From Clostridia bacterium (lineage in GTDB: Bacteria > Bacillota > Clostridia > UBA1212 > UBA1255): a DNA stretch of 64,000 bases. This document shows, one piece after another, positions 1 to 64,000 of this stretch. The position numbers and the translations under genes are program-made. Every line of letters starts with the position of its first letter. Position 1 is the first letter of the stretch. The DNA lies in contig JAGBGO010000035.1 of assembly GCA_017935905.1 (NCBI GenBank), forward strand, positions 36,064-100,063, read 5' to 3'. The notes below the pieces were generated by a model. That model did not search any database and was not told where the DNA came from. It saw only the letters and a list, made by a program, of their open reading frames with translations.

Positions 1-367
1 TTTCATGAATGCTGTTCACTCCGTGAGAATCCAAGGCGAAAAAACGCTGTACGGTGTAAAGCCCCAAATCTCTGGCTTGGCGTATCAACTGGCCTCTCGT
101 ACTGATAATGCCGTCGGCGCCTGCTTTGGCTAAGAATTCAATGCCGGCACGGTCTTTACCGATTCCGGAAGCAAGATCGATATGTACGAAAATCTTCTTG
201 CCCGCCCGATGAGCTGCCTGAATTCGCTGCGACACAGTCATAATGCCGGCTTTCAAATCGAACAGAACCTCACAGGGAGATTCCAATGCCGCTTTGAAGT
301 TTTCTTCATAAACAGAAGCAATTACCGGACTGCGTTCAAAAATGTCTTTCAATTCTGTCCCTTCCAC
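1..367 (-). CDS. GlpP-family glycerol-3-phosphate-responsive antiterminator. It is partial because the C-terminus lies beyond the window edge.
   Basis: The reverse-strand translation MEGTELKDIFERSPVIASVYEEN...KKIFVHIDLASGIGKDRAGIEFLAKAGADGIISTRGQLIRQARDLGLYTVQRFFALDS matches the GlpP (G3P antiterminator) family. A GTG start at 365-367 is preceded by a GGAGG ribosome-binding site. Confidence 0.55.
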   Translation of the reverse strand, partial: MEGTELKDIFERSPVIASVYEENFKAALESPCEVLFDLKAGIMTVSQRIQAAHRAGKKIFVHIDLASGIGKDRAGIEFLAKAGADGIISTRGQLIRQARDLGLYTVQRFFALDSHGVNSIHE

Positions 368-607
368 GTGCTGCGCCTCCTAATAAAATAAAAAAAGACG
401 CAAACTACCCCCTTATCCCACGGGGTATTTGCATCTCCAATCATCTCTGCTCTTTCATTATAAAAACAGAAGGCTGTTTTGTCAAGAGCACGGGTACGTG
501 CAAGCCCCCTCCCCGCTGAAAAGGCCGAGTCATTCAGCACGCTTTCGCAGGGTATTTGCCCGTGGAGCAAATGGAATTTACCCACGGGCAAATATGAAAA
601 AACAAAC

Positions 608-2269
608 TTATTTCGCGCCACTTTGAAGTAGCGAGTCAATGTAGTCCAAATTGAACACAACCCGCACCTTCTTGTAGCAATCGGTATATCCGCCCCAGTT
701 TGCTTTGTATCTCCAACCAACGCCGTAGGGAGACGCCGAAGTTCCGTCCGCATAAATACCGTGCATAGGATCGCAGGTAATCCAGCATTTCGGTAGCCAA
801 GACTGTACCTGACCCCAGTAAGCCGTCGTCAAACCCGGATAATTTCCGGAGTTAATATAGCACAGCATCTCAAGTGGCAAATTCTTCACAGGAGATAAAT
901 CTTTCACCCGCGTGTAACTCAAATTCAGGAATTTCAAAGAAGGACATTGGGCAAGGGGTGCAATATTGGAAAGAGAACCGCACCAGGCCAATTCCAAGAA
1001 GTCCAATTTCTTACAGTTCGCCAAGGGAGACAAATCCGTAATCGGGCTTCCGGAAAGAATGGCCAATTCCAGATCCGGCATATAACCCAAGAAGCTCAAA
1101 TCCCGCATCGTCGTATTGTGTCCCAAATCCACGTATTTCACCTTGGTCAAATACTTAAACAAATAACTGTTGCTGTCATCTACGTGATACACGGCGCGAA
1201 GCACGGTGGTATCGGTGAGCCAGCTGCGACTCTTGGTACTGGTGCTGTTGGGATAATAATGGAAAATTCTCCAAACAATTTCCGTTTGAGCCTTGTAATC
1301 GTCCCGAATCTGTGCCAGTACTTCATTGGTCAGTTTACAGTTATCCAGCTTAAAATGGGTGCAGCGGGTCAAAATATCCAACGCTTCCCGAATGGCGGGG
1401 GCGCCGCTGTCTCCGATGTTGGCATTGACGTAGGAGACGGTCTTGCTCAAAGTAGACAGCGTCTTGCCGTAAAGGGTAAAAGAATAATCAAACAAAACGC
1501 CGGGAGCTGCCGTCTGTAACTTCTTAACGTCCGCTTTACTCCAACTGCTACTTAGCTTCACCACGCAAGGCACCGTCAAAGACTTGGCTTCTTCAACCGA
1601 AGCATTGACTTCACTTGCGCTACGCCCGGTCCAGTCGTAAACCGGCCACGAACTGTCCAGCGTCACTTTGGTGTCGGTAATCACAGGTTCCACCGGTGCA
1701 GCCGGAACTGTAGAACCGTTGTACGTGGTAACGGTGAAAACGATTTGAGGATAAGCCGTCTTCAGATCATTGATTTGTTTCTCCGTAAGTTTCGTTTGAT
1801 TCAAAGCCACAGAGGACACTTTAGGCAAATATTTCAGATTTGCTTTCAGCGTATTATATTCAAAATCCGTATCCGTCAAAGAAAGATAGGTTACCGTATT
1901 GCCAACGGCTTTCGTTCCGACGGATACCGTGTAAATCACTTCAACCTTGGGATTAGCATCGGCAAAAGCCATAATTTCCGCGTAGCAATCGCTTCCGGAA
2001 AGGTCCGCTTTCTTCAAATTGGGATATTGGTAAAGCTGCGCAATGGTCTCTGCAGTTACCTGCATCTTCACTTCTTCCGACGGATCGGCAGGTCCCGGAC
2101 TTCCCGTAGGAGCAAGGCTGCCCGTAGGCGTCAAAGAAGTCTCCGGCGACTGCGTTGCATCAGGCGTATCTCCCACTTGATTCATCTGGCAAGCCACAAA
2201 AGCAATAACCAAGACAACAACGATCAGCAAGGCGGCTAAACGAATCCATTTTCCGTATTTTCTCACCAT
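608..2269 (-). CDS. Membrane-anchored surface protein with a C-terminal leucine-rich-repeat (LRR) domain
   Basis: It has an N-terminal signal anchor followed by a Pro/Thr/Ser-rich linker. The C-terminus carries LRR-like repeats (LxxLxLxxNxI.. ; ...ITDLSPLANCKKLDFLELAWCGSLSNIAPLAQCPSLKFLNLSYTRVKDLSPV). Confidence 0.5.
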   Translation of the reverse strand: MVRKYGKWIRLAALLIVVVLVIAFVACQMNQVGDTPDATQSPETSLTPTGSLAPTGSPGPADPSEEVKMQVTAETIAQLYQYPNLKKADLSGSDCYAEIMAFADANPKVEVIYTVSVGTKAVGNTVTYLSLTDTDFEYNTLKANLKYLPKVSSVALNQTKLTEKQINDLKTAYPQIVFTVTTYNGSTVPAAPVEPVITDTKVTLDSSWPVYDWTGRSASEVNASVEEAKSLTVPCVVKLSSSWSKADVKKLQTAAPGVLFDYSFTLYGKTLSTLSKTVSYVNANIGDSGAPAIREALDILTRCTHFKLDNCKLTNEVLAQIRDDYKAQTEIVWRIFHYYPNSTSTKSRSWLTDTTVLRAVYHVDDSNSYLFKYLTKVKYVDLGHNTTMRDLSFLGYMPDLELAILSGSPITDLSPLANCKKLDFLELAWCGSLSNIAPLAQCPSLKFLNLSYTRVKDLSPVKNLPLEMLCYINSGNYPGLTTAYWGQVQSWLPKCWITCDPMHGIYADGTSASPYGVGWRYKANWGGYTDCYKKVRVVFNLDYIDSLLQSGAK

Positions 2270-2314
2270 AATCCCTCCATCAATCCAGTTCTTGTACGAT
2301 TGTACCGCACAAAG

Positions 2315-2959
2315 TTAAGTTTGTCCACCAATTTCACGGCCGTGATGCACCGAAAAGTCTGCGTGCATCCCTTCTAATTTCTGTTTATCCCCATAGCCGT
2401 AGAAAACAGCGCAGGTGCGACCGAATCCCGCTGCTTTTCCCGCTTCAATATCCGTGTAGGAATCCCCCACCATCATACACCCGGCAGGCTCGGCCTCCAT
2501 GGCTTTCGCACAAAGGAGCAACCCCTCCGGATCCGGCTTCATGCGGGTCACGGATTCAGGACCGATGACGCGGGTAAAAAAGCGCCCGATCTGTAACTTC
2601 TCCACAATCATTCTCGTCAAAGGTTCCGGTTTGTTGGACACCACGGACATTTTAACGCCCCGTGCCTGAAAACCTTTCAACGTTTCCAAAATGCCGGGAT
2701 ATAAAACCGTTTCGTCACAGGGATGCGCCGCATAATAATTTTTGTACCATGCCAGAACTTCCGCTTTCTTGTCTTCTTCCACAGGCACCGTATGTTCAAC
2801 CAAATGTTTGGCACCCCAGCCCACGAAGGACATAATTTCAGGGGTAGTCATTTCCGGCACGCCATACTGACGCTGGGTAGCCCGAACCGAAGCGGCAATA
2901 TCCAATGCCGTGTCCGCCAAAACTCCGTCAAAATCAAAAACAACTGCTTGTAACTCCAT
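2315..2959 (-). CDS. HAD-superfamily hydrolase, phosphoglycolate-phosphatase-like
   Basis: It contains the VVFDFDGVLADT HAD motif I, a downstream SNKP motif and a GDSxxD motif. Confidence 0.75.
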   Translation of the reverse strand: MELQAVVFDFDGVLADTALDIAASVRATQRQYGVPEMTTPEIMSFVGWGAKHLVEHTVPVEEDKKAEVLAWYKNYYAAHPCDETVLYPGILETLKGFQARGVKMSVVSNKPEPLTRMIVEKLQIGRFFTRVIGPESVTRMKPDPEGLLLCAKAMEAEPAGCMMVGDSYTDIEAGKAAGFGRTCAVFYGYGDKQKLEGMHADFSVHHGREIGGQT

Positions 2960-2978
2960 TTTACTCTCAGACCTCTAC

Positions 2979-3929
2979 TTAAAACATTTTCTTTTTGAAC
3001 AAAATAATGGCTACGATGGCGCACACAAGGGCTGCACCGCCGCAAATCCCGTAAAATGCCCAACTAAACTGTGCAAGCGGCATGGGTACGTTCATACCGA
3101 AGAACCCGGAAATAATATTGGGAATGGACATAACAATGGTAACTGATGCTAAAAGTTTCATTACAATATTCAAATTGTTGGAAATAATTGAAGCAAAGGC
3201 GTCCATCATCCCATTCAAAATATTACTGTAAATGTTGGCCATTTCAATGGCCTGCTTATTCTCGATAATAACGTCCTCCAGCAAGTCCTCGTCTTCCGGA
3301 TATTTCTTAATAGAAATATTTGGGAAATTGTATTTCATCAACTTCGTCAGTACAATCTCATTGGACTTCAAAGAAGTAGAGAAGAAGACCAGAGATTTCT
3401 CTAAAGAGAGCAAAAGCATCAATTCTTTGTTCTTCATGGATTTATGCAGATCATTTTCAATATTGTTGGTAATTTTGTCAATCTGCCGCAAATATTGCAA
3501 ATAATACGTGGCGTTGCGGTACAAAAGTTGAAGAATGAAACGGTTCTTCTTAAACGTGCAGAACGTCTTCACCCGGTTCTCCAAAAAATCACGTATCAAC
3601 TGGGTTTTCTTCAGACTTACGGTAATCAGACACGTAGGGCACACGATAATACCTAAAGGCATGGTGGCATAAGCAAAGCGGTCGGAACCGGGTACAGCCT
3701 CTACCAAAGGGATATCTACTACGATCAACGTAACGCCGTCTTCGGATTCAATACGGGGGCGCTCTTCTTCGTCCAGGGCGGCGGTTAAAAAGTCTTGTTC
3801 CACACCCATTTTACCCGCAATCTCCTGAATCTCCGATTTGGAGGGATCCAGCATATTGATCCAGCACCCCTCTACGGGCGCCTCCAATTTTTGCAACTTG
3901 CCATCTTCGGAAAATAAAATCTCGATCAT
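2979..3929 (-). CDS. corA: Magnesium/cobalt transporter CorA
   Basis: It has the GMN signature (FGMNVPMP) followed by two C-terminal transmembrane helices, and is 316 aa long. Confidence 0.85.
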   Translation of the reverse strand: MIEILFSEDGKLQKLEAPVEGCWINMLDPSKSEIQEIAGKMGVEQDFLTAALDEEERPRIESEDGVTLIVVDIPLVEAVPGSDRFAYATMPLGIIVCPTCLITVSLKKTQLIRDFLENRVKTFCTFKKNRFILQLLYRNATYYLQYLRQIDKITNNIENDLHKSMKNKELMLLLSLEKSLVFFSTSLKSNEIVLTKLMKYNFPNISIKKYPEDEDLLEDVIIENKQAIEMANIYSNILNGMMDAFASIISNNLNIVMKLLASVTIVMSIPNIISGFFGMNVPMPLAQFSWAFYGICGGAALVCAIVAIILFKKKMF

Positions 3930-4336
3930 GGCTCCATCCCTCCCGGCCCTGTCTTTGCAGGTTTATTCCGCCACAGGCGCTCAATATTGTAGAACTCCCG
4001 CTCTTCTTCTAAAAATACGTGGGCCACCACGTCGGTGAAATCCATTAAAATCCAACGCGCCGTATCGTAACCCTCCAAATGCACGCAGGGCTGACCCGCT
4101 TCCTTCATCTTCTCCATCACTTCGTCGGCAATACCTCTTAAATGGGTAGAAGATGTGCCGCTGCAAAGAATAAATGCATCGGTAATAGGCGTCTGACCCG
4201 CCAAATCAATAACGTCAATTTGTTTCGCCTTTCGGTCCTCCATAGCATTGACTACAATTTCGGTAAAAATCTTTCCTTTATTTTGTTCGTTCATCACGTT
4301 ACGCTCCTTTATCATCTTATTCTTGCAACTTGCCAC
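3926..4336 (-). CDS. rsfS: Ribosome silencing factor RsfS (Iojap family)
   Basis: The 136-aa protein carries Iojap-like motifs (ILMDFTDVVAHVF..EREFYNIERLW). It sits in the conserved nadD-yqeK-rsfS arrangement. Confidence 0.8.
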   Translation of the reverse strand: MASCKNKMIKERNVMNEQNKGKIFTEIVVNAMEDRKAKQIDVIDLAGQTPITDAFILCSGTSSTHLRGIADEVMEKMKEAGQPCVHLEGYDTARWILMDFTDVVAHVFLEEEREFYNIERLWRNKPAKTGPGGMEP

Positions 4337-5474
4337 GCGCCCAATCTCGGGTATCTTTCGTGTCTTGGCAAATGGGTTTACCTTGTTCTTCTAAATGGGC
4401 GATGGTCATCTCGCATTCCGCCAGCACTGCAGGCAGCAATCCTTCTCGGTTCAGCACGTCCCGCACTTTGTCAAAATGAGGACCTTCCCTGCCGGCCTCG
4501 GTATAGTCCGCCACAAAAAGGATTTGTGCCAGCGTTCCCATACCGGGTTTGCCGGTGGTGTGGCATGCAATGGCTTCCAAAATATCGGGATCCTCCACAC
4601 CGTAACGGGTAGCGGCTAAAATTTCCGAGGCTTTTGCATGAAGCAATGCGCCATTATCCCCCTCTAACCCAAGCCATGCGTACTGGGCTTTTGTAAATTC
4701 CCGGGCTCCATCGTGGAGAAGGCCCGCCCACGCACATTTGTCTTCCGGGACTCCTACTTTGCGTCCGATGCGCATCGCTTCTTCCATCACCCCAATGCTG
4801 TGGGCGTATCGGGAAGGACTCAGCCGATTTTGCAGTTCTTGAGCAGCCGTTTCCAGATTCTTATGCTTGTCCCTTTGGTAAAGACCATTTTCCCGGATGA
4901 TTTCCGCCACACTTCCGGGCAGCCACCCATCCATATTTCGTCCTGCTTCGCAGCCGCTGCGAATTTCCGTGGAAGAAATGTCCACGCTGGGTACTTCCGC
5001 AAATTGAATCCGGGCGCCTTCCCGGGTGAGTTCCATATACTCAGTCCGGAAGTCTTCCCGGCTGTATCCCGGCCTGTACATCGCCACAAAACTACATAAT
5101 CGAAAGACTTGGTGATAATCTTTCCAGTGCTTTAAGTCCGCCAGTACGTCTGCGCCGATGATCCACACGTATTCCCCATCCGGATCTTGTGCGTGAAGGC
5201 TGCGTAGCGTGTCTACGGTGTAGGTATATCCGTTTCTTCGAATTTCCATATCCGATACGGAGAATTTAGGATTGCCGGTTTCCCGGATTGCTGCCTGCAC
5301 CATTTGCAGGCGCAGGATTCCCGGCGTTACGTTCCGATGTACCTTGTGAGGCGGGTCTCCCGTGGGCATAAATATCACGCGATCCAACCCTGCAGCGTTG
5401 AATACCGCAGAGGCTACGTCAATATGCCCTTTATGGATCGGATCAAACGTCCCTCCAAAAATCCCAATTCTCAT
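4317..5474 (-). CDS. nadD: Fused nicotinate-nucleotide adenylyltransferase NadD (N-terminal) and YqeK-type HD-domain phosphohydrolase (C-terminal)
   Basis: The N-terminus MRIGIFGGTFDPIHKGH carries the (H/T)xGH nucleotidyltransferase motif. The C-terminus carries an HD domain (YAHSIGV...LLHDGARE). It is one continuous 385-aa ORF. Confidence 0.8.
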   Translation of the reverse strand: MRIGIFGGTFDPIHKGHIDVASAVFNAAGLDRVIFMPTGDPPHKVHRNVTPGILRLQMVQAAIRETGNPKFSVSDMEIRRNGYTYTVDTLRSLHAQDPDGEYVWIIGADVLADLKHWKDYHQVFRLCSFVAMYRPGYSREDFRTEYMELTREGARIQFAEVPSVDISSTEIRSGCEAGRNMDGWLPGSVAEIIRENGLYQRDKHKNLETAAQELQNRLSPSRYAHSIGVMEEAMRIGRKVGVPEDKCAWAGLLHDGAREFTKAQYAWLGLEGDNGALLHAKASEILAATRYGVEDPDILEAIACHTTGKPGMGTLAQILFVADYTEAGREGPHFDKVRDVLNREGLLPAVLAECEMTIAHLEEQGKPICQDTKDTRDWARGKLQE

Positions 5475-5504
5475 CGTACTGCTTCTTTCCTTTTTCTTAC
5501 AAAA

Positions 5505-5540
5505 ACGCCCAACCGCTTTGTCATTCGGTGGGCGTTTCAG
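5505..5540 (-). terminator. Rho-independent terminator downstream of the 5573-5920 gene
   Basis: On the minus strand the hairpin AACGCCCACCGaatgacaaagCGGTTGGGCGTT is followed by TTTTGT. Confidence 0.5.
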
Positions 5541-5572
5541 GCTTCATCTCATACTTTGTTCCGTACATAGGC

Positions 5573-5920
5573 TTAATGTTTGGGAACCTTCTTATCCATA
5601 GCCTTCCCAAAACTATACCAAGAGTTGCGCAACTTATGACGAAGTTCCACATCAAACACCCATTCAATGGCGTCGTTTAATTTCTTTCTCATTTCAAGAT
5701 ATTCACCGCGGTTGAACCCGTCCTGTGCCAGAAGGGCATCCATATCCGCAATCCATGCACACACGCGATCAATCCCTGCCGCGTCCGGATCCACTTTCTT
5801 CTTCAAATGAAAAACCACTGACTTTACGGACTTCTTCTGAAGCTCCGCATCCGGTGTAAGTTGAATCGTTTCCTGCTTACCCACATGATCCGCTATACTA
5901 CTGCCACTATCTGTACTCAT
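5573..5920 (-). CDS. Hypothetical protein of about 115 aa
   Basis: The ORF is preceded by an AAAGGAG ribosome-binding site 7 nt before the second in-frame ATG (MSTDSGSS...). I recognise no family for it. Confidence 0.4.
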   Translation of the reverse strand: MSTDSGSSIADHVGKQETIQLTPDAELQKKSVKSVVFHLKKKVDPDAAGIDRVCAWIADMDALLAQDGFNRGEYLEMRKKLNDAIEWVFDVELRHKLRNSWYSFGKAMDKKVPKH

Positions 5921-5976
5921 GCACTCATCTCCTTTCAAGCTCCGACCTATACTATCATACGAAAAAAATCAAAACC

Positions 5977-5995
5977 TATCACATAATTTGTGATA
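5977..5995. promoter_or_regulatory. Palindromic operator-like site TATCACA-N5-TGTGATA in the 5' UTR of the 5573-5920 gene
   Basis: It is a perfect 7-bp inverted repeat with a 5-bp spacer. It lies about 30 nt downstream of a minus-strand TTGCAT-17-TACAAT promoter at 6025-6053. Confidence 0.4.
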
Positions 5996-6075
5996 AGTTT
6001 GATTTCTTTTTTGTTCTTGACTTGATTGTATCACTGCCGGCGGTAAAATGCAAGTTCATTTTCCCCGGCGTTTTC

Positions 6076-7440
6076 TCAGTTCTTTAAACTCTGCATAGGC
6101 GCCGGAATTCGTCCGCCTCTTGCAATAAAGGAGCTGCTGTCTTTCTCATACTGGCGCACCGGCATCACAGGGCCGCTTCCAAGCAGTCCACCAAATTCTA
6201 CCACGTCGCCCACTTTCTTTCCGGGCGCAGGAATAATGCGCACGGCCGTGGTCTTATGGTTGACCATGCCGATGGCCGCTTCGTCTGCAATAATGGCAGA
6301 AATGGTGGAAGCGCTGGTGTCTCCCGGCACCACGATCATATCCAATCCTACGGAGCATACGCAGGTCATGGCCTCTAATTTTTCGATGCATAAAGAGCCT
6401 TTCTGTACGGCTTCAATCATACCCTCGTCTTCACTGACAGGAATAAAGGCACCGGAAAGTCCGCCTACGTGAGAAGATGCCATCAATCCGCCTTTCTTCA
6501 CAGCATCGTTAAGCAGCGCAAGGGCAGCCGTCGTTCCCGGAGCACCGCAATGGCCCACACCCATTTCTTCGATAATGCGGGCAACGCTGTCTCCAACTGC
6601 CGGCGTGGGTGCCAAAGACAAGTCTACAATGCCGAAGGGCACGCCTAAACGCTCACTGGCAAGTTTTGCAACCAATTGACCCATACGGGTGATCTTAAAG
6701 GCTGTTTTCTTAATGGTTTCGGCTAAAACGGTGAAATCTTGTCCGCGTACGGCTTCAATGGCGCATTTGACTACACCGGGTCCGCTGACGCCTACGTTAA
6801 TGACGCACTCCGGCTCTCCCACACCGTGAAAAGCGCCTGCCATAAAGGGATTGTCCTCCGGGGCGTTGGCAAATACCACCAAGCGGGCACAGGATGCACC
6901 GCCGGTTTCTGCGGAAAGTTCTGCGGCTTTCTTAATTAAAATACCCATATCCCGCACCGCATCCATATTGATGCCGGCTTTAGAGGTACCTACGTTGACG
7001 CTGGTACAAACTTTCTGGGTTTCAAGGAGAGCGTAGGGAAGCGACTCTACCAAAGTCTTCTCGCTTACCGTATAGCCTTTGTGGACCAATGCGGAATAAC
7101 CGCCGATAAAGTTTACGCCGGTTTCTGCTGCCGCCCGGTCTAACGTGCGGGCCAGCGCCACGCATCCGTCAATATCGTGAGGGGCAATCATACCGACCGG
7201 GGTTACGGAAATTCTCTTATTTACAATGGGAATACCCAATTCCGTTTCAATCTCACAACAAACGGAAACTAAATTTCTTGCCGTATGGGTAATCTTATCA
7301 TACACCGCTTGGCACGTAGCCTGAATATCCCCCCGCACACAAGAAAGCAAATTGATGCCCATGGTGACGGTACGAATATCCAAATGTTCTTGTTGAATCA
7401 TTTTGACGGTTTGCGCAATTTCATCCGTAGAAATAAACAT
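6076..7440 (-). CDS. UPF0210 family protein (DUF711)
   Basis: The 454-aa protein is encoded immediately downstream of a ~90-aa ACT-domain protein. This is the conserved UPF0237/UPF0210 gene pair. Confidence 0.65.
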
Positions 7441-7455
7441 AATCGTTCACTCCTC

Positions 7456-7728
7456 TCAGATTTTGTGCATAGCATTGAAAATGTCTACGTGTTGCAACCG
7501 GATGCGTAGACCCATTTCGTCTCCCAATGCCGCCAAATTCGCCGCAAGCGGTGCAAAGCCACCCTTCACAGACGTAACGTCTACCAGCATGGTCATGGTA
7601 AAAATCTCATCCATAGTGGTTTGGCTGATATCTAAAATATTCACGTCTGCTTCTGCAAGCATATTGGATACGGCAGCAATAATGCCTACCCGGTCACTGC
7701 CGATCACCGTAAGTACTGCTTTAATCAT
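7456..7728 (-). CDS. ACT-domain protein (UPF0237 family)
   Basis: The 90-aa protein has the ACT-like motif MIKAVLTVIGSDRVGIIAAVSNMLAEADVNILDISQT. Confidence 0.7.
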   Translation of the reverse strand: MIKAVLTVIGSDRVGIIAAVSNMLAEADVNILDISQTTMDEIFTMTMLVDVTSVKGGFAPLAANLAALGDEMGLRIRLQHVDIFNAMHKI

Positions 7729-7752
7729 GGTATAATGCCTCCTTGTACGAAA

Positions 7753-8649
7753 TTACTGTTCCAACGTTTTGAAGCTGTACCCCTTGCCGGTGGCTTGGGT
7801 AATGAAGTCATCTAATACGTTAAACAAGGCTTCACTGGTATCCATAGAATAGATGATACCGTCTGCCAGACTTTCCACCATAACGCTCAAAGCATTCTTG
7901 GTTTCTCCGCCAATGGTGCGGGACCACAAGGCTACTTTGTAGCCCATAGCTTCTGCAATTGCGATATCCCGCGCGGAAATCTTCATAGGATCCGGGCGGA
8001 AAAATTCCATACGCTTGGTCGCCCCTGCGATACCTTGATAAGTTTCTTCCATGGTCCACAATTTATCACAGAACTGTTCGGGCGTGATGGTAGCGGTAGC
8101 AAAATTACCGCGAACGCCCAACACGTGACCTTCATTTACGATGCGTTTTAAAATATTCTCTGCTTCGTCGCCTAAATTCTTGTTAAGTTCAATGAAATTA
8201 TCCGGCATAAAGAACGTAGCTTTCAGGCTACTACCTTTCAACAAATCCAAAATTTTGACTTCCGTCCCTTGGATATAGCCTAAGTTGAACGTCAAATATA
8301 TATCAAGTCCTGTATCATCTGCTTTGGAATAGAAACAGGTAGTGTCTTTAATCACGGTCAAGGATTCCATATCGAAAGAAGACCATGCTTGATGATACGT
8401 AGCGGACAAACTGCTCAATTTTGTATAATCCACCGCGGGCCGCACGACAGGTCCCTGAGTAGGTTCCGGCGTCGCCGTAGGAGATGGCGTCCCTTGTGAT
8501 GCTGCCAACGTAGGAGATGCCGTTACCGGCGCCTTGGAAGGCTCGTTCAAAATTTCCTGGCTTTCCGGTCCTGTGAACGCTTGGGATACAATCAGCACCG
8601 TAACCGCAATAAACAATATGAAAAGTGCAATTAAATGACTCTTTCTCAT
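7753..8649 (-). CDS. Secreted NodB-homology (polysaccharide deacetylase-like) protein with degenerate catalytic motifs
   Basis: It has a signal peptide (MRKSHLIALFILFIAVTVLIV) and a Pro/Thr-rich linker. The NodB-like domain has TFNLGY in place of TFDDG and GHVLGVRG in place of H(S/T)xxH. Confidence 0.5.
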   Translation of the reverse strand: MRKSHLIALFILFIAVTVLIVSQAFTGPESQEILNEPSKAPVTASPTLAASQGTPSPTATPEPTQGPVVRPAVDYTKLSSLSATYHQAWSSFDMESLTVIKDTTCFYSKADDTGLDIYLTFNLGYIQGTEVKILDLLKGSSLKATFFMPDNFIELNKNLGDEAENILKRIVNEGHVLGVRGNFATATITPEQFCDKLWTMEETYQGIAGATKRMEFFRPDPMKISARDIAIAEAMGYKVALWSRTIGGETKNALSVMVESLADGIIYSMDTSEALFNVLDDFITQATGKGYSFKTLEQ

Positions 8650-8782
8650 TGGATCTCTCTCCTTCGATAGTATAACCTCTTGGATTATAACAAAGTTCCG
8701 GCAAAAAAACAATCGTCTTTTGCCGTCTGTCGGTTTGCCGGATTTCTATTTTGAAATGTACCGAACCAACGGAAAGCACCCG

Positions 8783-8822
8783 CCCTCCGGCCGGAGAGCA
8801 GGTGCTTCACAAAGCATTTTTC
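8783..8822 (-). terminator. GC-rich hairpin terminator downstream of the 8965-12525 gene and the small ORF
   Basis: On the minus strand the stem GAAGCACCtgctctccggccggagggcgGGTGCTTC is followed by a U-rich segment. Confidence 0.4.
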
Positions 8823-8835
8823 TTATAAACCCTTC

Positions 8836-8949
8836 TTACGGAAGATTCAAATCATCTTCCCAATCCGTTCCCTGCGTAGATTCTGTAATAATATCCTGTA
8901 CTTGGAACGTAAATACCTCAATTTCTGCTGTTTCAAAAATCTCTTTCAT
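8836..8949 (-). CDS. Candidate 37-aa acidic small protein (MKEIFETAEIEVFTFQVQDIITESTQGTDWEDDLNLP)
   Basis: A strong GGAGGGGG ribosome-binding site lies 7 nt upstream of the ATG, directly after the stop of the giant gene. The ORF lies upstream of the terminator hairpin. Confidence 0.3.
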   Translation of the reverse strand: MKEIFETAEIEVFTFQVQDIITESTQGTDWEDDLNLP

Positions 8950-8964
8950 ATCAGTTCCCCCTCC

Positions 8965-11900
8965 TTACGGGTTGTAGGCACTTGCCGCACAGCCATAATC
9001 ATAAACCGCTTGAATCAATGCATAGGACTTGCTCGTCTCGTCATTTGCAGCCACAAATGCATTGACGTAGGAGTTGATGCTGTAAGTAACTTCCTGTACA
9101 AGAACACCGTCTACGTACAAGCCAACTACAACGGGTGTGTCAAACTGGTGTGCATAAACTCCGTCGTAATCCCAGTAATAAATATTACCGGTGGACAATT
9201 CGAAGTTGTCATACGTTGTCTCGCCTACTTTGATCGTAATCTTGCTTGCGTCATTGGTTACGAACTTAAAGCGAAGACGTACGGTATTGAACAATGCGAG
9301 GCTTGCAGACTTCCAGTAGTTATTTGCATCGCTGCGTGTACCTACGCTCCGAACGCTTCCTGCATTGGTCATAGCTTGATTTACAGATGTCTTCTCACCG
9401 GCATCCAACTGGCTGTTGGCAAAGAGTGTAGCATCCGTAACACCTTCAAAGTACTTTTGAGACTCTGTTCCGTAGTTCAGCATTGCAATCAACACGTCGC
9501 GAAGTTTCTGCTTCTGACCGCTTGTATCCGCCGCTGCATCCTCTGCAGAAGGCAACATATTCATACAGTATTGTTGTAGGCTGTACGTCGCCACTTTATC
9601 TTTCCGCATACCGTCGATATACAATTCCGCAGAAATATTCTCACACATATCTTGAGGAAGAATATCCGGCAAGGAGAAGGTATACTGACCGTCGGCCTCT
9701 ACACCGTCCACCCAAATTACTTCACCTTTGAAGGTAAACTTCATTTGAACGGATTCCGCATCGTCAACATCAACATCGGCCTGCAAGTGAAGTGTAATCG
9801 CCTCATCCAACTCAGGTGCTGCCGTCTTAATTTCGCCTTCAACACCTTCTGTGATGGAGAAGTTCTTTACGTCAAAACCGGCAGTGCCGCCTTCCGCCAT
9901 AAAACCAAAATAAGCAATGTCCGCTGCAGTAGGCAAACGGTCAATCTTCTCAACAAACAATTGCTCACCGTCTAAGAACACTTGAATAGATTTTCCGGTT
10001 ACCTCTGCAGTTAAGTTAAACCACTGCTTGGTAGAGAAATCAAGACCGGATTTAACAACTACAAAGCTGTCAATATAAGCAATACCACTGGAATACGTAT
10101 GCTCCGGATCACTACCTTGTGCATGGCCACGGAACGACATCGTACCTGCAGCCATATCAAAGTCAAAACGAAGTTGATGGAATCTATAACCGCTGGATAC
10201 TTTCTCGCCAACCAAGAAACCGGCTCCGCCAACTTTGTCCACACCAGATGTGGTGATACATCTGTTCGGGGAGAAATCAACACTAACCTTATAACTTTCA
10301 AACGGAATCGTACGTGTACCTGAAATCCAAGACCCACCATTGCTTATAACAGGGACTCTCATGATGTAATCACCATTTTCATCTACGGTATAGCAATCCG
10401 TTTGATCATGAGCATTCAGTTGTTGAACATTTTTAAACCAATATTTAGCAGTATCATAATGTTCAAACACCTTCTCCGAAACGATATTGTCTACACCTTC
10501 ATAGATGCCGAAGTTCTTAATAGATTGTGTTGCTCCGGACGGGAAGAAACCAATATAGTTCAGTTCACCGGACGTAGGGAAATGACCCAATGATGCAGTT
10601 GTGATACTACCACCCGTTTTTGGATCGGTGAAATCCGGCGCTTGGTAGCCATCAAAATAAATCATAGTTTTCGTAGGTGTTACCTTGAAAACAACCTCAT
10701 GCCACGTGTCCGCATCAAAATCACCCTTATACCAAGAAGTTCCATACGTGGGTGTTGCAACATTCGTTCCACAATGCTCCCATACGTAAAAACTAACTGT
10801 CTTTGCGTCATAGTTCGGGTCAAAACGAATATTCATCCACTTAAGGTCATTAGGCGCGCTGCCATATCCCAAAAGAACACCCATATACTTACTTCCGTCA
10901 GACTTAATGTTCATCTTTACGGTATAACTGCCGTCCGGAAGTGCCACTTTCGTATAGGAATCCGTATGCGTTGTGGGAACCGAGTATACGTAATCCCCCT
11001 CGTCATCCAAATAGAACGTACCGGCGCAAGCACCTGCAAAATAATTCTTCATGTTTGCCTGATTTGCAAAAACATGTTTATAAATCAAATTTTCAGGACC
11101 GGTTGACGTCTCGGGAATAATCGATGTGTCTTCCGAATCCGGATAAACAATGTGAATCGTATGGGTTTGATTTCTTGCCGCTCCACCAAAACTCTGAATA
11201 CGGAAGTATACGCCATCCTCACCAGTTTCTTCACCCACGCCTTGGATTTCACTTAACTTTTGACGAGAAGTAAGCGCAGTGGCGGTCTCCGCATAAGAAT
11301 CAAATGCAGAACCGGTCTTGTCGCCAATTCCACGAATCATTACATTGCCGGTTTCATTCTTGGAGAAAGCAAATACATAGCCTTCCTCTGCAAAATCTGC
11401 GTAATTTCCATAGGTCACATGACTGTTAATGTCACGGATACTAATTGTGGAATATACAAGATTTTCATTGCTGCGCACATACCAAGTCATAGCTTGTTTG
11501 TTGGTATACGAAGGATTAATCGTACCCGAAGTGGAGGGATCACCCACTAACTGTACGAAAGAATAGTCATTGGTCGGATCATCCGGAATAATATGGATAT
11601 ATCCCTTACCATCTTTACCATCAGAACCAATCAAATCCGTCAACTTCACATGATGCTGTACAAAGCCCGGCTCAGCAGCAAGATTTACACGTACCGTATC
11701 ATAGACCATTGCCTCGTGGCTTTCGCTGAGAATCTCCGCGCCGCCACCTGTCGTCCAACGGCTGGGTTTTCTCTCGTCCACAGTAGAAGTCTTCGGTTTC
11801 GGATAAACAACTTTAATCGTGTATTTCAAATTGCTGGTTGCATCACCAAAACTCTGCAATCGGAAATATACACCATCTTCACCGGACGTCTCTCCGGCAC

Positions 11901-12525
11901 CTTGAATTTCACTCAATTTCAATCGGGAAATTAAAGAGGTCGTGTCCTCATAAGAATCAAAAGTGTTATATGTACGCTCGCCAATACCACGAATCATAAC
12001 GTTACCCACTTCATTCTTGGAGAAAGCAAACATAAATCCCTCGGATTTAATTTGAGATTGGATACCATAAATCTTAACAGGATTTCCTTCTCCTCTAAGA
12101 TATACAAGAGAGTTAGCACTACCATCGGTTCTAAGATACCAAGTCATCGCCTTTGTATCGCGTATCGGATCAATGCCGGTAGCACTGGGATCACCAACTA
12201 ATTGTACGAAAGAATAGTCCGTCATATAATTATCGCAGATAATATTGATATAGCCTTGACCATCTTCACCGTTCTCACCAATTAAATCCGTAAGAATCTG
12301 ATCCAGCTGCACATATCCGGAACCACTCTTCATATCCACTTCTACAATATCCGTAACCCAGGTAACGCTGGATTCGCTCAGTACCGATGCACCGGAACCG
12401 GCAGACCACTTAGAAGTAGACGTTGCCTCCGCACCTACACTCATCGGAAGCGTTACTGTAATCATCGAGCATACCATCAAAACCGTCAACAAAACGGAAA
12501 TGCTACTCTTCCACACTCTTTTCAT
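8965..12525 (-). CDS. Large (1186 aa) secreted multidomain protein
   Basis: It has an N-terminal signal peptide (MKRVWKSSISVLLTVLMVCSMITVTLPMSVGA). An internal ~220-aa tandem duplication follows. The C-terminal part has two concanavalin-A-like/LamG-type beta-sandwich segments. There is no LPXTG motif and no SLH domain. Confidence 0.6.
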   Translation of the reverse strand: MKRVWKSSISVLLTVLMVCSMITVTLPMSVGAEATSTSKWSAGSGASVLSESSVTWVTDIVEVDMKSGSGYVQLDQILTDLIGENGEDGQGYINIICDNYMTDYSFVQLVGDPSATGIDPIRDTKAMTWYLRTDGSANSLVYLRGEGNPVKIYGIQSQIKSEGFMFAFSKNEVGNVMIRGIGERTYNTFDSYEDTTSLISRLKLSEIQGAGETSGEDGVYFRLQSFGDATSNLKYTIKVVYPKPKTSTVDERKPSRWTTGGGAEILSESHEAMVYDTVRVNLAAEPGFVQHHVKLTDLIGSDGKDGKGYIHIIPDDPTNDYSFVQLVGDPSTSGTINPSYTNKQAMTWYVRSNENLVYSTISIRDINSHVTYGNYADFAEEGYVFAFSKNETGNVMIRGIGDKTGSAFDSYAETATALTSRQKLSEIQGVGEETGEDGVYFRIQSFGGAARNQTHTIHIVYPDSEDTSIIPETSTGPENLIYKHVFANQANMKNYFAGACAGTFYLDDEGDYVYSVPTTHTDSYTKVALPDGSYTVKMNIKSDGSKYMGVLLGYGSAPNDLKWMNIRFDPNYDAKTVSFYVWEHCGTNVATPTYGTSWYKGDFDADTWHEVVFKVTPTKTMIYFDGYQAPDFTDPKTGGSITTASLGHFPTSGELNYIGFFPSGATQSIKNFGIYEGVDNIVSEKVFEHYDTAKYWFKNVQQLNAHDQTDCYTVDENGDYIMRVPVISNGGSWISGTRTIPFESYKVSVDFSPNRCITTSGVDKVGGAGFLVGEKVSSGYRFHQLRFDFDMAAGTMSFRGHAQGSDPEHTYSSGIAYIDSFVVVKSGLDFSTKQWFNLTAEVTGKSIQVFLDGEQLFVEKIDRLPTAADIAYFGFMAEGGTAGFDVKNFSITEGVEGEIKTAAPELDEAITLHLQADVDVDDAESVQMKFTFKGEVIWVDGVEADGQYTFSLPDILPQDMCENISAELYIDGMRKDKVATYSLQQYCMNMLPSAEDAAADTSGQKQKLRDVLIAMLNYGTESQKYFEGVTDATLFANSQLDAGEKTSVNQAMTNAGSVRSVGTRSDANNYWKSASLALFNTVRLRFKFVTNDASKITIKVGETTYDNFELSTGNIYYWDYDGVYAHQFDTPVVVGLYVDGVLVQEVTYSINSYVNAFVAANDETSKSYALIQAVYDYGCAASAYNP
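11115..12414 (-). repeat. Intragenic tandem duplication (two ~650-bp diverged repeat units) inside the 1186-aa gene
   Basis: Protein residues ~36-255 and ~256-470 are colinear paralogues. Examples are ...GYINIICDNYMTDYSFVQLVGDPS... versus ...GYIHIIPDDPTNDYSFVQLVGDPS..., and ...GVYFRLQSFG... versus ...GVYFRIQSFG... Confidence 0.7.
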
Positions 12526-12655
12526 TTGCTAAACCTCCCTTAACTCTATACACAAACAAAAAGTTAACAATTGGATAATAATCCATTAACTAATTATACG
12601 CTTTGGGAGATTTTTTGTAAAGTGCTTTTTCAGGGCAAATTATGACGTAATTATC

Positions 12656-14770
12656 TTAAAACCGATCGGAAAAATAAACCTCCATAATACGGCCGGCAAT
12701 GGGTGCCGCATTAGAACCGAATACACCATGTTCCAACACAATAGAAATGGCAATCTCCGGGTCGTCCGCAGGCGCATAGCAAATCATTAAGCCGTGGGAG
12801 CTTTCACCGAAAGCTTCCAATCCGGTTTCCGGCGTACCCGACTTAGCTGCTACAAAACCGTAAGGGAATTTTGAAAAAACGGCATTGGCGGCTGCGTTCT
12901 CTCTTGCCATAGCTTTCATGCCTTCCCGTACAGCGTTTAAAATATACGCAGAAACACCCAAATTCGTTCCGCCTTCCGCTTTAGCCACATTGTCCGAAAC
13001 AACCGCACCCTCCCCATTGATAACAGACTTAATCAAATAAGGAGTTTTCAGGATTCCGCCATTGGCAAGTGCAGACGTGTAGTTACACAGTTGCAAAGGG
13101 GTAAAAAGGGTGTACAGCTGTCCAATGGACGTCTGGGCAGTGTCGGAATCACTCCATACGTGGGTAGTATCTTCTTCCCGCTGTTCCATAGTTTCCGGAT
13201 TGCTGCGAGAACCTGCGTATTCGCTGATTTCGATGCCGGTCTTCTCTCCTAAACCGAACTTCTTAATCCATGCGTCCAACGTATCGATGCCTGTGCGAAT
13301 GCCTGCTTCATAGAAATATATGTTACAGGAACGGGCAAGGGCACTCTTCAGAGCAATCTGTCCGTGGTAACCCAAGCAAGCGTGGGTTTGGGTGCCGATT
13401 TGAATGGTGTGGGTACAGTTGATGGTCTGGTTAACGGAAATCTTTCCTTCCATCAATGCGGCAACGGATATCAAAGGTTTAATGGTCGAGCCCACGGGAT
13501 AAAGACCTTGTGTAGCGCGGTTCAAGCTTGGGGAAGTGGGGTCCGCAAAAAGATCCACAATCGCCTGCTGGGCTTCTTTGTCCGTAGAAGGTGCAATGAA
13601 TATAGAATTATCGTAATACGGGTAATTGGCCATAGCAAGCACTTCCGCCGTTTTTACGTTCATTACCACAACAGATCCGGCGGCCGCATCGCCGAAATTA
13701 TTGTATCCGTTCTTCCCTGCCGCAATATCTGCCAAAGTTTTCTCTAAAATGGAAACACATTCTTTTTGCAGATTGTAATCAATGGTTAAATACACGTCGT
13801 TTCCACGTACCGGCGGTGTGTAGGATTCAGTCCGTACAATGCCGTTTGCATCCCGATAAACCACGCGCGTTCCATTTACACCCCGAAGATCGGATTCCGC
13901 TGCTTTCTCAATGCCGATCTTGCCGATCAAGTCGTCATTGCTGTAGCCTTGATCTTTCATTTCCTGGTATTCACTGTCGCTGATAGCCCGCACGTATCCA
14001 ATCAAATGGCTGGCTGCCGCAGCGTCCTGGTAAACACGATAGTATGCTTCTTCCGTAGTAATACCGGGGAAATCAAAATACCGCGCCGACAAATATTCCA
14101 TGGTTTCTTTGCAAACGTCCGTGGCAATGGTGGTAGGGCGCAAATAACTAAGACCAAAAAAGTGAGTTTGGTACCGTATAATCATAATCTTGTACGCCTG
14201 GGCATCCGTATACTTCTCGTCCAGTTCAAAAACCTTGTTGCGCAAATAATCGTAGGCGTCTCTTGCGGTCTTAATATTCTCCTTGTCCGACTTGCTGAAG
14301 CCGCTTACAATCGTATTCAACCAGTTATTCAGTGCCTTCTCCCGGTTCTCCCCGTCAAAAGCACTGCCCCATTCCAAGTTTGGCGTAATATACCGTTTCA
14401 AATTGTTGGTATATACGTCATTATTTTGTTCGAACAGCTCGATGAGGGCTAAATACATCGCGTCGCGATCCGCCTGTTCCATTTTGTAGTTCACCATATT
14501 TACCTGATAGGCAACGCGGGTTGTGGCAAGAAGCACGCCGTTTCGGTCGTAAATATCGCCCCGGCGGGCTTTCACCGTAAGTTCCGCTGTAGAAAGAGCC
14601 GTCTGACCCGCTTGAGAATTTAGCGCATCACCTTGACGAATCTGGAGGTCGTACAAGCGACCAATCATCACCGCAGAAACAACAAATACCATCAGCCCCG
14701 CGTAAAAATGAGGACTGGTAATCATGCGTTTCAGTTCTCTTTTGACAATCTTCCAATATTTAGCAAACAT
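12656..14770 (-). CDS. Penicillin-binding protein 2 (class B transpeptidase, rod-complex associated)
   Basis: It has an N-terminal transmembrane helix and a dimerisation domain. The transpeptidase motifs STIK (SxxK), SCN (SxN) and KSGT (KTG) are present. It lies directly downstream of mreBCD. Confidence 0.8.
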   Translation of the reverse strand: MFAKYWKIVKRELKRMITSPHFYAGLMVFVVSAVMIGRLYDLQIRQGDALNSQAGQTALSTAELTVKARRGDIYDRNGVLLATTRVAYQVNMVNYKMEQADRDAMYLALIELFEQNNDVYTNNLKRYITPNLEWGSAFDGENREKALNNWLNTIVSGFSKSDKENIKTARDAYDYLRNKVFELDEKYTDAQAYKIMIIRYQTHFFGLSYLRPTTIATDVCKETMEYLSARYFDFPGITTEEAYYRVYQDAAAASHLIGYVRAISDSEYQEMKDQGYSNDDLIGKIGIEKAAESDLRGVNGTRVVYRDANGIVRTESYTPPVRGNDVYLTIDYNLQKECVSILEKTLADIAAGKNGYNNFGDAAAGSVVVMNVKTAEVLAMANYPYYDNSIFIAPSTDKEAQQAIVDLFADPTSPSLNRATQGLYPVGSTIKPLISVAALMEGKISVNQTINCTHTIQIGTQTHACLGYHGQIALKSALARSCNIYFYEAGIRTGIDTLDAWIKKFGLGEKTGIEISEYAGSRSNPETMEQREEDTTHVWSDSDTAQTSIGQLYTLFTPLQLCNYTSALANGGILKTPYLIKSVINGEGAVVSDNVAKAEGGTNLGVSAYILNAVREGMKAMARENAAANAVFSKFPYGFVAAKSGTPETGLEAFGESSHGLMICYAPADDPEIAISIVLEHGVFGSNAAPIAGRIMEVYFSDRF

Positions 14771-14784
14771 CCAAATCCCCCTCC

Positions 14785-15333
14785 TTACACGTCATATTGA
14801 ATCATAGGCTTCGGCTCTAATTTCTTCAAAATCCACAACACCGGCACCAGCATCAGGCCAAGCACGATCAGGTGGTACAGCGTTTGAGGTAAAATGCGGG
14901 TTATCAAGTGCGCACCGTAGCCGTGGGCATAAAGGGCACCGCTCTTAGTGGCATATAACGTAAGGACCCGAACGAAGAAACTTTCCACCATGCAATAGAA
15001 AAATAAAAGAGGCGGAAGAACCGCGCAAGGCCACCATTTCTTCTCCCGAAGAAATGCAGGGCCGGAGATAGACGCGCCCACTGCAAAAAACATATACAAA
15101 AGTGCATAGAATCCCAAATATCGCCCGTAAACGATGTCATAGAAAAAGCCGGCAGAAATACCCAACACCATAGCCTCTTCCTTCTCCATACGAGAAGCAA
15201 TCAAAAGGATAAAAACCGGTAGCAGTTGCGGCATCGCCCCAAGCAACTGAACGTCTTGGGGAAGCAAGGCTTGCAGCACTGCCAAGATCAGTACCGAAAT
15301 ACAATAATAAATAATATGTTTCCGGTCTCGCAT
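14785..15333 (-). CDS. mreD: Rod shape-determining protein MreD
   Basis: The 182-aa polytopic membrane protein sits between mreC and pbp2. Confidence 0.65.
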   Translation of the reverse strand: MRDRKHIIYYCISVLILAVLQALLPQDVQLLGAMPQLLPVFILLIASRMEKEEAMVLGISAGFFYDIVYGRYLGFYALLYMFFAVGASISGPAFLREKKWWPCAVLPPLLFFYCMVESFFVRVLTLYATKSGALYAHGYGAHLITRILPQTLYHLIVLGLMLVPVLWILKKLEPKPMIQYDV

Positions 15334-15357
15334 GCCGTGCCGCCTTTCTGTAAATGC

Positions 15358-16200
15358 TTATGGTTGTGGTTCCGCTCCGCCCTGGGGAATCAGTATGTTT
15401 ACCGAAATCAGCGTACTGAAATGAACACTGGGTTCCACTTCCGCAAAACGGGATCCGTCCACAGCTACACCTACACGAACCACGGTGCCAATGGTAAGGC
15501 CGCGGGGATAAACGCCGCCGCTTTCTGCCGTCACCAACACGTCCCCTTCTTTAATCTCTGCATCCGGGGAAATACGATCCACCCGAAGAAGGCCTTCGTA
15601 ATTCTCATTGCTGGTACCGCAGACACGCACCAATTCATCATTGTGGGAAATACGCGCCATCAATACGTTCTGCTCATCAATAATACAACGAACTTTTGAC
15701 GAAACAAGGCCGGCATTGTAAACAATGCCCACCAAACCTTTGGAGGTAATCACCACGTATCCATTCTTGATACCGTGAGCAGTTCCTACGTCAATGGTGA
15801 ACTCGTTAAACCAGCCGGTTACGTCCTGGGTAATCACGTCTGCGCGAACAATCTTGTATTCCCGAATAGTTTCTTCCATTTCCAAGAGATCTCGAAGTTC
15901 CTCATTTTCTCGCTCCAAACGGGCATTTTCATCCTCTAAGGAAGAAAGATTCTCATTCTCCTCCCGAAGTGCTTCGATTTCCGCCTGGATTTCTTTGTAG
16001 TCCTGTAAAATGGTGATCCGCTGACCAATGGCGTTTCCCACGGAAGAAAAGGCTTTCTGCACATAATACACCGGCGTACCGATAACTTTATAAAAACCAT
16101 GGAGTTGGCTATCTGCATTGGCAGAAATAGCAACAAACACAGCCATCAATATGGACAATATAATCAGTACAAACAGAAAAATTTTGGATTTCTTGCTCAT
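15358..16200 (-). CDS. mreC: Rod shape-determining protein MreC
   Basis: It has an N-terminal transmembrane helix, a coiled coil (EIEALREENENLSSLEDENARLERENEELRDL) and a C-terminal beta-domain. Confidence 0.8.
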   Translation of the reverse strand: MSKKSKIFLFVLIILSILMAVFVAISANADSQLHGFYKVIGTPVYYVQKAFSSVGNAIGQRITILQDYKEIQAEIEALREENENLSSLEDENARLERENEELRDLLEMEETIREYKIVRADVITQDVTGWFNEFTIDVGTAHGIKNGYVVITSKGLVGIVYNAGLVSSKVRCIIDEQNVLMARISHNDELVRVCGTSNENYEGLLRVDRISPDAEIKEGDVLVTAESGGVYPRGLTIGTVVRVGVAVDGSRFAEVEPSVHFSTLISVNILIPQGGAEPQP

Positions 16201-16239
16201 CCGCGTTCCTTTCTGCCCCGGTATGCAGCATGCGGGCTA

Positions 16240-17259
16240 TCAGAACTTACGCATGGTTCTGTTTTGAGAAAGCATGCGGCGAAGTTCCGGATCCTCTAAA
16301 CACTTACCGGTACCTCTTGCCACACAATCCAAAGGATCGTCTGCAATGTGTACGGGAATACCGGTCTCAATCTTAATAATCTTATCTAAACCGCTGAGCA
16401 GCGCGCCGCCGCCTGTGAGCATAATGCCCTTCTCCATAACGTCTGCAGCCAACTCCGGAGGCGTTGCTTCCAAAGTTTCCTTCACGGCATCAATAATGGC
16501 CGCAACCGGTTCTTTCAACGCTTCCACAATTTCCGAGGAAGTTAATTGAATATTCTTGGGCAAGCCGGAGAAAATATCACGGCCCTTTACGGACATTCTT
16601 TCCTCCTGTGCCTTAGGATAAGCGGCACCAATGGTAATTTTAATTTCTTCCGCGGTGCGCTCACCGATAACCAAACTGTGTTCTTTCTTGGCATAGGTAA
16701 TAATGGCTTCGTCTAATACGTCGCCGGCTACCCGCAAAGATTTGGAATTTACAATGCCGCCCATAGACAGCACGGCAACTTCACTGGTACCGCCGCCGAT
16801 ATCTACAATCATGCAACCGGTGGCTTCTTCAATGGGAAGACCTGCACCGATAGCGGCTAAGATAGGCTCTTCGAACAATACCGGACGCTTTCTGGCACCG
16901 GCTTTCTCGGCAGCTTCCTCCACGGCCATATATTCAACTTCCGTTACACCGGAAGGCACGCAGATCAGCAAGTTGGGCTTACCAAATCCTGCAGAAGCCA
17001 TGGCTTTTCGAATAATATGACGGAGCATCTGTTCCGTAATATCAAAGTCTGCAATCACACCGTCCTTTAAAGGACGAATGGCCACGATACTGCCCGGTGT
17101 ACGACCAATCATCAATTTAGCCGCATTGCCTACCGCCAAAACTTCGTTGGTGTTCTTATTGACTGCCACAACGGAAGGCTCACGAATAATGATGCCCTTG
17201 CCGTTCATGTGTACCAACGTATTTGCAGTACCTAAATCAATTCCGATATCTCTTGCCAT
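16240..17259 (-). CDS. mreB: Rod shape-determining protein MreB (actin homologue)
   Basis: The sequence MARDIGIDLGTANTLV... is 339 aa long and the actin-fold ATPase motifs are present. Confidence 0.9.
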   Translation of the reverse strand: MARDIGIDLGTANTLVHMNGKGIIIREPSVVAVNKNTNEVLAVGNAAKLMIGRTPGSIVAIRPLKDGVIADFDITEQMLRHIIRKAMASAGFGKPNLLICVPSGVTEVEYMAVEEAAEKAGARKRPVLFEEPILAAIGAGLPIEEATGCMIVDIGGGTSEVAVLSMGGIVNSKSLRVAGDVLDEAIITYAKKEHSLVIGERTAEEIKITIGAAYPKAQEERMSVKGRDIFSGLPKNIQLTSSEIVEALKEPVAAIIDAVKETLEATPPELAADVMEKGIMLTGGGALLSGLDKIIKIETGIPVHIADDPLDCVARGTGKCLEDPELRRMLSQNRTMRKF

Positions 17260-17275
17260 ATACTCTCAACCTTCC

Positions 17276-17974
17276 TTATTCTGCCTGCAGTTCCTCCATA
17301 TCACCTTCTAAGAAGAAACTGTAGTATTGGTCTTTGCCGTAAATAATATGATCTGCCAGCACAATGCCCAGGATCTTACCGGCTTCTGCCAGCCGCCGCG
17401 TGGTTTCCCGGTCTTCTCGGCTGGGTGTACAATCGCCGCTTGGATGATTGTGCATCACCACCACGCCGGATGCCCGATTCACTACCGCCGGGGAAAAAAC
17501 TTCCCTGGGATGTACGATAGCCCGGTCTACCGTGCCCACCGAAACCGTGACGTCTTTCAAAATCTGCCACTTCCGGTCTAACAAAACTACTTTGAAATGT
17601 TCTTGAGGCAAGTGCATTTCGCCGCTGTACAAAGAAGCCAACTGCTCAATGCTGCCAATCCTCGTTTTCTTTCCCACTTCACCTTTGGAAATTCGTCTGC
17701 CTAATTCAAAAGCAGCTAACAAGGTAACGGCTTTTGCAAAGCCTACGCCGGAAATTTCTGTCAGGGCCTGTACACTAAGCGCTCCTAATCCATACAGTCC
17801 TTCGCTTCTGGCCAGCACGTCTTGGGCCACCTCTACGGCGTTCCGCTTCCGATTTCCGCTTTTGAGTAAAATCGAAATCAGTTCCGTATCGGATAAAGTT
17901 TCCGGACCGTACGCTTCCAACCGTTCATAAGGACGAAGCCCTTCCGGAAGCGTCTTCATCGTTCTGCCGTCCAT
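17276..17974 (-). CDS. radC: RadC-family (UPF0758, JAB/MPN) protein
   Basis: It has an HhH N-terminal domain and the JAMM motif HNHPSG...D. Confidence 0.85.
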   Translation of the reverse strand: MDGRTMKTLPEGLRPYERLEAYGPETLSDTELISILLKSGNRKRNAVEVAQDVLARSEGLYGLGALSVQALTEISGVGFAKAVTLLAAFELGRRISKGEVGKKTRIGSIEQLASLYSGEMHLPQEHFKVVLLDRKWQILKDVTVSVGTVDRAIVHPREVFSPAVVNRASGVVVMHNHPSGDCTPSREDRETTRRLAEAGKILGIVLADHIIYGKDQYYSFFLEGDMEELQAE

Positions 17975-18103
17975 ATTCCACTCCTTTCCTTCTGTTCGGT
18001 TGCCGCCTGAAGGTCGTGTGTATTATGGAAATGCATACAATGTTAGTATACCTTTTTTACCCGAAAAACACAATACGTTTTTTGGACGCAGAACAGCCCG
18101 ATC

Positions 18104-18826
18104 TTATCGCTCCAACATGGTGCGAACCAACTCGTAGGCAAACATCCAATGAAGTTCCTTCGTAGGGTGGTTTACTTCGTTGGACAGCAGTTTGTTGGTG
18201 TTTACACCGCGGCTGCGCATAAGTTCCCACAAAGCGTGACAATCGCAAACGGGAACGTTCATCTCTCCGGCAATTCTCCGGGCACTGTCTAAGAACAAGC
18301 GAAGCAAGCCGTCCCGCTCCCCTTGGCTGACGGTCCGGATCACTTGTTCAATGGTTTCATTGGCATTGTGATAATCCGTATAATCCGAACGGGTGTTGGG
18401 CGTCATAAAGATCACTTCTGCGCCGGTTTCCTGAATGCGGGTAAAAATCTTCTTAAGTGCTGCTTCGTAAGCGGGCAAACGATCTGCACCTTCTGCCGCA
18501 TCATTCAAACCGAAGCATACAACCACCAGGTCAGGCTGATAACTAAGTACGTCCCGTTCCAAACGCTCCAAACCAAGTTCCGCGTTCTGACCGGAAATAC
18601 CGGCATTGATGATGCTCACGGGAACGGCAGGATACAACATACCCAGCAAGGTTTTTACTTTCGTTACGTATCCGTCTTCCGCACGAAACGCTGTCAAAAG
18701 CTGACCCTGCTCTACGTAAATTTCAAAGCAACCTTGCGTAACGCTATCGCCTAAGAAAGCAATCACCGGTTGACGGTTTTCATGCAGGCTGTTTTGCTTT
18801 GCAAGAATCTTATCTATAATTTTCAT
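18104..18826 (-). CDS. SGNH/GDSL-family hydrolase
   Basis: The GDSL block (IAFLGDSVTQG) and the D-x-x-H region near the C-terminus are present. Confidence 0.75.
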   Translation of the reverse strand: MKIIDKILAKQNSLHENRQPVIAFLGDSVTQGCFEIYVEQGQLLTAFRAEDGYVTKVKTLLGMLYPAVPVSIINAGISGQNAELGLERLERDVLSYQPDLVVVCFGLNDAAEGADRLPAYEAALKKIFTRIQETGAEVIFMTPNTRSDYTDYHNANETIEQVIRTVSQGERDGLLRLFLDSARRIAGEMNVPVCDCHALWELMRSRGVNTNKLLSNEVNHPTKELHWMFAYELVRTMLER

Positions 18827-18923
18827 AAAATATCGCTCCTTATTTGCAAAAAGAGCTTCAGAACAGGCTGTTCCGAAGCTCTTCGTTTCATTTCAGTCCA
18901 ACCGAAATCCCTATCAACTGAAA

Positions 18924-20036
18924 TTAGTTAATAATGGTATTCTCAGTTTCCTTGTCGAACACGTGAACTTTGTTGGGGTTGATTGCAAAGCGCATGGTAT
19001 CTCCGGAATACAAGTTAGCGCGAGGCTTAACACGTGCAATGAAGAGAGAGGAACCAAGCATCATGTACAGCAAGGACTCAGCACCCAAAAGCTCTACAAC
19101 GTCAATCTTGGACTCAATCTGAGAATCCGGATACATCTCAAGGTACATAGCCTCGTCGTGTACGTGCTCAGAACGAACACCCATAACAACTTCCTTGCCG
19201 ATGTAACCCAAATCTTCAAGAACTTTACCTTTTGCTTCAGGCAATTTGATGGTCCAACGCTCGATACGAAGCTGAACGGCATCGCCTTCCTTCTCAACGC
19301 GGCAGTTTACAAAGTTCATTTGAGGAGAGCCCATGAAACCTGCAACGAACATGTTTACGGGTTTCTCGTACAAACGTTGCGGGCTGTCTACCTGCTGAAT
19401 GTAACCGTCTTTCATAACCACGATTCTGGAACCCATAGTCATAGCCTCGGTCTGGTCGTGGGTTACGTAAATAACGGTTGTTTGAAGTTTCTGGTGAAGT
19501 TTAATAATCTCTGTACGCATCTGAGCACGGAGCTTTGCGTCCAAGTTAGACAAAGGTTCGTCCATCAAGAATACTTTCGGTTCACGAACGATTGCACGAC
19601 CAAGGGCTACTCTCTGACGCTGACCACCGGACAAAGCCTTAATGGAACGGTCAAGTAAGTGCTCAATTTCCAGAATACGAGCAGCTTCTGCAACTCTCTT
19701 CTTAATCTCACCCTTCGGAGTCTTTCTCAATTTAAGACCGAATGCCATGTTCTCAAACACGGTCATGTGGGGGTACAAAGCGTAGTTCTGGAATACCATG
19801 GCGATATCACGATCCTTGGGAGCGATATCGTTTACCAACTTGCCGTCAATGAGAAGCTCACCGGACGTGATTTCCTCAAGACCTGCAACCATACGAAGCG
19901 TCGTAGACTTTCCGCAACCGGAAGGTCCTACCAATACAACGAACTCCTTATCTTCAATATCCAGATTGAAGTCGTTTACGGCTGTAACGCCGCCGGGGTA
20001 TTTCTTGTAAATGTTCTTCAATTTAACACTTGCCAT
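18924..20036 (-). CDS. Sugar ABC transporter ATP-binding protein (MsmX/MalK/UgpC type)
   Basis: Walker A (GPSGCGKST), the signature LSGGQRQR and Walker B (LMDEPLSNLD) are present. It has the C-terminal TOBE regulatory domain of MalK-type ATPases. There is no adjacent permease, as for the orphan energiser MsmX. Confidence 0.85.
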   Translation of the reverse strand: MASVKLKNIYKKYPGGVTAVNDFNLDIEDKEFVVLVGPSGCGKSTTLRMVAGLEEITSGELLIDGKLVNDIAPKDRDIAMVFQNYALYPHMTVFENMAFGLKLRKTPKGEIKKRVAEAARILEIEHLLDRSIKALSGGQRQRVALGRAIVREPKVFLMDEPLSNLDAKLRAQMRTEIIKLHQKLQTTVIYVTHDQTEAMTMGSRIVVMKDGYIQQVDSPQRLYEKPVNMFVAGFMGSPQMNFVNCRVEKEGDAVQLRIERWTIKLPEAKGKVLEDLGYIGKEVVMGVRSEHVHDEAMYLEMYPDSQIESKIDVVELLGAESLLYMMLGSSLFIARVKPRANLYSGDTMRFAINPNKVHVFDKETENTIIN

Positions 20037-20284
20037 GTTGTATATATACCTCCTGCAATTTAATATGTCTGGGCAGAATTTTTCTCTGCACTTTCACTAT
20101 GGCTACTATGATACCACAAATTTCATCCAAATAAAAGTAAAAAAACAATGACATTCCACCGCCATTTTTTATGCACCTTGCCCAAAACTTCGAAAAATGT
20201 CATAATTTCTCAACAATTCCTGTCCCGATATGTTATATTATAGAAGTGTTTTACGGAAACTACTACAGAAAGGATCGTGTCCTT

Positions 20285-21568
20285 ATGAGCAACACAACGC
20301 TTCCTACGGAAGAACAGAACAAGCAACCTTCGGAGCAGCCGAAGCAAAAGAAGGTAAAGATTAAGAAGTACAAGCTTACCGTGATGGATTACATCACCAT
20401 CGGTTTTACCGCTGTGATCGTATTGATTATGGTATTTATTTTACTTCGTACGATTCGTCCGGATTGGTTCCAATCTTCTAAGCAGAACAACGGGCAACCT
20501 TCTGCTTCCATGAGTGCTACAGAAGAGCCTTCCTCGGATCCCACCCTTTCCGACAATGGAAACACGTACGGAAACTTTTCCAATAGCCCTTGCATCGCCG
20601 AGATCGACGATCGGTTGTATTTCGTTTCCGCCGGAGATGACGCAAAGCCTTATTTGTACGTAAAGGCGGAGGGCGAGACGAGAAAATTGGTACAGGACAA
20701 CGTTTTCTGTCTGAACGTGATTTCCGATCCTTTCACCTATGCAGATGACGCCAAAGCGTACGCATACACCGTGTTCTATTTAGATGCCGACGGCAATATT
20801 TGTTGCGTGACAGACGGTCCGGTTTACAGCGATGCACCCTTTATGGAAAATGTCGTTGAGAAGAGAATCTACAAAGAGGGCGCCTACAAGTCCATTGCGG
20901 TTCGCGGCGAATATTTGTTCTTTATTGACAAGGACGGCCACGTAGGCAAGATGTCTTTAATTGAGGAAGCCTATACGGTACTCAGCAAAGAAAGCTACAA
21001 AGCGTTGTCCGTGTATGGCACCAGCATTTTTGCACAGCACGAAGACGGTACCATTTACTTGCTGTCCACGGTGGCACGCCCCGTAAGTACACCGACACCT
21101 ACGCAAGATCCTTCTGCTTCTCCCGAAGCTACGGCAACTGCAACACCTGCACCTACGGAAACTGCAACGCCGGTTCCCGGTGTGGATGAGTATGAGATTC
21201 AAATTCTGACGGAGAAAGTAACCCACTTCTGTGTAGACGGTTCTTATCTCTACACCGTTTCCGACAGCGGCATCGTTCGTCGCTCCGGCGATGGCACGAT
21301 GAAGGATACGTTAAGCAAGCGGAAAGCTGAATATATTAACGTTCTGGACGGTCAGATTTTTGTGGTTTCTCAAGGAACGCTTTACGTAGGTACGGCAGCA
21401 CAGTACGTTTCCGGCACAGAAGTTGCCATCGGCAGCGTATCCTCTTCGATCGGCATTAGTTTGACAGAGGATGCAGTATACGTATACGCCGGCGGCTTGA
21501 AGGTTTCCACCTACGATAAAGAAACAGATAAGTACAGCGCGCTTACCAAGGTGACTTTGCCGGCGTAA
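20285..21568 (+). CDS. Membrane-anchored protein with a DUF5050-like beta-propeller repeat region
   Basis: An AAAGGAT ribosome-binding site lies 9 nt before the ATG at 20285. It has an N-terminal transmembrane anchor and a Pro/Thr-rich segment. Motifs of the form hYhhxxxdGxhxk recur (RLYFVSAGDD, EYLFFIDKDGHVGKM, GTIYLLS, SYLYTVSDSGIVRR, GQIFVVSQGTLYV). Confidence 0.4.
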   Translation: MSNTTLPTEEQNKQPSEQPKQKKVKIKKYKLTVMDYITIGFTAVIVLIMVFILLRTIRPDWFQSSKQNNGQPSASMSATEEPSSDPTLSDNGNTYGNFSNSPCIAEIDDRLYFVSAGDDAKPYLYVKAEGETRKLVQDNVFCLNVISDPFTYADDAKAYAYTVFYLDADGNICCVTDGPVYSDAPFMENVVEKRIYKEGAYKSIAVRGEYLFFIDKDGHVGKMSLIEEAYTVLSKESYKALSVYGTSIFAQHEDGTIYLLSTVARPVSTPTPTQDPSASPEATATATPAPTETATPVPGVDEYEIQILTEKVTHFCVDGSYLYTVSDSGIVRRSGDGTMKDTLSKRKAEYINVLDGQIFVVSQGTLYVGTAAQYVSGTEVAIGSVSSSIGISLTEDAVYVYAGGLKVSTYDKETDKYSALTKVTLPA

Positions 21569-21592
21569 GCGGAGCGTTTTTCAAAAAAACGA

Positions 21593-21630
21593 ATCCCCGT
21601 GGTTTTTCCGAGGCCACGGGGATTTTTATA
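21593..21630. terminator. Bidirectional rho-independent terminator between convergent genes
   Basis: The hairpin ATCCCCGTGGtttttccgaggCCACGGGGAT is flanked by an A-tract upstream and TTTTTAT downstream. Confidence 0.6.
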
Positions 21631-21681
21631 AAGAGTTACGATATACGGTAAAAAGTTCGCAGGTTTCCAAAATCCATCTTC

Positions 21682-22518
21682 TTATCGAATCAATTCATAT
21701 ACGTCTTTAATGCTGTCAAACACGTAATCCGGCTTTTCGGCTTCCGGCAGCGCCGCAATGTCGTCCAATGTGGCCTCTCCCGACAACACACAAATAGAAT
21801 AAACCCCGGCATTCTTAGCAGACATAATATCCGTATGCAAGCGATCTCCCATCACAGCCACTTCGCTGTGTTTCAGACCCATTTTCTCGATTACCATATC
21901 AATCATACTGGGATTGGGTTTTCCCGCGATGAAAGAAGGCTTGCGCCCGGTGGCGCCTTCGATCATCAGCATAAAGGAACCGGCATCGGGAATCGAGCGT
22001 CCCGCTTTCATAGGACAAACCATATCCGGGTGGGTGGCCCAATAGGTTACGCCGTCTGCTAAATAATCACAGAACACGCAAAGACGGCTATATTCCAATG
22101 TGGTATCAAAACCCAACACAGCAAAATCCGGACGCTTGTCAGGATCTTCCGTATATTCCGTTACAATTTCAAAGCCTGCCTCCCGGAATGCCGTAATCAG
22201 CGCCGGTGTGCCAAGCACCACCAGGCGGGCGCCGGGCTTCACTTTATTCAAATGGAAAATAGTGGCATTCACCGACGTACAGAAATCCTCCTCTGCCGCC
22301 GCAATGCCTAATTTGCCCAACTTCTCCACGTAGGCCTGTGTATTCTTGGAAGAATTATTGGTGATATACACCGCATTTTTACCCTGAACCTTCAAAGTTT
22401 CCAAGAAGTCCAGCGTGCCGTCAAATAACGTGGTATCCAAATAAATGGTACCGTCCATATCCAACAGGAAATATTTTACATTTTTCAGCGGTGCGGGATC
22501 TTTCGTATTTCGTTGCAT
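21682..22518 (-). CDS. HAD-superfamily subfamily IIA hydrolase (NagD/p-nitrophenylphosphatase-like)
   Basis: It has the FLLDMDGTIY motif I, the ...YITNNSSK motif and a C-terminal GD...D motif. Confidence 0.75.
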   Translation of the reverse strand: MQRNTKDPAPLKNVKYFLLDMDGTIYLDTTLFDGTLDFLETLKVQGKNAVYITNNSSKNTQAYVEKLGKLGIAAAEEDFCTSVNATIFHLNKVKPGARLVVLGTPALITAFREAGFEIVTEYTEDPDKRPDFAVLGFDTTLEYSRLCVFCDYLADGVTYWATHPDMVCPMKAGRSIPDAGSFMLMIEGATGRKPSFIAGKPNPSMIDMVIEKMGLKHSEVAVMGDRLHTDIMSAKNAGVYSICVLSGEATLDDIAALPEAEKPDYVFDSIKDVYELIR

Positions 22519-22519
22519 C

Positions 22520-24688
22520 TTATTTACCTCCTATGCGGGACATACTTCTTTGTGCCATCACTAAATCGTGGTAAATGCCTTTCTTAGCCAACAATTCTTC
22601 GTGAGTACCCACTTCTGCAAGGCCGCCTTTGTCCAATACGAAAATGCGGGTAGCATTGCGCAGGGTGGAAAGTCGGTGGGCAATGGCAATCGTCGTGCGA
22701 TCCTGAATCAAAATCTGCAAAGCATCCTGAATCTGTTTTTCCGTCTCCGTATCCAAGGATGCGGTAGCCTCGTCCAGAATTAAAATCTTTGGATCCCGAA
22801 GCAGCGCCCGGGCAATGGCAATGCGTTGCCGTTCTCCTCCGGACAACGTCTGACCTTTCTCCCCCACTCGGGTTTGGTAGCCCTGGGGCAATTTACAAAT
22901 AAACTCGTGGGCACCGGCAATCTTAGCGGCGCGGATAATTTCATCTCGGGTCGCCGTAGGTTTCGCGTAGCGCAGATTGTCGTAGACACTGCCGGCAAAC
23001 AGGAAAGTTTCCTGCAGCACCGCACCCACTTGGGAGCGGAGAGATTCCTGAGAAAACGTGCGAATATCCGTGCCATCGATGCGGATTTCCCCTTCCGTTA
23101 CGTCATACAGACGCATCACCAGGTTAATCAACGTAGATTTGCCCACACCGGAATGCCCCACAAGCCCGATCATTTCACCGGGGTGAATTTCAAAGGAAAT
23201 ATCCTTTAACACTTCCGAAGTCGGATCGTAGCCAAAGGAAACGTGATCGAAGGTAATGGTGCCTTCAATCTCTACGTCCTTGGCAGCTTCCGTATCCGCA
23301 ACTTCCGGCGTTTCATCCAGCACGTCAAACAAACGCACCAGTGCGGTGACCGCCCGCGCCAGGGCAGTGGGAATTCTGGTGAGCCATTGGATGGGCCCGT
23401 AAATCAGGGATACGTACGACGTAAACATCGTAGCCTCACCAATGGTCATAGTGCCGCCCAAAATTTTCTTTCCCGTGTAATACAACAAGAAGTACGTGCC
23501 CAGCGTTAAAGAAAAACGAATAAAGGGAGAAACCTTCGCCCAGAAAACTTCGTTGCGCACGGCAATCTGCCGTTCCTCGCCTGCCGCGCTACCGTAGCGC
23601 TCCGCCTCCCGGTCTTCCGTACCGTAAGACTTTACCACCCGGATGCCGGAGAAAATATCAAACAACACGTTTCCGGCACGGCTGCCGGCACGCCACTGCT
23701 GACCGTAGAGCTTTCGCACCTTGTGATGGAAGCCTCGCATCGCGGCAATAGCAATAGGCATGGGTAAAATGACGATTAAGAACAACCGCCAATCGTATGC
23801 CAGCATAACGCCGGCGATGGCAAGAAGCAACAACACTTGCCCAAAAATATTGGGAATTTCATATACGATAAAAGCTTGTACGTCCTGAGTATCTTGCCCA
23901 ACCCTTTGAATCAATTCACCGGCAGTCCGACGGGAGATTTGGGAGAGGGACATACTGTGGACTTTTTCAAAAACGTTTTCCCGAAGGCGCACGGAAATCC
24001 GCACGGCAGCTTGCATAATGGTAATGTTTCGCAGGATATTCACCACTTCATTGAGCAAGTAAACGCCCAACATAGAAAGTACCACTGCTACAAAGCCCGC
24101 AGCCACTTGTCCCGGTGCAGATTGCACCAAGGCTTGCATTTCGCTGTTTCTGATGTAATGGTCTACCAGAACTTTGCTCACGTAAGGGCCTAACAAGCCT
24201 ACTGCCGCTGCCAGCAAGAAGAATACAGCGGATCCAATTAAATATTTCTTGTACGGCAGTGCCAGTTGTACAAATCGGGCAAAAACTTTCTTTTTGTCCA
24301 CGCATTTCATACAAACGCTGTCGGGTCTTGGCAATTTCGCACCGCACTTGGGACATTTTGCAGTACCGGCGACTTGTAAATCTTCCGGAAAATCCCCGTT
24401 TTTCTTGTAAAGATTCAGCAAACGCACGACTTCCGCAAACAAATTGCGGTGCTCCATAGTACTGCGACACAGAATGCGGAAATGGCCTTCTGCATCTTTA
24501 TATTCTAAAGAAACGCTGCCATTTTCCCCACGAAGCAAGAACTCCTGCACGTCGGAAAAAGCCACAACCCGCGCCTGTTCGCCGTCTTCAAAGCACGTCA
24601 AAACCTCCCGGGTCACTTCCACCCGGCCTGTACATAGGTCGCCGCCCAGCGTCAGGTTATATCGAATTTCATTTCCAGCCGCCTTCAA
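22520..24688 (-). CDS. ABC exporter (fused TMD-NBD half transporter) with a ~150-aa N-terminal cytoplasmic extension ending in a zinc ribbon
   Basis: A TTG start is preceded by an AAGGAGG ribosome-binding site. The N-terminal extension contains CPKCGAKLPRPDSVCMKC. Six transmembrane helices and a C-terminal nucleotide-binding domain follow, with Walker A GHSGVGKST, LSGGERQR and ILILDEATASLD. Confidence 0.75.
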   Translation of the reverse strand: MKAAGNEIRYNLTLGGDLCTGRVEVTREVLTCFEDGEQARVVAFSDVQEFLLRGENGSVSLEYKDAEGHFRILCRSTMEHRNLFAEVVRLLNLYKKNGDFPEDLQVAGTAKCPKCGAKLPRPDSVCMKCVDKKKVFARFVQLALPYKKYLIGSAVFFLLAAAVGLLGPYVSKVLVDHYIRNSEMQALVQSAPGQVAAGFVAVVLSMLGVYLLNEVVNILRNITIMQAAVRISVRLRENVFEKVHSMSLSQISRRTAGELIQRVGQDTQDVQAFIVYEIPNIFGQVLLLLAIAGVMLAYDWRLFLIVILPMPIAIAAMRGFHHKVRKLYGQQWRAGSRAGNVLFDIFSGIRVVKSYGTEDREAERYGSAAGEERQIAVRNEVFWAKVSPFIRFSLTLGTYFLLYYTGKKILGGTMTIGEATMFTSYVSLIYGPIQWLTRIPTALARAVTALVRLFDVLDETPEVADTEAAKDVEIEGTITFDHVSFGYDPTSEVLKDISFEIHPGEMIGLVGHSGVGKSTLINLVMRLYDVTEGEIRIDGTDIRTFSQESLRSQVGAVLQETFLFAGSVYDNLRYAKPTATRDEIIRAAKIAGAHEFICKLPQGYQTRVGEKGQTLSGGERQRIAIARALLRDPKILILDEATASLDTETEKQIQDALQILIQDRTTIAIAHRLSTLRNATRIFVLDKGGLAEVGTHEELLAKKGIYHDLVMAQRSMSRIGGK

Positions 24689-24702
24689 CAGCCCAAGCCT
24701 CC

Positions 24703-25224
24703 TTACAAATACAGTTCCAAATGACGGTAACTCTTACGCGGGAGTGCATCCACGCTCATAATTTCATACACGTTGCCGTCCACGTCGTACACCAGCAAAT
24801 GGTCCGGCGTGATTTTGGTAATAGAGCGGTAGGTGTCCTGCACAGAGAACGATTTCTTGCCGCTTGCCGTAGTCACGTCCCAGTGAGTAAATCCGTACCG
24901 TTCTTTAATTTTCTCAATGGACAGGATTTCCCGGGTAAAATATTTTCTGGAAAGTTCCGTTCTGCAAGCCTCCCGGCTCTCTTCCGAAAGCTCCTGCAAA
25001 TCCCGGATCAAGCCAATTTCTTTCATCTCGCAATCCGTTACAGAAATATGGGTTTCCGGCTCATCAAAGGGAAAACACCGACTGAGCAGCACCCGGTCGT
25101 AATGTTCCTCTCCCATATCCATAGACAAAAATCCCTCGTCGTCACAAAAGGATGCGTTGTCCTTCGTAAGCCACGTAACGTCCACAATCCCGGATAATCC
25201 GTCTTTCTTTTGCTTCTCTTCCAT
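24703..25224 (-). CDS. Hypothetical cytoplasmic protein encoded between the two ABC exporter genes; possibly DUF1854-like
   Basis: The 173-aa protein is acidic and tightly packed between two ABC genes, with its stop overlapping the next ribosome-binding site. The family assignment is from memory only. Confidence 0.35.
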   Translation of the reverse strand: MEEKQKKDGLSGIVDVTWLTKDNASFCDDEGFLSMDMGEEHYDRVLLSRCFPFDEPETHISVTDCEMKEIGLIRDLQELSEESREACRTELSRKYFTREILSIEKIKERYGFTHWDVTTASGKKSFSVQDTYRSITKITPDHLLVYDVDGNVYEIMSVDALPRKSYRHLELYL

Positions 25225-25227
25225 ACT

Positions 25228-27441
25228 TTACTCCTCCACACCGATATTCTTCAGTGCGCTTAACTGAAGTTGATATAACCGGTAATAAATTCCTTTTTGT
25301 TTCAAAAGCTCCACGTGGGTGCCGGTTTCCGGCATCTTTCCCTTCTCAATGACAATTAAACTGTCCGCATTGCGCAGGGTGGAAAGTCTGTGGGCGATCA
25401 TAATGGTGGTCCGGTTCTCCGAAAGTCGTTCCAGGGCCTCCTGAATGGTGCGCTCCGTGGCCGTATCCATGGCCGCCGTGGCTTCATCCAAAATTAAAAT
25501 CTTAGGGTCTTTCAAAATGGCGCGGGCAATGGAAATCCGCTGTCGCTCTCCCCCGGATAAATCCTGATGTCCAAAGCCGATCTTGGTATGATAGCCGTTG
25601 GGCAACCGCATAATAAAATCATGGGCACCGGCAATCCGCGCCGCATGCAGAATTTCTTCTTTGGAAGCGTCCGGATTGGCGTAGGCAATATTCTCCAGCA
25701 CCGTGCCTGCAAATAAATAAGTTTCCTGAGAAACGATGGACACGCTTCTGCGCAAATCCTCAAAAGCCATATCTTTCACATTGACGCCGTCGATATAAAC
25801 GCCGCCGGAATCCACGTCATACAAGCGAATCAACAGATTCGCAAGGGTACTCTTGCCGGCACCGGAATGGCCTACGATACCTAAACGGTGTCCGGCGGAA
25901 ATTTTGAAAGAAATCCCTTCCAGCGTCTTGCGCCCTTTCTCATAAGAGAACTCCACGTCCCGGAACTCCACGTCTCCCCGAATTTCCGGCATAGACACAG
26001 GATGCTCCGCTTCCACAACGTCGGGAGAAGCGTCCGCAATTTCAAACAAACGTTGCATGCCGTTGACGCACCGGGTAAAATTATCCGACATATTGACAAA
26101 GCTAAACATAGGACCGTTCAAAATGCCCACGTAGGAAATAAATACCATTAAAGTACCGTAGGTAATCTGTCCTTTCATCGCCATCCAGCCGCCCACGCCC
26201 CAGACCAGTAAAGTGGAGAAATAAATCAGCAAATTCAAAGACGGGTGACGGGTGTTGTGGAAATACGTCAATTTTCTGGTCATCTCCGCCGCTTGTGTTG
26301 AGTAATAGTTGAATCGGCCGGTCTCTTCTTTCTCCCGGGCAAAGGCTTTCACCACCCGAACGCCGTTCAAAGAGTCGGACAGCACGCTGTTCATAGAGCG
26401 GTTCCGGGCATAACTTCTGGCATTCATCCACCGCTGCTGTTTCAGCACCCGGGTGACGGCATACAGGTAAAATGGCAGCGGAATGAGGGACGCAATGGCC
26501 AAAGGCACGTCAATGGTCAGCATTAAAATAAACACCGTCACCACTTGAATCAGGCTGGAGAAGAACACGGGAAAACCGTTTACAAAGAACCAGTAAATGG
26601 CATTGGAGTCCCGGTTAATCTGGGTCATCAAGCCGCCGGTCTGCCGCCCTGTAAAGAAGCGCATAGACAGTCTGCGAATGCTGTCGAAAATGGTGCGTTT
26701 CAAGTCGTAAATAATCCTGGCAGAGACTTTCGCCGTTACAATATCGCTGACCATCGTAATAAGAATCGTAGCGATTTGCGTGGCCAGCATCAGCGTAACC
26801 ACAAACAAAAGATCTCCGTAGAACTTTCCCCGAATATCCAGCACTTGGTCGTAGAAGAACGACGTGGACAAATACGGAGAAACGATGCCCAATATACTGG
26901 TAATGGCCATAGCCAAAAGGGCCAGCAGAATCTGTCCCTTGAATTTCTTGGCAAGGGTTAAGAATCGACCCACAATACTGGCTTTGTCCATACAGTCAGG
27001 ACAAACCTTTCGGTTTGGATCGGGATAACGGCGGTGACATTTCGGGCAAAATTGCTCCTGCAGGAAATCCTGTTCGTCTACCGTAATCTCACCGGTATCC
27101 ATTTGCATTTTTAAGTATTTAGCGAAAAGCCGGCACTCTTGCTTTCGGCTGTTGGTTAAAGTAGCAAGCAGCTTCCGCTTCCCTTGATATTCTCCAATGA
27201 ATACGCAAGTGCCGATCTTCTCTTCAATGGCTGGATTCTGTAAATCTTTCAAGGCATAGGTTTGGACGCGGTCTCCGTCGGAAATCAGCAGCGTGTCTTT
27301 GGTGGCCGCCAAAACGATTTCCCGCTCGTCATAATGGGCATTCAAATCCGCCCGGGCAAACAAAAGAACGTCCTCCGGGCTAACTTTCATCTTATGTAAT
27401 ATTTCGCCTGCACCATCGGTGCGTTGCGATAATTCCAACAT
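25228..27441 (-). CDS. ABC exporter (fused TMD-NBD) paralogue with an N-terminal zinc-ribbon extension
   Basis: The N-terminal ~150 aa contain CPKCHRRYPDPNRKVCPDC. Transmembrane helices and a nucleotide-binding domain follow (GHSGAGKST, LSGGERQR, ILILDEATAAMD). Confidence 0.75.
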   Translation of the reverse strand: MLELSQRTDGAGEILHKMKVSPEDVLLFARADLNAHYDEREIVLAATKDTLLISDGDRVQTYALKDLQNPAIEEKIGTCVFIGEYQGKRKLLATLTNSRKQECRLFAKYLKMQMDTGEITVDEQDFLQEQFCPKCHRRYPDPNRKVCPDCMDKASIVGRFLTLAKKFKGQILLALLAMAITSILGIVSPYLSTSFFYDQVLDIRGKFYGDLLFVVTLMLATQIATILITMVSDIVTAKVSARIIYDLKRTIFDSIRRLSMRFFTGRQTGGLMTQINRDSNAIYWFFVNGFPVFFSSLIQVVTVFILMLTIDVPLAIASLIPLPFYLYAVTRVLKQQRWMNARSYARNRSMNSVLSDSLNGVRVVKAFAREKEETGRFNYYSTQAAEMTRKLTYFHNTRHPSLNLLIYFSTLLVWGVGGWMAMKGQITYGTLMVFISYVGILNGPMFSFVNMSDNFTRCVNGMQRLFEIADASPDVVEAEHPVSMPEIRGDVEFRDVEFSYEKGRKTLEGISFKISAGHRLGIVGHSGAGKSTLANLLIRLYDVDSGGVYIDGVNVKDMAFEDLRRSVSIVSQETYLFAGTVLENIAYANPDASKEEILHAARIAGAHDFIMRLPNGYHTKIGFGHQDLSGGERQRISIARAILKDPKILILDEATAAMDTATERTIQEALERLSENRTTIMIAHRLSTLRNADSLIVIEKGKMPETGTHVELLKQKGIYYRLYQLQLSALKNIGVEE

Positions 27442-27456
27442 ACGAAACAATCTTCC

Positions 27457-27945
27457 TTACTCTTCCGCAATTTGGCTGTACGTAATGGTGAGCACGTATC
27501 CGTCTGCGTCAATCAAAAACGTAAGCACCGTATCTTTCTTTGTGTAAATTAAATTTCCGTGCAAAGGATCCTCTATAAATTCCGTGCCGTATGCCGAAAG
27601 GACAGTCTCACGTGTATCGCCTATGGCCACTTCCTCTTCCGTGGTGACCGCATTGCTGCGAAGGATAATCGACGTGATCACTTCTTTATTTTGCACCATG
27701 CCGGTAATTACCATAAAATGGGGATACGTATAGGTGGTTTGATCGCCTTCCGGAATGCGGTTCTCATAAGTGCCAAACGCTTCTTCCCCGATGGAGAACT
27801 CGGTGCCTACCCGCACGCCTTGAAATTCAAAATAAGGTTTCTCATCAGGCGGTGTGACTGCGGGCTTTCGCTGCTTGCAACCCCCGAAAAAACACAGGGT
27901 GCATGCCAAAAGGATCGTGCAAATCACCAACTTACCCTTACCCAT
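27457..27945 (-). CDS. Putative lipoprotein
   Basis: The start MGKGKLVICTILLACTLCFFGGC has a lipobox-like FFGGC. A ribosome-binding site precedes it. It is the first gene of the lipoprotein-ABC-x-ABC operon. Confidence 0.5.
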   Translation of the reverse strand: MGKGKLVICTILLACTLCFFGGCKQRKPAVTPPDEKPYFEFQGVRVGTEFSIGEEAFGTYENRIPEGDQTTYTYPHFMVITGMVQNKEVITSIILRSNAVTTEEEVAIGDTRETVLSAYGTEFIEDPLHGNLIYTKKDTVLTFLIDADGYVLTITYSQIAEE

Positions 27946-28037
27946 AGAAACCCCACCTTTCTTGCAAAAAAACATACGCTATTATGATAATTTATTTCCC
28001 GCCTACTGTCAAGAAATATCGGCCTTTTTTACGCATT

Positions 28038-28066
28038 GCAACCCCTTGCCAATTATGTTACAATGA
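28038..28066 (+). promoter_or_regulatory. Sigma-A-type promoter for pgi
   Basis: TTGCAA-17-TACAAT lies upstream of the pgi ribosome-binding site. Confidence 0.45.
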
Positions 28067-28098
28067 CCCTGTTATTTTATCATAAAGGTGGTTTGACT

Positions 28099-29430
28099 AT
28101 GAGTTTTATCCGTTTTGATTACACGCGTGCAGACAAATTCTTGTCTGAAGATGAAATTTTGAATTTAAAGGGCCAGGTGGTAGATGCCCACAACACCCTG
28201 CACAACAAGACCGGTGCCGGCAGCGATTTTACCGGTTGGGTAGATCTTCCCGTGAATTATGACAAGGAAGAATACGCACGTCTTAAGAAATGCGTAGAGA
28301 AGATCCGCAAAGATTCTCAGATTCTTGTGGTGGTTGGTATCGGCGGTTCCTATTTGGGTGCCCGCGCTGCCATTGAAATGCTCAGTCCTTCTTTCTACAA
28401 CGTTGAGTGTATTGCCGGCAAGAAAGGTGCGATTCGCAAGTCCGATACGGCGGTGATTTTCGCCGGCAACAGCATCAGCTCCAACTATTTGGCAGACCTT
28501 ATGGATTTAATTGAAGGTTGCGATATTTCCGTAAACGTAATTTCTAAATCCGGTACCACCACGGAGCCTGCTATCGCTTTCCGTATTTTGAAAGAATATA
28601 TGGAGAAGAAATACGGCAAGGCTGAGGCCGCTAAGAGAATTTACGCTACAACCGACAAGGCACGAGGTGCTCTTCGCACCTTGGCGACGCAGGAAGGTTA
28701 CGAGACGTTCGTAATTCCCGATGACGTAGGCGGCCGTTACTCCGTATTAACTCCCGTTGGTTTGCTGCCGATCGGCGTTGCCGGTATGGATTTGGATCAG
28801 ATTATGAAAGGTGCGAAAGATGCATACGATCGCTATTTTGAGCCGGACGTAACCAAGAACGATTGCTACGCCTATGCGGCTGCCCGCAATGCTTTGTACC
28901 GCAAAGGTAAGACCATTGAGATTATGGTAAACTACGAGCCTTCTCTTCACTATATGACCGAGTGGTGGAAACAACTCTACGGCGAGAGCGAAGGCAAAGA
29001 CGGCAAAGGTATCTTCCCTGCAGGGGTAGATTTCAGTACTGATCTTCACTCCATGGGCCAGTACATTCAAGACGGTATCCGGAATTTGTTCGAAACTGTT
29101 TTGTTGGTAGAGGCACCCCGTCGCTCCGTCATCATCGAGGCAGACGAGGCAAACTTGGATGGACTCAATTATCTTGCCGGCATGGACGTAGATTACGTAA
29201 ATAAGCAAGCGGCAGAAGGTACGTTCCTCGCTCACAGAGACGGCGGCGTTCCCAACTTGTTCTTGAACATCCCTGCTTTGGATGAATACAACTTCGGCGC
29301 TTTGGTTTACTTCTTCGAGAAGGCTTGCGGCATCAGCGGCTATATGTTAGGCGTGAATCCTTTCAACCAGCCCGGCGTGGAGGCGTACAAGAAGAATATG
29401 TTCCACTTGTTAGGGAAGCCCGGATATTGA
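28099..29430 (+). CDS. pgi: Glucose-6-phosphate isomerase (short bacterial type)
   Basis: [15 protein letters not shown]... is about 444 aa with the PGI family signature regions and the SIS fold. An AAAGGTGG ribosome-binding site is present. Confidence 0.85.
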
Positions 29431-29458
29431 TTTTGGTAAAATGGTTTGAATTTGAAAG

Positions 29459-29491
29459 CGACCGCTCCTGTTGAGCGGTCGTTTTTGTGTT
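29459..29491 (+). terminator. Rho-independent terminator of pgi
   Basis: The hairpin CGACCGCTCctgttGAGCGGTCG is followed by TTTTTGTGTT. Confidence 0.65.
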
Positions 29492-29551
29492 GCGAATGAT
29501 GCCGATAGGTTGTAAACAAGCATAAAACGATGCTTCACGACCTATTCGCCA

Positions 29552-29956
29552 TTAAATTTTCTGTTTAAGAAAATCTTCAAGCGCCATCAACCACAATTCA
29601 TCTTTTTCTTTTTCGGCTCTCAACTTACAAGCATTGAGTTCGTTTTCCAATAACGGAAAGGGCATTTTCAACAATCTATCAAATATAATGTATGCGCCCG
29701 GCCAGTTTAAATCTTGTAACCACTCAAACAACAGGCACAAATATGGCTTCAGTTCTTCATCTGTTTTTAATGCAAGGACCCTTGCACACGGCTCCCAAAT
29801 ACATTTTGATTTTTCAGGAATTACCGGCTGAATAAAAGGATAAAGATATTTATATTTTTTCGCCTCATTGATGCCCACGGAGATCTTCGTTTCATATTCT
29901 TCATCCGTGTACGACGAATCCCAAATAAATGATTCATAAATTTCGTCTAATGTCAT
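29552..29956 (-). CDS. Hypothetical protein (DUF5071-like)
   Basis: The 134-aa protein has a WLQDLNWPGA motif. The family is recalled from memory. Confidence 0.35.
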   Translation of the reverse strand: MTLDEIYESFIWDSSYTDEEYETKISVGINEAKKYKYLYPFIQPVIPEKSKCIWEPCARVLALKTDEELKPYLCLLFEWLQDLNWPGAYIIFDRLLKMPFPLLENELNACKLRAEKEKDELWLMALEDFLKQKI

Positions 29957-29978
29957 AATGGTAAAACACCTCGCTTTG

Positions 29979-30887
29979 TTATAAACATTCTGCCCAAACC
30001 ACGTATTTTTCCAGCAGCGTCACCGGCTGGTAGGCAAGTTTGGACGTACGAAGGGATTCATTGCCCATATCGTCTTCCCGATTGACGTACAGAATTTCAG
30101 AAGTTCCGTACATTTTAGCAAATTCGGAGGCAATTTTCTGGTAGGCGCCGGGATACGTCCGGGAGGCTTTTTCAATGTGTTCGTAGAGCATATTGCCTCG
30201 CTTGCTGCCAATGGCAAAAGCCACCACGTCCCCGCCCACTAAAACGCAAGTGCCAAGCAGTCCGTACAATTCATAGTTCTCCAGCACTTCTTCCACGTAG
30301 CCCATTTCCGTGATTGCGCCCTCCGAGCGAGCTTGTCCGCCGTAGACAGCTAAAAACTTTTTACACAAGTCCAAATTCTCCCGGGAAATGGCCGTTACGC
30401 AGGCGTCCGGATATAATTTATGGAAGCGATTGACAAAATTCCGCTGGCCGTGAAGCTTCTTCCCGGGGAAAGTCTGCATAGAGTTTACGTCATACACGTA
30501 ATCCGCCCAATCCCGCATAGATTGGCAGCGGGCAATGGTAAAATATTCCTTCAATGTCTCCACTTGTGCCGGCGTTACGGGACTGAAAATCAATGTTTCC
30601 CCGCGGCTTTTTACAGTTTCCGCCAGTTTATGGAGGGCAGCACCCAAATTTCCCTCTCCGCAAGGCACGGAATAAGCCACGAACCCGTCGGGGTGGATGA
30701 TTCTGAAGAACAGCATTTTCGAATCTACACAAAAAGCCGTTTGAAAATGATGCCGCCACATAAAAATGGTGCCGGGGAGCGTGTCACATATATTTCCCTT
30801 TTCAAAAGCCAAATACTTGCATACGAAATCGTAATCTGCAAGGGTCAGCGGCTTAAAATCAAGCATGCTATCACATCCGCCGGCCAT
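29979..30887 (-). CDS. DUF2156 / LPG-synthase-C-like (GNAT-fold) protein
   Basis: The 302-aa protein has a GKKLHGQRNFVNRF block that resembles the conserved region of the phosphatidylglycerol lysyltransferase C-terminal domain family. Confidence 0.45.
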   Translation of the reverse strand: MAGGCDSMLDFKPLTLADYDFVCKYLAFEKGNICDTLPGTIFMWRHHFQTAFCVDSKMLFFRIIHPDGFVAYSVPCGEGNLGAALHKLAETVKSRGETLIFSPVTPAQVETLKEYFTIARCQSMRDWADYVYDVNSMQTFPGKKLHGQRNFVNRFHKLYPDACVTAISRENLDLCKKFLAVYGGQARSEGAITEMGYVEEVLENYELYGLLGTCVLVGGDVVAFAIGSKRGNMLYEHIEKASRTYPGAYQKIASEFAKMYGTSEILYVNREDDMGNESLRTSKLAYQPVTLLEKYVVWAECL

Positions 30888-30910
30888 TATACGCTATTTT
30901 GGTAAATTTT

Positions 30911-31180
30911 TCAATTCTTTTGCAAGGCGTGGTGCTGTTCTTTCAGTTTGCGCACCAACATATCGTAGCGAACCTCGTAGGCTTTTTGTAAGTAAATGTA
31001 GTATTCCACCATATCGGGCTCCGTGACGAAGTTAAAATTGTTCCGGGCGGCTTGAAGGAGTCCCCGTACCCGTTCAATTTCGTCATTTAACGTTACCATT
31101 TCCGGATTCGCCCACTCCGGTGCAGCTCCGTCTTTTTGGACCTTTTGGACACCGGCCCGGAAAAATCTGATTATGTCCAC
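30911..31180 (-). CDS. DUF2508 (YaaL-like) small protein
   Basis: The 89-aa protein has ...NFVTEPDMVEYYIYLQKAYEVRYDMLVRK, typical of the YaaL family found in spore formers. Confidence 0.5.
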   Translation of the reverse strand: MDIIRFFRAGVQKVQKDGAAPEWANPEMVTLNDEIERVRGLLQAARNNFNFVTEPDMVEYYIYLQKAYEVRYDMLVRKLKEQHHALQKN

Positions 31181-31304
31181 TGATGCTCACCTCTTCCTTG
31201 CATATATATGGAGGTAGGGGGCGAAAAATCACTTGACAATCCCAATTATTCTGCCATAATGAAATGAGAAAAGACTGCTGTAATTTCATTGTGTAAAGGT
31301 AGTT

Positions 31305-32150
31305 GTGGATATGAAGAAAGATATTGCCAAGAAGCTGTTTATTCTGCTGGTATTGCCTTTGATAGCAATGGCCCTGGGGACCGCATGCGGCGAAGCGCCC
31401 CACCATGCAGCGTCTACGTCAGCAGTCACGCAAACCCCTATTGCTTCACAGTCAAGCGATATGCCTGCTTTTGCGTCTACGCCTACAACCGCACCTACAA
31501 CCACGGCTGCGCCGGCACCCACACAGCAACCTGTCAAAAACACCCCGGCGCCCACCGCCGGCACACAAACACAGCGCAAGCGTTATCATATCGAAGTTTC
31601 TTTAGCCGCACAAATTGTATACGTATACGAAATTAATCAAGACGGTTCTAAAGGCGATCTGGCCAAAGCTATGCTTTGCTCCACCGGATTGTTGGGCGGA
31701 AACGAAACGCCGATCCGAAAATGGGTGATTTTAGATAACGGTATGGAATACCAAGCTGTTCGAGATGCCCGAGGCCTGTCCCGTTATAAATTCGAATGGT
31801 TAGACGGCATCTCTGCCGGTCAGTATATGTCCCGTATGTGGAAAGTAGAGACGGACGCCGTTACCGGTGAAGAATACTTTGCATCTTCCGGCTATTTATT
31901 CCATTCCGTCCCCTACAAGAAGATCGATCGCAATGCCTTGAAGACAGAAGAATGGAACAAATTAGGCAAGCCCGCATCCAACGGCTGCATTCGTATGACC
32001 GTAGCGGACGCCAAATGGATTTATGATCACGTAGCAGCCTACTCTTACGTATACACCATTGAAGGCACGCCGGATCCGGAGTTATGGGCCGCTTTGAAAT
32101 TGCCGGATTTACCTTTGGACGTCACCCGGGATCCCACCGACGTATTTTAA
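31305..32150 (+). CDS. L,D-transpeptidase (YkuD/ErfK family) with a signal peptide and Pro/Thr linker
   Basis: The catalytic region ...HS...SNGCIRM carries the conserved Cys. There is an N-terminal signal peptide. Confidence 0.8.
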   Translation: MDMKKDIAKKLFILLVLPLIAMALGTACGEAPHHAASTSAVTQTPIASQSSDMPAFASTPTTAPTTTAAPAPTQQPVKNTPAPTAGTQTQRKRYHIEVSLAAQIVYVYEINQDGSKGDLAKAMLCSTGLLGGNETPIRKWVILDNGMEYQAVRDARGLSRYKFEWLDGISAGQYMSRMWKVETDAVTGEEYFASSGYLFHSVPYKKIDRNALKTEEWNKLGKPASNGCIRMTVADAKWIYDHVAAYSYVYTIEGTPDPELWAALKLPDLPLDVTRDPTDVF

Positions 32151-32154
32151 CGGC

Positions 32155-32868
32155 TCAACCAATCTCCCGCACAGAAAATATTTTACGAATGGTGTCTACC
32201 AAACAAGGGTTGGCACTTCTGTCCTGTCCGTATAAATACACGGTGCGCGGGGCAATGGTAAGCAGCGACGAGAGAATCACGTCATCTTCATTTTCCAGGC
32301 AGGCTACGTCCTCCAGGTCAGCGTAGTCGTAGGTGATTTCAATGCCGGTTTCGGTAAAAATATGGTGCTGCCCCATGCCGTCTGCCAGCAGAAGCACGGT
32401 ATCCACCAAAGGATCACAATCCTTCACGTAGGTTTGCAAGAGCATCAAAAAGTCTCTGTACTGTTCTTCCTGCTCCAGTTCCCGCAAAGATAATTGTATG
32501 CAATAACACAGCTCCGACAGCACTTCCTGCAAGCGAAAACGAAGAAATCCTTCCACGTGGAGCGTATTATACTCCTTTAAGTAGTCGCCGAAGATTTTGG
32601 CGATATTTTTTCGATTATTTTGGACTGCCCGACGGAAAGCTTCGGTAAAAAATCGCTCATTTGCATGAACAAAACGCTTGCGGGCTTCTTTATATAAATA
32701 GGTTTCCTCCGCAAACGTGCAAAATAACGGGACCAATGTATCTGCAGGTGCGGATATTTTCCAAAGATTTCCCTCCTCCAAAATCGAAATTTTACCTTGA
32801 AAAACGGTTTGCAATACTTGGGTGTAGGTGCCGGGAATGACGTAAAAATTTTCCATAAACTGCCTCAT
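32155..32868 (-). CDS. YtxC-like putative sporulation protein
   Basis: The 237-aa protein has the motif EGFLRFRLQE. Its size and composition resemble the YtxC family. Confidence 0.45.
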   Translation of the reverse strand: MRQFMENFYVIPGTYTQVLQTVFQGKISILEEGNLWKISAPADTLVPLFCTFAEETYLYKEARKRFVHANERFFTEAFRRAVQNNRKNIAKIFGDYLKEYNTLHVEGFLRFRLQEVLSELCYCIQLSLRELEQEEQYRDFLMLLQTYVKDCDPLVDTVLLLADGMGQHHIFTETGIEITYDYADLEDVACLENEDDVILSSLLTIAPRTVYLYGQDRSANPCLVDTIRKIFSVREIG

Positions 32869-32973
32869 CGATTGCTTTCATTTACTATTTTATGCATAGG
32901 CATACTTTTTCGCCCCTTTGGAAAAATAAATTACGGTACGTTTTTATTGTGCCGGAAAGGAGATTATTTGAAT

Positions 32974-33192
32974 ATGAGAACTTTTTTAGATCGTGTTGCA
33001 TTGATTATTATTCTCATTGGTGCAATTAACTGGCTTTGTATCGGTTTCTTCCAGATGGATTTAGTGGCCACTTTGTTTGGCGGACAGTCCGCTTTGATGA
33101 GCCGTATCGTATATTCTTTAGTAGGTCTTGCAGGTCTTTACTCCATTAGTTTGTTGTTTAGACCCCTTCCCGAAGGCTACCACGAAGCGTAA
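32974..33192 (+). CDS. DUF378 small membrane protein
   Basis: MRTFLDRVALIIILIGAINWLCIGFFQMDLVATLFGG... is a typical DUF378 two-transmembrane protein. A ribosome-binding site lies before the ATG at 32974. Confidence 0.6.
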   Translation: MRTFLDRVALIIILIGAINWLCIGFFQMDLVATLFGGQSALMSRIVYSLVGLAGLYSISLLFRPLPEGYHEA

Positions 33193-33291
33193 AATGCAAG
33201 GAAATATTTCCCTTGTATGCTTTTAAGATGCAAAACAAAGAATAGCACTGCCGAAACAAAGTTCGGCAAACCACATTGGAGGTAATTCAAA

Positions 33292-33483
33292 ATGGCAAAC
33301 AGCAGAAATAAAACAGCTTTTGACAATATGAAGTACGAAATTGCGAAGGAAACAGGCGTAAACTTGAAGCAAGGTTACAACGGTGATTTAACTTCCAGAG
33401 AGGCCGGCACAATTGGCGGTAACATCGTACGGAAAGTATTTGAAAGCTATACCGGAAAGAATTATTATACCGGTAAACAATAA
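33292..33483 (+). CDS. Alpha/beta-type small acid-soluble spore protein (SASP)
   Basis: The 63-aa protein has the SASP signature MKYEIAKETGVNL... and ...GGNIVRK. Confidence 0.7.
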   Translation: MANSRNKTAFDNMKYEIAKETGVNLKQGYNGDLTSREAGTIGGNIVRKVFESYTGKNYYTGKQ

Positions 33484-33498
33484 GTTGTAGATGAAGAA

Positions 33499-33530
33499 GA
33501 GCCGCTCTTTTCGGGCGGCTCTTTTCGCAT
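33499..33530 (+). terminator. Rho-independent terminator after the SASP gene
   Basis: The hairpin AGAGCCGCtcttttcgGGCGGCTCT is followed by TTTCGCATT. Confidence 0.55.
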
Positions 33531-35123
33531 TCATTCCAATTCATACGCAAACCCAAAAGAACAGATCACCCGTTTGCTGATTTTCTCCGTGTGCGTTCCA
33601 TCGGTCGTCAAACGGCTGTAAACACTTTCTTCGTTCCAAGGGGTGACGGTAAAATACACTTCGCCTCCTACCATTTCAGCCAAGATTTCCGTCTGTCCTT
33701 TCGCACCTCGGTACGTACCTAAAATATCTTTTGAAAGAAGCTTCCCTTGAGACAGCGTCGTTACGCTGCGAATCTCCGCATTGTCATACGTGGACAAGTA
33801 TACGGCCGTTTCTTCCCGCAACAAAAGAGGCTGAATGGATCGAGATAGTGGAACGTCGCAAGCCACCGGTTTCTCACCGCCTAATTCCACGTACCATAAG
33901 CCATATAAATAACTGCTGCCGAAATTCATCCAGCTTTCCGGATTGCTTTGGTTCAAAATAAAACTTTTTCCGGAAACCGCCTGTACGTAGAAGCGATCTC
34001 CCCCTTCACGGTCCACGCGAAGGAAATCCCGAATCATCGTAGGATTCTTCTTATAAATCTTGAAAGACCCCGTATAAGACAAAATCCGCAAGGCAGTCGC
34101 ATCCGAAATATCGGCTACATCCAACCGAAGCAGATAAAGACCTTTGTCCGTAGACACCAGCATTTCTTCTAAACGTTCATTCCAATCCAGTACGCGGTAA
34201 ATAGGACCAAGCGTTTCAAACAAGCGTTTCGTTTGTGTGTCATTTTCCAGGAACAGCGTTCTTTCCGTTTCACAGAACGTATACGTGTCCCCGTCTTTGC
34301 GACCTACAACCCTGCGCACGTTTTCTTCCAATCGGGTGGATTCGGTAGGTGTAATGCGATAGTCGCCGTCTTGTTTCCTGCAAAAAACCGTAGGTTCCGT
34401 CACGTTGGACGCCCAGGAAGAAGATGCATAAATTTCCAGTACGTCTTGGGCAAGTTCCGTTTGGGTGCCAAGCATTACCTGATGTAAAGAAAGATTGCCG
34501 TCTTGATCTAAGGAAGCGATTGCATCCCCATAGGACAGCGCCACACTCTTTACGTCTTCCGCAAGTACGGTGGAGGTTTCGCCGTCGTAGGCATACAACT
34601 GATTGGCACGGTGGTATCCGCAAGCGTACACCACGCGCTCTCCCACAAAAAGGAAACTATCCACGTTGGTGGCAACCAATTTGGTGGTCATGGTGGTAAA
34701 ATCCGTCAAAAACAAAGTAGGAATGTCACGGTCCTGCAACAAAAACAACATTTGCTTCCCGTCTTCCCGCACCGTACACTGTTTCCGCATCCGCAGTTCT
34801 TCCGTAATATTATGTTTAGAAGCGTAGAAAGCAATATTGACACCGGCGGGGGTAATATCATACGCTTTTCCGGAAAGGCCGCCGTAAAAAAGCATCAATT
34901 TCCCGTCCTGCTCGTATACAAAAGGTGCGTCTTCTTGAGAAAGCGGTTCGTCAAAGCCGTCGATGACAATGCGCACGTCTGCCGCATTCTCTGCCAAGGG
35001 AGAGCCAATCCAGCGGGTAAGCCCGCGGTCGATTGCCGGAATGTGCAAAAGCAGGATACATACCAATACGAAGCCGATCACAATACCCAGCGTCTTTAGT
35101 CCTCGGATCCATTTATCTTTCAT
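33531..35123 (-). CDS. Hypothetical membrane-anchored protein (530 aa) with a single N-terminal transmembrane helix and a beta-rich exo-domain
   Basis: The transmembrane helix is at residues ~10-30. No family is recognised. It overlaps the upstream gene by 4 nt. Confidence 0.4.
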   Translation of the reverse strand: MKDKWIRGLKTLGIVIGFVLVCILLLHIPAIDRGLTRWIGSPLAENAADVRIVIDGFDEPLSQEDAPFVYEQDGKLMLFYGGLSGKAYDITPAGVNIAFYASKHNITEELRMRKQCTVREDGKQMLFLLQDRDIPTLFLTDFTTMTTKLVATNVDSFLFVGERVVYACGYHRANQLYAYDGETSTVLAEDVKSVALSYGDAIASLDQDGNLSLHQVMLGTQTELAQDVLEIYASSSWASNVTEPTVFCRKQDGDYRITPTESTRLEENVRRVVGRKDGDTYTFCETERTLFLENDTQTKRLFETLGPIYRVLDWNERLEEMLVSTDKGLYLLRLDVADISDATALRILSYTGSFKIYKKNPTMIRDFLRVDREGGDRFYVQAVSGKSFILNQSNPESWMNFGSSYLYGLWYVELGGEKPVACDVPLSRSIQPLLLREETAVYLSTYDNAEIRSVTTLSQGKLLSKDILGTYRGAKGQTEILAEMVGGEVYFTVTPWNEESVYSRLTTDGTHTEKISKRVICSFGFAYELE

Positions 35124-36508
35124 ACGCGCCTCTTCTTTCTGCCAAACGTGCCATAATACCGGCTATGGGGGCTTCTTGCAACGCCCAGGGTACAAAGGGT
35201 CATCACGGTATACAAACACAGGAACCACAGTGCCCCATCGCCCATAGACAGCGCCGCTTCACAAACCGGTCGCCAACGCATCAGGCCGGTAAAATGGCGG
35301 AAAATTTCCCGCTCATTTTGGAAAAATTTCGCCTGTCCGGCGTGATATACCCAAATGCCGTCTGCCGCATTCTCTGCCCATGGTGCACAATAAAATACCT
35401 GGTCACCCCAGACCGGAATTTCCTTCCGGGCGATTTCTTTCAGTTCCCGGTTTAGCCGCACCATTTGTACGCCGTAGCGGTCCGCACCCGGTTTTTGCGC
35501 CGTATAGGCGCGAAGCAAAAGGCCGTTCTCCGTAGAAAGACCTTGAGACACCAAAATCGGTGCAGGAGATGGATACGTAATTTCCTTGGTAATTGCACCG
35601 TTTCGATCTATTTCCATAAAGAAAGATTCCTCACCGTGGGGGGCACTTTCGAAAACGAAGGAAAGACCTTGGGTACGCAATATATTCAAATCTTCCACCC
35701 GGTTCACACCGTGAAGAAGCCAATTCCCTTGTTCATGATCCAAAATTTTGATCACCGTGGCTTTGGATCCTTCTTCTCCCGCCACGGCTTTGCGCCAAAT
35801 TCGATTGCCTTCTAAATCATAGAAAGCGCAAAAGGCTCGATGCACGGTTTCTTTCATACCGCTTTCAGAAGTGCACCCTGCAATAAGCGCACCGGTTTGA
35901 TCGCAGCGAACGTCATAAATCTCTCTTGTTTGTTCCGAATTGAGACGAAGGACGATATTGCCTTCCTTGTTAAAAATGGTGACCCGTTGATTTTGAATGC
36001 CCGCATAAGCTTGTCCCGCCTGATTGGCGCAAACAAACCGGTTGAAACCGTATTGTGACCCATCTTCAGGTTCCTGATAACAAGTCGGCTCCTGCACGAT
36101 TCCATGTCGATCGATCTTGTATACTGCACCGTAAGAGACGGCATCTTCCCCTCTTGGGGAAACCAAACAAATCAAATGAATTTCATTGCCTAAAGTAAAC
36201 ACCTGCTGCAGCGTAAGGGCGGCGCCGTCTACGCCAAAATCATCTCCAACAAAACCGCTGATGTGAGGTCCGTAAATTCTGAAAAATAGATTGCCGGCAT
36301 TCGTGCCTTCCGTATACTGCCCGATTACAGCCGCTTCCCCCTGAGGCAAGCCTACAAATTCCAATATTTCTTCATCAGCTGCACGCGCTTCCCGGGCAAT
36401 GCCTTCATATAATTCTGTACACGTTCCGTATCCCAATACAAACACAAAGAGACACACCATGGTAACCGTGGCTAAGATCAATACGTATAGCAATGCTCTT
36501 TTGAACAT
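35120..36508 (-). CDS. Hypothetical membrane-anchored protein (462 aa) with a single N-terminal transmembrane helix
   Basis: It is a complete ORF. Its N-terminal transmembrane helix is MFKRALLYVLILATVTMVCLFVFVL. It is co-oriented with, and 4-nt-overlapping, the next gene. Confidence 0.4.
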   Translation of the reverse strand: MFKRALLYVLILATVTMVCLFVFVLGYGTCTELYEGIAREARAADEEILEFVGLPQGEAAVIGQYTEGTNAGNLFFRIYGPHISGFVGDDFGVDGAALTLQQVFTLGNEIHLICLVSPRGEDAVSYGAVYKIDRHGIVQEPTCYQEPEDGSQYGFNRFVCANQAGQAYAGIQNQRVTIFNKEGNIVLRLNSEQTREIYDVRCDQTGALIAGCTSESGMKETVHRAFCAFYDLEGNRIWRKAVAGEEGSKATVIKILDHEQGNWLLHGVNRVEDLNILRTQGLSFVFESAPHGEESFFMEIDRNGAITKEITYPSPAPILVSQGLSTENGLLLRAYTAQKPGADRYGVQMVRLNRELKEIARKEIPVWGDQVFYCAPWAENAADGIWVYHAGQAKFFQNEREIFRHFTGLMRWRPVCEAALSMGDGALWFLCLYTVMTLCTLGVARSPHSRYYGTFGRKKRRV

Positions 36509-36596
36509 AATCCGCGCATCCTTCTAGTAAAATATCTTCTTAAGTATAACACAAAGGCCGGAATGGAGCAATTCTCTATTTTACCATTTTACCTTT

Positions 36597-37298
36597 TTAC
36601 CCGAAATCTCCAAGGCCGCCCTGCATCGCTTCCTTAATCTTCTCCAAAGCGGCTTTTTCAATTCTGGAGACATAGGAACGGGAAATGCCCAACATCCGTC
36701 CCACTTCTCTTTGGGTTTTCTCCACGCCGTTCAAAAGGCCGTACCGAAGTTGAATAATCAGCCGCTCTCGTTCTTCTTGCAGATTTTGAACGGCTTTGCG
36801 AATGGCTTTTTTCTGCACGTTCAAATCCACTTCTTCCACTAATTCAGAGTCGTCGCAACGGAGCAAATCCATGAGCACGATTTCGTTGCCGTCCCGATCA
36901 ATGCCAATGGGTTCGTGCATGGATACTTCTCCATTGTATTTTTTGTTGGCGCGTATGTACATCAGAATTTCATTTTGAATACAGGAAACGGCATACGTCC
37001 CCAGCCGAGCGCCTTTGCTTCCGTCAAAAGAAGACAGGGCTTTGATCAAGCCAATGGTGCCGATAGAAATCAGTTCGTCCGGCGTGGCACTGACCGTACT
37101 GTATTTTTTCGCCGTGTGGGCAACTAAACGAAGGTTGTGTTCCAAAAGAATCCGACGGCTTTCGCTGCGCTGTCCTTCCGTGGCTCCGTTTCGAAATCGG
37201 TTTAAATGATACGCTTCCTCTTCTTGGGTAAGCGGTTGGGGAAATCCGCTACTTCCGCCAATATACGTGGAAAATTGCTTGTTTTGCTCCTGCTCCAT
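36597..37298 (-). CDS. sigK: Sporulation sigma factor, most similar to SigK and lacking a pro-sequence
   Basis: Region 2 reads FPQPL...LLEHNLRLVAHTAKKY...LISIGTIGLIKA. Region 4.2 reads TQREVGRMLGISRSYVSRIEKAAL, and the ISRSYVSRIEK block matches SigK. There is no hydrophobic N-terminal pro-peptide and the gene is uninterrupted. Confidence 0.65.
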   Translation of the reverse strand: MEQEQNKQFSTYIGGSSGFPQPLTQEEEAYHLNRFRNGATEGQRSESRRILLEHNLRLVAHTAKKYSTVSATPDELISIGTIGLIKALSSFDGSKGARLGTYAVSCIQNEILMYIRANKKYNGEVSMHEPIGIDRDGNEIVLMDLLRCDDSELVEEVDLNVQKKAIRKAVQNLQEERERLIIQLRYGLLNGVEKTQREVGRMLGISRSYVSRIEKAALEKIKEAMQGGLGDFG

Positions 37299-37445
37299 AG
37301 TGCCCTCGTGCTGCCTCGTTGCTTTCTTAAACAGTATATGAGGCCCTCCGGGTTGTTCGTGTCTGTCTTATTTGGCTTTGGAAAAATATTTATGTAAAAT
37401 GTGGTTGACGAGCCGTGTTTTTGTTGCTATAATAAGTTTCGCTTT

Positions 37446-37537
37446 GGAGAAGTACCCAAGTAGGTTGAAGGGGACGGTTTGCTAAATCGTTAGGTCGGGT
37501 GACCGGCGCCGGGGTTCGAATCCCCGCTTCTCCGCCA
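37446..37537 (+). tRNA. tRNA-Ser (anticodon GCU), class II with a long variable arm; CCA is encoded
   Basis: The cloverleaf is GGAGAAG acceptor stem / D-arm / anticodon loop TTGCTAA / long variable arm GGTCGGGTGACCGGCGCC / T-arm GGGGTTCGAATCCCC / CTTCTCC-GCCA. Confidence 0.85.
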
Positions 37538-37542
37538 AACAC

Positions 37543-37576
37543 AAAGAGACACCTTTTGAGGTGTCTCTTTTGTGTT
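37543..37576 (+). terminator. Rho-independent terminator after tRNA-Ser
   Basis: The hairpin AGAGACACCttttgaGGTGTCTCT is followed by TTTGTGTTT. Confidence 0.65.
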
Positions 37577-37778
37577 TCGTCGAAAACTGCGGCGGGGATG
37601 AGAAGCCCGCAGGGGTTCGTCGCAGGTGCCGGGCGCAGAGGGCGACCGGACGCCGAAGTCTCGAGCAGCGCAGCATTTCCCGGCACCGCCGACACGCGGT
37701 GGGAAATGCCAGTAAGCGCAGAGTATCCCCGCTTCTCTTTGTTTCACAGAAACTTGCGGCGGGGATGAGAAGCCCGCA
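37575..37778. repeat. GC-rich structured intergenic block with two 37-38-bp direct repeats and a duplicated tRNA-Ser 3'-end fragment
   Basis: Direct repeat 1 at 37575-37611 and direct repeat 2 at 37741-37778 are AACT(T)GCGGCGGGGATGAGAAGCCCGCAGGGGTTCGTC. Between them is a 9-bp-stem hairpin (GCATTTCCC...GGGAAATGC at 37663-37699). ATCCCCGCTTCTC at 37715-37727 copies the tRNA 3' end. Confidence 0.6.
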
Positions 37779-37782
37779 GGGG

Positions 37783-37915
37783 TTCGTCTTCTCAATGGGA
37801 TGTAAAAAGCCAAAATCGGCTTAAATTATACTTTTTTCAGGCCAATTTGTATACAAACCGGCTTTTTACCGCAAAAACATACCGGAATTCCGGTCAAACC
37901 GCGGAAATCCGGTAT
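37783..37915. repeat. Dispersed ~110-130-bp intergenic repeat, copy A
   Basis: Copy A is about 75% identical to copy B at 53643-53760. Shared blocks are CAATGGGATGTAAAA, CCAA(A)TTGTATACAAA, TTTTACCG.GAAAA.ATACCGGAATT. Copy A also has the perfect palindromes TTTGTATACAAA (37846-37857) and ACCGGAATTCCGGT (37871-37884). An inverted terminal copy TTTACATCCCA lies at 37938-37948. Confidence 0.6.
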
Positions 37916-37965
37916 AAAATTGTCTTAAAAATCAAATTTACATCCCACTGGCATTTTACCAAAAC

Positions 37966-39018
37966 TCATTTCAAATACAACGCTTTGAAATCTTCTCGAT
38001 CCCGAAGGGGGTCAAAGCAGGGATGATTATTCAAACTATCAATAAAATCATCCAAATCCGTAGCATCGCGGTCCGTCTTGATTGTCTCCCCCGCTACACG
38101 GTCAAAGAAGGGGGCCGTGAAACGGTACTGTGTTTGCTGGCCGTATTGTACCATTTCCTCCGCGTGAAATCTCGCCGTTCGCAACGCCGCAATAACTTCG
38201 TCGTATCGTTTTTCTTCGCAGAGCATAAACGCTTTATCCATGGCGTTATATTGTAAAATATTGTGATAATATTGGTAATTGCCATCCGGGAAAAGAATTT
38301 TCAAGATTTGTTCGATGGCATCGCGGGCTGCGATCGAGTAGTTTGCAACCTTGAATTGTAACAAAAATTCATTCAAACAATTTTCTGCAACCTTTTGCCT
38401 GTGGCAAATCTTTTCCTCACCTTCTAAACACCAGCAAAGGGCACTATCTCGATCATGGTCATTTTCGATCCGCATCGCATACTCTTTTGCTTCGGTCTTT
38501 CTTCCCAGCATATGAAGGGGCCAAACAATTCCCTGCAACGCACGATTACGCAATTTAGAATCGTTTGTATTGTCCAAAACAAGTTTGTAGTGTTTAGCAG
38601 AGCTTTCAAGCAACCGATTGTATGATTCCGGATCTTCCGCTAGGGAACCAACATAGAATTCTGCAGAAGCAAGCCATTCCATATATTCCATATTTCCGGG
38701 ATACGCCTCTACTGCGCGGACAGCCACCGCGTAATTTTTCTCCTTGTCATCATGTTTCCAATATTCATGAAACGCCTCTTCAAACTCTGCCTTTCTCAAA
38801 TCCTTTTGATACTGATCCATTTCCAATAAATAATCGGTGGTGACGCCAAAGAGATTCGCAATAGGCGGTATCAGGGATATATCCGGCATTGCACAGTCGG
38901 TTTCCCAACGACTTACAGCCTGCGGGGATATCGACAACAATTCAGCAAGGTTTTCCTGGGTCATATCGGCTTCCCGCCGAAGTTTTTTGATAATTTTACC
39001 AAAAGACATATAGATCAT
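37966..39018 (-). CDS. XRE-family HTH transcriptional regulator with a large C-terminal helical domain (possibly TPR-like); RNPP-like architecture
   Basis: The N-terminal Cro/C1-type HTH is IKKLRREADMTQENLAELLSISPQAVSRWE. The C-terminal domain is about 280 aa and helical. Confidence 0.6.
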   Translation of the reverse strand: MIYMSFGKIIKKLRREADMTQENLAELLSISPQAVSRWETDCAMPDISLIPPIANLFGVTTDYLLEMDQYQKDLRKAEFEEAFHEYWKHDDKEKNYAVAVRAVEAYPGNMEYMEWLASAEFYVGSLAEDPESYNRLLESSAKHYKLVLDNTNDSKLRNRALQGIVWPLHMLGRKTEAKEYAMRIENDHDRDSALCWCLEGEEKICHRQKVAENCLNEFLLQFKVANYSIAARDAIEQILKILFPDGNYQYYHNILQYNAMDKAFMLCEEKRYDEVIAALRTARFHAEEMVQYGQQTQYRFTAPFFDRVAGETIKTDRDATDLDDFIDSLNNHPCFDPLRDREDFKALYLK

Positions 39019-39213
39019 ACTCCTGTTTCATTACTCAACCGGTTTGTACTTCTATTATATTAAAGCATATTGATTTGTCCATCTCTCGTTAATTGAGCAT
39101 CCGTAAATTCAAAATTGGGTCGTTTGTTTTATGAATTTTTTATGTCTTTTTTATTGACTTTCATTAAACACTATGTTATAAAGAAATCAATAAACTACAA
39201 GGAGCTCCCAACA

Positions 39214-39441
39214 ATGGACGGCAAAAATGTACCACGTTTCTTTTTAACATTATTCTTAGGCTGGATCGGTAGCTTTATTATCAACCACTCCGGCTTGAAA
39301 CCCGAAGGCTACACATGCAGAACGACAGCTTATTTCTTCTTGACCTATCTTACTTGCGGTATTTATCAGCTTGTTGCATCCATCTGCAACTTTGGCTTCA
39401 GCCCCAATAAAGAGAAGAACATTGGCTATTCCAAGGACTAA
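39214..39441 (+). CDS. Small (75 aa) two-transmembrane membrane protein, divergent from the XRE regulator
   Basis: An AAGGAG ribosome-binding site lies 7 nt before the ATG at 39214. The sequence FFLTLFLGWIGSFIINHSGLKPEGY...YFFLTYLTCGIYQLV resembles a TM2-domain-like protein. Confidence 0.4.
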   Translation: MDGKNVPRFFLTLFLGWIGSFIINHSGLKPEGYTCRTTAYFFLTYLTCGIYQLVASICNFGFSPNKEKNIGYSKD

Positions 39442-39503
39442 TAAATAACCTTGCAGGCATACCAAGACGGATCGGTGCAAACCGGTCCGTTTTTTACGCA
39501 AAT

Positions 39504-40352
39504 TCAGCCCAAGCGAAAAGCCTCTTTCAGCATCTCGTAGAATGCCCGCACAAAACCGGGAGCCGTTTGCGCCTCTCGGCAATATAAATACACGTCACGA
39601 CTGTAAGCGCCCACCGGCCACAATTCAATGCCCTCAGAAAACAAACCCCGCCAGGAATGTTCCGGCACAAAAGCAATGCCCAGACCCAACTCCACGCATT
39701 TTCGAATGTAAAATGGGTCCTCACTTTGCAGCGTAATTTCCGGTTCAAAACCCATATCCCGGCAAATGGTTTGGGTAAATTGATACAAACTGCCCGGGGC
39801 ACTCATGGTAATAAACGATTTCTCCCCAATGGCAGCGCGGTCTATCACGGTGCCCGCCGGAAAAGTCCCTTTCTGAGCGGCCAACACAATATTTTCCCGG
39901 AAAAGTTTTTCCCGCACCATGCCCGGTAAATTCAATTCTTGGTCAGAAACCAGCACGTCAAAATCCGCATTCTCCCGCTTCACTTCATGGGTGGTCACAA
40001 TATGGACGCCGGAATACTGCAATTGAAAACGTTCGATAGCCTCCATCACTGTGCGGCGGTTAATGTGAATGCCCACGTGCAGGGTGCCCCGATTGGTATT
40101 GCCCGAGGCGACGCTGGCGGCCTGTTCCAAAATCCCCAGGGCGCGCTTTGTCTCCAGGTAGAAGGCCTTCCCCCGCTCGTTCAAGGTGATACGGTTGGCG
40201 GTACGGGTAAAAAGGTGCACCGATAACTCTTGCTCCAGCCGTTTGATGCTTTGAGAAATATCAGAAGGTGGCACTTGAAACTTCCGTGCCGTTTTAGAAA
40301 AATTCTGGGTCTGTGCCGCGTCGCAGAAATATTTTAATTGCAGTAACTCCAT
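39504..40352 (-). CDS. LysR-family transcriptional regulator
   Basis: The N-terminal wHTH is MELLQLKYFCDAAQTQNFSKTARKFQVPPSDISQSIKRLE. A substrate-binding domain follows. Confidence 0.8.
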   Translation of the reverse strand: MELLQLKYFCDAAQTQNFSKTARKFQVPPSDISQSIKRLEQELSVHLFTRTANRITLNERGKAFYLETKRALGILEQAASVASGNTNRGTLHVGIHINRRTVMEAIERFQLQYSGVHIVTTHEVKRENADFDVLVSDQELNLPGMVREKLFRENIVLAAQKGTFPAGTVIDRAAIGEKSFITMSAPGSLYQFTQTICRDMGFEPEITLQSEDPFYIRKCVELGLGIAFVPEHSWRGLFSEGIELWPVGAYSRDVYLYCREAQTAPGFVRAFYEMLKEAFRLG

Positions 40353-40491
40353 TTTACCCACCCCTTCCCGGATACTATAACACATTTTGCTATCACTTTC
40401 AACATATAGTATTGTACTTCATTTCATTATTTACATAATAGTATCCCCGTGCTATGATTGCACTCGATCCAAGTTGAAAGGGGTTTTCCTG

Positions 40492-40806
40492 ATGACAGAA
40501 TTATTGGAAATGGTTATGTTAATATGTTTTGGAATTTCTTGGCCGATGAACGTGGTAAAATCCTACAAGGCAAGAAGCACCCAAGGAAAGAGCCTTACGT
40601 TCCTTTTGATGATCATTATCGGGTATATTGCCGGTATTATTTCCAAATTGATGAATCCTGCCTTTATGTCCGCAATTTCGGACAAATGGTTTGTGCTTTT
40701 CATTTACTTCTTAAACCTTTTTATGGTATTGCTGGATTTCATTCTCTACTTCCGCAATGCACACTTGATGCACAAATACGCACCGCTTAAAAAGGCCCAT
40801 TGCTGA
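40492..40806 (+). CDS. Small membrane protein (104 aa, three transmembrane helices), divergent from the LysR regulator
   Basis: A ribosome-binding site (AAAGGGG) precedes the ATG at 40492. The protein is hydrophobic and no family is recognised. Confidence 0.4.
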   Translation: MTELLEMVMLICFGISWPMNVVKSYKARSTQGKSLTFLLMIIIGYIAGIISKLMNPAFMSAISDKWFVLFIYFLNLFMVLLDFILYFRNAHLMHKYAPLKKAHC

Positions 40807-40817
40807 GACAGGCTCTC

Positions 40818-40846
40818 TTTACAAGTTTTTGTCCTTTTGATATAAT
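40818..40846 (+). promoter_or_regulatory. Sigma-A promoter for cysK
   Basis: TTTACA-17-TATAAT lies about 30 nt upstream of the cysK start. Confidence 0.55.
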
Positions 40847-40878
40847 GGCAAAGATTATGAAGAAAGAGATTCTATCCT

Positions 40879-41808
40879 ATGATTTGCAATACAATTTTGG
40901 ACGCTTTGGGCAACACACCGATGATTAAACTGAACCGCATGGTCGGCAAAGACTGCGCCGATATTTTGGTGAAATTCGAAGGTTTGAACGTAGGTGGTTC
41001 CATTAAAACCAGAACCGCATACAATATGATTCTTCGCGCGGAGCAACAAGGTCTGCTCACGCCGGAGTCCATCATTGTAGAGCCCACTTCCGGCAACCAG
41101 GGAATTGGTCTATCGTTGGTTGGCGCGGTAAGAGGATACAAAGTAAAGATCATTATGCCCGACTCCGTCAGCGAAGAACGGCGGAAGTTGGTGAAGCAAT
41201 ACGGTGCTGAAGTTATTTTGGTACACGACGATGGCAATATTGGTTTGTGTATTGAAGAATGTATCGGTTTAGCTCAGAAGATGCAGCAAGAAGACCCGCG
41301 GGTATTTGTTCCCCAGCAATTTGAGAATCCCGCCAATCCGGAGGTGCAGCGAAGCGTTACCGGAATGGAAATCTTAGCCCAAGTAAATGGTCCCATTCAC
41401 GGCTTCTGCTCCGGCATCGGCACCGGCGGTACCATTACCGGCATTGGTGAAACGCTGAAACAAGCCAATCCGGAGATAACCATTTGGGCAGTAGAGCCGG
41501 AGAATGCTGCTATTTTATCCGGCGGTTCCATTGGCACCCACTTGCAGATGGGCATTGGGGACGGTTTGATTCCCCAAATTTTGAATCAAGAGATTTATCA
41601 GGACGTTTGTATTATTAAGGACGAAGAGGCATTACAGACTTCCAAGGATTTAGCCGCCAAGGAAGGGATTCTTTGCGGCATCAGTTCCGGCACCAACGTA
41701 GCGGCGGCCATGAAGTTAGCCAAGAAGCTGGGCCCCGGTCACACAGTAGTCACCGTGCTTCCCGACACCGCGGAGCGTTATTTCTCCACACCCCTTTTTG
41801 CTGAATAA
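40879..41808 (+). CDS. cysK: Cysteine synthase A (O-acetylserine sulfhydrylase)
   Basis: It has the PLP-enzyme lysine motif (..GGSIKTR..) and the glycine-rich loop GTGGT. It is 309 aa. Confidence 0.85.
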   Translation: MICNTILDALGNTPMIKLNRMVGKDCADILVKFEGLNVGGSIKTRTAYNMILRAEQQGLLTPESIIVEPTSGNQGIGLSLVGAVRGYKVKIIMPDSVSEERRKLVKQYGAEVILVHDDGNIGLCIEECIGLAQKMQQEDPRVFVPQQFENPANPEVQRSVTGMEILAQVNGPIHGFCSGIGTGGTITGIGETLKQANPEITIWAVEPENAAILSGGSIGTHLQMGIGDGLIPQILNQEIYQDVCIIKDEEALQTSKDLAAKEGILCGISSGTNVAAAMKLAKKLGPGHTVVTVLPDTAERYFSTPLFAE

Positions 41809-41886
41809 GAAGAAATTGACACTTCAACAAAATTCGTGTATAGTACGATTGTTGATTGTTCAACAAGTTCCTTGGAGGTATTTTTT

Positions 41887-42336
41887 ATGGTAGACCGTTT
41901 TGAACGTTTTTCCTTTGCAATTTATGAATTATCCCGTTATTGGCACAAGATTGCCTCGGATGAAATGGAGAAATATGGATTAAAAGGGCCGTATGCCGTT
42001 TATTTTACCACCCTGTACCGAAATCCCGAAGGAATGACCGCCGCCCGCCTTTGCGAAGTTTCCGGCCGTGACAAAGCGGACGTTTCCCGGGCCATCAGCG
42101 CCATGGAGAAACAAGGACTGGTGACAAAAGAAGGCAGTCAGTATCGCGCACTGCTGAAGCTGTCCCCCGCCGGCATGCAAGCCGCCAACCAGATCAATGA
42201 ACGAGCGCGGGTTGCCGTGGAATTAGGAGGAAGAGGGTTAACGCCGGAACATCGGGAAATTTTCTACGCCGCTATGGAACAAATTGTTGCAAATCTTCAA
42301 ATACTCAGTGAGGAAGGACTTCCTTCAGAAAGGTAA
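41887..42336 (+). CDS. MarR-family transcriptional regulator
   Basis: It has a winged-HTH core (LKGPYAVYFTTLYRNPEGMTAARLCEVSGRDKADVSRAISAMEKQGLV). A GGAGGT ribosome-binding site is present. Confidence 0.7.
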   Translation: MVDRFERFSFAIYELSRYWHKIASDEMEKYGLKGPYAVYFTTLYRNPEGMTAARLCEVSGRDKADVSRAISAMEKQGLVTKEGSQYRALLKLSPAGMQAANQINERARVAVELGGRGLTPEHREIFYAAMEQIVANLQILSEEGLPSER

Positions 42337-42340
42337 TTCA

Positions 42341-43177
42341 ATGAAAATTGTATTTGATTCATCGGCAGATCTTCGTGGTCTTACAAAGAGCTCGTCTTCT
42401 TGTGCCCCTTTAAAGATTATTACTGCAGAAAAAGAATATGTGGACAACGATTCTTTAGATATTGGCGGTATGGTGGAAGATTTGCTGCACTACAAAGGTA
42501 AATCCTCCACGTCCTGCCCCAACCCGGAAGATTGGCTCTCTGCTTTTGGTGATGCCCGGGAGATTTTCTGCATTACCATTACCGGAACCCTTTCCGGCAG
42601 TTACAATGCCGCATGTGTGGCAAAAAATTTGTATATAGAGCGTCACCCGGATGCACAAATTTGCGTAATCAACTCCCTGTCCACGGGACCGGAGATGAAA
42701 TTGATTATCGAAAAATTGCAGGAGTGGATGGAAGGGGGCCTGCACTTTTAAGAAATTGTGCCAAAAATCGAGACGTACCGACAAAACACCGGACTGCTGT
42801 TTATGTTGGAATCTATGCGCAATTTAGCCAACAACGGAAGAGTCAGCACCCTTTCTGCAAAAGCGGCGGGACTGCTCGGCATCCGTGTGGTAGGAAAAGC
42901 CAGCGATCGGGGAGATTTAGAACCTTTAGACAAGTGTCGCGGGGAGAATCACGCGTTGGCATCTTTGGTTAAGCACTTGAAAGGGCTGGGGTTTGCAGGG
43001 GGTAAAATACGCATTGCCCACTGCTTTAACGAAACCGGCGCCAAGAAATTACAAGATTTAATTTTAGCCGAATACCCGCAAACCCACGTGCAAATCTACC
43101 CCACCGGCGGCCTTTGCAGCTTCTACGCAGAAAAAGGCGGCCTTCTCGTAGGTTTTGAGAAAGCCGCTGAATTATAA
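42341..43177 (+). pseudogene. DegV-family (fatty-acid-binding, EDD-fold) gene interrupted by a single in-frame TAA at 42749-42751
   Basis: The N-terminal half (42341-42748) and the C-terminal half (42752-43177) are in the same reading frame. They translate to ...LQEWMEGGLHF*EIVPKIETYRQNTGLLFMLESMRNLANNGRVS.., which reads as a contiguous DegV. Confidence 0.6.
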
Positions 43178-43187
43178 ACAAATCCTT

Positions 43188-44030
43188 TTAACAGATCCAA
43201 TCTTGAAGCCGTGTAAGCACGCGGTCTACCGAAGGATCCCCTTGGCAGGCGCCTTGGTACTCAATGGCGTAATAGCCGTCGTACCCGGATGCTTTCAAAA
43301 GGCGAATCGCTTCTTCGATGCGCACCGTGCCGGTACCGGCCTCTACTTCCCGCACCCAGTTGCCATAAATGGTTTCCAGGCATCCGGGACCGATTTCCGC
43401 TTTCGAAACCGGCGTCAGATCTTTCACGTGGGCATGCACAATCTGCTTCGGGAAAGCGCGGATAAAGTCCACAACGCTTTCTTCCACCTGGGCAATATTG
43501 CCGAAGTCTGCCACGGCGCCTACGTTTCGGTCCACAGCGTCTAAGAAACGCTGAAAACCGGCTACACCGTTAAACACAAAGCCCTGGTCTTCGTAAATGG
43601 AACGAATCCCTAAACTTGCAGCATAATCGTAAACGGTGCGAACGCTTTGTACGCCTTGTGCGAACAAAGCTTCCTTGCGGGCAAGCACGTCTTGTGGGTT
43701 TCCAAAATCACAGGCAACGGTGTGGTGCAAATAGGGGGATCCCAAAATAGCTGCAACCTCTGCATATTGGCACAGACGCGCTACGTTTTCTTTGGCATGC
43801 TCCCCGGCTACGTCGCAGAATAAAGAAAAACACGGGAAAACAACGCCTCGTTCGTCCGCATATTGGCGGATTTCTTTTGCTGCAGCCAAATCCGGCTGTG
43901 CAAATTCAAAATTGCAAAACCCTTCCACCGCCGTAAGCCCTTTGGCTACCGCTAAATCAATGATCTCTTTGTAAGAGGTCATCCCGGGATAGGGAGGTGT
44001 GTAAAAACAAATTTTCCCACTCATTGACAA
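43188..44030 (-). CDS. Sugar phosphate isomerase/epimerase (xylose-isomerase-like TIM barrel)
   Basis: The 280-aa protein has a TIM-barrel AP-endonuclease-2/XylA-like fold. Confidence 0.7.
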   Translation of the reverse strand: MSMSGKICFYTPPYPGMTSYKEIIDLAVAKGLTAVEGFCNFEFAQPDLAAAKEIRQYADERGVVFPCFSLFCDVAGEHAKENVARLCQYAEVAAILGSPYLHHTVACDFGNPQDVLARKEALFAQGVQSVRTVYDYAASLGIRSIYEDQGFVFNGVAGFQRFLDAVDRNVGAVADFGNIAQVEESVVDFIRAFPKQIVHAHVKDLTPVSKAEIGPGCLETIYGNWVREVEAGTGTVRIEEAIRLLKASGYDGYYAIEYQGACQGDPSVDRVLTRLQDWIC

Positions 44031-45040
44031 TCACCAAAATCCAAAACTTTTCCGCCGGCTTCTGCGCTTTCAAAAAGTTTCTCCAAAGCATAAATGGTCT
44101 TGGCGGACTCTTGGGGAGGATTGCGGTCATTGTCCAAATTTTTATCAAAAATCTCTGCCAAATATTCAATCTCGCCCATAATACCGTCCCGATCCGGAAG
44201 CGCAATGGATTCCGCAGTGCCGTCGGTCTTGGTAAATATAACTTGGTCCCGGGTGTATGTCAAGATGCCTTTTTCAAATTCCACTTTGTAGTTGGCGTTA
44301 AATTCCGTTTCTGCCCCCAACCAAGCGCTCTTAATATCCACGGTCAGGTCTGCGTAAATAAACTGACTGTCGGCACGGTCATAGGGGTAGACAATATCCT
44401 GTGTCTTACAAGACATTTTCAAAGGATTGCCAAACAAGCAGCGCACCAAGTCAATGTCATGAATATTCAATTCTGCCAAGCAGCTGCCTGCTTTGCCCGC
44501 GCGGGTTTGCCATTGGTCTTTGCTCCACAAAGGAACGGGGCTGTAACGGGTAAATTCCGCGGACAATACTTTGCCGTACAGATTCTTCTTCACAGCTTCT
44601 TGCAAATACTCATAGGCGGGCCAGAAACGAAGGCATTGTCCGATCATTAAGAATTTCCCTGTTTTCTTGGCTGTGTCTACCATGAATTTACATTGTTCGT
44701 AGCTTTCCGCCATAGGTTTTTCGCAAAAAACAGAATAACCGGCTTCCATCACAGCTACCGCCATGGGGGCATGGAATTTTGTAGGCAAACAAATATCTAC
44801 CAGATCCGGTTGCTCTTTCTCCACCATTTCACGCCAATCGGTATATTGGCCAAAAGGCAATTCATTGGTAATTTCTCCTTTTGTGGGCAAATTAATCTTC
44901 GTAATGGTTCTGAATTTCTCCAGATCCGTATCGCAGGCACCGACCAATTGAATGGGAAGACCTCTCCGATTGCAATCCCAGTAAGCAAAACGGTGCGCCT
45001 GTGCAATTCCGCCAAAACCAATCATAGCAACTTTCAGCAT
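44021..45040 (-). CDS. Gfo/Idh/MocA-family NAD(P)-dependent oxidoreductase
   Basis: The N-terminal Rossmann motif is MLKVAMIGFGGIAQAH. The protein is 339 aa. Confidence 0.8.
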   Translation of the reverse strand: MLKVAMIGFGGIAQAHRFAYWDCNRRGLPIQLVGACDTDLEKFRTITKINLPTKGEITNELPFGQYTDWREMVEKEQPDLVDICLPTKFHAPMAVAVMEAGYSVFCEKPMAESYEQCKFMVDTAKKTGKFLMIGQCLRFWPAYEYLQEAVKKNLYGKVLSAEFTRYSPVPLWSKDQWQTRAGKAGSCLAELNIHDIDLVRCLFGNPLKMSCKTQDIVYPYDRADSQFIYADLTVDIKSAWLGAETEFNANYKVEFEKGILTYTRDQVIFTKTDGTAESIALPDRDGIMGEIEYLAEIFDKNLDNDRNPPQESAKTIYALEKLFESAEAGGKVLDFGDCQ

Positions 45041-45189
45041 TTTCGACCCCTCCGAATATGTTCGTTTGTTTATGGTTATAGCCTATCATTTTACCGCGAG
45101 GCTTTTCAATGGAAGATTGTTCTTTATTCTTATACAATCGTTCACAAGAGATCGTCCAATTTGACTATTTCATAAATTTATGTTAGGGT

Positions 45190-46140
45190 ATGGACAATAT
45201 GAAAGGGCGTGAATCAATGCATCAAGTGCCGGCAAGGAGACCCAGTTTCCAATTAAAACCCATTGTAGATATTTCCAGAATTTTTACCGTTTTCTACTAC
45301 GAATTCAGCGGAGATTACCAATTTGAAGGAGAATCCCACAATTTCTGGGAGTTTGTGTACGTGGACAAAGGGGAATGTAAGCTGTTTAACAGTGGCCGAA
45401 CTTTCCACATGAAGACCGGCAATATTTATTTTCACAAGCCCAACACTTTTCACGCTTTGTACGGCATGCCGGAGCAGAATTTCAACGTGCTGATTATTTC
45501 CTTTTCCTGTAAATCCGAAACCATGAACGCCATTCCCGATGAAATGATTCAGGTCTCCGGTGAACTGCGCAGTGTTCTTTCAAAAATTACCCGGGAATGT
45601 CGGAACGCTTTTTACCTACCCATCATTGATAAAGATATCCCCGCCATCCAAGCCAAACGCTCCACGCTGCTGGGCGCGCGGCAACTCATTAAATTATATA
45701 TGGAAGAATTTTTGATTTTGCTGATGCGCAAAGAGCATTTGCGAAATGCCAAGAACCCCACCCTCTCCCTCCTTTCCGGACAAGAAGTGGGGCAGGAGAA
45801 TTTAGTGGCTTCTATCAAGGCGTATTTGCTGGCGAATCTGCGAGAAAAGATTACCATCGATGATCTTTGCAGGGAATTTCATTACAGTAAGACGTATATT
45901 TGTACCAATATTAAGAAAGCTACCGGCTATTCCGTGATTGAGTTTATCAACCAAGCCAAAACGGAACGGGCAAAAGACTTAATTCGGGAGAATAAAATGT
46001 CTCTCACCCAAATTTCCGAAGCGTTGGGTTTTTCCGGATTGGAATATTTCAGCAAAGTCTTTAAGCAATACGCAGGACTTTCCCCCAGCGGCTACAAAAA
46101 GAAATTAAAAACTTTATTAGGATATACCTTTGAACAATAG
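45190..46140 (+). CDS. AraC-family transcriptional regulator (cupin N-terminal, HTH C-terminal)
   Basis: The C-terminal AraC HTH is ...LTQISEALGFSGLEYFSKVFKQYAGLSPSGYKK. Confidence 0.75.
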   Translation: MDNMKGRESMHQVPARRPSFQLKPIVDISRIFTVFYYEFSGDYQFEGESHNFWEFVYVDKGECKLFNSGRTFHMKTGNIYFHKPNTFHALYGMPEQNFNVLIISFSCKSETMNAIPDEMIQVSGELRSVLSKITRECRNAFYLPIIDKDIPAIQAKRSTLLGARQLIKLYMEEFLILLMRKEHLRNAKNPTLSLLSGQEVGQENLVASIKAYLLANLREKITIDDLCREFHYSKTYICTNIKKATGYSVIEFINQAKTERAKDLIRENKMSLTQISEALGFSGLEYFSKVFKQYAGLSPSGYKKKLKTLLGYTFEQ

Positions 46141-46229
46141 ACAAAATTGTAAAAAAGGAGTATACTGTAACATACTTGAAAAAGAACTGTGAACGAACAG
46201 TCCGATAATAAAATAAAGAGGAGGATCTT

Positions 46230-48422
46230 ATGAATTACAAGAGACTATTCGCATTATTATTTTTGTGTGCGATCTGCTTGAGCTCCGCAGTGCTTGCACC
46301 TGCCACGCCCCAAGCATCCGTGAAAGTGGGCACCGTGAAACCCAGCACCTGGGTAGCCGTTGACGGTTTAGGAAGAACGGTTGCTTCCCACAGCGAAGCA
46401 GGCAACGTAAAGACGAATAAGACCGTGGGTGTTTTCTTTTGGAGCTGGCACGATTACTGGGCACAGTATCCTGCAAGAAACATCTCTCAAATTATGAGTA
46501 AGAACCCTGCTGCCAAGAACGATTACAACCATTCTGCCTGGGGCGGAGAAGATTCCAAACAGAAACCCTATTTCTGGAACGAACCGATTTATGGATATTA
46601 CAAAACCTCCGACCGGTACGTATTGAGAAAACAAGCAGAGTTGCTTGCGGATGCCGGTGTAGACGTAATTTTCTTCGACTGTTCCAACGGTACACAAAAT
46701 TTTCTTACGCAGGCACAACTGATCTTCAGTGAGTTCAGCAAAGCAAAAGAAGACGGTGTAGATGCACCCAAGGTTTCTTTCGTGCTGAGTTTACATAACA
46801 ACGCAGACTCCACAACGCAGTTGAAAGAATTGTACAATCAGATTTATTCCAAAGGCAAGTACAAGGATATGTGGTTCTATTGGGAAGGAAAGCCTATGTT
46901 GATGGCACGTTATTCCCAATTGAATACCAACGACCCAACGGAGAAGGCTATTAAGAATTTCTTTACTTTCCGCAGAAATGAGCCTACTTACTCTTTTGCA
47001 AACACCAAATACGCAGATAAAGCCTGGGGCTGGTGTTCCGTGTATCCCCAGACCAAATACGGTATTCGCGATGACGGCTCCGTAGAGCAGATGTGCGTCA
47101 GCGCAGCCCAGAATGCGCGTGTAAGCGGCAGCAAAGTCGTTTCCCCCGTTGCTATGAACGATTCCAGCGGCACTGTTTTGGGCCGTGGCTACGCAAAGGG
47201 AAATTATTCGTACAGCTACACCTACAAGAATCAAAAAGTTACCGTAAATCAAAGCACAAAGAATGCATATACCTACGGTCTTAATTTCCAGCAGCAGTGG
47301 GACTACGCATTGAGCGTAAATCCGGACTTTATCTTTGTCACCGGTTGGAACGAATACGTTTGTCAGCGTTTGGAAACTTACGCCGGTACGTCCAACGGTT
47401 TCTCCGATAACTTTACGGACGAATTCAGCCGAGACATCGAGCCCTCTAAGGGTATTTTGAAAGATAACTTCTATTATCAGTTGGTCAGCAACATCCGTAA
47501 ATTCAAAGGTGTCAACAAACAACCTACGGGTACGGACGCTACCGGTGTTGCAAGAACCATTGACATTAACAGCAGCAAAGATCAATGGACAAACGTTTCT
47601 TTGGCTTACAACCACTACGTAGGCAGCACCAAGAAGCGGAACACTGCCGGCTACAAAGGCTCTGCTTATTCCAGCGATGCTGCACGCAATGATATCGTAA
47701 CTTCCAAAGTTGCTTACGACGCAGAGTATATTTACTTTATGGTAGAGACAGCCGCAGATTTGACGTCTTCTTCCGACAAGGCTTGGATGCGTCTTCTGCT
47801 GGATACCGATCCTACCGGCGTCAGCAAGAATTGGGAAGGATTTGAGTATATCATTAACCGTGTATCCCCCTCCGGCGGCAATGCCACCATTGAGAAATCT
47901 ACCGGCGGTTGGAAATTCTCCAAAGTAGGCACCGCAAAGTTTACGGTGAAGGGCAATCGCTTACAAATTGCAGTGCCCAGAAGTGCCGTTGGCCTTACAG
48001 ATTTGAATAAATTGACGTTCAATTTCAAATGGGCAGATAACACCCTTGCAAAAGGTGCAACCACCGACAGCGGTGACATTATGGATTACTACTTATATGG
48101 CGACGTAGCACCGGGCGGGCGTTTCATGTTTGCCTTTAACGGAACTGCGAAAGCAAAACCGGTAGGTTCGGTAGGTGCAACGGCAACCAATCCGCCTGCT
48201 ACAAAGGCACCTGCAGCTACAAAGGCACCTGCAGCCACGAAGGCGCCTGTAACAAACACGACAGCACCCACGGAACCCGACGTTTCTCCTACAATTTCGG
48301 TTGAAGAACAGCAGGAATCTTCCGGAGGTCTTCCCGGATACGTCTGGGGAATTGTGGGCGGTGGCGCAGCCGTTGTGATTGCAGCCGTTGTCATCATCAT
48401 CTTGGTACTGAAGAAGAAATAA
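46230..48422 (+). CDS. Secreted putative glycoside hydrolase (GH99/GH71-like TIM barrel) with a PAATKA repeat linker and a C-terminal transmembrane anchor
   Basis: It has a signal peptide. The block VGVFFWSWHDYW...YGYYKTSDRYVLRKQAELLADAGVDVIFFDCSNG looks GH99/GH71-like. A C-terminal beta-sandwich follows, then ATKAPAATKAPAATKAP repeats, then the transmembrane anchor IVGGGAAVVIAAVVIIILVLKKK. Confidence 0.45.
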   Translation: MNYKRLFALLFLCAICLSSAVLAPATPQASVKVGTVKPSTWVAVDGLGRTVASHSEAGNVKTNKTVGVFFWSWHDYWAQYPARNISQIMSKNPAAKNDYNHSAWGGEDSKQKPYFWNEPIYGYYKTSDRYVLRKQAELLADAGVDVIFFDCSNGTQNFLTQAQLIFSEFSKAKEDGVDAPKVSFVLSLHNNADSTTQLKELYNQIYSKGKYKDMWFYWEGKPMLMARYSQLNTNDPTEKAIKNFFTFRRNEPTYSFANTKYADKAWGWCSVYPQTKYGIRDDGSVEQMCVSAAQNARVSGSKVVSPVAMNDSSGTVLGRGYAKGNYSYSYTYKNQKVTVNQSTKNAYTYGLNFQQQWDYALSVNPDFIFVTGWNEYVCQRLETYAGTSNGFSDNFTDEFSRDIEPSKGILKDNFYYQLVSNIRKFKGVNKQPTGTDATGVARTIDINSSKDQWTNVSLAYNHYVGSTKKRNTAGYKGSAYSSDAARNDIVTSKVAYDAEYIYFMVETAADLTSSSDKAWMRLLLDTDPTGVSKNWEGFEYIINRVSPSGGNATIEKSTGGWKFSKVGTAKFTVKGNRLQIAVPRSAVGLTDLNKLTFNFKWADNTLAKGATTDSGDIMDYYLYGDVAPGGRFMFAFNGTAKAKPVGSVGATATNPPATKAPAATKAPAATKAPVTNTTAPTEPDVSPTISVEEQQESSGGLPGYVWGIVGGGAAVVIAAVVIIILVLKKK

Positions 48423-48445
48423 ACTTTTAATCCGCAACAAAAATG

Positions 48446-48480
48446 TGGCTCCAAGTAATGCTTGGAGCCATTTCTTTTGT
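48446..48480. terminator. Bidirectional terminator between convergent genes
   Basis: The hairpin TGGCTCCAAGtaatgCTTGGAGCCA is followed by TTTCTTTTGT, and an A-tract lies upstream. Confidence 0.65.
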
Positions 48481-48505
48481 GCCGCCCTAATCATGAACAA
48501 ATCGA

Positions 48506-50017
48506 TTATCGACCTTTCTTGATCTGCCGAATCAGCATTTGAATTTCAGCAATCTGTTCTTCCGGTGCAGTCAATACGTCATATTGAACCGGTGTGCCAA
48601 AGGCGTACAATGCACCCTTCAATCCTTTTCCAAACATAGCATACGTTTGAATCTCCCATGGTGCCATGTCTGTTAGTTGCATTTGGATCAAGGCGTTGAT
48701 GCTGTCCGAGGACAGGTTGGTTTTTGTATTGTCTGTAATTGCCGTAAGCACTTCCGGGAAATTGGAAATCGTCGCCGGAGACATCAGTTTCTTCAAGATT
48801 GCTTGAATCACCCGCTGTTGGTGAACGCCTCGCTGCATATCCCCACCGGGAAGATTATAACGGTGCCGTACAAAAGCAAGGGCTTGGTCTCCATTTAAAT
48901 CATTTAAGCCTTTATGAAACGTGTACTTGCCGAATGTGAACGCATAGTCGGATTCCGCCGTAACGCCGCCCAGCGCATCTACGATTCGGATCAAGGAATT
49001 AAAATTCACTTTCACGTAGTAGTTAATATTAATATCGTATAAGGCTTCTAACGTATCAATAGAACAATTGATTCCGTAAACACCTGCGTGGGTCAATTTA
49101 TCCATTTTCGCGGGATCTCCGCTCAAAGCAACGTACGTATCTCTGGGTGTATTGATCAAAAGAATCTTCTTCGTAATCGGATTGATCACCGCAATCTGGT
49201 TCACGTCCGACCGTCCGTTGTCCGCAATAGGATAATTTCCTTTGGTATCCATACCGGAAATATAAACGATAAACGGCGTTTTGGTAACGTCTACGTTTTC
49301 AATTTCAATTTCTTGCTCTACCCTGGCACTTTCCGAAAGCATCCGCGCCCAGTTCAGAAAATCTGCGTCGAAAAATTCCGTAATGTTAGCAACCATACCC
49401 TCATCCAGCAAAATTGCGTCCACTTCCTCATCCTTCAACGCTTGTATCAATTGGGTGTAGTCTGCGTATTCTGCTACGCGAACTTGCTGCGCCAAGTCTT
49501 CTTTCAATTGTTCTACGGCTTGTGCCATGGTATCGTTCATAGGATCCGGGCGCACACCCACGTTGTGATTTTTGAGTTGCTCAAGGGTTTCGTATTCCGA
49601 ATCTTGCCGGACGTAAACCGACACGACGATCGTTGTAACGTTTGCGCCTTGGTTGGTTTGTTCCAAATTCTTGTATACGAAACGAAGGGCAACGCTTCCC
49701 CATATAGAAGTGATTGCCAAAATCAGGCTCAAAATCAAGCTGACAACGCCCGCGCCCACCGCACGCTTTTGCATGCAAAGGGACAAAACGTGCAAACCGA
49801 TCAGAATAACCGTACCGATTAAAAGAACAATAAAATAACTATGAGGCAGGAATGACAGCACGCCCACGTAGCCCGTAAAAGCGACCAACGCCAATACTTC
49901 TATACAAAAAGAAACCCATGCAGCCCAAAACACAACGCGTCGAAAACGTTGCTGTCTTCGTTGTTTCTTTAACGCTTTGCAAGAAGCCTCAGATTGTGCA
50001 GATGATTGTGCGGACAC
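48506..50017 (-). CDS. LCP-family (LytR-CpsA-Psr) protein with a polytopic N-terminal membrane domain
   Basis: The LCP domain blocks (..ILLINTPRDTYVALSG...; ...KLTHAGVYG) follow several N-terminal transmembrane helices. Confidence 0.7.
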   Translation of the reverse strand: MSAQSSAQSEASCKALKKQRRQQRFRRVVFWAAWVSFCIEVLALVAFTGYVGVLSFLPHSYFIVLLIGTVILIGLHVLSLCMQKRAVGAGVVSLILSLILAITSIWGSVALRFVYKNLEQTNQGANVTTIVVSVYVRQDSEYETLEQLKNHNVGVRPDPMNDTMAQAVEQLKEDLAQQVRVAEYADYTQLIQALKDEEVDAILLDEGMVANITEFFDADFLNWARMLSESARVEQEIEIENVDVTKTPFIVYISGMDTKGNYPIADNGRSDVNQIAVINPITKKILLINTPRDTYVALSGDPAKMDKLTHAGVYGINCSIDTLEALYDININYYVKVNFNSLIRIVDALGGVTAESDYAFTFGKYTFHKGLNDLNGDQALAFVRHRYNLPGGDMQRGVHQQRVIQAILKKLMSPATISNFPEVLTAITDNTKTNLSSDSINALIQMQLTDMAPWEIQTYAMFGKGLKGALYAFGTPVQYDVLTAPEEQIAEIQMLIRQIKKGR

Positions 50018-50142
50018 GAATCTTCCCTACCTTTCCAATACGATTAAAATCCAAAGGAATTATAGCACACTTTTTTCAGAAAATACAACAAGCACCCGTT
50101 TTACCCGAGTGCTTGCCTGTACTGTCGAAAATAGGTTGTGCT

Positions 50143-51006
50143 TTACTCTACGGAACCCTCCCCGTAAACTTCCGTAATAATATCCGTCAAGAACTTCTTG
50201 CCGTCGATAATATCACGAATCTGCTCGTCGCCGTCAATCTCACGCTCGATGGTGATATGAGAATCGTAACCCAATGCTTTAAGGCCGCGAATCAATGCAG
50301 GGAAGTTGGCTTTGCCTTCGCCCAAACGTGTTTCTTCGCCTAAGTTCATACCGTTGGTAGGGAACTTACCGTCTTTCGCATGCAAGTTTCTTACGTACTT
50401 GCCGATTACGTCCAAAGCATCTACCGGATTGCCCTTGCCATAGAGGATCAAGTTTGCCGTATCCAAGTTTACAGCCAGGTTGTCCGTGCCTACGCGCTCA
50501 AAGCAACGAAGCATGGTAATGGGGGTTTCCTGACCGGACTCAAACAATAAGTACTGGCCGTTTGCCTTCAAATGCTCCGCTACGTGACGGATGGCAATGC
50601 ACAAACCGGGGAAATTGGGATCGGAAGGATTCTCGGGAATAAAGCCCATGTGGGTTGCAACGTCGGTTACGCCCAACTTCTTTGCAAAGTCAGCGCCGTC
50701 GCACAAGTTCTGTACACGAAGGGTTCTGTACTCCGGGGGAACCAAGCCAAGGGCGTAGGGGCCGTCGAAGAAGTTCCAAGCCATACGGCCGGGGCCTTCC
50801 CAACCACACCAGAATGCAGAAATGGTAACGCCGTACTTCTTGCACAATTCGTTAATCTTGTCTGCGTTCTCGTCAGTCCAAACACAAGACTCCCAGGAAC
50901 TAAGCTGACAGTAGTGAATATCCATTTCCTTTAATTTTTGAAATTTTTGCTCCAATTTCTCAATTGTGTTTTGCGGTTCCACAACGATTAAAACACCAAT
51001 TTTCAT
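50143..51006 (-). CDS. Sugar phosphate isomerase/epimerase (xylose-isomerase-like TIM barrel)
   Basis: The 287-aa protein is a paralogue-type of 43188-44030. Confidence 0.7.
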   Translation of the reverse strand: MKIGVLIVVEPQNTIEKLEQKFQKLKEMDIHYCQLSSWESCVWTDENADKINELCKKYGVTISAFWCGWEGPGRMAWNFFDGPYALGLVPPEYRTLRVQNLCDGADFAKKLGVTDVATHMGFIPENPSDPNFPGLCIAIRHVAEHLKANGQYLLFESGQETPITMLRCFERVGTDNLAVNLDTANLILYGKGNPVDALDVIGKYVRNLHAKDGKFPTNGMNLGEETRLGEGKANFPALIRGLKALGYDSHITIEREIDGDEQIRDIIDGKKFLTDIITEVYGEGSVE

Positions 51007-51137
51007 ACGTTAACCTCCAATTATGAATTGAATTATATTTTACTTTATGATACCATACTCTTGTTGGGTACTGATTTATTTTTTTGACCTATATTTGTAT
51101 TTTTTTGACTTTTCGTAAAATGGAGGTTGGAGGTTCT

Positions 51138-51980
51138 ATGGCAAGACCCGCACTGAAAGAAATCACCCCGGTGGTTTACAAAGACCACGCGGTAAAGGTG
51201 CTGCACCACATGGAAACGGCACCCCATGCCGAGTGTTTTCCTTTGCACTGGCACGATCGTGTGGAGCTACTTTTGATTACACAAGGATCCATGGAAATCC
51301 AATTAGGCGATGAACTGCAAGTGGCAGCGCAAGGCAGTTTGGCGATTATCAACGTAGGGCAGCCCCATCGGGGAATCGCCGGAGACCAAGGGGTGCAATA
51401 CCAAGTGCTGATGTTCGAACCCGGTACTTTTCAAAACAGCACACCGGCATCCCAACGTTTTATTGCCCCCATTTTACAGAACCAAACGGTATTTTGCCAC
51501 GTCACCCAAAATGAAGAGGTGCTGCAAACCGTCCGCCAAATCCTGCAACTCCACGAAGACCCTTACACGAACCCCCTGCAGATTATGGGCCTCACGTATT
51601 ACTTATTAGGGCTTTTCAGCCGCCACTGTTTAGGGACGGCCCGGGTAACCGCACAGGAAGACGCGCAATTTAAGCCTGTACTGGAATATATGAATGCGCA
51701 TTTTACCGAGAAAATTTCTACCAAAACGCTGAGTCACACCTTCGGCTACGACGAAGCCTATTTTTGTCGGCGTTTTAAGCGCACCACCGGCATTACGGTG
51801 ATGAAATACATTCAAATTCTGCGGCTGGAATATGCCCAGCAATTGCTCAAAAAGAAAGACCGAAATATCAGCGATATTGCGGTCCTCTGCGGTTTTTCAG
51901 ATATTTATTATTTCACTCGGTGCTTTAGCAAGCACTTCGGCATCGCGCCCACCGAATTCAGGAAAGCCCACCGAGGGTAA
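51138..51980 (+). CDS. AraC-family transcriptional regulator (cupin plus HTH)
   Basis: GGAGGTTGGAGG lies before the ATG at 51138. The C-terminal HTH is TKTLSHTFGYDEAYFCRRFKRTTGITVMKYIQ. Confidence 0.75.
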   Translation: MARPALKEITPVVYKDHAVKVLHHMETAPHAECFPLHWHDRVELLLITQGSMEIQLGDELQVAAQGSLAIINVGQPHRGIAGDQGVQYQVLMFEPGTFQNSTPASQRFIAPILQNQTVFCHVTQNEEVLQTVRQILQLHEDPYTNPLQIMGLTYYLLGLFSRHCLGTARVTAQEDAQFKPVLEYMNAHFTEKISTKTLSHTFGYDEAYFCRRFKRTTGITVMKYIQILRLEYAQQLLKKKDRNISDIAVLCGFSDIYYFTRCFSKHFGIAPTEFRKAHRG

Positions 51981-53601
51981 GCCGTAGGTCCGCCAGTTCC
52001 TCCGGCTTTACCTTCTCCACCTGCCGATCATAGGTAATGAGACCGTTCACCTCATCCTCCACGTCGGAAATTTGGGTATATACCGCAGCGCACAAGCCCT
52101 TCTCTATCAAAGGCGCCACTTCCTCTAAATAAACTTTGCGCAAAGCCTGCACAAATTCTTCTCGGGACGTGCATTTTCCGTAGCCGTATTCCTTCTTGGG
52201 GTTAAACACGTGCCCTTCCACCTGATACGAATACCCGCCGAACTCCGACAGCACCAAAGGTTTTTTCCCTGCTTTCAAACGCACCTTGCGGAAATATACG
52301 TGGCGGCTGTCCACGTCTGAGTCCACCCCGGAGAACCAACCGGACGCCGTATCGATCACGCGGCTGTCGTCCAAGGTCTTGAGCCGCTTGTACATGGCCG
52401 TACCGCAGAACTGACCCCAGCCTTCGTTAAAAATGGTCCAATAGCAAATACAAGGATGATGATAAAGGGTTTCTACTGTCTCTACCATCGCCTGCTCAAA
52501 TGCCGCCCGGCTTCGCTTATTTCTGTGGAGCCACCGATCCGGAAGCCACTTTAAGCCAACCGTAGGCAGCACTGTATCCCGCAAGAAAGAATACGCGCCG
52601 TTATTTACCATATCCTGAAACACCACCATGCCTAAGCGGTCACAGGCATAATAAAATAACTGAGGCTCAATCTTAATGTGTTTGCGCAGCATATTAAAGC
52701 CAAGTTTCTTGGCAAACAGAATATCTTGTTCGTACGCCGTCGGACTGTTCGGCGTAAAAATGCCGTCTTGCCAATACCCCTGATCCAAAAGACCGTGGAA
52801 GAAATAAGGTTTCCCGTTGAGGCAAATCCGCGGATATCCGTCCACGTCCTTGATTTCAAGGGTACGCAGGGCAAAATAAGACTGCACCCGGTCCTTTCCG
52901 GTCTGAACGGTAAAATGGTACAAATAAGGATCCTCCGGAGACCAATTTCGCGGATTTGGAATCGGGATGCGGCAACTGCCATTTTCCAGTTCCACCGGCA
53001 CCATACTCTGAATTTCCACAACGCCCTCCGTAGCGCCGCTTACAGAAATTTCCACCCAATCTGCCCCATTTTTCACCCGAATTCCCTGAATATACACCTC
53101 CGGCACCGACTCCATCCATACCGTCTGCCAAATACCGGAAACCGGAGTGTACCACATGCCCCCACGTTTGCGGGTTTGCTTGCCGTAGGGCAAAATCTTC
53201 TTACTTAAATGATCCCGCACTTCCACCGTAAGCACGTTCTCCCCTTGCAGGAAATCGGTCACGTCAAAGGTAAAAGGCAGATATCCCCCTTCGTGGGTTC
53301 CCACCACCCGGCCGTTGACGTACACCCGGGCAATTTGGTCTACGGCGCCGAAATGGAGTAGCACACGGCTTTTCCGAAAGCCTTCCGGGAGGGTAAAATG
53401 CCTTTGATACCAAAGCACTTGTTCTTCCCGGTACACTTCTCCGGTGCCGGACAGTTTGGACTCCGGGCAGAAGGGCACTTGAATGGTTTGGTTATATTGG
53501 GGCTTGTCGCCTTCGTTGCATACATCAAAATCCCATGGACCATTGAGGCACAAAAAAGATTCTCTTTGCAAGGTAGGGCGAGGATATTGGTTCCAGTTCA
53601 T
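51958..53601 (-). CDS. Glycoside hydrolase family 2-like protein (beta-galactosidase/beta-glucuronidase type)
   Basis: The 547-aa protein has an N-terminal sugar-binding region, an Ig-like region and a TIM barrel, with the block YWTIFNEGWGQ. An AAAGGAGAT ribosome-binding site is present. Its 3' end overlaps the AraC gene convergently by 23 bp. Confidence 0.55.
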   Translation of the reverse strand: MNWNQYPRPTLQRESFLCLNGPWDFDVCNEGDKPQYNQTIQVPFCPESKLSGTGEVYREEQVLWYQRHFTLPEGFRKSRVLLHFGAVDQIARVYVNGRVVGTHEGGYLPFTFDVTDFLQGENVLTVEVRDHLSKKILPYGKQTRKRGGMWYTPVSGIWQTVWMESVPEVYIQGIRVKNGADWVEISVSGATEGVVEIQSMVPVELENGSCRIPIPNPRNWSPEDPYLYHFTVQTGKDRVQSYFALRTLEIKDVDGYPRICLNGKPYFFHGLLDQGYWQDGIFTPNSPTAYEQDILFAKKLGFNMLRKHIKIEPQLFYYACDRLGMVVFQDMVNNGAYSFLRDTVLPTVGLKWLPDRWLHRNKRSRAAFEQAMVETVETLYHHPCICYWTIFNEGWGQFCGTAMYKRLKTLDDSRVIDTASGWFSGVDSDVDSRHVYFRKVRLKAGKKPLVLSEFGGYSYQVEGHVFNPKKEYGYGKCTSREEFVQALRKVYLEEVAPLIEKGLCAAVYTQISDVEDEVNGLITYDRQVEKVKPEELADLRLTLGGLS

Positions 53602-53630
53602 CGTTTTATCTCCTTTGGTGGGATGGGTTT

Positions 53631-53660
53631 ATTGTACCACGACAGCAATGGGATGTAAAA
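53631..53660 (-). promoter_or_regulatory. Sigma-A-type promoter (TTTACA-18-TACAAT) for the GH2-like gene, embedded in repeat copy B
   Basis: On the minus strand TTTACAtcccattgctgtcgtggTACAAT lies about 30 nt upstream of the ribosome-binding site. Confidence 0.45.
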
Positions 53661-53760
53661 CGCAGAAAATCAACGAAAATATACATTTGGAAGTCCAAAT
53701 TGTATACAAATCGCCATTTTACCGTGAAAATATACCGGAATTTATGCAATCGTTAAAGTA
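53643..53760. repeat. Dispersed intergenic repeat, copy B
   Basis: It aligns with 37783-37915 at about 75% identity. Confidence 0.6.
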
Positions 53761-54200
53761 TCCCCCCGGACGTAACAAGGATCGTCACCGCCATAGTACA
53801 CAGACGTACCCCAAATGGGTACAAATTTTACAGAAATTTCCCGCTCCACAATCAAGGTAAAAGAAACCTTTTCACGGAAATCATTCTCAGCGTTATCGTC
53901 CACACCAATTTGCAGCGTATAATAACATTGATTACCAACCTCAATTTTGCAGAAACCGGTAGAGGCGGAACCTTCCACATACGACAAATTAACCGCATAC
54001 TGTCCCGGCGCTAACGTCATCGTGTTGGAAGTATAGAGATCTTCCTCTCCCTGCAAGATCTGAATATCCAAAGTATAGTTGGCAGCAACAATCCGGTTAC
54101 TGCCGGAATCTACACCGGCGGTAAAATACCCAAAGGCTGCAAAACTCATCGATGTGAGCAAAAGCACAATAGATACAAAAGAAAAATATATTTTTCTCAT
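53742..54200 (-). CDS. Small secreted protein (152 aa), last gene of the SipW/TasA-like operon
   Basis: The signal peptide is MRKIYFSFVSIVLLLTSMSFAAFGYFTAG. Its start overlaps the upstream gene in an ATGA arrangement. Confidence 0.45.
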   Translation of the reverse strand: MRKIYFSFVSIVLLLTSMSFAAFGYFTAGVDSGSNRIVAANYTLDIQILQGEEDLYTSNTMTLAPGQYAVNLSYVEGSASTGFCKIEVGNQCYYTLQIGVDDNAENDFREKVSFTLIVEREISVKFVPIWGTSVYYGGDDPCYVRGDTLTIA

Positions 54201-54826
54201 GCGGCACCCCCTTGCTGGGTCGCGCGAACAATCAACCCTAAATCTACTTCCGGCACCACTTCGCCTCGGTAATTCGCTTGGTTATCGACCTCTTCCGGCA
54301 TCCGTACGATAAGCGCCACGTATGCAGTTTCCTCGGCACCCAAAGAAGCCTTCTCCGAAGCATATTGATTTAATTCCATATTGGCATAGGCGCAGGCTCG
54401 CTCTCTTGTTCCCACAAGGGCATCCAGCGCGCCTTCGTCTGTGTCAGTCACCAAACCGAATTTCAAATAGTCCTGCAGGATAAACGGCTCTCCCATCATA
54501 TTCTCTGCCACGGTATATCCCGTCACGTTAACAGCAGTATAAAAATCAAAAGGTACAGTTCCCTTGTTCTCCACTTTCAAATAAACCACTTGCACGTAAC
54601 CGGGCTCATACAAAGCGTTGTCATCAAACACCTTTGTATCTGCCTCAAGCTCTTTATACGACCCATCCGCCTGCCTATAAGACACCTTCAACTCAAAATC
54701 TGCAAAATGGAACACGTTCTGTAATTCCGGCGTAGCATCAGAGAACCATGCAATGGAGGTACCGGCACCCAAAATAATCCATAACAAAATCAAGCCTACA
54801 CTGAGGGTAAAAGCAATTTTCTTCAT
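54197..54826 (-). CDS. TasA/camelysin-like protein with a SipW-cognate class signal peptide
   Basis: MKKIAFTLSVGLILLWIILGAGTSIAWFSDA has a motif matching the SipW-cognate signal (..GT.A.FSD). An AAGGAGGG ribosome-binding site is present, and its start overlaps the previous stop in an ATGA arrangement. Confidence 0.55.
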   Translation of the reverse strand: MKKIAFTLSVGLILLWIILGAGTSIAWFSDATPELQNVFHFADFELKVSYRQADGSYKELEADTKVFDDNALYEPGYVQVVYLKVENKGTVPFDFYTAVNVTGYTVAENMMGEPFILQDYLKFGLVTDTDEGALDALVGTRERACAYANMELNQYASEKASLGAEETAYVALIVRMPEEVDNQANYRGEVVPEVDLGLIVRATQQGGAA

Positions 54827-55467
54827 GCTTTTTCCCTCCTTTTTCGCAAGATAAACAGCAAGATTAACAGGAAACCCGCCCCACCTAAGATCGCAAACCA
54901 CAAAGGCCGATTAAAAGTATCGCCCGTAGGCGGCACCGGGTCGTCATTTTCCACTGGAAACTCCTCTACCTTAAATTCCCAATCCAAATAGCCGGTCTGC
55001 CCGCTATATTCATTGCCAAGGGTCACCGGCACCTCCAAAAGAACTTCCAGATTGACCACGCCGCCGGAATACAAAGTACCCAAGCAAACCCAATCGGAAA
55101 GTTGCGCCGTTTCGGAAGCTGCGCTGTCAAACATATACGCCATGGTATTGTCCGAAGCGGCCCGCACTTTCAGTCCCAACTGAGACAAAAATCCTTCCGA
55201 GCCCGCCTGCGCACCCAAGGCGCGCAGATAGATCTTTACTTTAACCTTCTTAGAGGCTTCATTTCGAACTGTAATGTTTTGTGTCAATGTATCCCCGGGC
55301 ATAACGTCCTTAAATGCAGGAAACAAATCCGTAGGAGACTGACTGCTGCCGGGGGTAAAAATAAATTCACCTGAATCTCCGGCATACGTGACGGAACTCT
55401 CCTTTGCCATAGTCGGCAGGCTGAAACACAGCAGCAATATGAAAATGATACAAAAAATTCTTCTCAT
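54823..55467 (-). CDS. Secreted protein with a C-terminal LPXTG-like sorting signal (VPPTG, hydrophobic segment, RKRREKA)
   Basis: It has a standard signal peptide and a beta-rich domain. The C-terminal tripartite cell-wall sorting signal is VPPTGDTFNRPLWFAILGGAGFLLILLFILRKRREKA. Confidence 0.5.
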   Translation of the reverse strand: MRRIFCIIFILLLCFSLPTMAKESSVTYAGDSGEFIFTPGSSQSPTDLFPAFKDVMPGDTLTQNITVRNEASKKVKVKIYLRALGAQAGSEGFLSQLGLKVRAASDNTMAYMFDSAASETAQLSDWVCLGTLYSGGVVNLEVLLEVPVTLGNEYSGQTGYLDWEFKVEEFPVENDDPVPPTGDTFNRPLWFAILGGAGFLLILLFILRKRREKA

Positions 55468-55479
55468 CTTGCCACCTCC

Positions 55480-56046
55480 TTATTCCATCGGCCAACCGGA
55501 AGCCGTATAGGTCTTTCCGTCCGTAATAGGATTATGCTCACTCTGAACTGCGTGGGCAGAAACCGTCAAGGACAGCGTCTTACCAATGTAACGATTATCC
55601 ACTTTATCCCCTACGATTTCCACATGGGAGAAAACGCAAGGCGTTGTTTCGCCCGGTGTTAAAATGCTTTTATAATAGTACCAGCCTTCATGAAACTCCC
55701 AATGCTCTGCGTCAATATTCAATTTGAAACAATCCTCTGCAGAAAGTTCTTGGGCATTCACGCCGTACACCACTTTGACCCGCAGGTAAAATGGGTGGGT
55801 GCACGTGTTCTCAATAGTCACTTCTTTGCTCACCACGTCGCCGGGAACAATGTACACACCCTCACTGGGAAACGCCGTACCTTGCTCTGTGGTTTCGTGG
55901 ATAATAAATTGGATTTCGCCGGAGGTCACTACGTTCGTAGCCTTTCCCACGGTAGAATAAAATGCAAGTGTGCCTTGTGCAAAGAAGGTCATCAAAATGG
56001 CCACCATTGCAATGGCGACAATTTTCAACTTCATACTTCTCAACAC
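55480..56046 (-). CDS. TasA/camelysin-like protein with a SipW-cognate signal peptide
   Basis: The N-terminus is MKLKIVAIAMVAILMTFFAQGTLAFYS. The protein is 188 aa. Confidence 0.5.
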   Translation of the reverse strand: MLRSMKLKIVAIAMVAILMTFFAQGTLAFYSTVGKATNVVTSGEIQFIIHETTEQGTAFPSEGVYIVPGDVVSKEVTIENTCTHPFYLRVKVVYGVNAQELSAEDCFKLNIDAEHWEFHEGWYYYKSILTPGETTPCVFSHVEIVGDKVDNRYIGKTLSLTVSAHAVQSEHNPITDGKTYTASGWPME

Positions 56047-56231
56047 AAAAACCTCCTTTATAATTTTAGTAGAAAAAGGGCATCAGACGATATTGGGGGA
56101 TGCATATCCAATGCCCTTTCTGCCTAAGAGATAATCCTCGGCAGGCAAAAAGTATAAATCTGAAAGAAGCAGGACTTATACCCTTTGCTTGCCGCCCAAC
56201 GCCTCGCAAGGCGTTGGGACGGGCAAAACAA

Positions 56232-58430
56232 TTATTTTACAGTAGCATTTTGAACATTGGAAGTTACAAGCGTACCAATATTCTCAGCAGTAAGAAGAAC
56301 ACCGTTCAACCGGCAGTTCTCAAAGGTAACCGCCGCACGAGGATCCATTGCAAAGCCTTCGCTGAAATCGCAATCTACAAAGGTTGTGGGCGCATAGGGA
56401 CGGCAGAACGCATAACCTGCACCCTTACCAAAACTACAGCCTGTAAATTCAGCATCGCCAATAGTTGCAGCATAACTGGTCCAACCATTGATAACACAGT
56501 TTGTAGCCGTTAAACCATTACCGGTTCCTTGATCACAACTAATTGTGTAGGTAGGACCATCAATGGTTACATTTTCCAAATAAACTCTGCTACCTGTAGC
56601 GTTGTGATTTACAAACACACCACGGAAACCTTTTGCAATTGTCAGATTTTTTATCGTGCCACCAGTGATATTAATGGCAGAATCCCATGTACTGGTTGCA
56701 CCATTAACAATCAAGACCTTACCATTTCCATCCAAAGTTTCACCATTTTTGATATTGAGACCGGTAGCGCCATATCCATTACTCTCACTGTCAGTGGTTG
56801 TAATATCACAATCGAGGATGATAAGCTGTGCATCTCCTTCCAATGCTTCTCTAAGTGCATCAGCATCTTTTGCATAAGCAATCATCGTCTCAGCACTCTC
56901 TATATCGTAACACTCATACCCGTCATTATCGATGTAAGGCGCTTTGATTGTAGACAACCCAAAATTGGCGACATTATCCCTGACTAATGTGTTGCATTTA
57001 GAAAGCGCATAGAAATTTCTAAGAGCAATTACAGTCATATCTCCAGCAAAGGTATTCAGGAAACTATTTTCCAGAACAGAAATCTTTAATGCATAAGAAC
57101 AAGAAGCATTGTTATGGGGTGTAACGACTACATTACCATTCATAAACGTATTACCAATTACAGAAACGTGACCCTGGGTAGCACCTACATACACAGCAGT
57201 ATTTACAGTTGTATCTGCGGTTCCAAAACTGTTGTTGATAATCTTAAATTCGCCTTTAAGCTGATAACCGGGATAGTACATATAAATATAATATAAGGCA
57301 TCCGTTTCAAAGGTACACCCATCAATAACAGCACCTTTCATACCGCCACTTTTACGATTTCTTTCATAGAAAACAACAGGAATATATTTACTGGAATCTG
57401 CAGGCTTTCCGGTAAAGGTACAATTGATAATTTGCAGATTATCTGCACCGTTTGCGCTGTTCTCGGCACCAGTCACATTGGTGTAAAGATCAAGTGCATT
57501 ATTGACGCCACTTGTTTTAGTCATACCGTACGCCATCTGAGCACCTGCCGCATCAAAGGTAATGCCAATCAACTTGCAATTATTCTTTGCATTGGCATTA
57601 ACATAGTCAACAACAGCAGAATTAGTAACCAGTGTCAAATCGTTTTGAGTCAGTGTAAGTTTGCCATATTGTCCATCAGACAATCCAATTACCATACCTT
57701 CTGTAGCTGTAGCAAGAATATCGTCAATGGTTTCAGGTGTAGCAACTACATCACAAGGCAAAGCATCTGCATCGTAATCATTACCGAAGGCATCATTCTC
57801 ATTGACATATTGAGTAGCTACAAGATTAATTCCTAATCTGATGGTAGGAACAACAGTCCCGGTCTTGTAATTTGCCTCATTACCAACGGTTTCAGGCATA
57901 TAAACTACCATGGAAATATAATCCGTATCATTGGTAGACTCCAGGGTAGAGCCTTTGGAAAATCCTGCCGAAATTACGTTGGCGTCTGTAATAGCAGCTC
58001 GTGCCTCATCCCGACTTGCAAAAGCTGTTTCTGTTTCAACAACACCAAATTGAATATAGTTAGAAAGCTTAAATTTCTCTCCCGAAACATTTGTGCCCAA
58101 TGTTTCAGAAATAACATTAATGCCCAAATGATACTTAAACGCCAGGGTACCAGCGTTTACCACTTTCAGATACACAACTTCTGTATGACCGGGTTCCCAA
58201 AGAGCCTCCGCATCAAATACGTTGGTATTCTCATCCACAAGTTTCCAATCCTTTGCGTCCGTGCTCCAATACAATTCTGCATCCAAATTACCGGACTTAA
58301 TAATATTATTGTTCGATGATACACTGTCTGTAAACCATGCAAAAGTAGTACCAACCAACATAGATACGCACATAACGAGTGCCAATGCACTCATCAATAA
58401 AGCACGTTTTGTGCTTTTTGTTTTTGTCAT
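56232..58430 (-). CDS. Large (732 aa) fusion of an N-terminal TasA/camelysin-like domain with a C-terminal right-handed parallel beta-helix (pectate-lyase-like) region
   Basis: The SipW-cognate signal is ALVMCVSMLVGTTFAWFTDS. A ~220-aa TasA-like domain follows. Then come many beta-helix rungs (..NCTFTG.., ..IINNSFG.., ..VIGNTFMNGN.., ..LENSFLN.., ..TGGTIKNLTI.., ..ATNCVINGW..). An AGGAGG ribosome-binding site is present, and its start overlaps the upstream stop. Confidence 0.55.
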   Translation of the reverse strand: MTKTKSTKRALLMSALALVMCVSMLVGTTFAWFTDSVSSNNNIIKSGNLDAELYWSTDAKDWKLVDENTNVFDAEALWEPGHTEVVYLKVVNAGTLAFKYHLGINVISETLGTNVSGEKFKLSNYIQFGVVETETAFASRDEARAAITDANVISAGFSKGSTLESTNDTDYISMVVYMPETVGNEANYKTGTVVPTIRLGINLVATQYVNENDAFGNDYDADALPCDVVATPETIDDILATATEGMVIGLSDGQYGKLTLTQNDLTLVTNSAVVDYVNANAKNNCKLIGITFDAAGAQMAYGMTKTSGVNNALDLYTNVTGAENSANGADNLQIINCTFTGKPADSSKYIPVVFYERNRKSGGMKGAVIDGCTFETDALYYIYMYYPGYQLKGEFKIINNSFGTADTTVNTAVYVGATQGHVSVIGNTFMNGNVVVTPHNNASCSYALKISVLENSFLNTFAGDMTVIALRNFYALSKCNTLVRDNVANFGLSTIKAPYIDNDGYECYDIESAETMIAYAKDADALREALEGDAQLIILDCDITTTDSESNGYGATGLNIKNGETLDGNGKVLIVNGATSTWDSAINITGGTIKNLTIAKGFRGVFVNHNATGSRVYLENVTIDGPTYTISCDQGTGNGLTATNCVINGWTSYAATIGDAEFTGCSFGKGAGYAFCRPYAPTTFVDCDFSEGFAMDPRAAVTFENCRLNGVLLTAENIGTLVTSNVQNATVK

Positions 58431-58450
58431 TTTATTTTTCCTCCTAATCA

Positions 58451-59137
58451 TTAAGCCTCAATGGCCATTCCAACAGTCGCGAAAGCTTCATACGCATTAT
58501 CGCCAACGTGCTCAGTCTGTACCGCCTGAGCCTTTACGTCAATTGCAAAACTGCCGCTAAACGCAGCCGCTTGTTCTCGCGTTAGGGACTCGGGAACCTT
58601 CACAGCGTTGAAGAGTACCAGATCTTCTTCGCTTTCAAGAATATCCGTATAGTACAGTACGTAGGTAACAGTATCTGTTTCGCCATTGATATCTTTCGAG
58701 ATATGATCCCATTTCGTTTCATCAAAACCAACAAAGACCGTGTTCATATCAATATCCAAGCCAACTGCATTGATCCATGCGGTCGCATCAGAAATCTTCA
58801 CAATCACACGAATGTATTGATCGTAATGACCCGTATTGGTAACGTGTGCAATCTTACTGAGTTCGTCACCGGGAAGAATATTCTCATAAACAAGGGACGC
58901 ATCTGTTCTCTCAACATCCTCGACTTCATTAAAGTCACCGTCGCCGTTAGAATCTTTCTGCTCCCATACATCTACAGAGAAAATCTTATCCGGCGTATTG
59001 TCCTCAGAATCAGCAACGAAGAATTCGTTGTACACGCTGTCCTTGTGTGAGAACCATGCGAGTGATCCCATAGAGAGAATGGCGATTAAGCATACTGCCA
59101 AAGCTGTTACAAAAACCTTTTTCTTATTGAACTTCAT
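58451..59137 (-). CDS. TasA/camelysin (peptidase M73 / CalY)-like protein with a SipW-cognate signal peptide
   Basis: MKFNKKKVFVTALAVCLIAILSMGSLAWFSHK is followed by a TasA-like beta-domain. The protein is 228 aa. Confidence 0.6.
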   Translation of the reverse strand: MKFNKKKVFVTALAVCLIAILSMGSLAWFSHKDSVYNEFFVADSEDNTPDKIFSVDVWEQKDSNGDGDFNEVEDVERTDASLVYENILPGDELSKIAHVTNTGHYDQYIRVIVKISDATAWINAVGLDIDMNTVFVGFDETKWDHISKDINGETDTVTYVLYYTDILESEEDLVLFNAVKVPESLTREQAAAFSGSFAIDVKAQAVQTEHVGDNAYEAFATVGMAIEA

Positions 59138-59193
59138 GTTATTTGCCTCCTTTCAATTCATTTTTCTATAAAACGGTGCATAAATCACCGATT

Positions 59194-59403
59194 TTACCGG
59201 TAAAATGGCAATAAAGATAACCACAATTCCCTTCTTTGCCAAATCCAGTACTGCCGTTCTTCCCCTTCCGTGCGGTCAATTTCCGAATTTACATACTGAA
59301 GCTCCCGGCAAAAATCTCTAATCCAAAGAACAAAGCCAACCAGCAAAAGAAAACCAAAACCGCCGCCAATGATGACTGCCAAAATTGCTACCATTTCATC
59401 CAT
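59194..59403 (-). CDS. Small single-transmembrane protein (69 aa)
   Basis: The sequence MDEMVAILAVIIGGGFGFLLLVGFVLWIR... has a ribosome-binding site 12 nt upstream. Its start overlaps the end of sipW. Confidence 0.3.
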   Translation of the reverse strand: MDEMVAILAVIIGGGFGFLLLVGFVLWIRDFCRELQYVNSEIDRTEGEERQYWIWQRRELWLSLLPFYR

Positions 59404-59935
59404 GCGTAGGCGGTACCTCCTTCTTCCGCTTGGCGATTAAATCCGGCAAGAAAACCACAAGAATCAGCGCCACACCGCCGGCCAGTACAAAATACATACC
59501 CGGTGGATTTTGAATAAACTCTGCCACGTATCCCAAATAGGGAATACTGAATTGAGGTACACCGATTACGTTGTTGTAATGCACCGGGGAAGAATCCACC
59601 GTATTGTTAGCGTCACCTTTGGTGTAGAACACTTGCTTCTCTGTATCGACTTCTACAACCCGATGCGTTGCCACCACTAAATTCTCATTTAAGATAAACG
59701 TAATGGGGTCACCCACTTGAATCGTGCTTTTGTCTTTCACGGTTTTTACGTAGATCAAATCGCCTGCGCTGTACGTAGGCTCCATACTGCCGGAAAGCAC
59801 GTTAAACACCCGGTACCCTAATATTCGGGAACCCATCAAGAACACGGCACATAACACCACCAGCACAACGATTACAGTAGACACACTATTCCAAATGCGC
59901 TTTGCACGCTTCTTCGTTCTCTCATTCATAGTCAT
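59396..59935 (-). CDS. sipW: Signal peptidase I, SipW (archaeal/eukaryal S26B) type
   Basis: It has an N-terminal transmembrane helix, the catalytic Ser block VLSGSMEPTYSAGDLIYV, the His/Asp region GDANN and a C-terminal transmembrane helix. Confidence 0.8.
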   Translation of the reverse strand: MTMNERTKKRAKRIWNSVSTVIVVLVVLCAVFLMGSRILGYRVFNVLSGSMEPTYSAGDLIYVKTVKDKSTIQVGDPITFILNENLVVATHRVVEVDTEKQVFYTKGDANNTVDSSPVHYNNVIGVPQFSIPYLGYVAEFIQNPPGMYFVLAGGVALILVVFLPDLIAKRKKEVPPTHG

Positions 59936-60617
59936 CCGTTCCTTCCCGGATTTCTTTCTCCGCAAGTTGCGCTTTCAAGGCTTCCAACTCTGCCAGCACA
60001 CGGGCACTTTCTTCCCGTTCTTCTGAAAGCTTTTGTCGCTCCGCTTCCATCTCCGCCATTTGCTCCTGTTTATATTTTCGGAACAATTGAATACAACGAA
60101 AGCCCTGATAGAGAATCAGCAACATAAAAGGCACAAAGATACAAAGCATATAGCCTTGGGTGGTTTTCATAAAGTTGAAGAATGTTCCCACATCAGGAAT
60201 GTGACCGGTGTACTTACCCAAAATATAAGGGTACGTAACAATAGTCGCATCATCGGTGTCTGTGGTAGTACCGTATGTAACAAATCCCGGATTCCCTTTG
60301 GCATCCGTGGTTTTGCGCCGAATTTTATGGGTAATGGTTTCTCCGAAACTTTCGCTGTCTTGTGAAATAAACGTAATAATGTCCCCTTCTTTCAGGGTGG
60401 ACGGGCTCACTTCTTTCACAAAAATCAAATCGCCGGCATCAAAATCCGTTTTGCTCATAGAGTCTGTCCGTACTACAAATGCTTTGTATCCAAACAAACT
60501 GCGATCATTTCGGTTGAAAGTGGTTACGGAAATAACGGTAAAAATCATCATACACACCGCAACTGCCACCACAATCCACACCAGTACTTTTCGAACAATC
60601 CCCAATATCTTTTTCAT
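59922..60617 (-). CDS. Second SipW-type signal peptidase I paralogue with a C-terminal coiled-coil extension
   Basis: The sequence is MKKILGIVRKVLVWIVVAVAV...VVRTDSMSKTDFDAGDLIFV...; it has a second transmembrane helix and an acidic coiled-coil tail (EQMAEMEAERQKLSEEREESARVLAELEALKAQLAEKE). Confidence 0.7.
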   Translation of the reverse strand: MKKILGIVRKVLVWIVVAVAVCMMIFTVISVTTFNRNDRSLFGYKAFVVRTDSMSKTDFDAGDLIFVKEVSPSTLKEGDIITFISQDSESFGETITHKIRRKTTDAKGNPGFVTYGTTTDTDDATIVTYPYILGKYTGHIPDVGTFFNFMKTTQGYMLCIFVPFMLLILYQGFRCIQLFRKYKQEQMAEMEAERQKLSEEREESARVLAELEALKAQLAEKEIREGTDDYE

Positions 60618-60630
60618 GCAAAATTCCCCT

Positions 60631-60789
60631 CTATTTATCGTTCTTTTGCGCCAAACTTTCTGATAACTTTTCAAAAAACGCTTCGGTTTCTTCTTTGGAC
60701 GTCTGCTGGTCGCTCTCACAGTTCGGACAAATCATTCGCCCCTCCGGAACCGGGACTCCGCAACAGACACAAATATCTACATCGTTCAT
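60631..60789 (-). CDS. 52-aa Cys4 zinc-ribbon protein, first gene of the operon
   Basis: The sequence is MNDVDICVCCGVPVPEGRMICPNCESDQQTSKEETEAFFEKLSESLAQKNDK. An AGGAAG ribosome-binding site is present. It lies 13 nt upstream of the second sipW start. Confidence 0.45.
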   Translation of the reverse strand: MNDVDICVCCGVPVPEGRMICPNCESDQQTSKEETEAFFEKLSESLAQKNDK

Positions 60790-60817
60790 TTATCCACACC
60801 ACTTCCTTACCTGTTGG

Positions 60818-61091
60818 CACATAATGATTATTATGTTGTATGAGAGGTAACTTGTTTCTGAAGCAATAACGTTTTTATGCGTTCCGACAAAATATAAAGG
60901 TATAGAAAAATAACCTTTCCTTAGAAATTCAAAGGCAAGGTTTCACTCATATTACGTAATTGTTGTATTTTTTGTAAACTAATTATAGAATTAGTTGATT
61001 TCTTCAAAAAGGTATGCTATTATACGGCACACGAATGGCATATTCGTGTGTCTTCGTATGTATATACTTACAACATAATAATCATTATGTG
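60818..61091. promoter_or_regulatory. Putative invertible (phase-variable) promoter segment bracketed by perfect 23-bp inverted repeats
   Basis: The left inverted repeat CACATAATGATTATTATGTTGTA is at 60818-60840. The right copy at 61069-61091 is its exact reverse complement. The 228-bp AT-rich core contains sigma-A-like promoters in both orientations. On the minus strand TTTACA-18-TAATAT lies at 60949-60978. On the plus strand TTGATT-17-TATTAT lies at about 60996-61024. A hairpin is at 61028-61050. The tyrosine recombinase gene abuts the right inverted repeat. Confidence 0.55.
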
Positions 61092-61096
61092 TTCTT

Positions 61097-61918
61097 TTAC
61101 AGCAACAATCTCAAATTTTCCATTCTTTTTTGATGTTCATATCCGGTTGTCATAATATAAATTCTGGTCGTATTGATATTGGAGTGCCCCAGTATATCCG
61201 CAAGCTTTGCAATATCTTTTTCAATACCGTAAAATGTCCGGGCAAATAAGTGCCTTAAATTATGAGGAAAAACTTTCTCCGGAGCTACGCCGGCCTGCTT
61301 ACACAGATGTTTCATTTCTCGCCAAATATTGCTACGGCTGATGGGTTTACCGTTACGGGTGGTAAAAATCATACCGGTCTGAATACCCTGTCTGGCAATA
61401 TATTGCTTCAATTTGTCCCTTAATTCCCGCACAAGAAAGATTTTTCGTATCTTACCCTTGCAGGAAACCATTGCCTCTCCCTTCTTCACTGCTTCTACCG
61501 TGATGGCGGAAAGCTCACTGACGCGAATGCCGGTGGCACAAATGGTTTGCACAATCAGGGATAAGCGCCTGTTCTGCTGTCGTTCCGCCGCGCGAACCAA
61601 TCGGAAATATTCCTCTTTCGTCAGTTCTTTTTGGGCAGGACAATAGGCTTCTTGCTGGATTTTGTACTGTTTCACGCATAAATGATGCCTGCCGGCGAAA
61701 CGCAAATAACTGTTTAGGGATGCAATCATAGAGTTTGCACTGCGTACAGCGTACTGCTCGCCCAAATGTTTTTTGTAGTTAAGAATGTCTTGTTTGACGG
61801 GAACTTTATCCCCCATATATTGCATAAAGTATCGGATGTCTCTTAGATATTTTTCAATCGTTGCAGGACTTTTTTCATCCTCTTGCAAAAATTGTTTAAA
61901 TTGTTCGATCGTTGTCAT
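61097..61918 (-). CDS. Tyrosine site-specific recombinase (XerC/D-integrase family), candidate invertase for the adjacent switch
   Basis: The catalytic signature is R (TGIRVSEL) ... HNLRHLFA ... LGHSNINTTRIY. The protein is about 274 aa. An AAAGGAG ribosome-binding site is present. Confidence 0.8.
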   Translation of the reverse strand: MTTIEQFKQFLQEDEKSPATIEKYLRDIRYFMQYMGDKVPVKQDILNYKKHLGEQYAVRSANSMIASLNSYLRFAGRHHLCVKQYKIQQEAYCPAQKELTKEEYFRLVRAAERQQNRRLSLIVQTICATGIRVSELSAITVEAVKKGEAMVSCKGKIRKIFLVRELRDKLKQYIARQGIQTGMIFTTRNGKPISRSNIWREMKHLCKQAGVAPEKVFPHNLRHLFARTFYGIEKDIAKLADILGHSNINTTRIYIMTTGYEHQKRMENLRLLL

Positions 61919-61984
61919 GCCAATCAACTCCTTTATTAATTGATACTTTTATTATTATAGGTTTGAAAAATAATTTCAATACAA

Positions 61985-62013
61985 TTGACTTATTAGACAA
62001 CTATTGCTATAAT
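61985..62013 (+). promoter_or_regulatory. Sigma-A promoter TTGACT-17-TATAAT for the pgmB-GH65 gene
   Basis: It is a near-consensus promoter about 40 nt upstream of the AAAGGAG ribosome-binding site and ATG at 62055. Confidence 0.6.
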
Positions 62014-62054
62014 GCACTTGTTTAATAAAAATTGGCCAAAAGGAGTTTTTTCTG

Positions 62055-64000
62055 ATGAGAAATTACAACATTAAAGCTGCGCTGTTCGATTTGGATGGCG
62101 TGATCGTGTTTACCGACAAATATCACTATTTGGCATGGAAGCAATTGTCCGACGAGCAGGGCTGGGATTTCAATGAAACTGTCAACAACCGCCTGCGGGG
62201 CATTCCCAGATTGGCTTCCTTAGAAGAGATTTTGAAGCACAACAACATTGATCTTCCTTTGGAGGAGAAGATTGTGCTGATGAACCGGAAGAATGATTAT
62301 TACGTAAAGCTTTTAGAGCAGATCAATCCCGGGGACGTTTATCCGGGTTCTGTGGAGTTTATTAAGAAACTGCGGGAAAGAGGCATTCTGATTTCCCTTT
62401 GTTCTTCCAGCAAGAACGCGCCCTTGGTGTTGGAGAAGTTAGGTCTTACAGAATTGTTTGACGCCGTTGTGACCGGTCACGATATTAAGAACGCAAAGCC
62501 GGATCCGGAGATTTTCTTACTTGGCGCAAAACGTCTGAATATGCCCGTATTCCACTGCGTTGTTTTTGAAGATGCCAAAGCCGGCATTGAAGGTGCCCGG
62601 GCGGCCCGCATGAAGACCGTAGGTGTGGGAAACAAAGAAGAAACAGAGAAGATTGCGGATACGTTCATTATGAACTACGACGAAATCGACGTGGAAACGT
62701 TCTTGGAGTCGGGACGGAAACAGCCTTTGCCGGTACATGAAACCAAGATTATTGAAACCGAGTTTAATCCTTACGATACAGGCCATATTGAAAGTGTTTT
62801 TGCATTGGGTAACGGATACATCGGTCTTCGGGGTACCTACGATGAAACGGACGAGGGCAGCAAGAGTTTGCCGGGGATGTATTTGAACGGCATTTTCTGT
62901 ACCAGAGAACTGAATCACCTTTTCCCCTTTCCGCTCCACTCCACCCACGACCAGTACACCATCAACTTGTCCGATTGGCGTATTTTCAATTTGTTTATTG
63001 ATGGAGAAAAGGCTTGCTTCTCCAAGGAGAATATCAAAGAACACCGCCGTGAATTGGATATGGTAAGAGGCGTCATTGAGAGATCTTTTGTATTTGAGAC
63101 TTCCACCGGCAAGAAAGCACAGGTACAGAGCCTTCGCATGGTAAATATGGACGAGGTACACGGTGCACAAGTTCAGTACAGTGTAACGCCCTTAAACTTT
63201 GACGGAGAAATCGTCATCAAGTCCGAAGTGGTGAAACTCACCGGCACTTGGGATTTGTGGCCTTGCGTGCTGGCTTCCGAACAGGATACGGACGGCATTT
63301 ACAGTTTCATTCAAGAAGTGACCACGACCAAACAGCGCGTCGCCTGCGCCGTTGCCCACACGGTGGGCGGTGCATCTAACGTTCGCGGGGAAAATAGTGA
63401 AAACTGTTACACCACCGTAATCACTGCAGATGCAAAGCGAGGCGTACCCGTAACGGTTTCTAAATACGTTGCTTTTAGTTGCACCATGGACAAGAGCGAA
63501 GATATGGAAGGGGATGCCCGCCGTTTGGCTGCTGCCAATCGGGATGCCGGCATGGAAGTGCTGGCGGCTCGCCAGGCTGCTTTCTGGAAGAAACACTGGG
63601 AGAACGGCGATATCATCGTAGAAGGCAACCCCGCCGACCAACAAGCCATCCGTTATAGCTTATTCCAGCTTCGTCAGCAATTAGCAACCATTAACCAAAG
63701 CCCCATCGGTGCTACAGGTCTTACAGGTCTGAATTACAGCGGCAAGGCATTCTGGGATACGGAAATGTACTTGATGCCTTATTACAATTTTACCCAGCCG
63801 GAGACGCAGAAAGAGTTGATTTTGTACCGTTACAAGACGCTCCCCAGAGCTCGCCAGCGTGCAAAAGAGTACGGTCTGTGCGGCGCCATGTATCCTTGGT
63901 GCGGTATTGACGGTGAAGAAACTTCCGTTGTATTCGAGGCTTCCACCGCAGAATACCACTTACACAGCGATATTGCTTACTCCATCTGGCGTTACTACGA
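62055..64000 (+). CDS. Fusion of beta-phosphoglucomutase (HAD) with a GH65 disaccharide phosphorylase (maltose/kojibiose/trehalose phosphorylase type). Partial; it continues past the window end.
   Basis: The N-terminal ~215 aa are HAD beta-PGM (AALFDLDGVIVFTDKYH...KNAKPDPEIF...FEDAKAGIEGARAA). They continue without a stop into the GH65 N-terminal domain (FNPYDTGHIESVFALGNGYIGLRG) and the catalytic domain (GLNYSGKAFWDTEMYLMPYY; EYHLHSDIAYSIWRYY). Confidence 0.8.
   Translation, partial: MRNYNIKAALFDLDGVIVFTDKYHYLAWKQLSDEQGWDFNETVNNRLRGIPRLASLEEILKHNNIDLPLEEKIVLMNRKNDYYVKLLEQINPGDVYPGSVEFIKKLRERGILISLCSSSKNAPLVLEKLGLTELFDAVVTGHDIKNAKPDPEIFLLGAKRLNMPVFHCVVFEDAKAGIEGARAARMKTVGVGNKEETEKIADTFIMNYDEIDVETFLESGRKQPLPVHETKIIETEFNPYDTGHIESVFALGNGYIGLRGTYDETDEGSKSLPGMYLNGIFCTRELNHLFPFPLHSTHDQYTINLSDWRIFNLFIDGEKACFSKENIKEHRRELDMVRGVIERSFVFETSTGKKAQVQSLRMVNMDEVHGAQVQYSVTPLNFDGEIVIKSEVVKLTGTWDLWPCVLASEQDTDGIYSFIQEVTTTKQRVACAVAHTVGGASNVRGENSENCYTTVITADAKRGVPVTVSKYVAFSCTMDKSEDMEGDARRLAAANRDAGMEVLAARQAAFWKKHWENGDIIVEGNPADQQAIRYSLFQLRQQLATINQSPIGATGLTGLNYSGKAFWDTEMYLMPYYNFTQPETQKELILYRYKTLPRARQRAKEYGLCGAMYPWCGIDGEETSVVFEASTAEYHLHSDIAYSIWRYY

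What the first reader, a model, noticed from the sequence alone, without database searches (positions are those of the whole stretch)
60818..61918. Candidate phase-variable invertible promoter (23-bp perfect inverted repeats plus adjacent tyrosine recombinase) controlling a SipW/TasA-like fibre operon
A perfect 23-bp inverted repeat (CACATAATGATTATTATGTTGTA at 60818-60840; exact reverse complement at 61069-61091) brackets a 228-bp AT-rich segment. This segment is the only intergenic region between a tyrosine recombinase gene (61097-61918, whose 3' end abuts the right inverted repeat) and a co-oriented 11-gene secretion/fibre operon. The segment carries sigma-A-like -35/-10 pairs in both orientations. 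On the minus strand TTTACA-18-TAATAT points into the operon; on the plus strand TTGATT-17-TATTAT points away. It also carries a stem-loop (61028-61050) whose effect would depend on orientation. This is the canonical architecture of fim-type / Clostridioides cwpV-type DNA-inversion switches. Here it would impose ON/OFF heterogeneity on a TasA-like matrix or fibre locus, which I am not aware of being described.
Basis: partly seen in the sequence, partly recalled or inferred. Interest (0 to 1): 0.85.

Follow-up and report, generated by a model that had tools for sequence, protein, structure and literature searches.

The report
Invertible promoter switch for fibre operon
A 228-bp promoter segment flanked by perfect 23-bp inverted repeats, next to its own recombinase gene, is very likely a flip-flop DNA switch that turns a TasA-like surface-fibre operon on and off in an uncultured gut Clostridia bacterium; the mechanism is well known, but this cargo has not been reported under such a switch.

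Summary
There is a perfect 23-bp inverted repeat (60818-60840 / 61069-61091) around a 228-bp AT-rich core. A tyrosine recombinase gene ends 5 nt from one arm, and a co-oriented SipW/TasA-like operon starts 28 nt from the other.

- **Recombination site.** Each arm is a recombinase core site, ACATAAT-N4-ATTATGT(TGTA). In 12 related loci the arms are conserved. The central 4 nt take 8 different values but always match between the two partner sites.
- **Evidence of inversion.** Three k=31 Logan contigs from close relatives end exactly where a de Bruijn graph of a mixed ON/OFF population must break. One of them carries 4 nt of the inverted junction. In a more distant pair (L032/L034), the cores are homologous in opposite orientation between collinear flanks.
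- **Promoter and state.** The conserved promoter is TTGATT-17-TGcTATTAT on the + strand, pointing away from the operon. The window and all 10 read-through assemblies of its clade are therefore in the OFF state.
- **Cargo in relatives.** Related switches control capsule and DNA-methyltransferase genes.

Verdict: a real inverton, a new member of a known kind with a new cargo. Inversion in this exact strain has not been shown.

The parts
61097..61918 (-). Tyrosine recombinase (273 aa), the putative invertase
   Evidence: PF00589 2e-27 and PF02899. Best NCBIfam matches are XerA/XerD-like, all below their cut-offs. Catalytic-motif residues R132, H219-x-x-R222, H245 and Y254 are invariant among 12 homologues. 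Closest solved structures are XerC-like 4a8e, XerD and XerA.
61951..61979 (-). Promoter-like site upstream of the recombinase gene (TTGAAA-17-AATAAT)
   Evidence: Consensus scan, 10 of 12 positions. Not tested further.
61069..61091 (.). Recombinase-proximal inverted repeat. Contains the core site ACATAAT-AATC-ATTATGT (61073-61090)
60818..60840 (.). Operon-proximal inverted repeat. Contains the core site ACATAAT-GATT-ATTATGT (60819-60836)
60841..61068 (.). Invertible core, 228 bp, 30.7% GC
   Evidence: Homologous cores in relatives are 150-252 bp between the 18-mer sites.
60995..61023 (+). Switch promoter TTGATT-17-TGcTATTAT (extended -10). In the window it points towards the recombinase 3' end, which is the OFF orientation
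   Evidence: The -35, the 17-nt spacing and the -10 are conserved in L029, L041/L042, L026 and L010 while the spacer sequence varies.
61026..61052 (+). Stem-loop that would form the 5' end of the operon mRNA after inversion
   Evidence: -21.6 kcal/mol, z = -3.9. Relatives appear to carry hairpins at the same place with other sequences (by eye), but RNAalifold found no common register.
60912..60942 (-). Terminator-like hairpin followed by AUUUUUCUAU on the minus strand. In the OFF orientation it would block read-through from the recombinase gene and from TTTACA-18-TAATAT
   Evidence: moderate: z = -1.1 on the minus strand, -2.0 on the plus strand. Analogous hairpin plus T-run in L029, L041, L003 and L016, read from the sequences. 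This is an inference.
60631..60789 (-). First operon gene: 52-aa Cys-rich zinc-ribbon protein
   Evidence: Weak Zn_Ribbon_1 match. A counterpart is the first gene after the switch in L010 (62 aa) and in L003/L016 (64 aa, Cys_rich_KTR).
59922..60617 (-). SipW-type signal peptidase 1 (231 aa)
   Evidence: TIGR02228 67.3 bits (cut-off 51.85). SipW equivalog 79.8 bits, below its cut-off of 190.
59396..59929 (-). SipW-type signal peptidase 2 (177 aa)
   Evidence: TIGR02228 104.4 bits; PF10502.
59194..59403 (-). 69-aa predicted membrane protein
   Evidence: No family match. Conserved in L008, L010, L029 and L041.
58451..59137 (-). TasA/BsaA-like secreted protein (228 aa)
   Evidence: Weak TIGR04090 match; N-terminal '...LAWFS' signal.
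56232..58451 (-). 739-aa secreted protein with a SipW-type signal peptide and a camelysin-like N-terminal region
   Evidence: TIGR04088 25.1 bits (cut-off 19). PF12389 21.5 bits (cut-off 22.5).
55480..56046 (-). BsaA/TasA-like protein (188 aa)
   Evidence: TIGR04090 1.5e-7; PF12389 2.2e-4. Both below their cut-offs.
54823..55467 (-). 214-aa secreted protein with a C-terminal LPXTG-like anchor (VPPTG plus a hydrophobic tail)
   Evidence: Weak TIGR01167 / NF053819 matches; sequence.
54197..54826 (-). About 209-aa paralogue of the N-terminal part of the 739-aa protein, with SipW-type signal '...IAWFSD'
   Evidence: BLASTP 34% identity over 208 aa, 8e-35.
53742..54200 (-). 152-aa secreted protein ('...AAFGYFTAG'), the last gene of the tight cluster
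   Evidence: No family match; sequence.

Best explanation
This is a site-specific DNA-inversion switch (an inverton).

**Proposed mechanism**
- The adjacent tyrosine recombinase binds the two core sites ACATAAT-N4-ATTATGT inside the 23-bp repeats.
- It exchanges strands in the matching central region (T-GATT-A) and flips the 228-bp core.
- The core carries one sigma-A promoter, TTGATT-17-TGcTATTAT.

**OFF state (as sequenced)**
- The promoter fires towards the 3' end of the recombinase gene.
- A terminator-like hairpin in the core faces the recombinase gene and would stop read-through.
- The SipW/TasA-like operon, which has no promoter of its own in the 28 nt between repeat and start codon, is silent.

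**ON state (after inversion)**
- The promoter sits 45 nt from the operon-proximal repeat.
- It transcribes a hairpin-capped leader, the zinc-ribbon gene, two SipW peptidases and the TasA/BsaA-like fibre proteins.
- Only part of the population would therefore make the fibres.

**Shown versus inferred**
- Shown: the anatomy, its conservation, co-variation of the sites, and graph and junction evidence of mixed orientation in close relatives.
- Inferred: catalysis by this recombinase, promoter activity, terminator function and fibre assembly.
For: 1. **The repeat is not chance.** The IR is perfect and unique in the window.
2. **Site co-variation.** In 12 loci with recombinases 56-100% identical, the arms ACATAAT / ATTATGT(TGTA) are conserved. 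The central 4 nt take 8 values (GATT, GGTT, ATTC, AATC, CGAT, CCAC, CGGC, CCGA) and are always identical in the two partner sites. Tyrosine recombinases need identical crossover regions, so this is the expected pattern.
3. **Conserved module.** The module recombinase - IR - 150-250 bp core - IR - Zn-ribbon gene - SipW - TasA-like genes recurs in four lineages. These are the window clade, the P0003 group, the P0086 group and Acutalibacteraceae MAG L003, whose cores are otherwise unalignable.
4. **Other cargo is typical of phase variation.** The same sites and recombinase family precede capsule genes (CpsB/Wzz/CpsD, L004) and an Eco57I/MmeI-like methyltransferase (L032).
5. **Contig ends mark a mixed population.** Logan contigs are k=31 de Bruijn contigs (PMC12424806).
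   - L024 and L025 end exactly on the last base of the IR.
   - L015 ends 4 nt beyond a 24-bp IR. Those 4 nt (AAGC) are the inverted-core junction, and its last 30 nt match the distal junction of L041 30/30 on the opposite strand.
   - Simulation: pure ON or pure OFF gives an unbroken unitig. A mixture ends exactly at the IR. An ON majority with residual OFF reproduces the L015 tail base for base.
6. **Inversion between related loci.** The L032 core is homologous to the reverse complement of the L034 core (score 69 against 20 forward; best of 60 shuffles 29). The recombinase and the first ~140 nt of the cargo gene are collinear, and the promoters point opposite ways.
7. **Promoter conservation.** The promoter hexamers and their 17-nt spacing are conserved across the clade.
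Against: - All 10 assemblies of the window clade that read through the switch have the same (OFF) orientation: the window, L001, L002, L008, L009, L026/27+L030, L028, L029, L041 and L042. The same holds for 5/5 P0003 and 8/8 P0086 contigs. No full-length ON contig was found in the clade.
- The ON junction rests on 4 nt plus an exact contig end.
- The mixed-orientation signals come from relatives whose recombinases fall in the two 90%-identity clusters at 84-92% identity to the window's, not from the window's own sample.
- Promoter and terminator are predictions. The terminator-like hairpin is only moderately stable.
Confidence: 0.85

Rival explanations
1. The region is a fixed, non-inverting regulatory region. 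The palindromic repeats are operators for a DNA-binding protein, possibly the recombinase-like protein acting only as a regulator. The + strand promoter makes an antisense RNA against the recombinase gene.
For: Every read-through assembly within a species has one orientation. In the window clade and the P0003 group the promoter consistently points at the recombinase gene.
Against: - Operators need not keep their central 4 nt identical between two sites while those bases drift between lineages.
- The recombinase keeps all its catalytic residues.
- Logan contigs break exactly at the IR, and one carries the inverted junction.
- L032 and L034 have cores in opposite orientation.
- In L003, L016 and L032 the equivalent promoter points at the cargo.
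- In the present orientation the operon would have no usable promoter.
Confidence: 0.06
2. The IR-bounded 274-bp unit is a small mobile element (MITE-like), or it is the attachment or Xer-type (dif-like) site set of a mobile module. The recombinase would serve integration or excision rather than inversion.
For: - The recombinase is most similar to XerA/XerC/XerD.
- The site resembles a dif-type arm-spacer-arm site.
- The P0086-group module occurs in two upstream contexts, one beside TnpV.
- Ten relatives were retrieved from the viral-contig collection, several at contig ends.
Against: - There is only one pair of sites in 64 kb.
- The two sites are always inverted, which gives inversion rather than excision.
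- The unit always lies between the recombinase stop codon and a cargo operon.
- The cores diverge freely while the repeats stay fixed, the opposite of a spreading MITE.
- All Xer NCBIfam models score far below their cut-offs.
- Across the window clade the locus sits in the same chromosomal context, with the GH65/HAD gene upstream.
Confidence: 0.05
3. The contig breaks at the IR reflect co-existing strains that share the recombinase gene and IR but have different cores. They would not reflect inversion. The IR would then be conserved for another reason.
For: Cores differ strongly between strains whose recombinases are about 90% identical.
Against: - Strains with such different cores also differ by several percent in the recombinase and upstream genes. 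Yet the contigs run unbroken for 1.7-7.4 kb up to the last IR base.
- The 4 nt beyond the IR in L015, and its exact end point, equal the prediction for the inverted core of its own clade.
Confidence: 0.04

Closest known systems
E. coli fimS switch with FimB/FimE tyrosine recombinases
   Same: - A short promoter-bearing segment (314 bp in fimS) lies between inverted repeats.
- The tyrosine recombinase gene is directly upstream, co-oriented and reads into the switch.
- The cargo is a surface-fibre operon.
- Orientation-dependent effects on the recombinase transcript are possible, as in fimE orientational control (from general knowledge).
   Different: - The repeats are 23 bp with a palindromic 7-4-7 core site, against 9 bp in fimS.
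- There is one recombinase gene, not two.
- The host is a Gram-positive-type Clostridia bacterium.
- The fibres are SipW-processed TasA/BsaA-like proteins, not chaperone-usher fimbriae.
- FimB/FimE-type invertase models match only weakly: NF007370 scores 32.6 bits against a cut-off of 221.
Clostridioides difficile invertible switches (cwpV/Cdi1, flgB/Cdi4, cmrRST/Cdi6; RecV; Cdi7 with an adjacent recombinase), PMC5903667
   Same: - The host belongs to the class Clostridia.
- A tyrosine recombinase is involved.
- Short intergenic or 5'-UTR segments lie between roughly 20-bp repeats.
- Surface and behavioural phenotypes are controlled in an ON/OFF manner.
   Different: - RecV acts in trans on several unrelated repeats. 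Here the recombinase is encoded next to its single cognate switch, as proposed for Cdi7.
- The site motifs ACATAAT and ATTATGT do not occur in that paper's text.
- cwpV is regulated by a terminator formed in the leader, whereas here the promoter itself is carried by the core.
- Sequence relatedness to RecV was not tested.
Clostridia 'inverton group 139' linked to tyrosine 'invertase group 35' (hCom2 community study, PMC11892184)
   Same: - 32 of its 33 invertons come from Clostridia.
- A tyrosine recombinase gene lies next to nearly every one.
- Repeats are 14-26 bp around interiors of about 206-228 bp. The Intestinimonas butyriciproducens example has a 228-bp interior.
- Read-level inversion was shown and depended on surface attachment.
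   Different: The motif sequence, the recombinase sequences and the cargo are not given in the text held here. Identity with the family described here could therefore not be tested. That paper does not mention SipW or TasA.
Xer/dif site-specific recombination (XerC/XerD, XerA, XerH)
   Same: These are the closest sequence and structure relatives of the recombinase. The site is two inverted arms around a short central region.
   Different: - Xer resolves directly repeated dif sites on chromosome dimers. Here the two sites are inverted, about 250 bp apart and bracket a promoter.
- All Xer models score below their cut-offs (151 against 220; 120 against 330).
- The variable centre is 4 nt inside a probable 6-nt overlap.
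Bacillus subtilis tapA-sipW-tasA and Clostridium perfringens sipW-bsaA matrix-fibre operons
   Same: SipW-type signal peptidase genes are clustered with TasA/BsaA-like proteins that carry the SipW-dependent signal peptide.
   Different: - From general knowledge, those operons are controlled by transcription factors (SinR/Spo0A; temperature or AbrB-type control), not by DNA inversion.
- Here the matches to the TasA/camelysin and BsaA models are below their cut-offs.
- There are two SipW paralogues and five or more substrates, including a 739-aa protein.

Membership tests
Tyrosine recombinase superfamily (PF00589) | Catalytic domain match above the curated threshold | tested here: met
   PF00589 96.5 bits against a cut-off of 27.1. 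PF02899 33.9 bits against 22.3.
Tyrosine recombinase superfamily (PF00589) | Catalytic residues R...K...H-x-x-R...H/W...Y | tested here: met
   R132 (TGIRVSEL), K154/K156, H219-N-L-R222, H245 and Y254 (TTRIY) are invariant in 12 homologues. Assignment to catalytic roles is by motif context, not by structural alignment.
Promoter inversion switch (inverton, fim type) | Inverted repeats bracket a short intergenic segment upstream of the regulated operon | tested here: met
Promoter inversion switch (inverton, fim type) | A promoter lies inside the invertible segment | tested here: met
   TTGATT-17-TGcTATTAT, with hexamers and spacing conserved in 5 diverged relatives. This is computational only; no transcription start data.
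Promoter inversion switch (inverton, fim type) | A cognate site-specific recombinase with matching partner sites | tested here: met
   The recombinase is adjacent. The partner sites have identical central regions in all 12 loci, across 8 different spacers.
Promoter inversion switch (inverton, fim type) | Both orientations coexist in a population | tested here: inconclusive
   - For: three Logan contigs of close relatives end as a mixed-orientation k=31 graph predicts. One carries 4 nt of the ON junction.
- For: L032 and L034 have opposite core orientations.
- Against: no reads could be examined, and every read-through contig of the clade is OFF.
Promoter inversion switch (inverton, fim type) | ON/OFF expression of the downstream genes follows orientation | not testable with these tools
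   Needs RNA-seq, 5'-RACE or reporter fusions on locked-ON and locked-OFF constructs.
SipW / TasA-type fibre system | SipW-type (archaeal/ER-type) signal peptidase I | tested here: met
   TIGR02228 scores 67.3 and 104.4 bits against a cut-off of 51.85. The Bacillus SipW equivalog NF046067 is below its cut-off (79.8 and 112.4 against 190).
SipW / TasA-type fibre system | Substrates with the SipW-dependent signal peptide | tested here: met
   TIGR04088 scores 25.1 bits against 19 for the 739-aa protein. Four further proteins share the A-W/Y-F-S/T motif.
SipW / TasA-type fibre system | TasA/camelysin (PF12389) or BsaA (TIGR04090) fold membership of the substrates | tested here: inconclusive
   PF12389 scores 21.5 and 21.6 bits against a cut-off of 22.5. 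TIGR04090 scores 31.4 bits against 60. No structure was predicted.
Xer chromosome-dimer resolvases (XerC/XerD/XerA/XerS) | Score above the equivalog cut-offs | tested here: not met
   XerA 151.5 against 220; XerD 120.5 against 329.6; XerC 116 against 335; XerS 61.8 against 267.
FimB/FimE-type DNA invertases (NF007370/NF007371) | Score above the subfamily cut-off | tested here: not met
   32.6 against 221 and 27.6 against 222. It works like these invertases but is not a member of that subfamily.
hCom2 inverton group 139 / invertase group 35 | Shared IR motif and recombinase cluster | not testable with these tools
   The motif and sequences are not in the text held.

The most novel reading that the evidence does not exclude
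The window may hold one member of a very large, so far unnamed family of Clostridia invertases (more than 8000 homologues at E<=1e-40). The family has a defined 7-4-7 core site whose central 4 nt act as a private 'address' that pairs each recombinase's two sites.

Its ancestral and most frequent cargo would be SipW/TasA-like fibre operons. Phase-variable amyloid-like matrix fibres would then be a common, unrecognised trait of gut and rumen Oscillospirales.

In addition, the OFF-state promoter firing antisense into the recombinase gene would self-lock the OFF state. That would explain why nearly all assemblies are OFF.
Probability: 0.3. Interest if true: 0.6.

Novelty: new member of a known kind. 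Interest (0 to 1): 0.45.

Why it matters
TasA/BsaA-type fibres are the protein scaffold of Firmicute biofilms. So far they are known to be controlled by transcription factors. A DNA-inversion switch would mean that gut Clostridia hedge their bets on making these fibres cell by cell. That bears on adhesion, aggregation, phage and immune exposure, and on how metagenomes are read, because the orientation gives the expression state.

The defined core site ACATAAT-N4-ATTATGT, with its co-varying centre, gives a simple search key. It can be used to find and score such switches in Clostridia genomes and reads, where invertons are much less charted than in Bacteroides. It also makes the recombinase's site specificity directly testable.

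Tried and rejected
- **Full ON contig in the window clade.** Only OFF read-through contigs were found, plus the three broken Logan contigs.
- **IR scans of the public collections.** The genome scan gave 1 locus (L003, informative). The metagenome scan gave 4 loci: L004 and L007 are informative, while L005 and L006 are single chance hits inside genes.
- **Homologue search with the 52-aa protein.** It gave only 2 proteins.
The -35 is conserved but the -10 is not. It is followed at once by the terminator-like hairpin, so it was rejected as the operon promoter.
- **Third site at 62292-62305.** Its arms do not match (GAAGAAT / ATTACGT), so it was rejected as chance.
- **Consensus fold of the leader hairpins.** RNAalifold found no common register, so no covariation claim is made.
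- **Raw blastn across L032/L034.** With lenient scoring it ran through the core in the forward sense. It was replaced by core-only local alignments with shuffles.
- **L022.** Its end near the distal IR lies 3 nt off the predicted branch point (by hand, from the sequences), so it was not used as evidence.
- **Literature.** No paper links invertible promoters with SipW, and the TasA search gave only irrelevant hits. The C. difficile repeats are unrelated.
Full report
**1. Observation**

CACATAATGATTATTATGTTGTA lies at 60818-60840 and its perfect reverse complement at 61069-61091, with 228 nt between them. Allowing 3 mismatches, these are the only two copies in the window, and none appeared in 100 shuffles. 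The core has 30.7% GC against 46.6% for the window.

On the minus strand a 273-aa tyrosine recombinase (61097-61918) stops 5 nt from the right arm. It matches PF00589 at 2e-27 and PF02899. The left arm lies 28 nt upstream of a 52-aa zinc-ribbon gene, which opens a tight run of co-oriented genes:
- two SipW-type signal peptidases (TIGR02228 at 67 and 104 bits, cut-off 52);
- a 69-aa membrane protein;
- five secreted proteins with the SipW-dependent 'A-W/Y-F-S/T-D' signal. One passes TIGR04088. Two match camelysin/TasA and BsaA models just below their cut-offs;
- one protein with an LPXTG-like anchor.

A GH2 glycosidase follows after a 140-nt gap.

**2. The repeats are recombinase core sites**

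Each arm is itself a near-palindrome, ACATAAT-GATT-ATTATGT, extended on the inner side by TGTA. I collected related loci in three ways:
- exact-protein look-ups;
- scans for the repeat in the genome and metagenome collections;
- a protein-guided scan of viral contigs.

In 12 loci whose recombinases are 56-100% identical to the window's, the same arms flank a 150-252 bp non-coding core directly after the recombinase stop codon. The central four bases differ between lineages: GATT, GGTT, ATTC, AATC, CGAT, CCAC, CGGC and CCGA. In every locus they are identical, in inverted orientation, in the two partner sites.

Tyrosine recombinases need identical crossover regions in the two partners. This is established knowledge of the family, for example Cre/loxP spacers and Xer/dif. 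Concerted change of both sites is therefore what selection for recombination predicts. An operator or a decaying transposon end would not show it.

The catalytic-motif residues R132, H219-x-x-R222, H245 and Y254 are invariant in 12 homologues.

**3. The module and its cargo**

The module recombinase - IR - core - IR - small zinc-ribbon gene - SipW - TasA-like genes recurs in four lineages:
- the window clade, always beside a GH65/HAD gene;
- the P0003 group (72% identity);
- the P0086 group (68% identity, with a TetR gene);
- an Acutalibacteraceae MAG (L003).

Their cores cannot be aligned between lineages. Selection therefore acts on the repeats and the layout, not on the core sequence as a whole.

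Other members of the recombinase family carry the same sites in front of capsule genes (CpsB/Wzz/CpsD, L004), an Eco57I/MmeI-like DNA methyltransferase (L032), a secreted protein (L037) and proteins of unknown function. This is the classic list of phase-variable functions.

The family is very large: all 8000 candidates scored had E <= 1e-40, mostly from Clostridia MAGs.

**4. Does it invert?**

*Read-through contigs.* Within each species, every assembly that reads through the switch has the same orientation. This holds for 10 of 10 in the window clade, 5 of 5 in the P0003 group and 8 of 8 in the P0086 group. Assemblies report the majority state, so this shows a strong bias. It does not show absence of switching.

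*First line of evidence: contig ends.* Logan contigs are built on a k=31 de Bruijn graph in which every 31-mer is unique (PMC12424806). A 23-bp repeat is shorter than k-1, so it cannot break such a graph in a uniform population. Yet three of the seven Logan contigs retrieved stop at the switch:
- L024 (SRR22213144) and L025 (SRR24653746) end on the very last base of the repeat.
- L015 (SRR31277392) ends 4 nt beyond a 24-bp repeat.

I simulated the graph:
- Pure OFF or pure ON sequences give an unbroken unitig.
- An ON+OFF mixture ends the recombinase-side unitig exactly on the last repeat base, as in L024 and L025.
- An ON majority with a residual OFF junction gives a unitig whose tail is identical, base for base, to L015.

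The last 4 nt of L015 (AAGC) are not what follows the repeat in its OFF relatives L041 and L042 (GAAT). They are the first bases of the inverted core. The last 30 nt of L015 match the distal junction of L041 30/30 on the opposite strand.

Co-existing strains with different cores could also branch at this point. Such strains, however, differ throughout the recombinase gene, and these contigs run unbroken for 1.7-7.4 kb up to the repeat.

*Second line of evidence: opposite cores in related loci.* L032 and L034 have collinear recombinase genes. The first 45 codons of their cargo genes are also collinear (91% identical). Their cores share a 62-nt block only in reverse-complement orientation: score 69, against 20 forward and at most 29 in 60 shuffles. 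Their promoters point in opposite directions.

**5. Which state is the window in, and how does it work?**

*Promoter.* An alignment of the clade's switches shows one conserved promoter. It has TTGAYT, a 17-nt spacer of variable sequence, and TAnnAT preceded in most members by TGn. In the window this is TTGATT (60995-61000) and TGcTATTAT (61015-61023) on the + strand. It points at the recombinase gene and away from the operon.

In L003, L016 and L032 the equivalent promoter lies at the same distance from the cargo-proximal repeat and points into the cargo. I therefore read the window, and its whole clade as assembled, as OFF.

It would start transcription right at a hairpin (60942-60912) that is followed by AUUUUUCUAU on that strand. 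The same hairpin would stop read-through from the recombinase gene. Similar hairpin-plus-T-run elements are present in L029, L041, L003 and L016. This termination role is an inference.

*After inversion.* The promoter would lie 45 nt from the operon-proximal repeat. The transcript would begin with the strong stem-loop at 61026-61052 (z = -3.9). It would then cross the repeat and reach the ribosome-binding site of the zinc-ribbon gene.

*A possible self-lock.* In the OFF state the promoter fires antisense into the recombinase gene. This could damp recombinase expression and stabilise OFF, which would fit the OFF bias. It would be a counterpart of fimE orientational control. This is speculation.

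**6. Comparison with known systems**

Mechanistically this is a fim-type invertible promoter. Among Clostridia the closest described cases are the C. difficile switches (PMC5903667), especially Cdi7, which has an adjacent recombinase. Their repeats are unrelated.

A 2025 survey of a defined gut community reports 'inverton group 139' (PMC11892184). It comprises 33 invertons, 32 of them from Clostridia, and nearly all lie beside a tyrosine recombinase of 'invertase group 35'. Repeats are 14-26 bp and interiors about 206-228 bp. Read-verified flipping responded to surface attachment. This may well be the same family, but the motif is not given in the text, so I could not test it.

By sequence the recombinase is nearest to XerA/XerC/XerD. 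It fails every Xer and FimB/FimE model cut-off. It therefore works like an invertase without belonging to those named subfamilies.

No paper in the library combines 'invertible promoter' with SipW. The search combining phase variation, TasA, inverted repeats and recombinase gave only irrelevant hits.

**7. Verdict**

The feature is real, and the inversion-switch interpretation is well supported (confidence 0.85). It is a new member of a known kind.

What is new is the cargo, a SipW/TasA-like fibre operon, which recurs in several lineages. The explicit site grammar (7-4-7 with a co-varying centre) for a very large Clostridia recombinase family is also new.

It is not surprising in principle. 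Invertons in front of surface structures are common, and Clostridia examples have been catalogued. Interest is moderate, at 0.45.

Still open:
- direct read-level proof in this strain;
- promoter and terminator activity;
- whether the proteins form fibres.

Noticed in passing
window 60631-60789 (-); L010 4066-4254; L003 3924-4118: The first gene after the switch in every SipW-type locus is a tiny Cys-rich zinc-ribbon protein of 52-64 aa. In L003/L016 it matches PF14205 Cys_rich_KTR. Its role in the fibre operon is unknown; it might be a regulator.
   Followed up: partly
L016/L017 versus L019/L021, breakpoint near L016 position 2068: The identical P0086 recombinase, with its switch and operon, sits behind two different upstream contexts: DUF553/HTH/YpsA or TnpV. 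The sequences diverge about 100 nt upstream of the recombinase start. The whole module may therefore be carried on a mobile element or exchanged between strains.
   Followed up: no
window 61053-61068 and the equivalent positions in L029, L041, L026, L028 and L010 (alignment A3): A motif TATGTAT (reverse complement ATACATA, resembling the site arm ACATAAT) is conserved inside the core next to the repeat, on the promoter side only. It could be an accessory recombinase half-site that gives the switch a directional bias.
   Followed up: no
L041 3600-3760; L042 1250-1410: In the 84%-identity sister clade the leader between the switch and the zinc-ribbon gene is about 160 nt, against 28 nt in the window. 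It contains a promoter-like ATGACT-17-TGtTATAAT outside the switch, so that clade may have basal expression that does not depend on orientation.
   Followed up: no
L026 end (1239) and L027 end (1038): Two contigs from different samples and assemblers, carrying the same recombinase protein, both end 152 nt after the recombinase stop, in the middle of the core. L030, from the same sample as L027, resumes further on in the core. The cause is unexplained; it may be a mid-core hairpin or a polymorphism.
   Followed up: partly
L034 3049-3190; L035 equivalent: The cargo gene behind this OFF-oriented switch is only a 45-codon remnant of the Eco57I/MmeI-like methyltransferase that is intact in L032. 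The switch has outlived its cargo.
   Followed up: partly
window 62292-62305: AATGATTATTACGT, inside the GH65/HAD gene, resembles the centre of the site. Its arms (GAAGAAT / ATTACGT) do not match, and it was judged a chance match.
   Followed up: yes
L010-L014 (P0003 group), sites at L010 3851-3868 and 4019-4036: In this lineage both arms of each site are extended to about 10 nt (CAACATAAT-N4-ATTATGTTG), making each site a longer perfect palindrome. The core is only 150 bp. In L004, L007 and L010 the central 4 nt have the opposite polarity relative to the core compared with the window.
   Followed up: partly
L031, L036, L038, L039 (IMG/VR contigs): Several recombinase homologues in the viral-contig collection lie at the very end of the contig: 0-3 nt beyond the end of the recombinase match in L036, L038 and L039, and 104 nt in L031. 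This may reflect prophage-boundary trimming, or assembly breaks at the switch.
   Followed up: no
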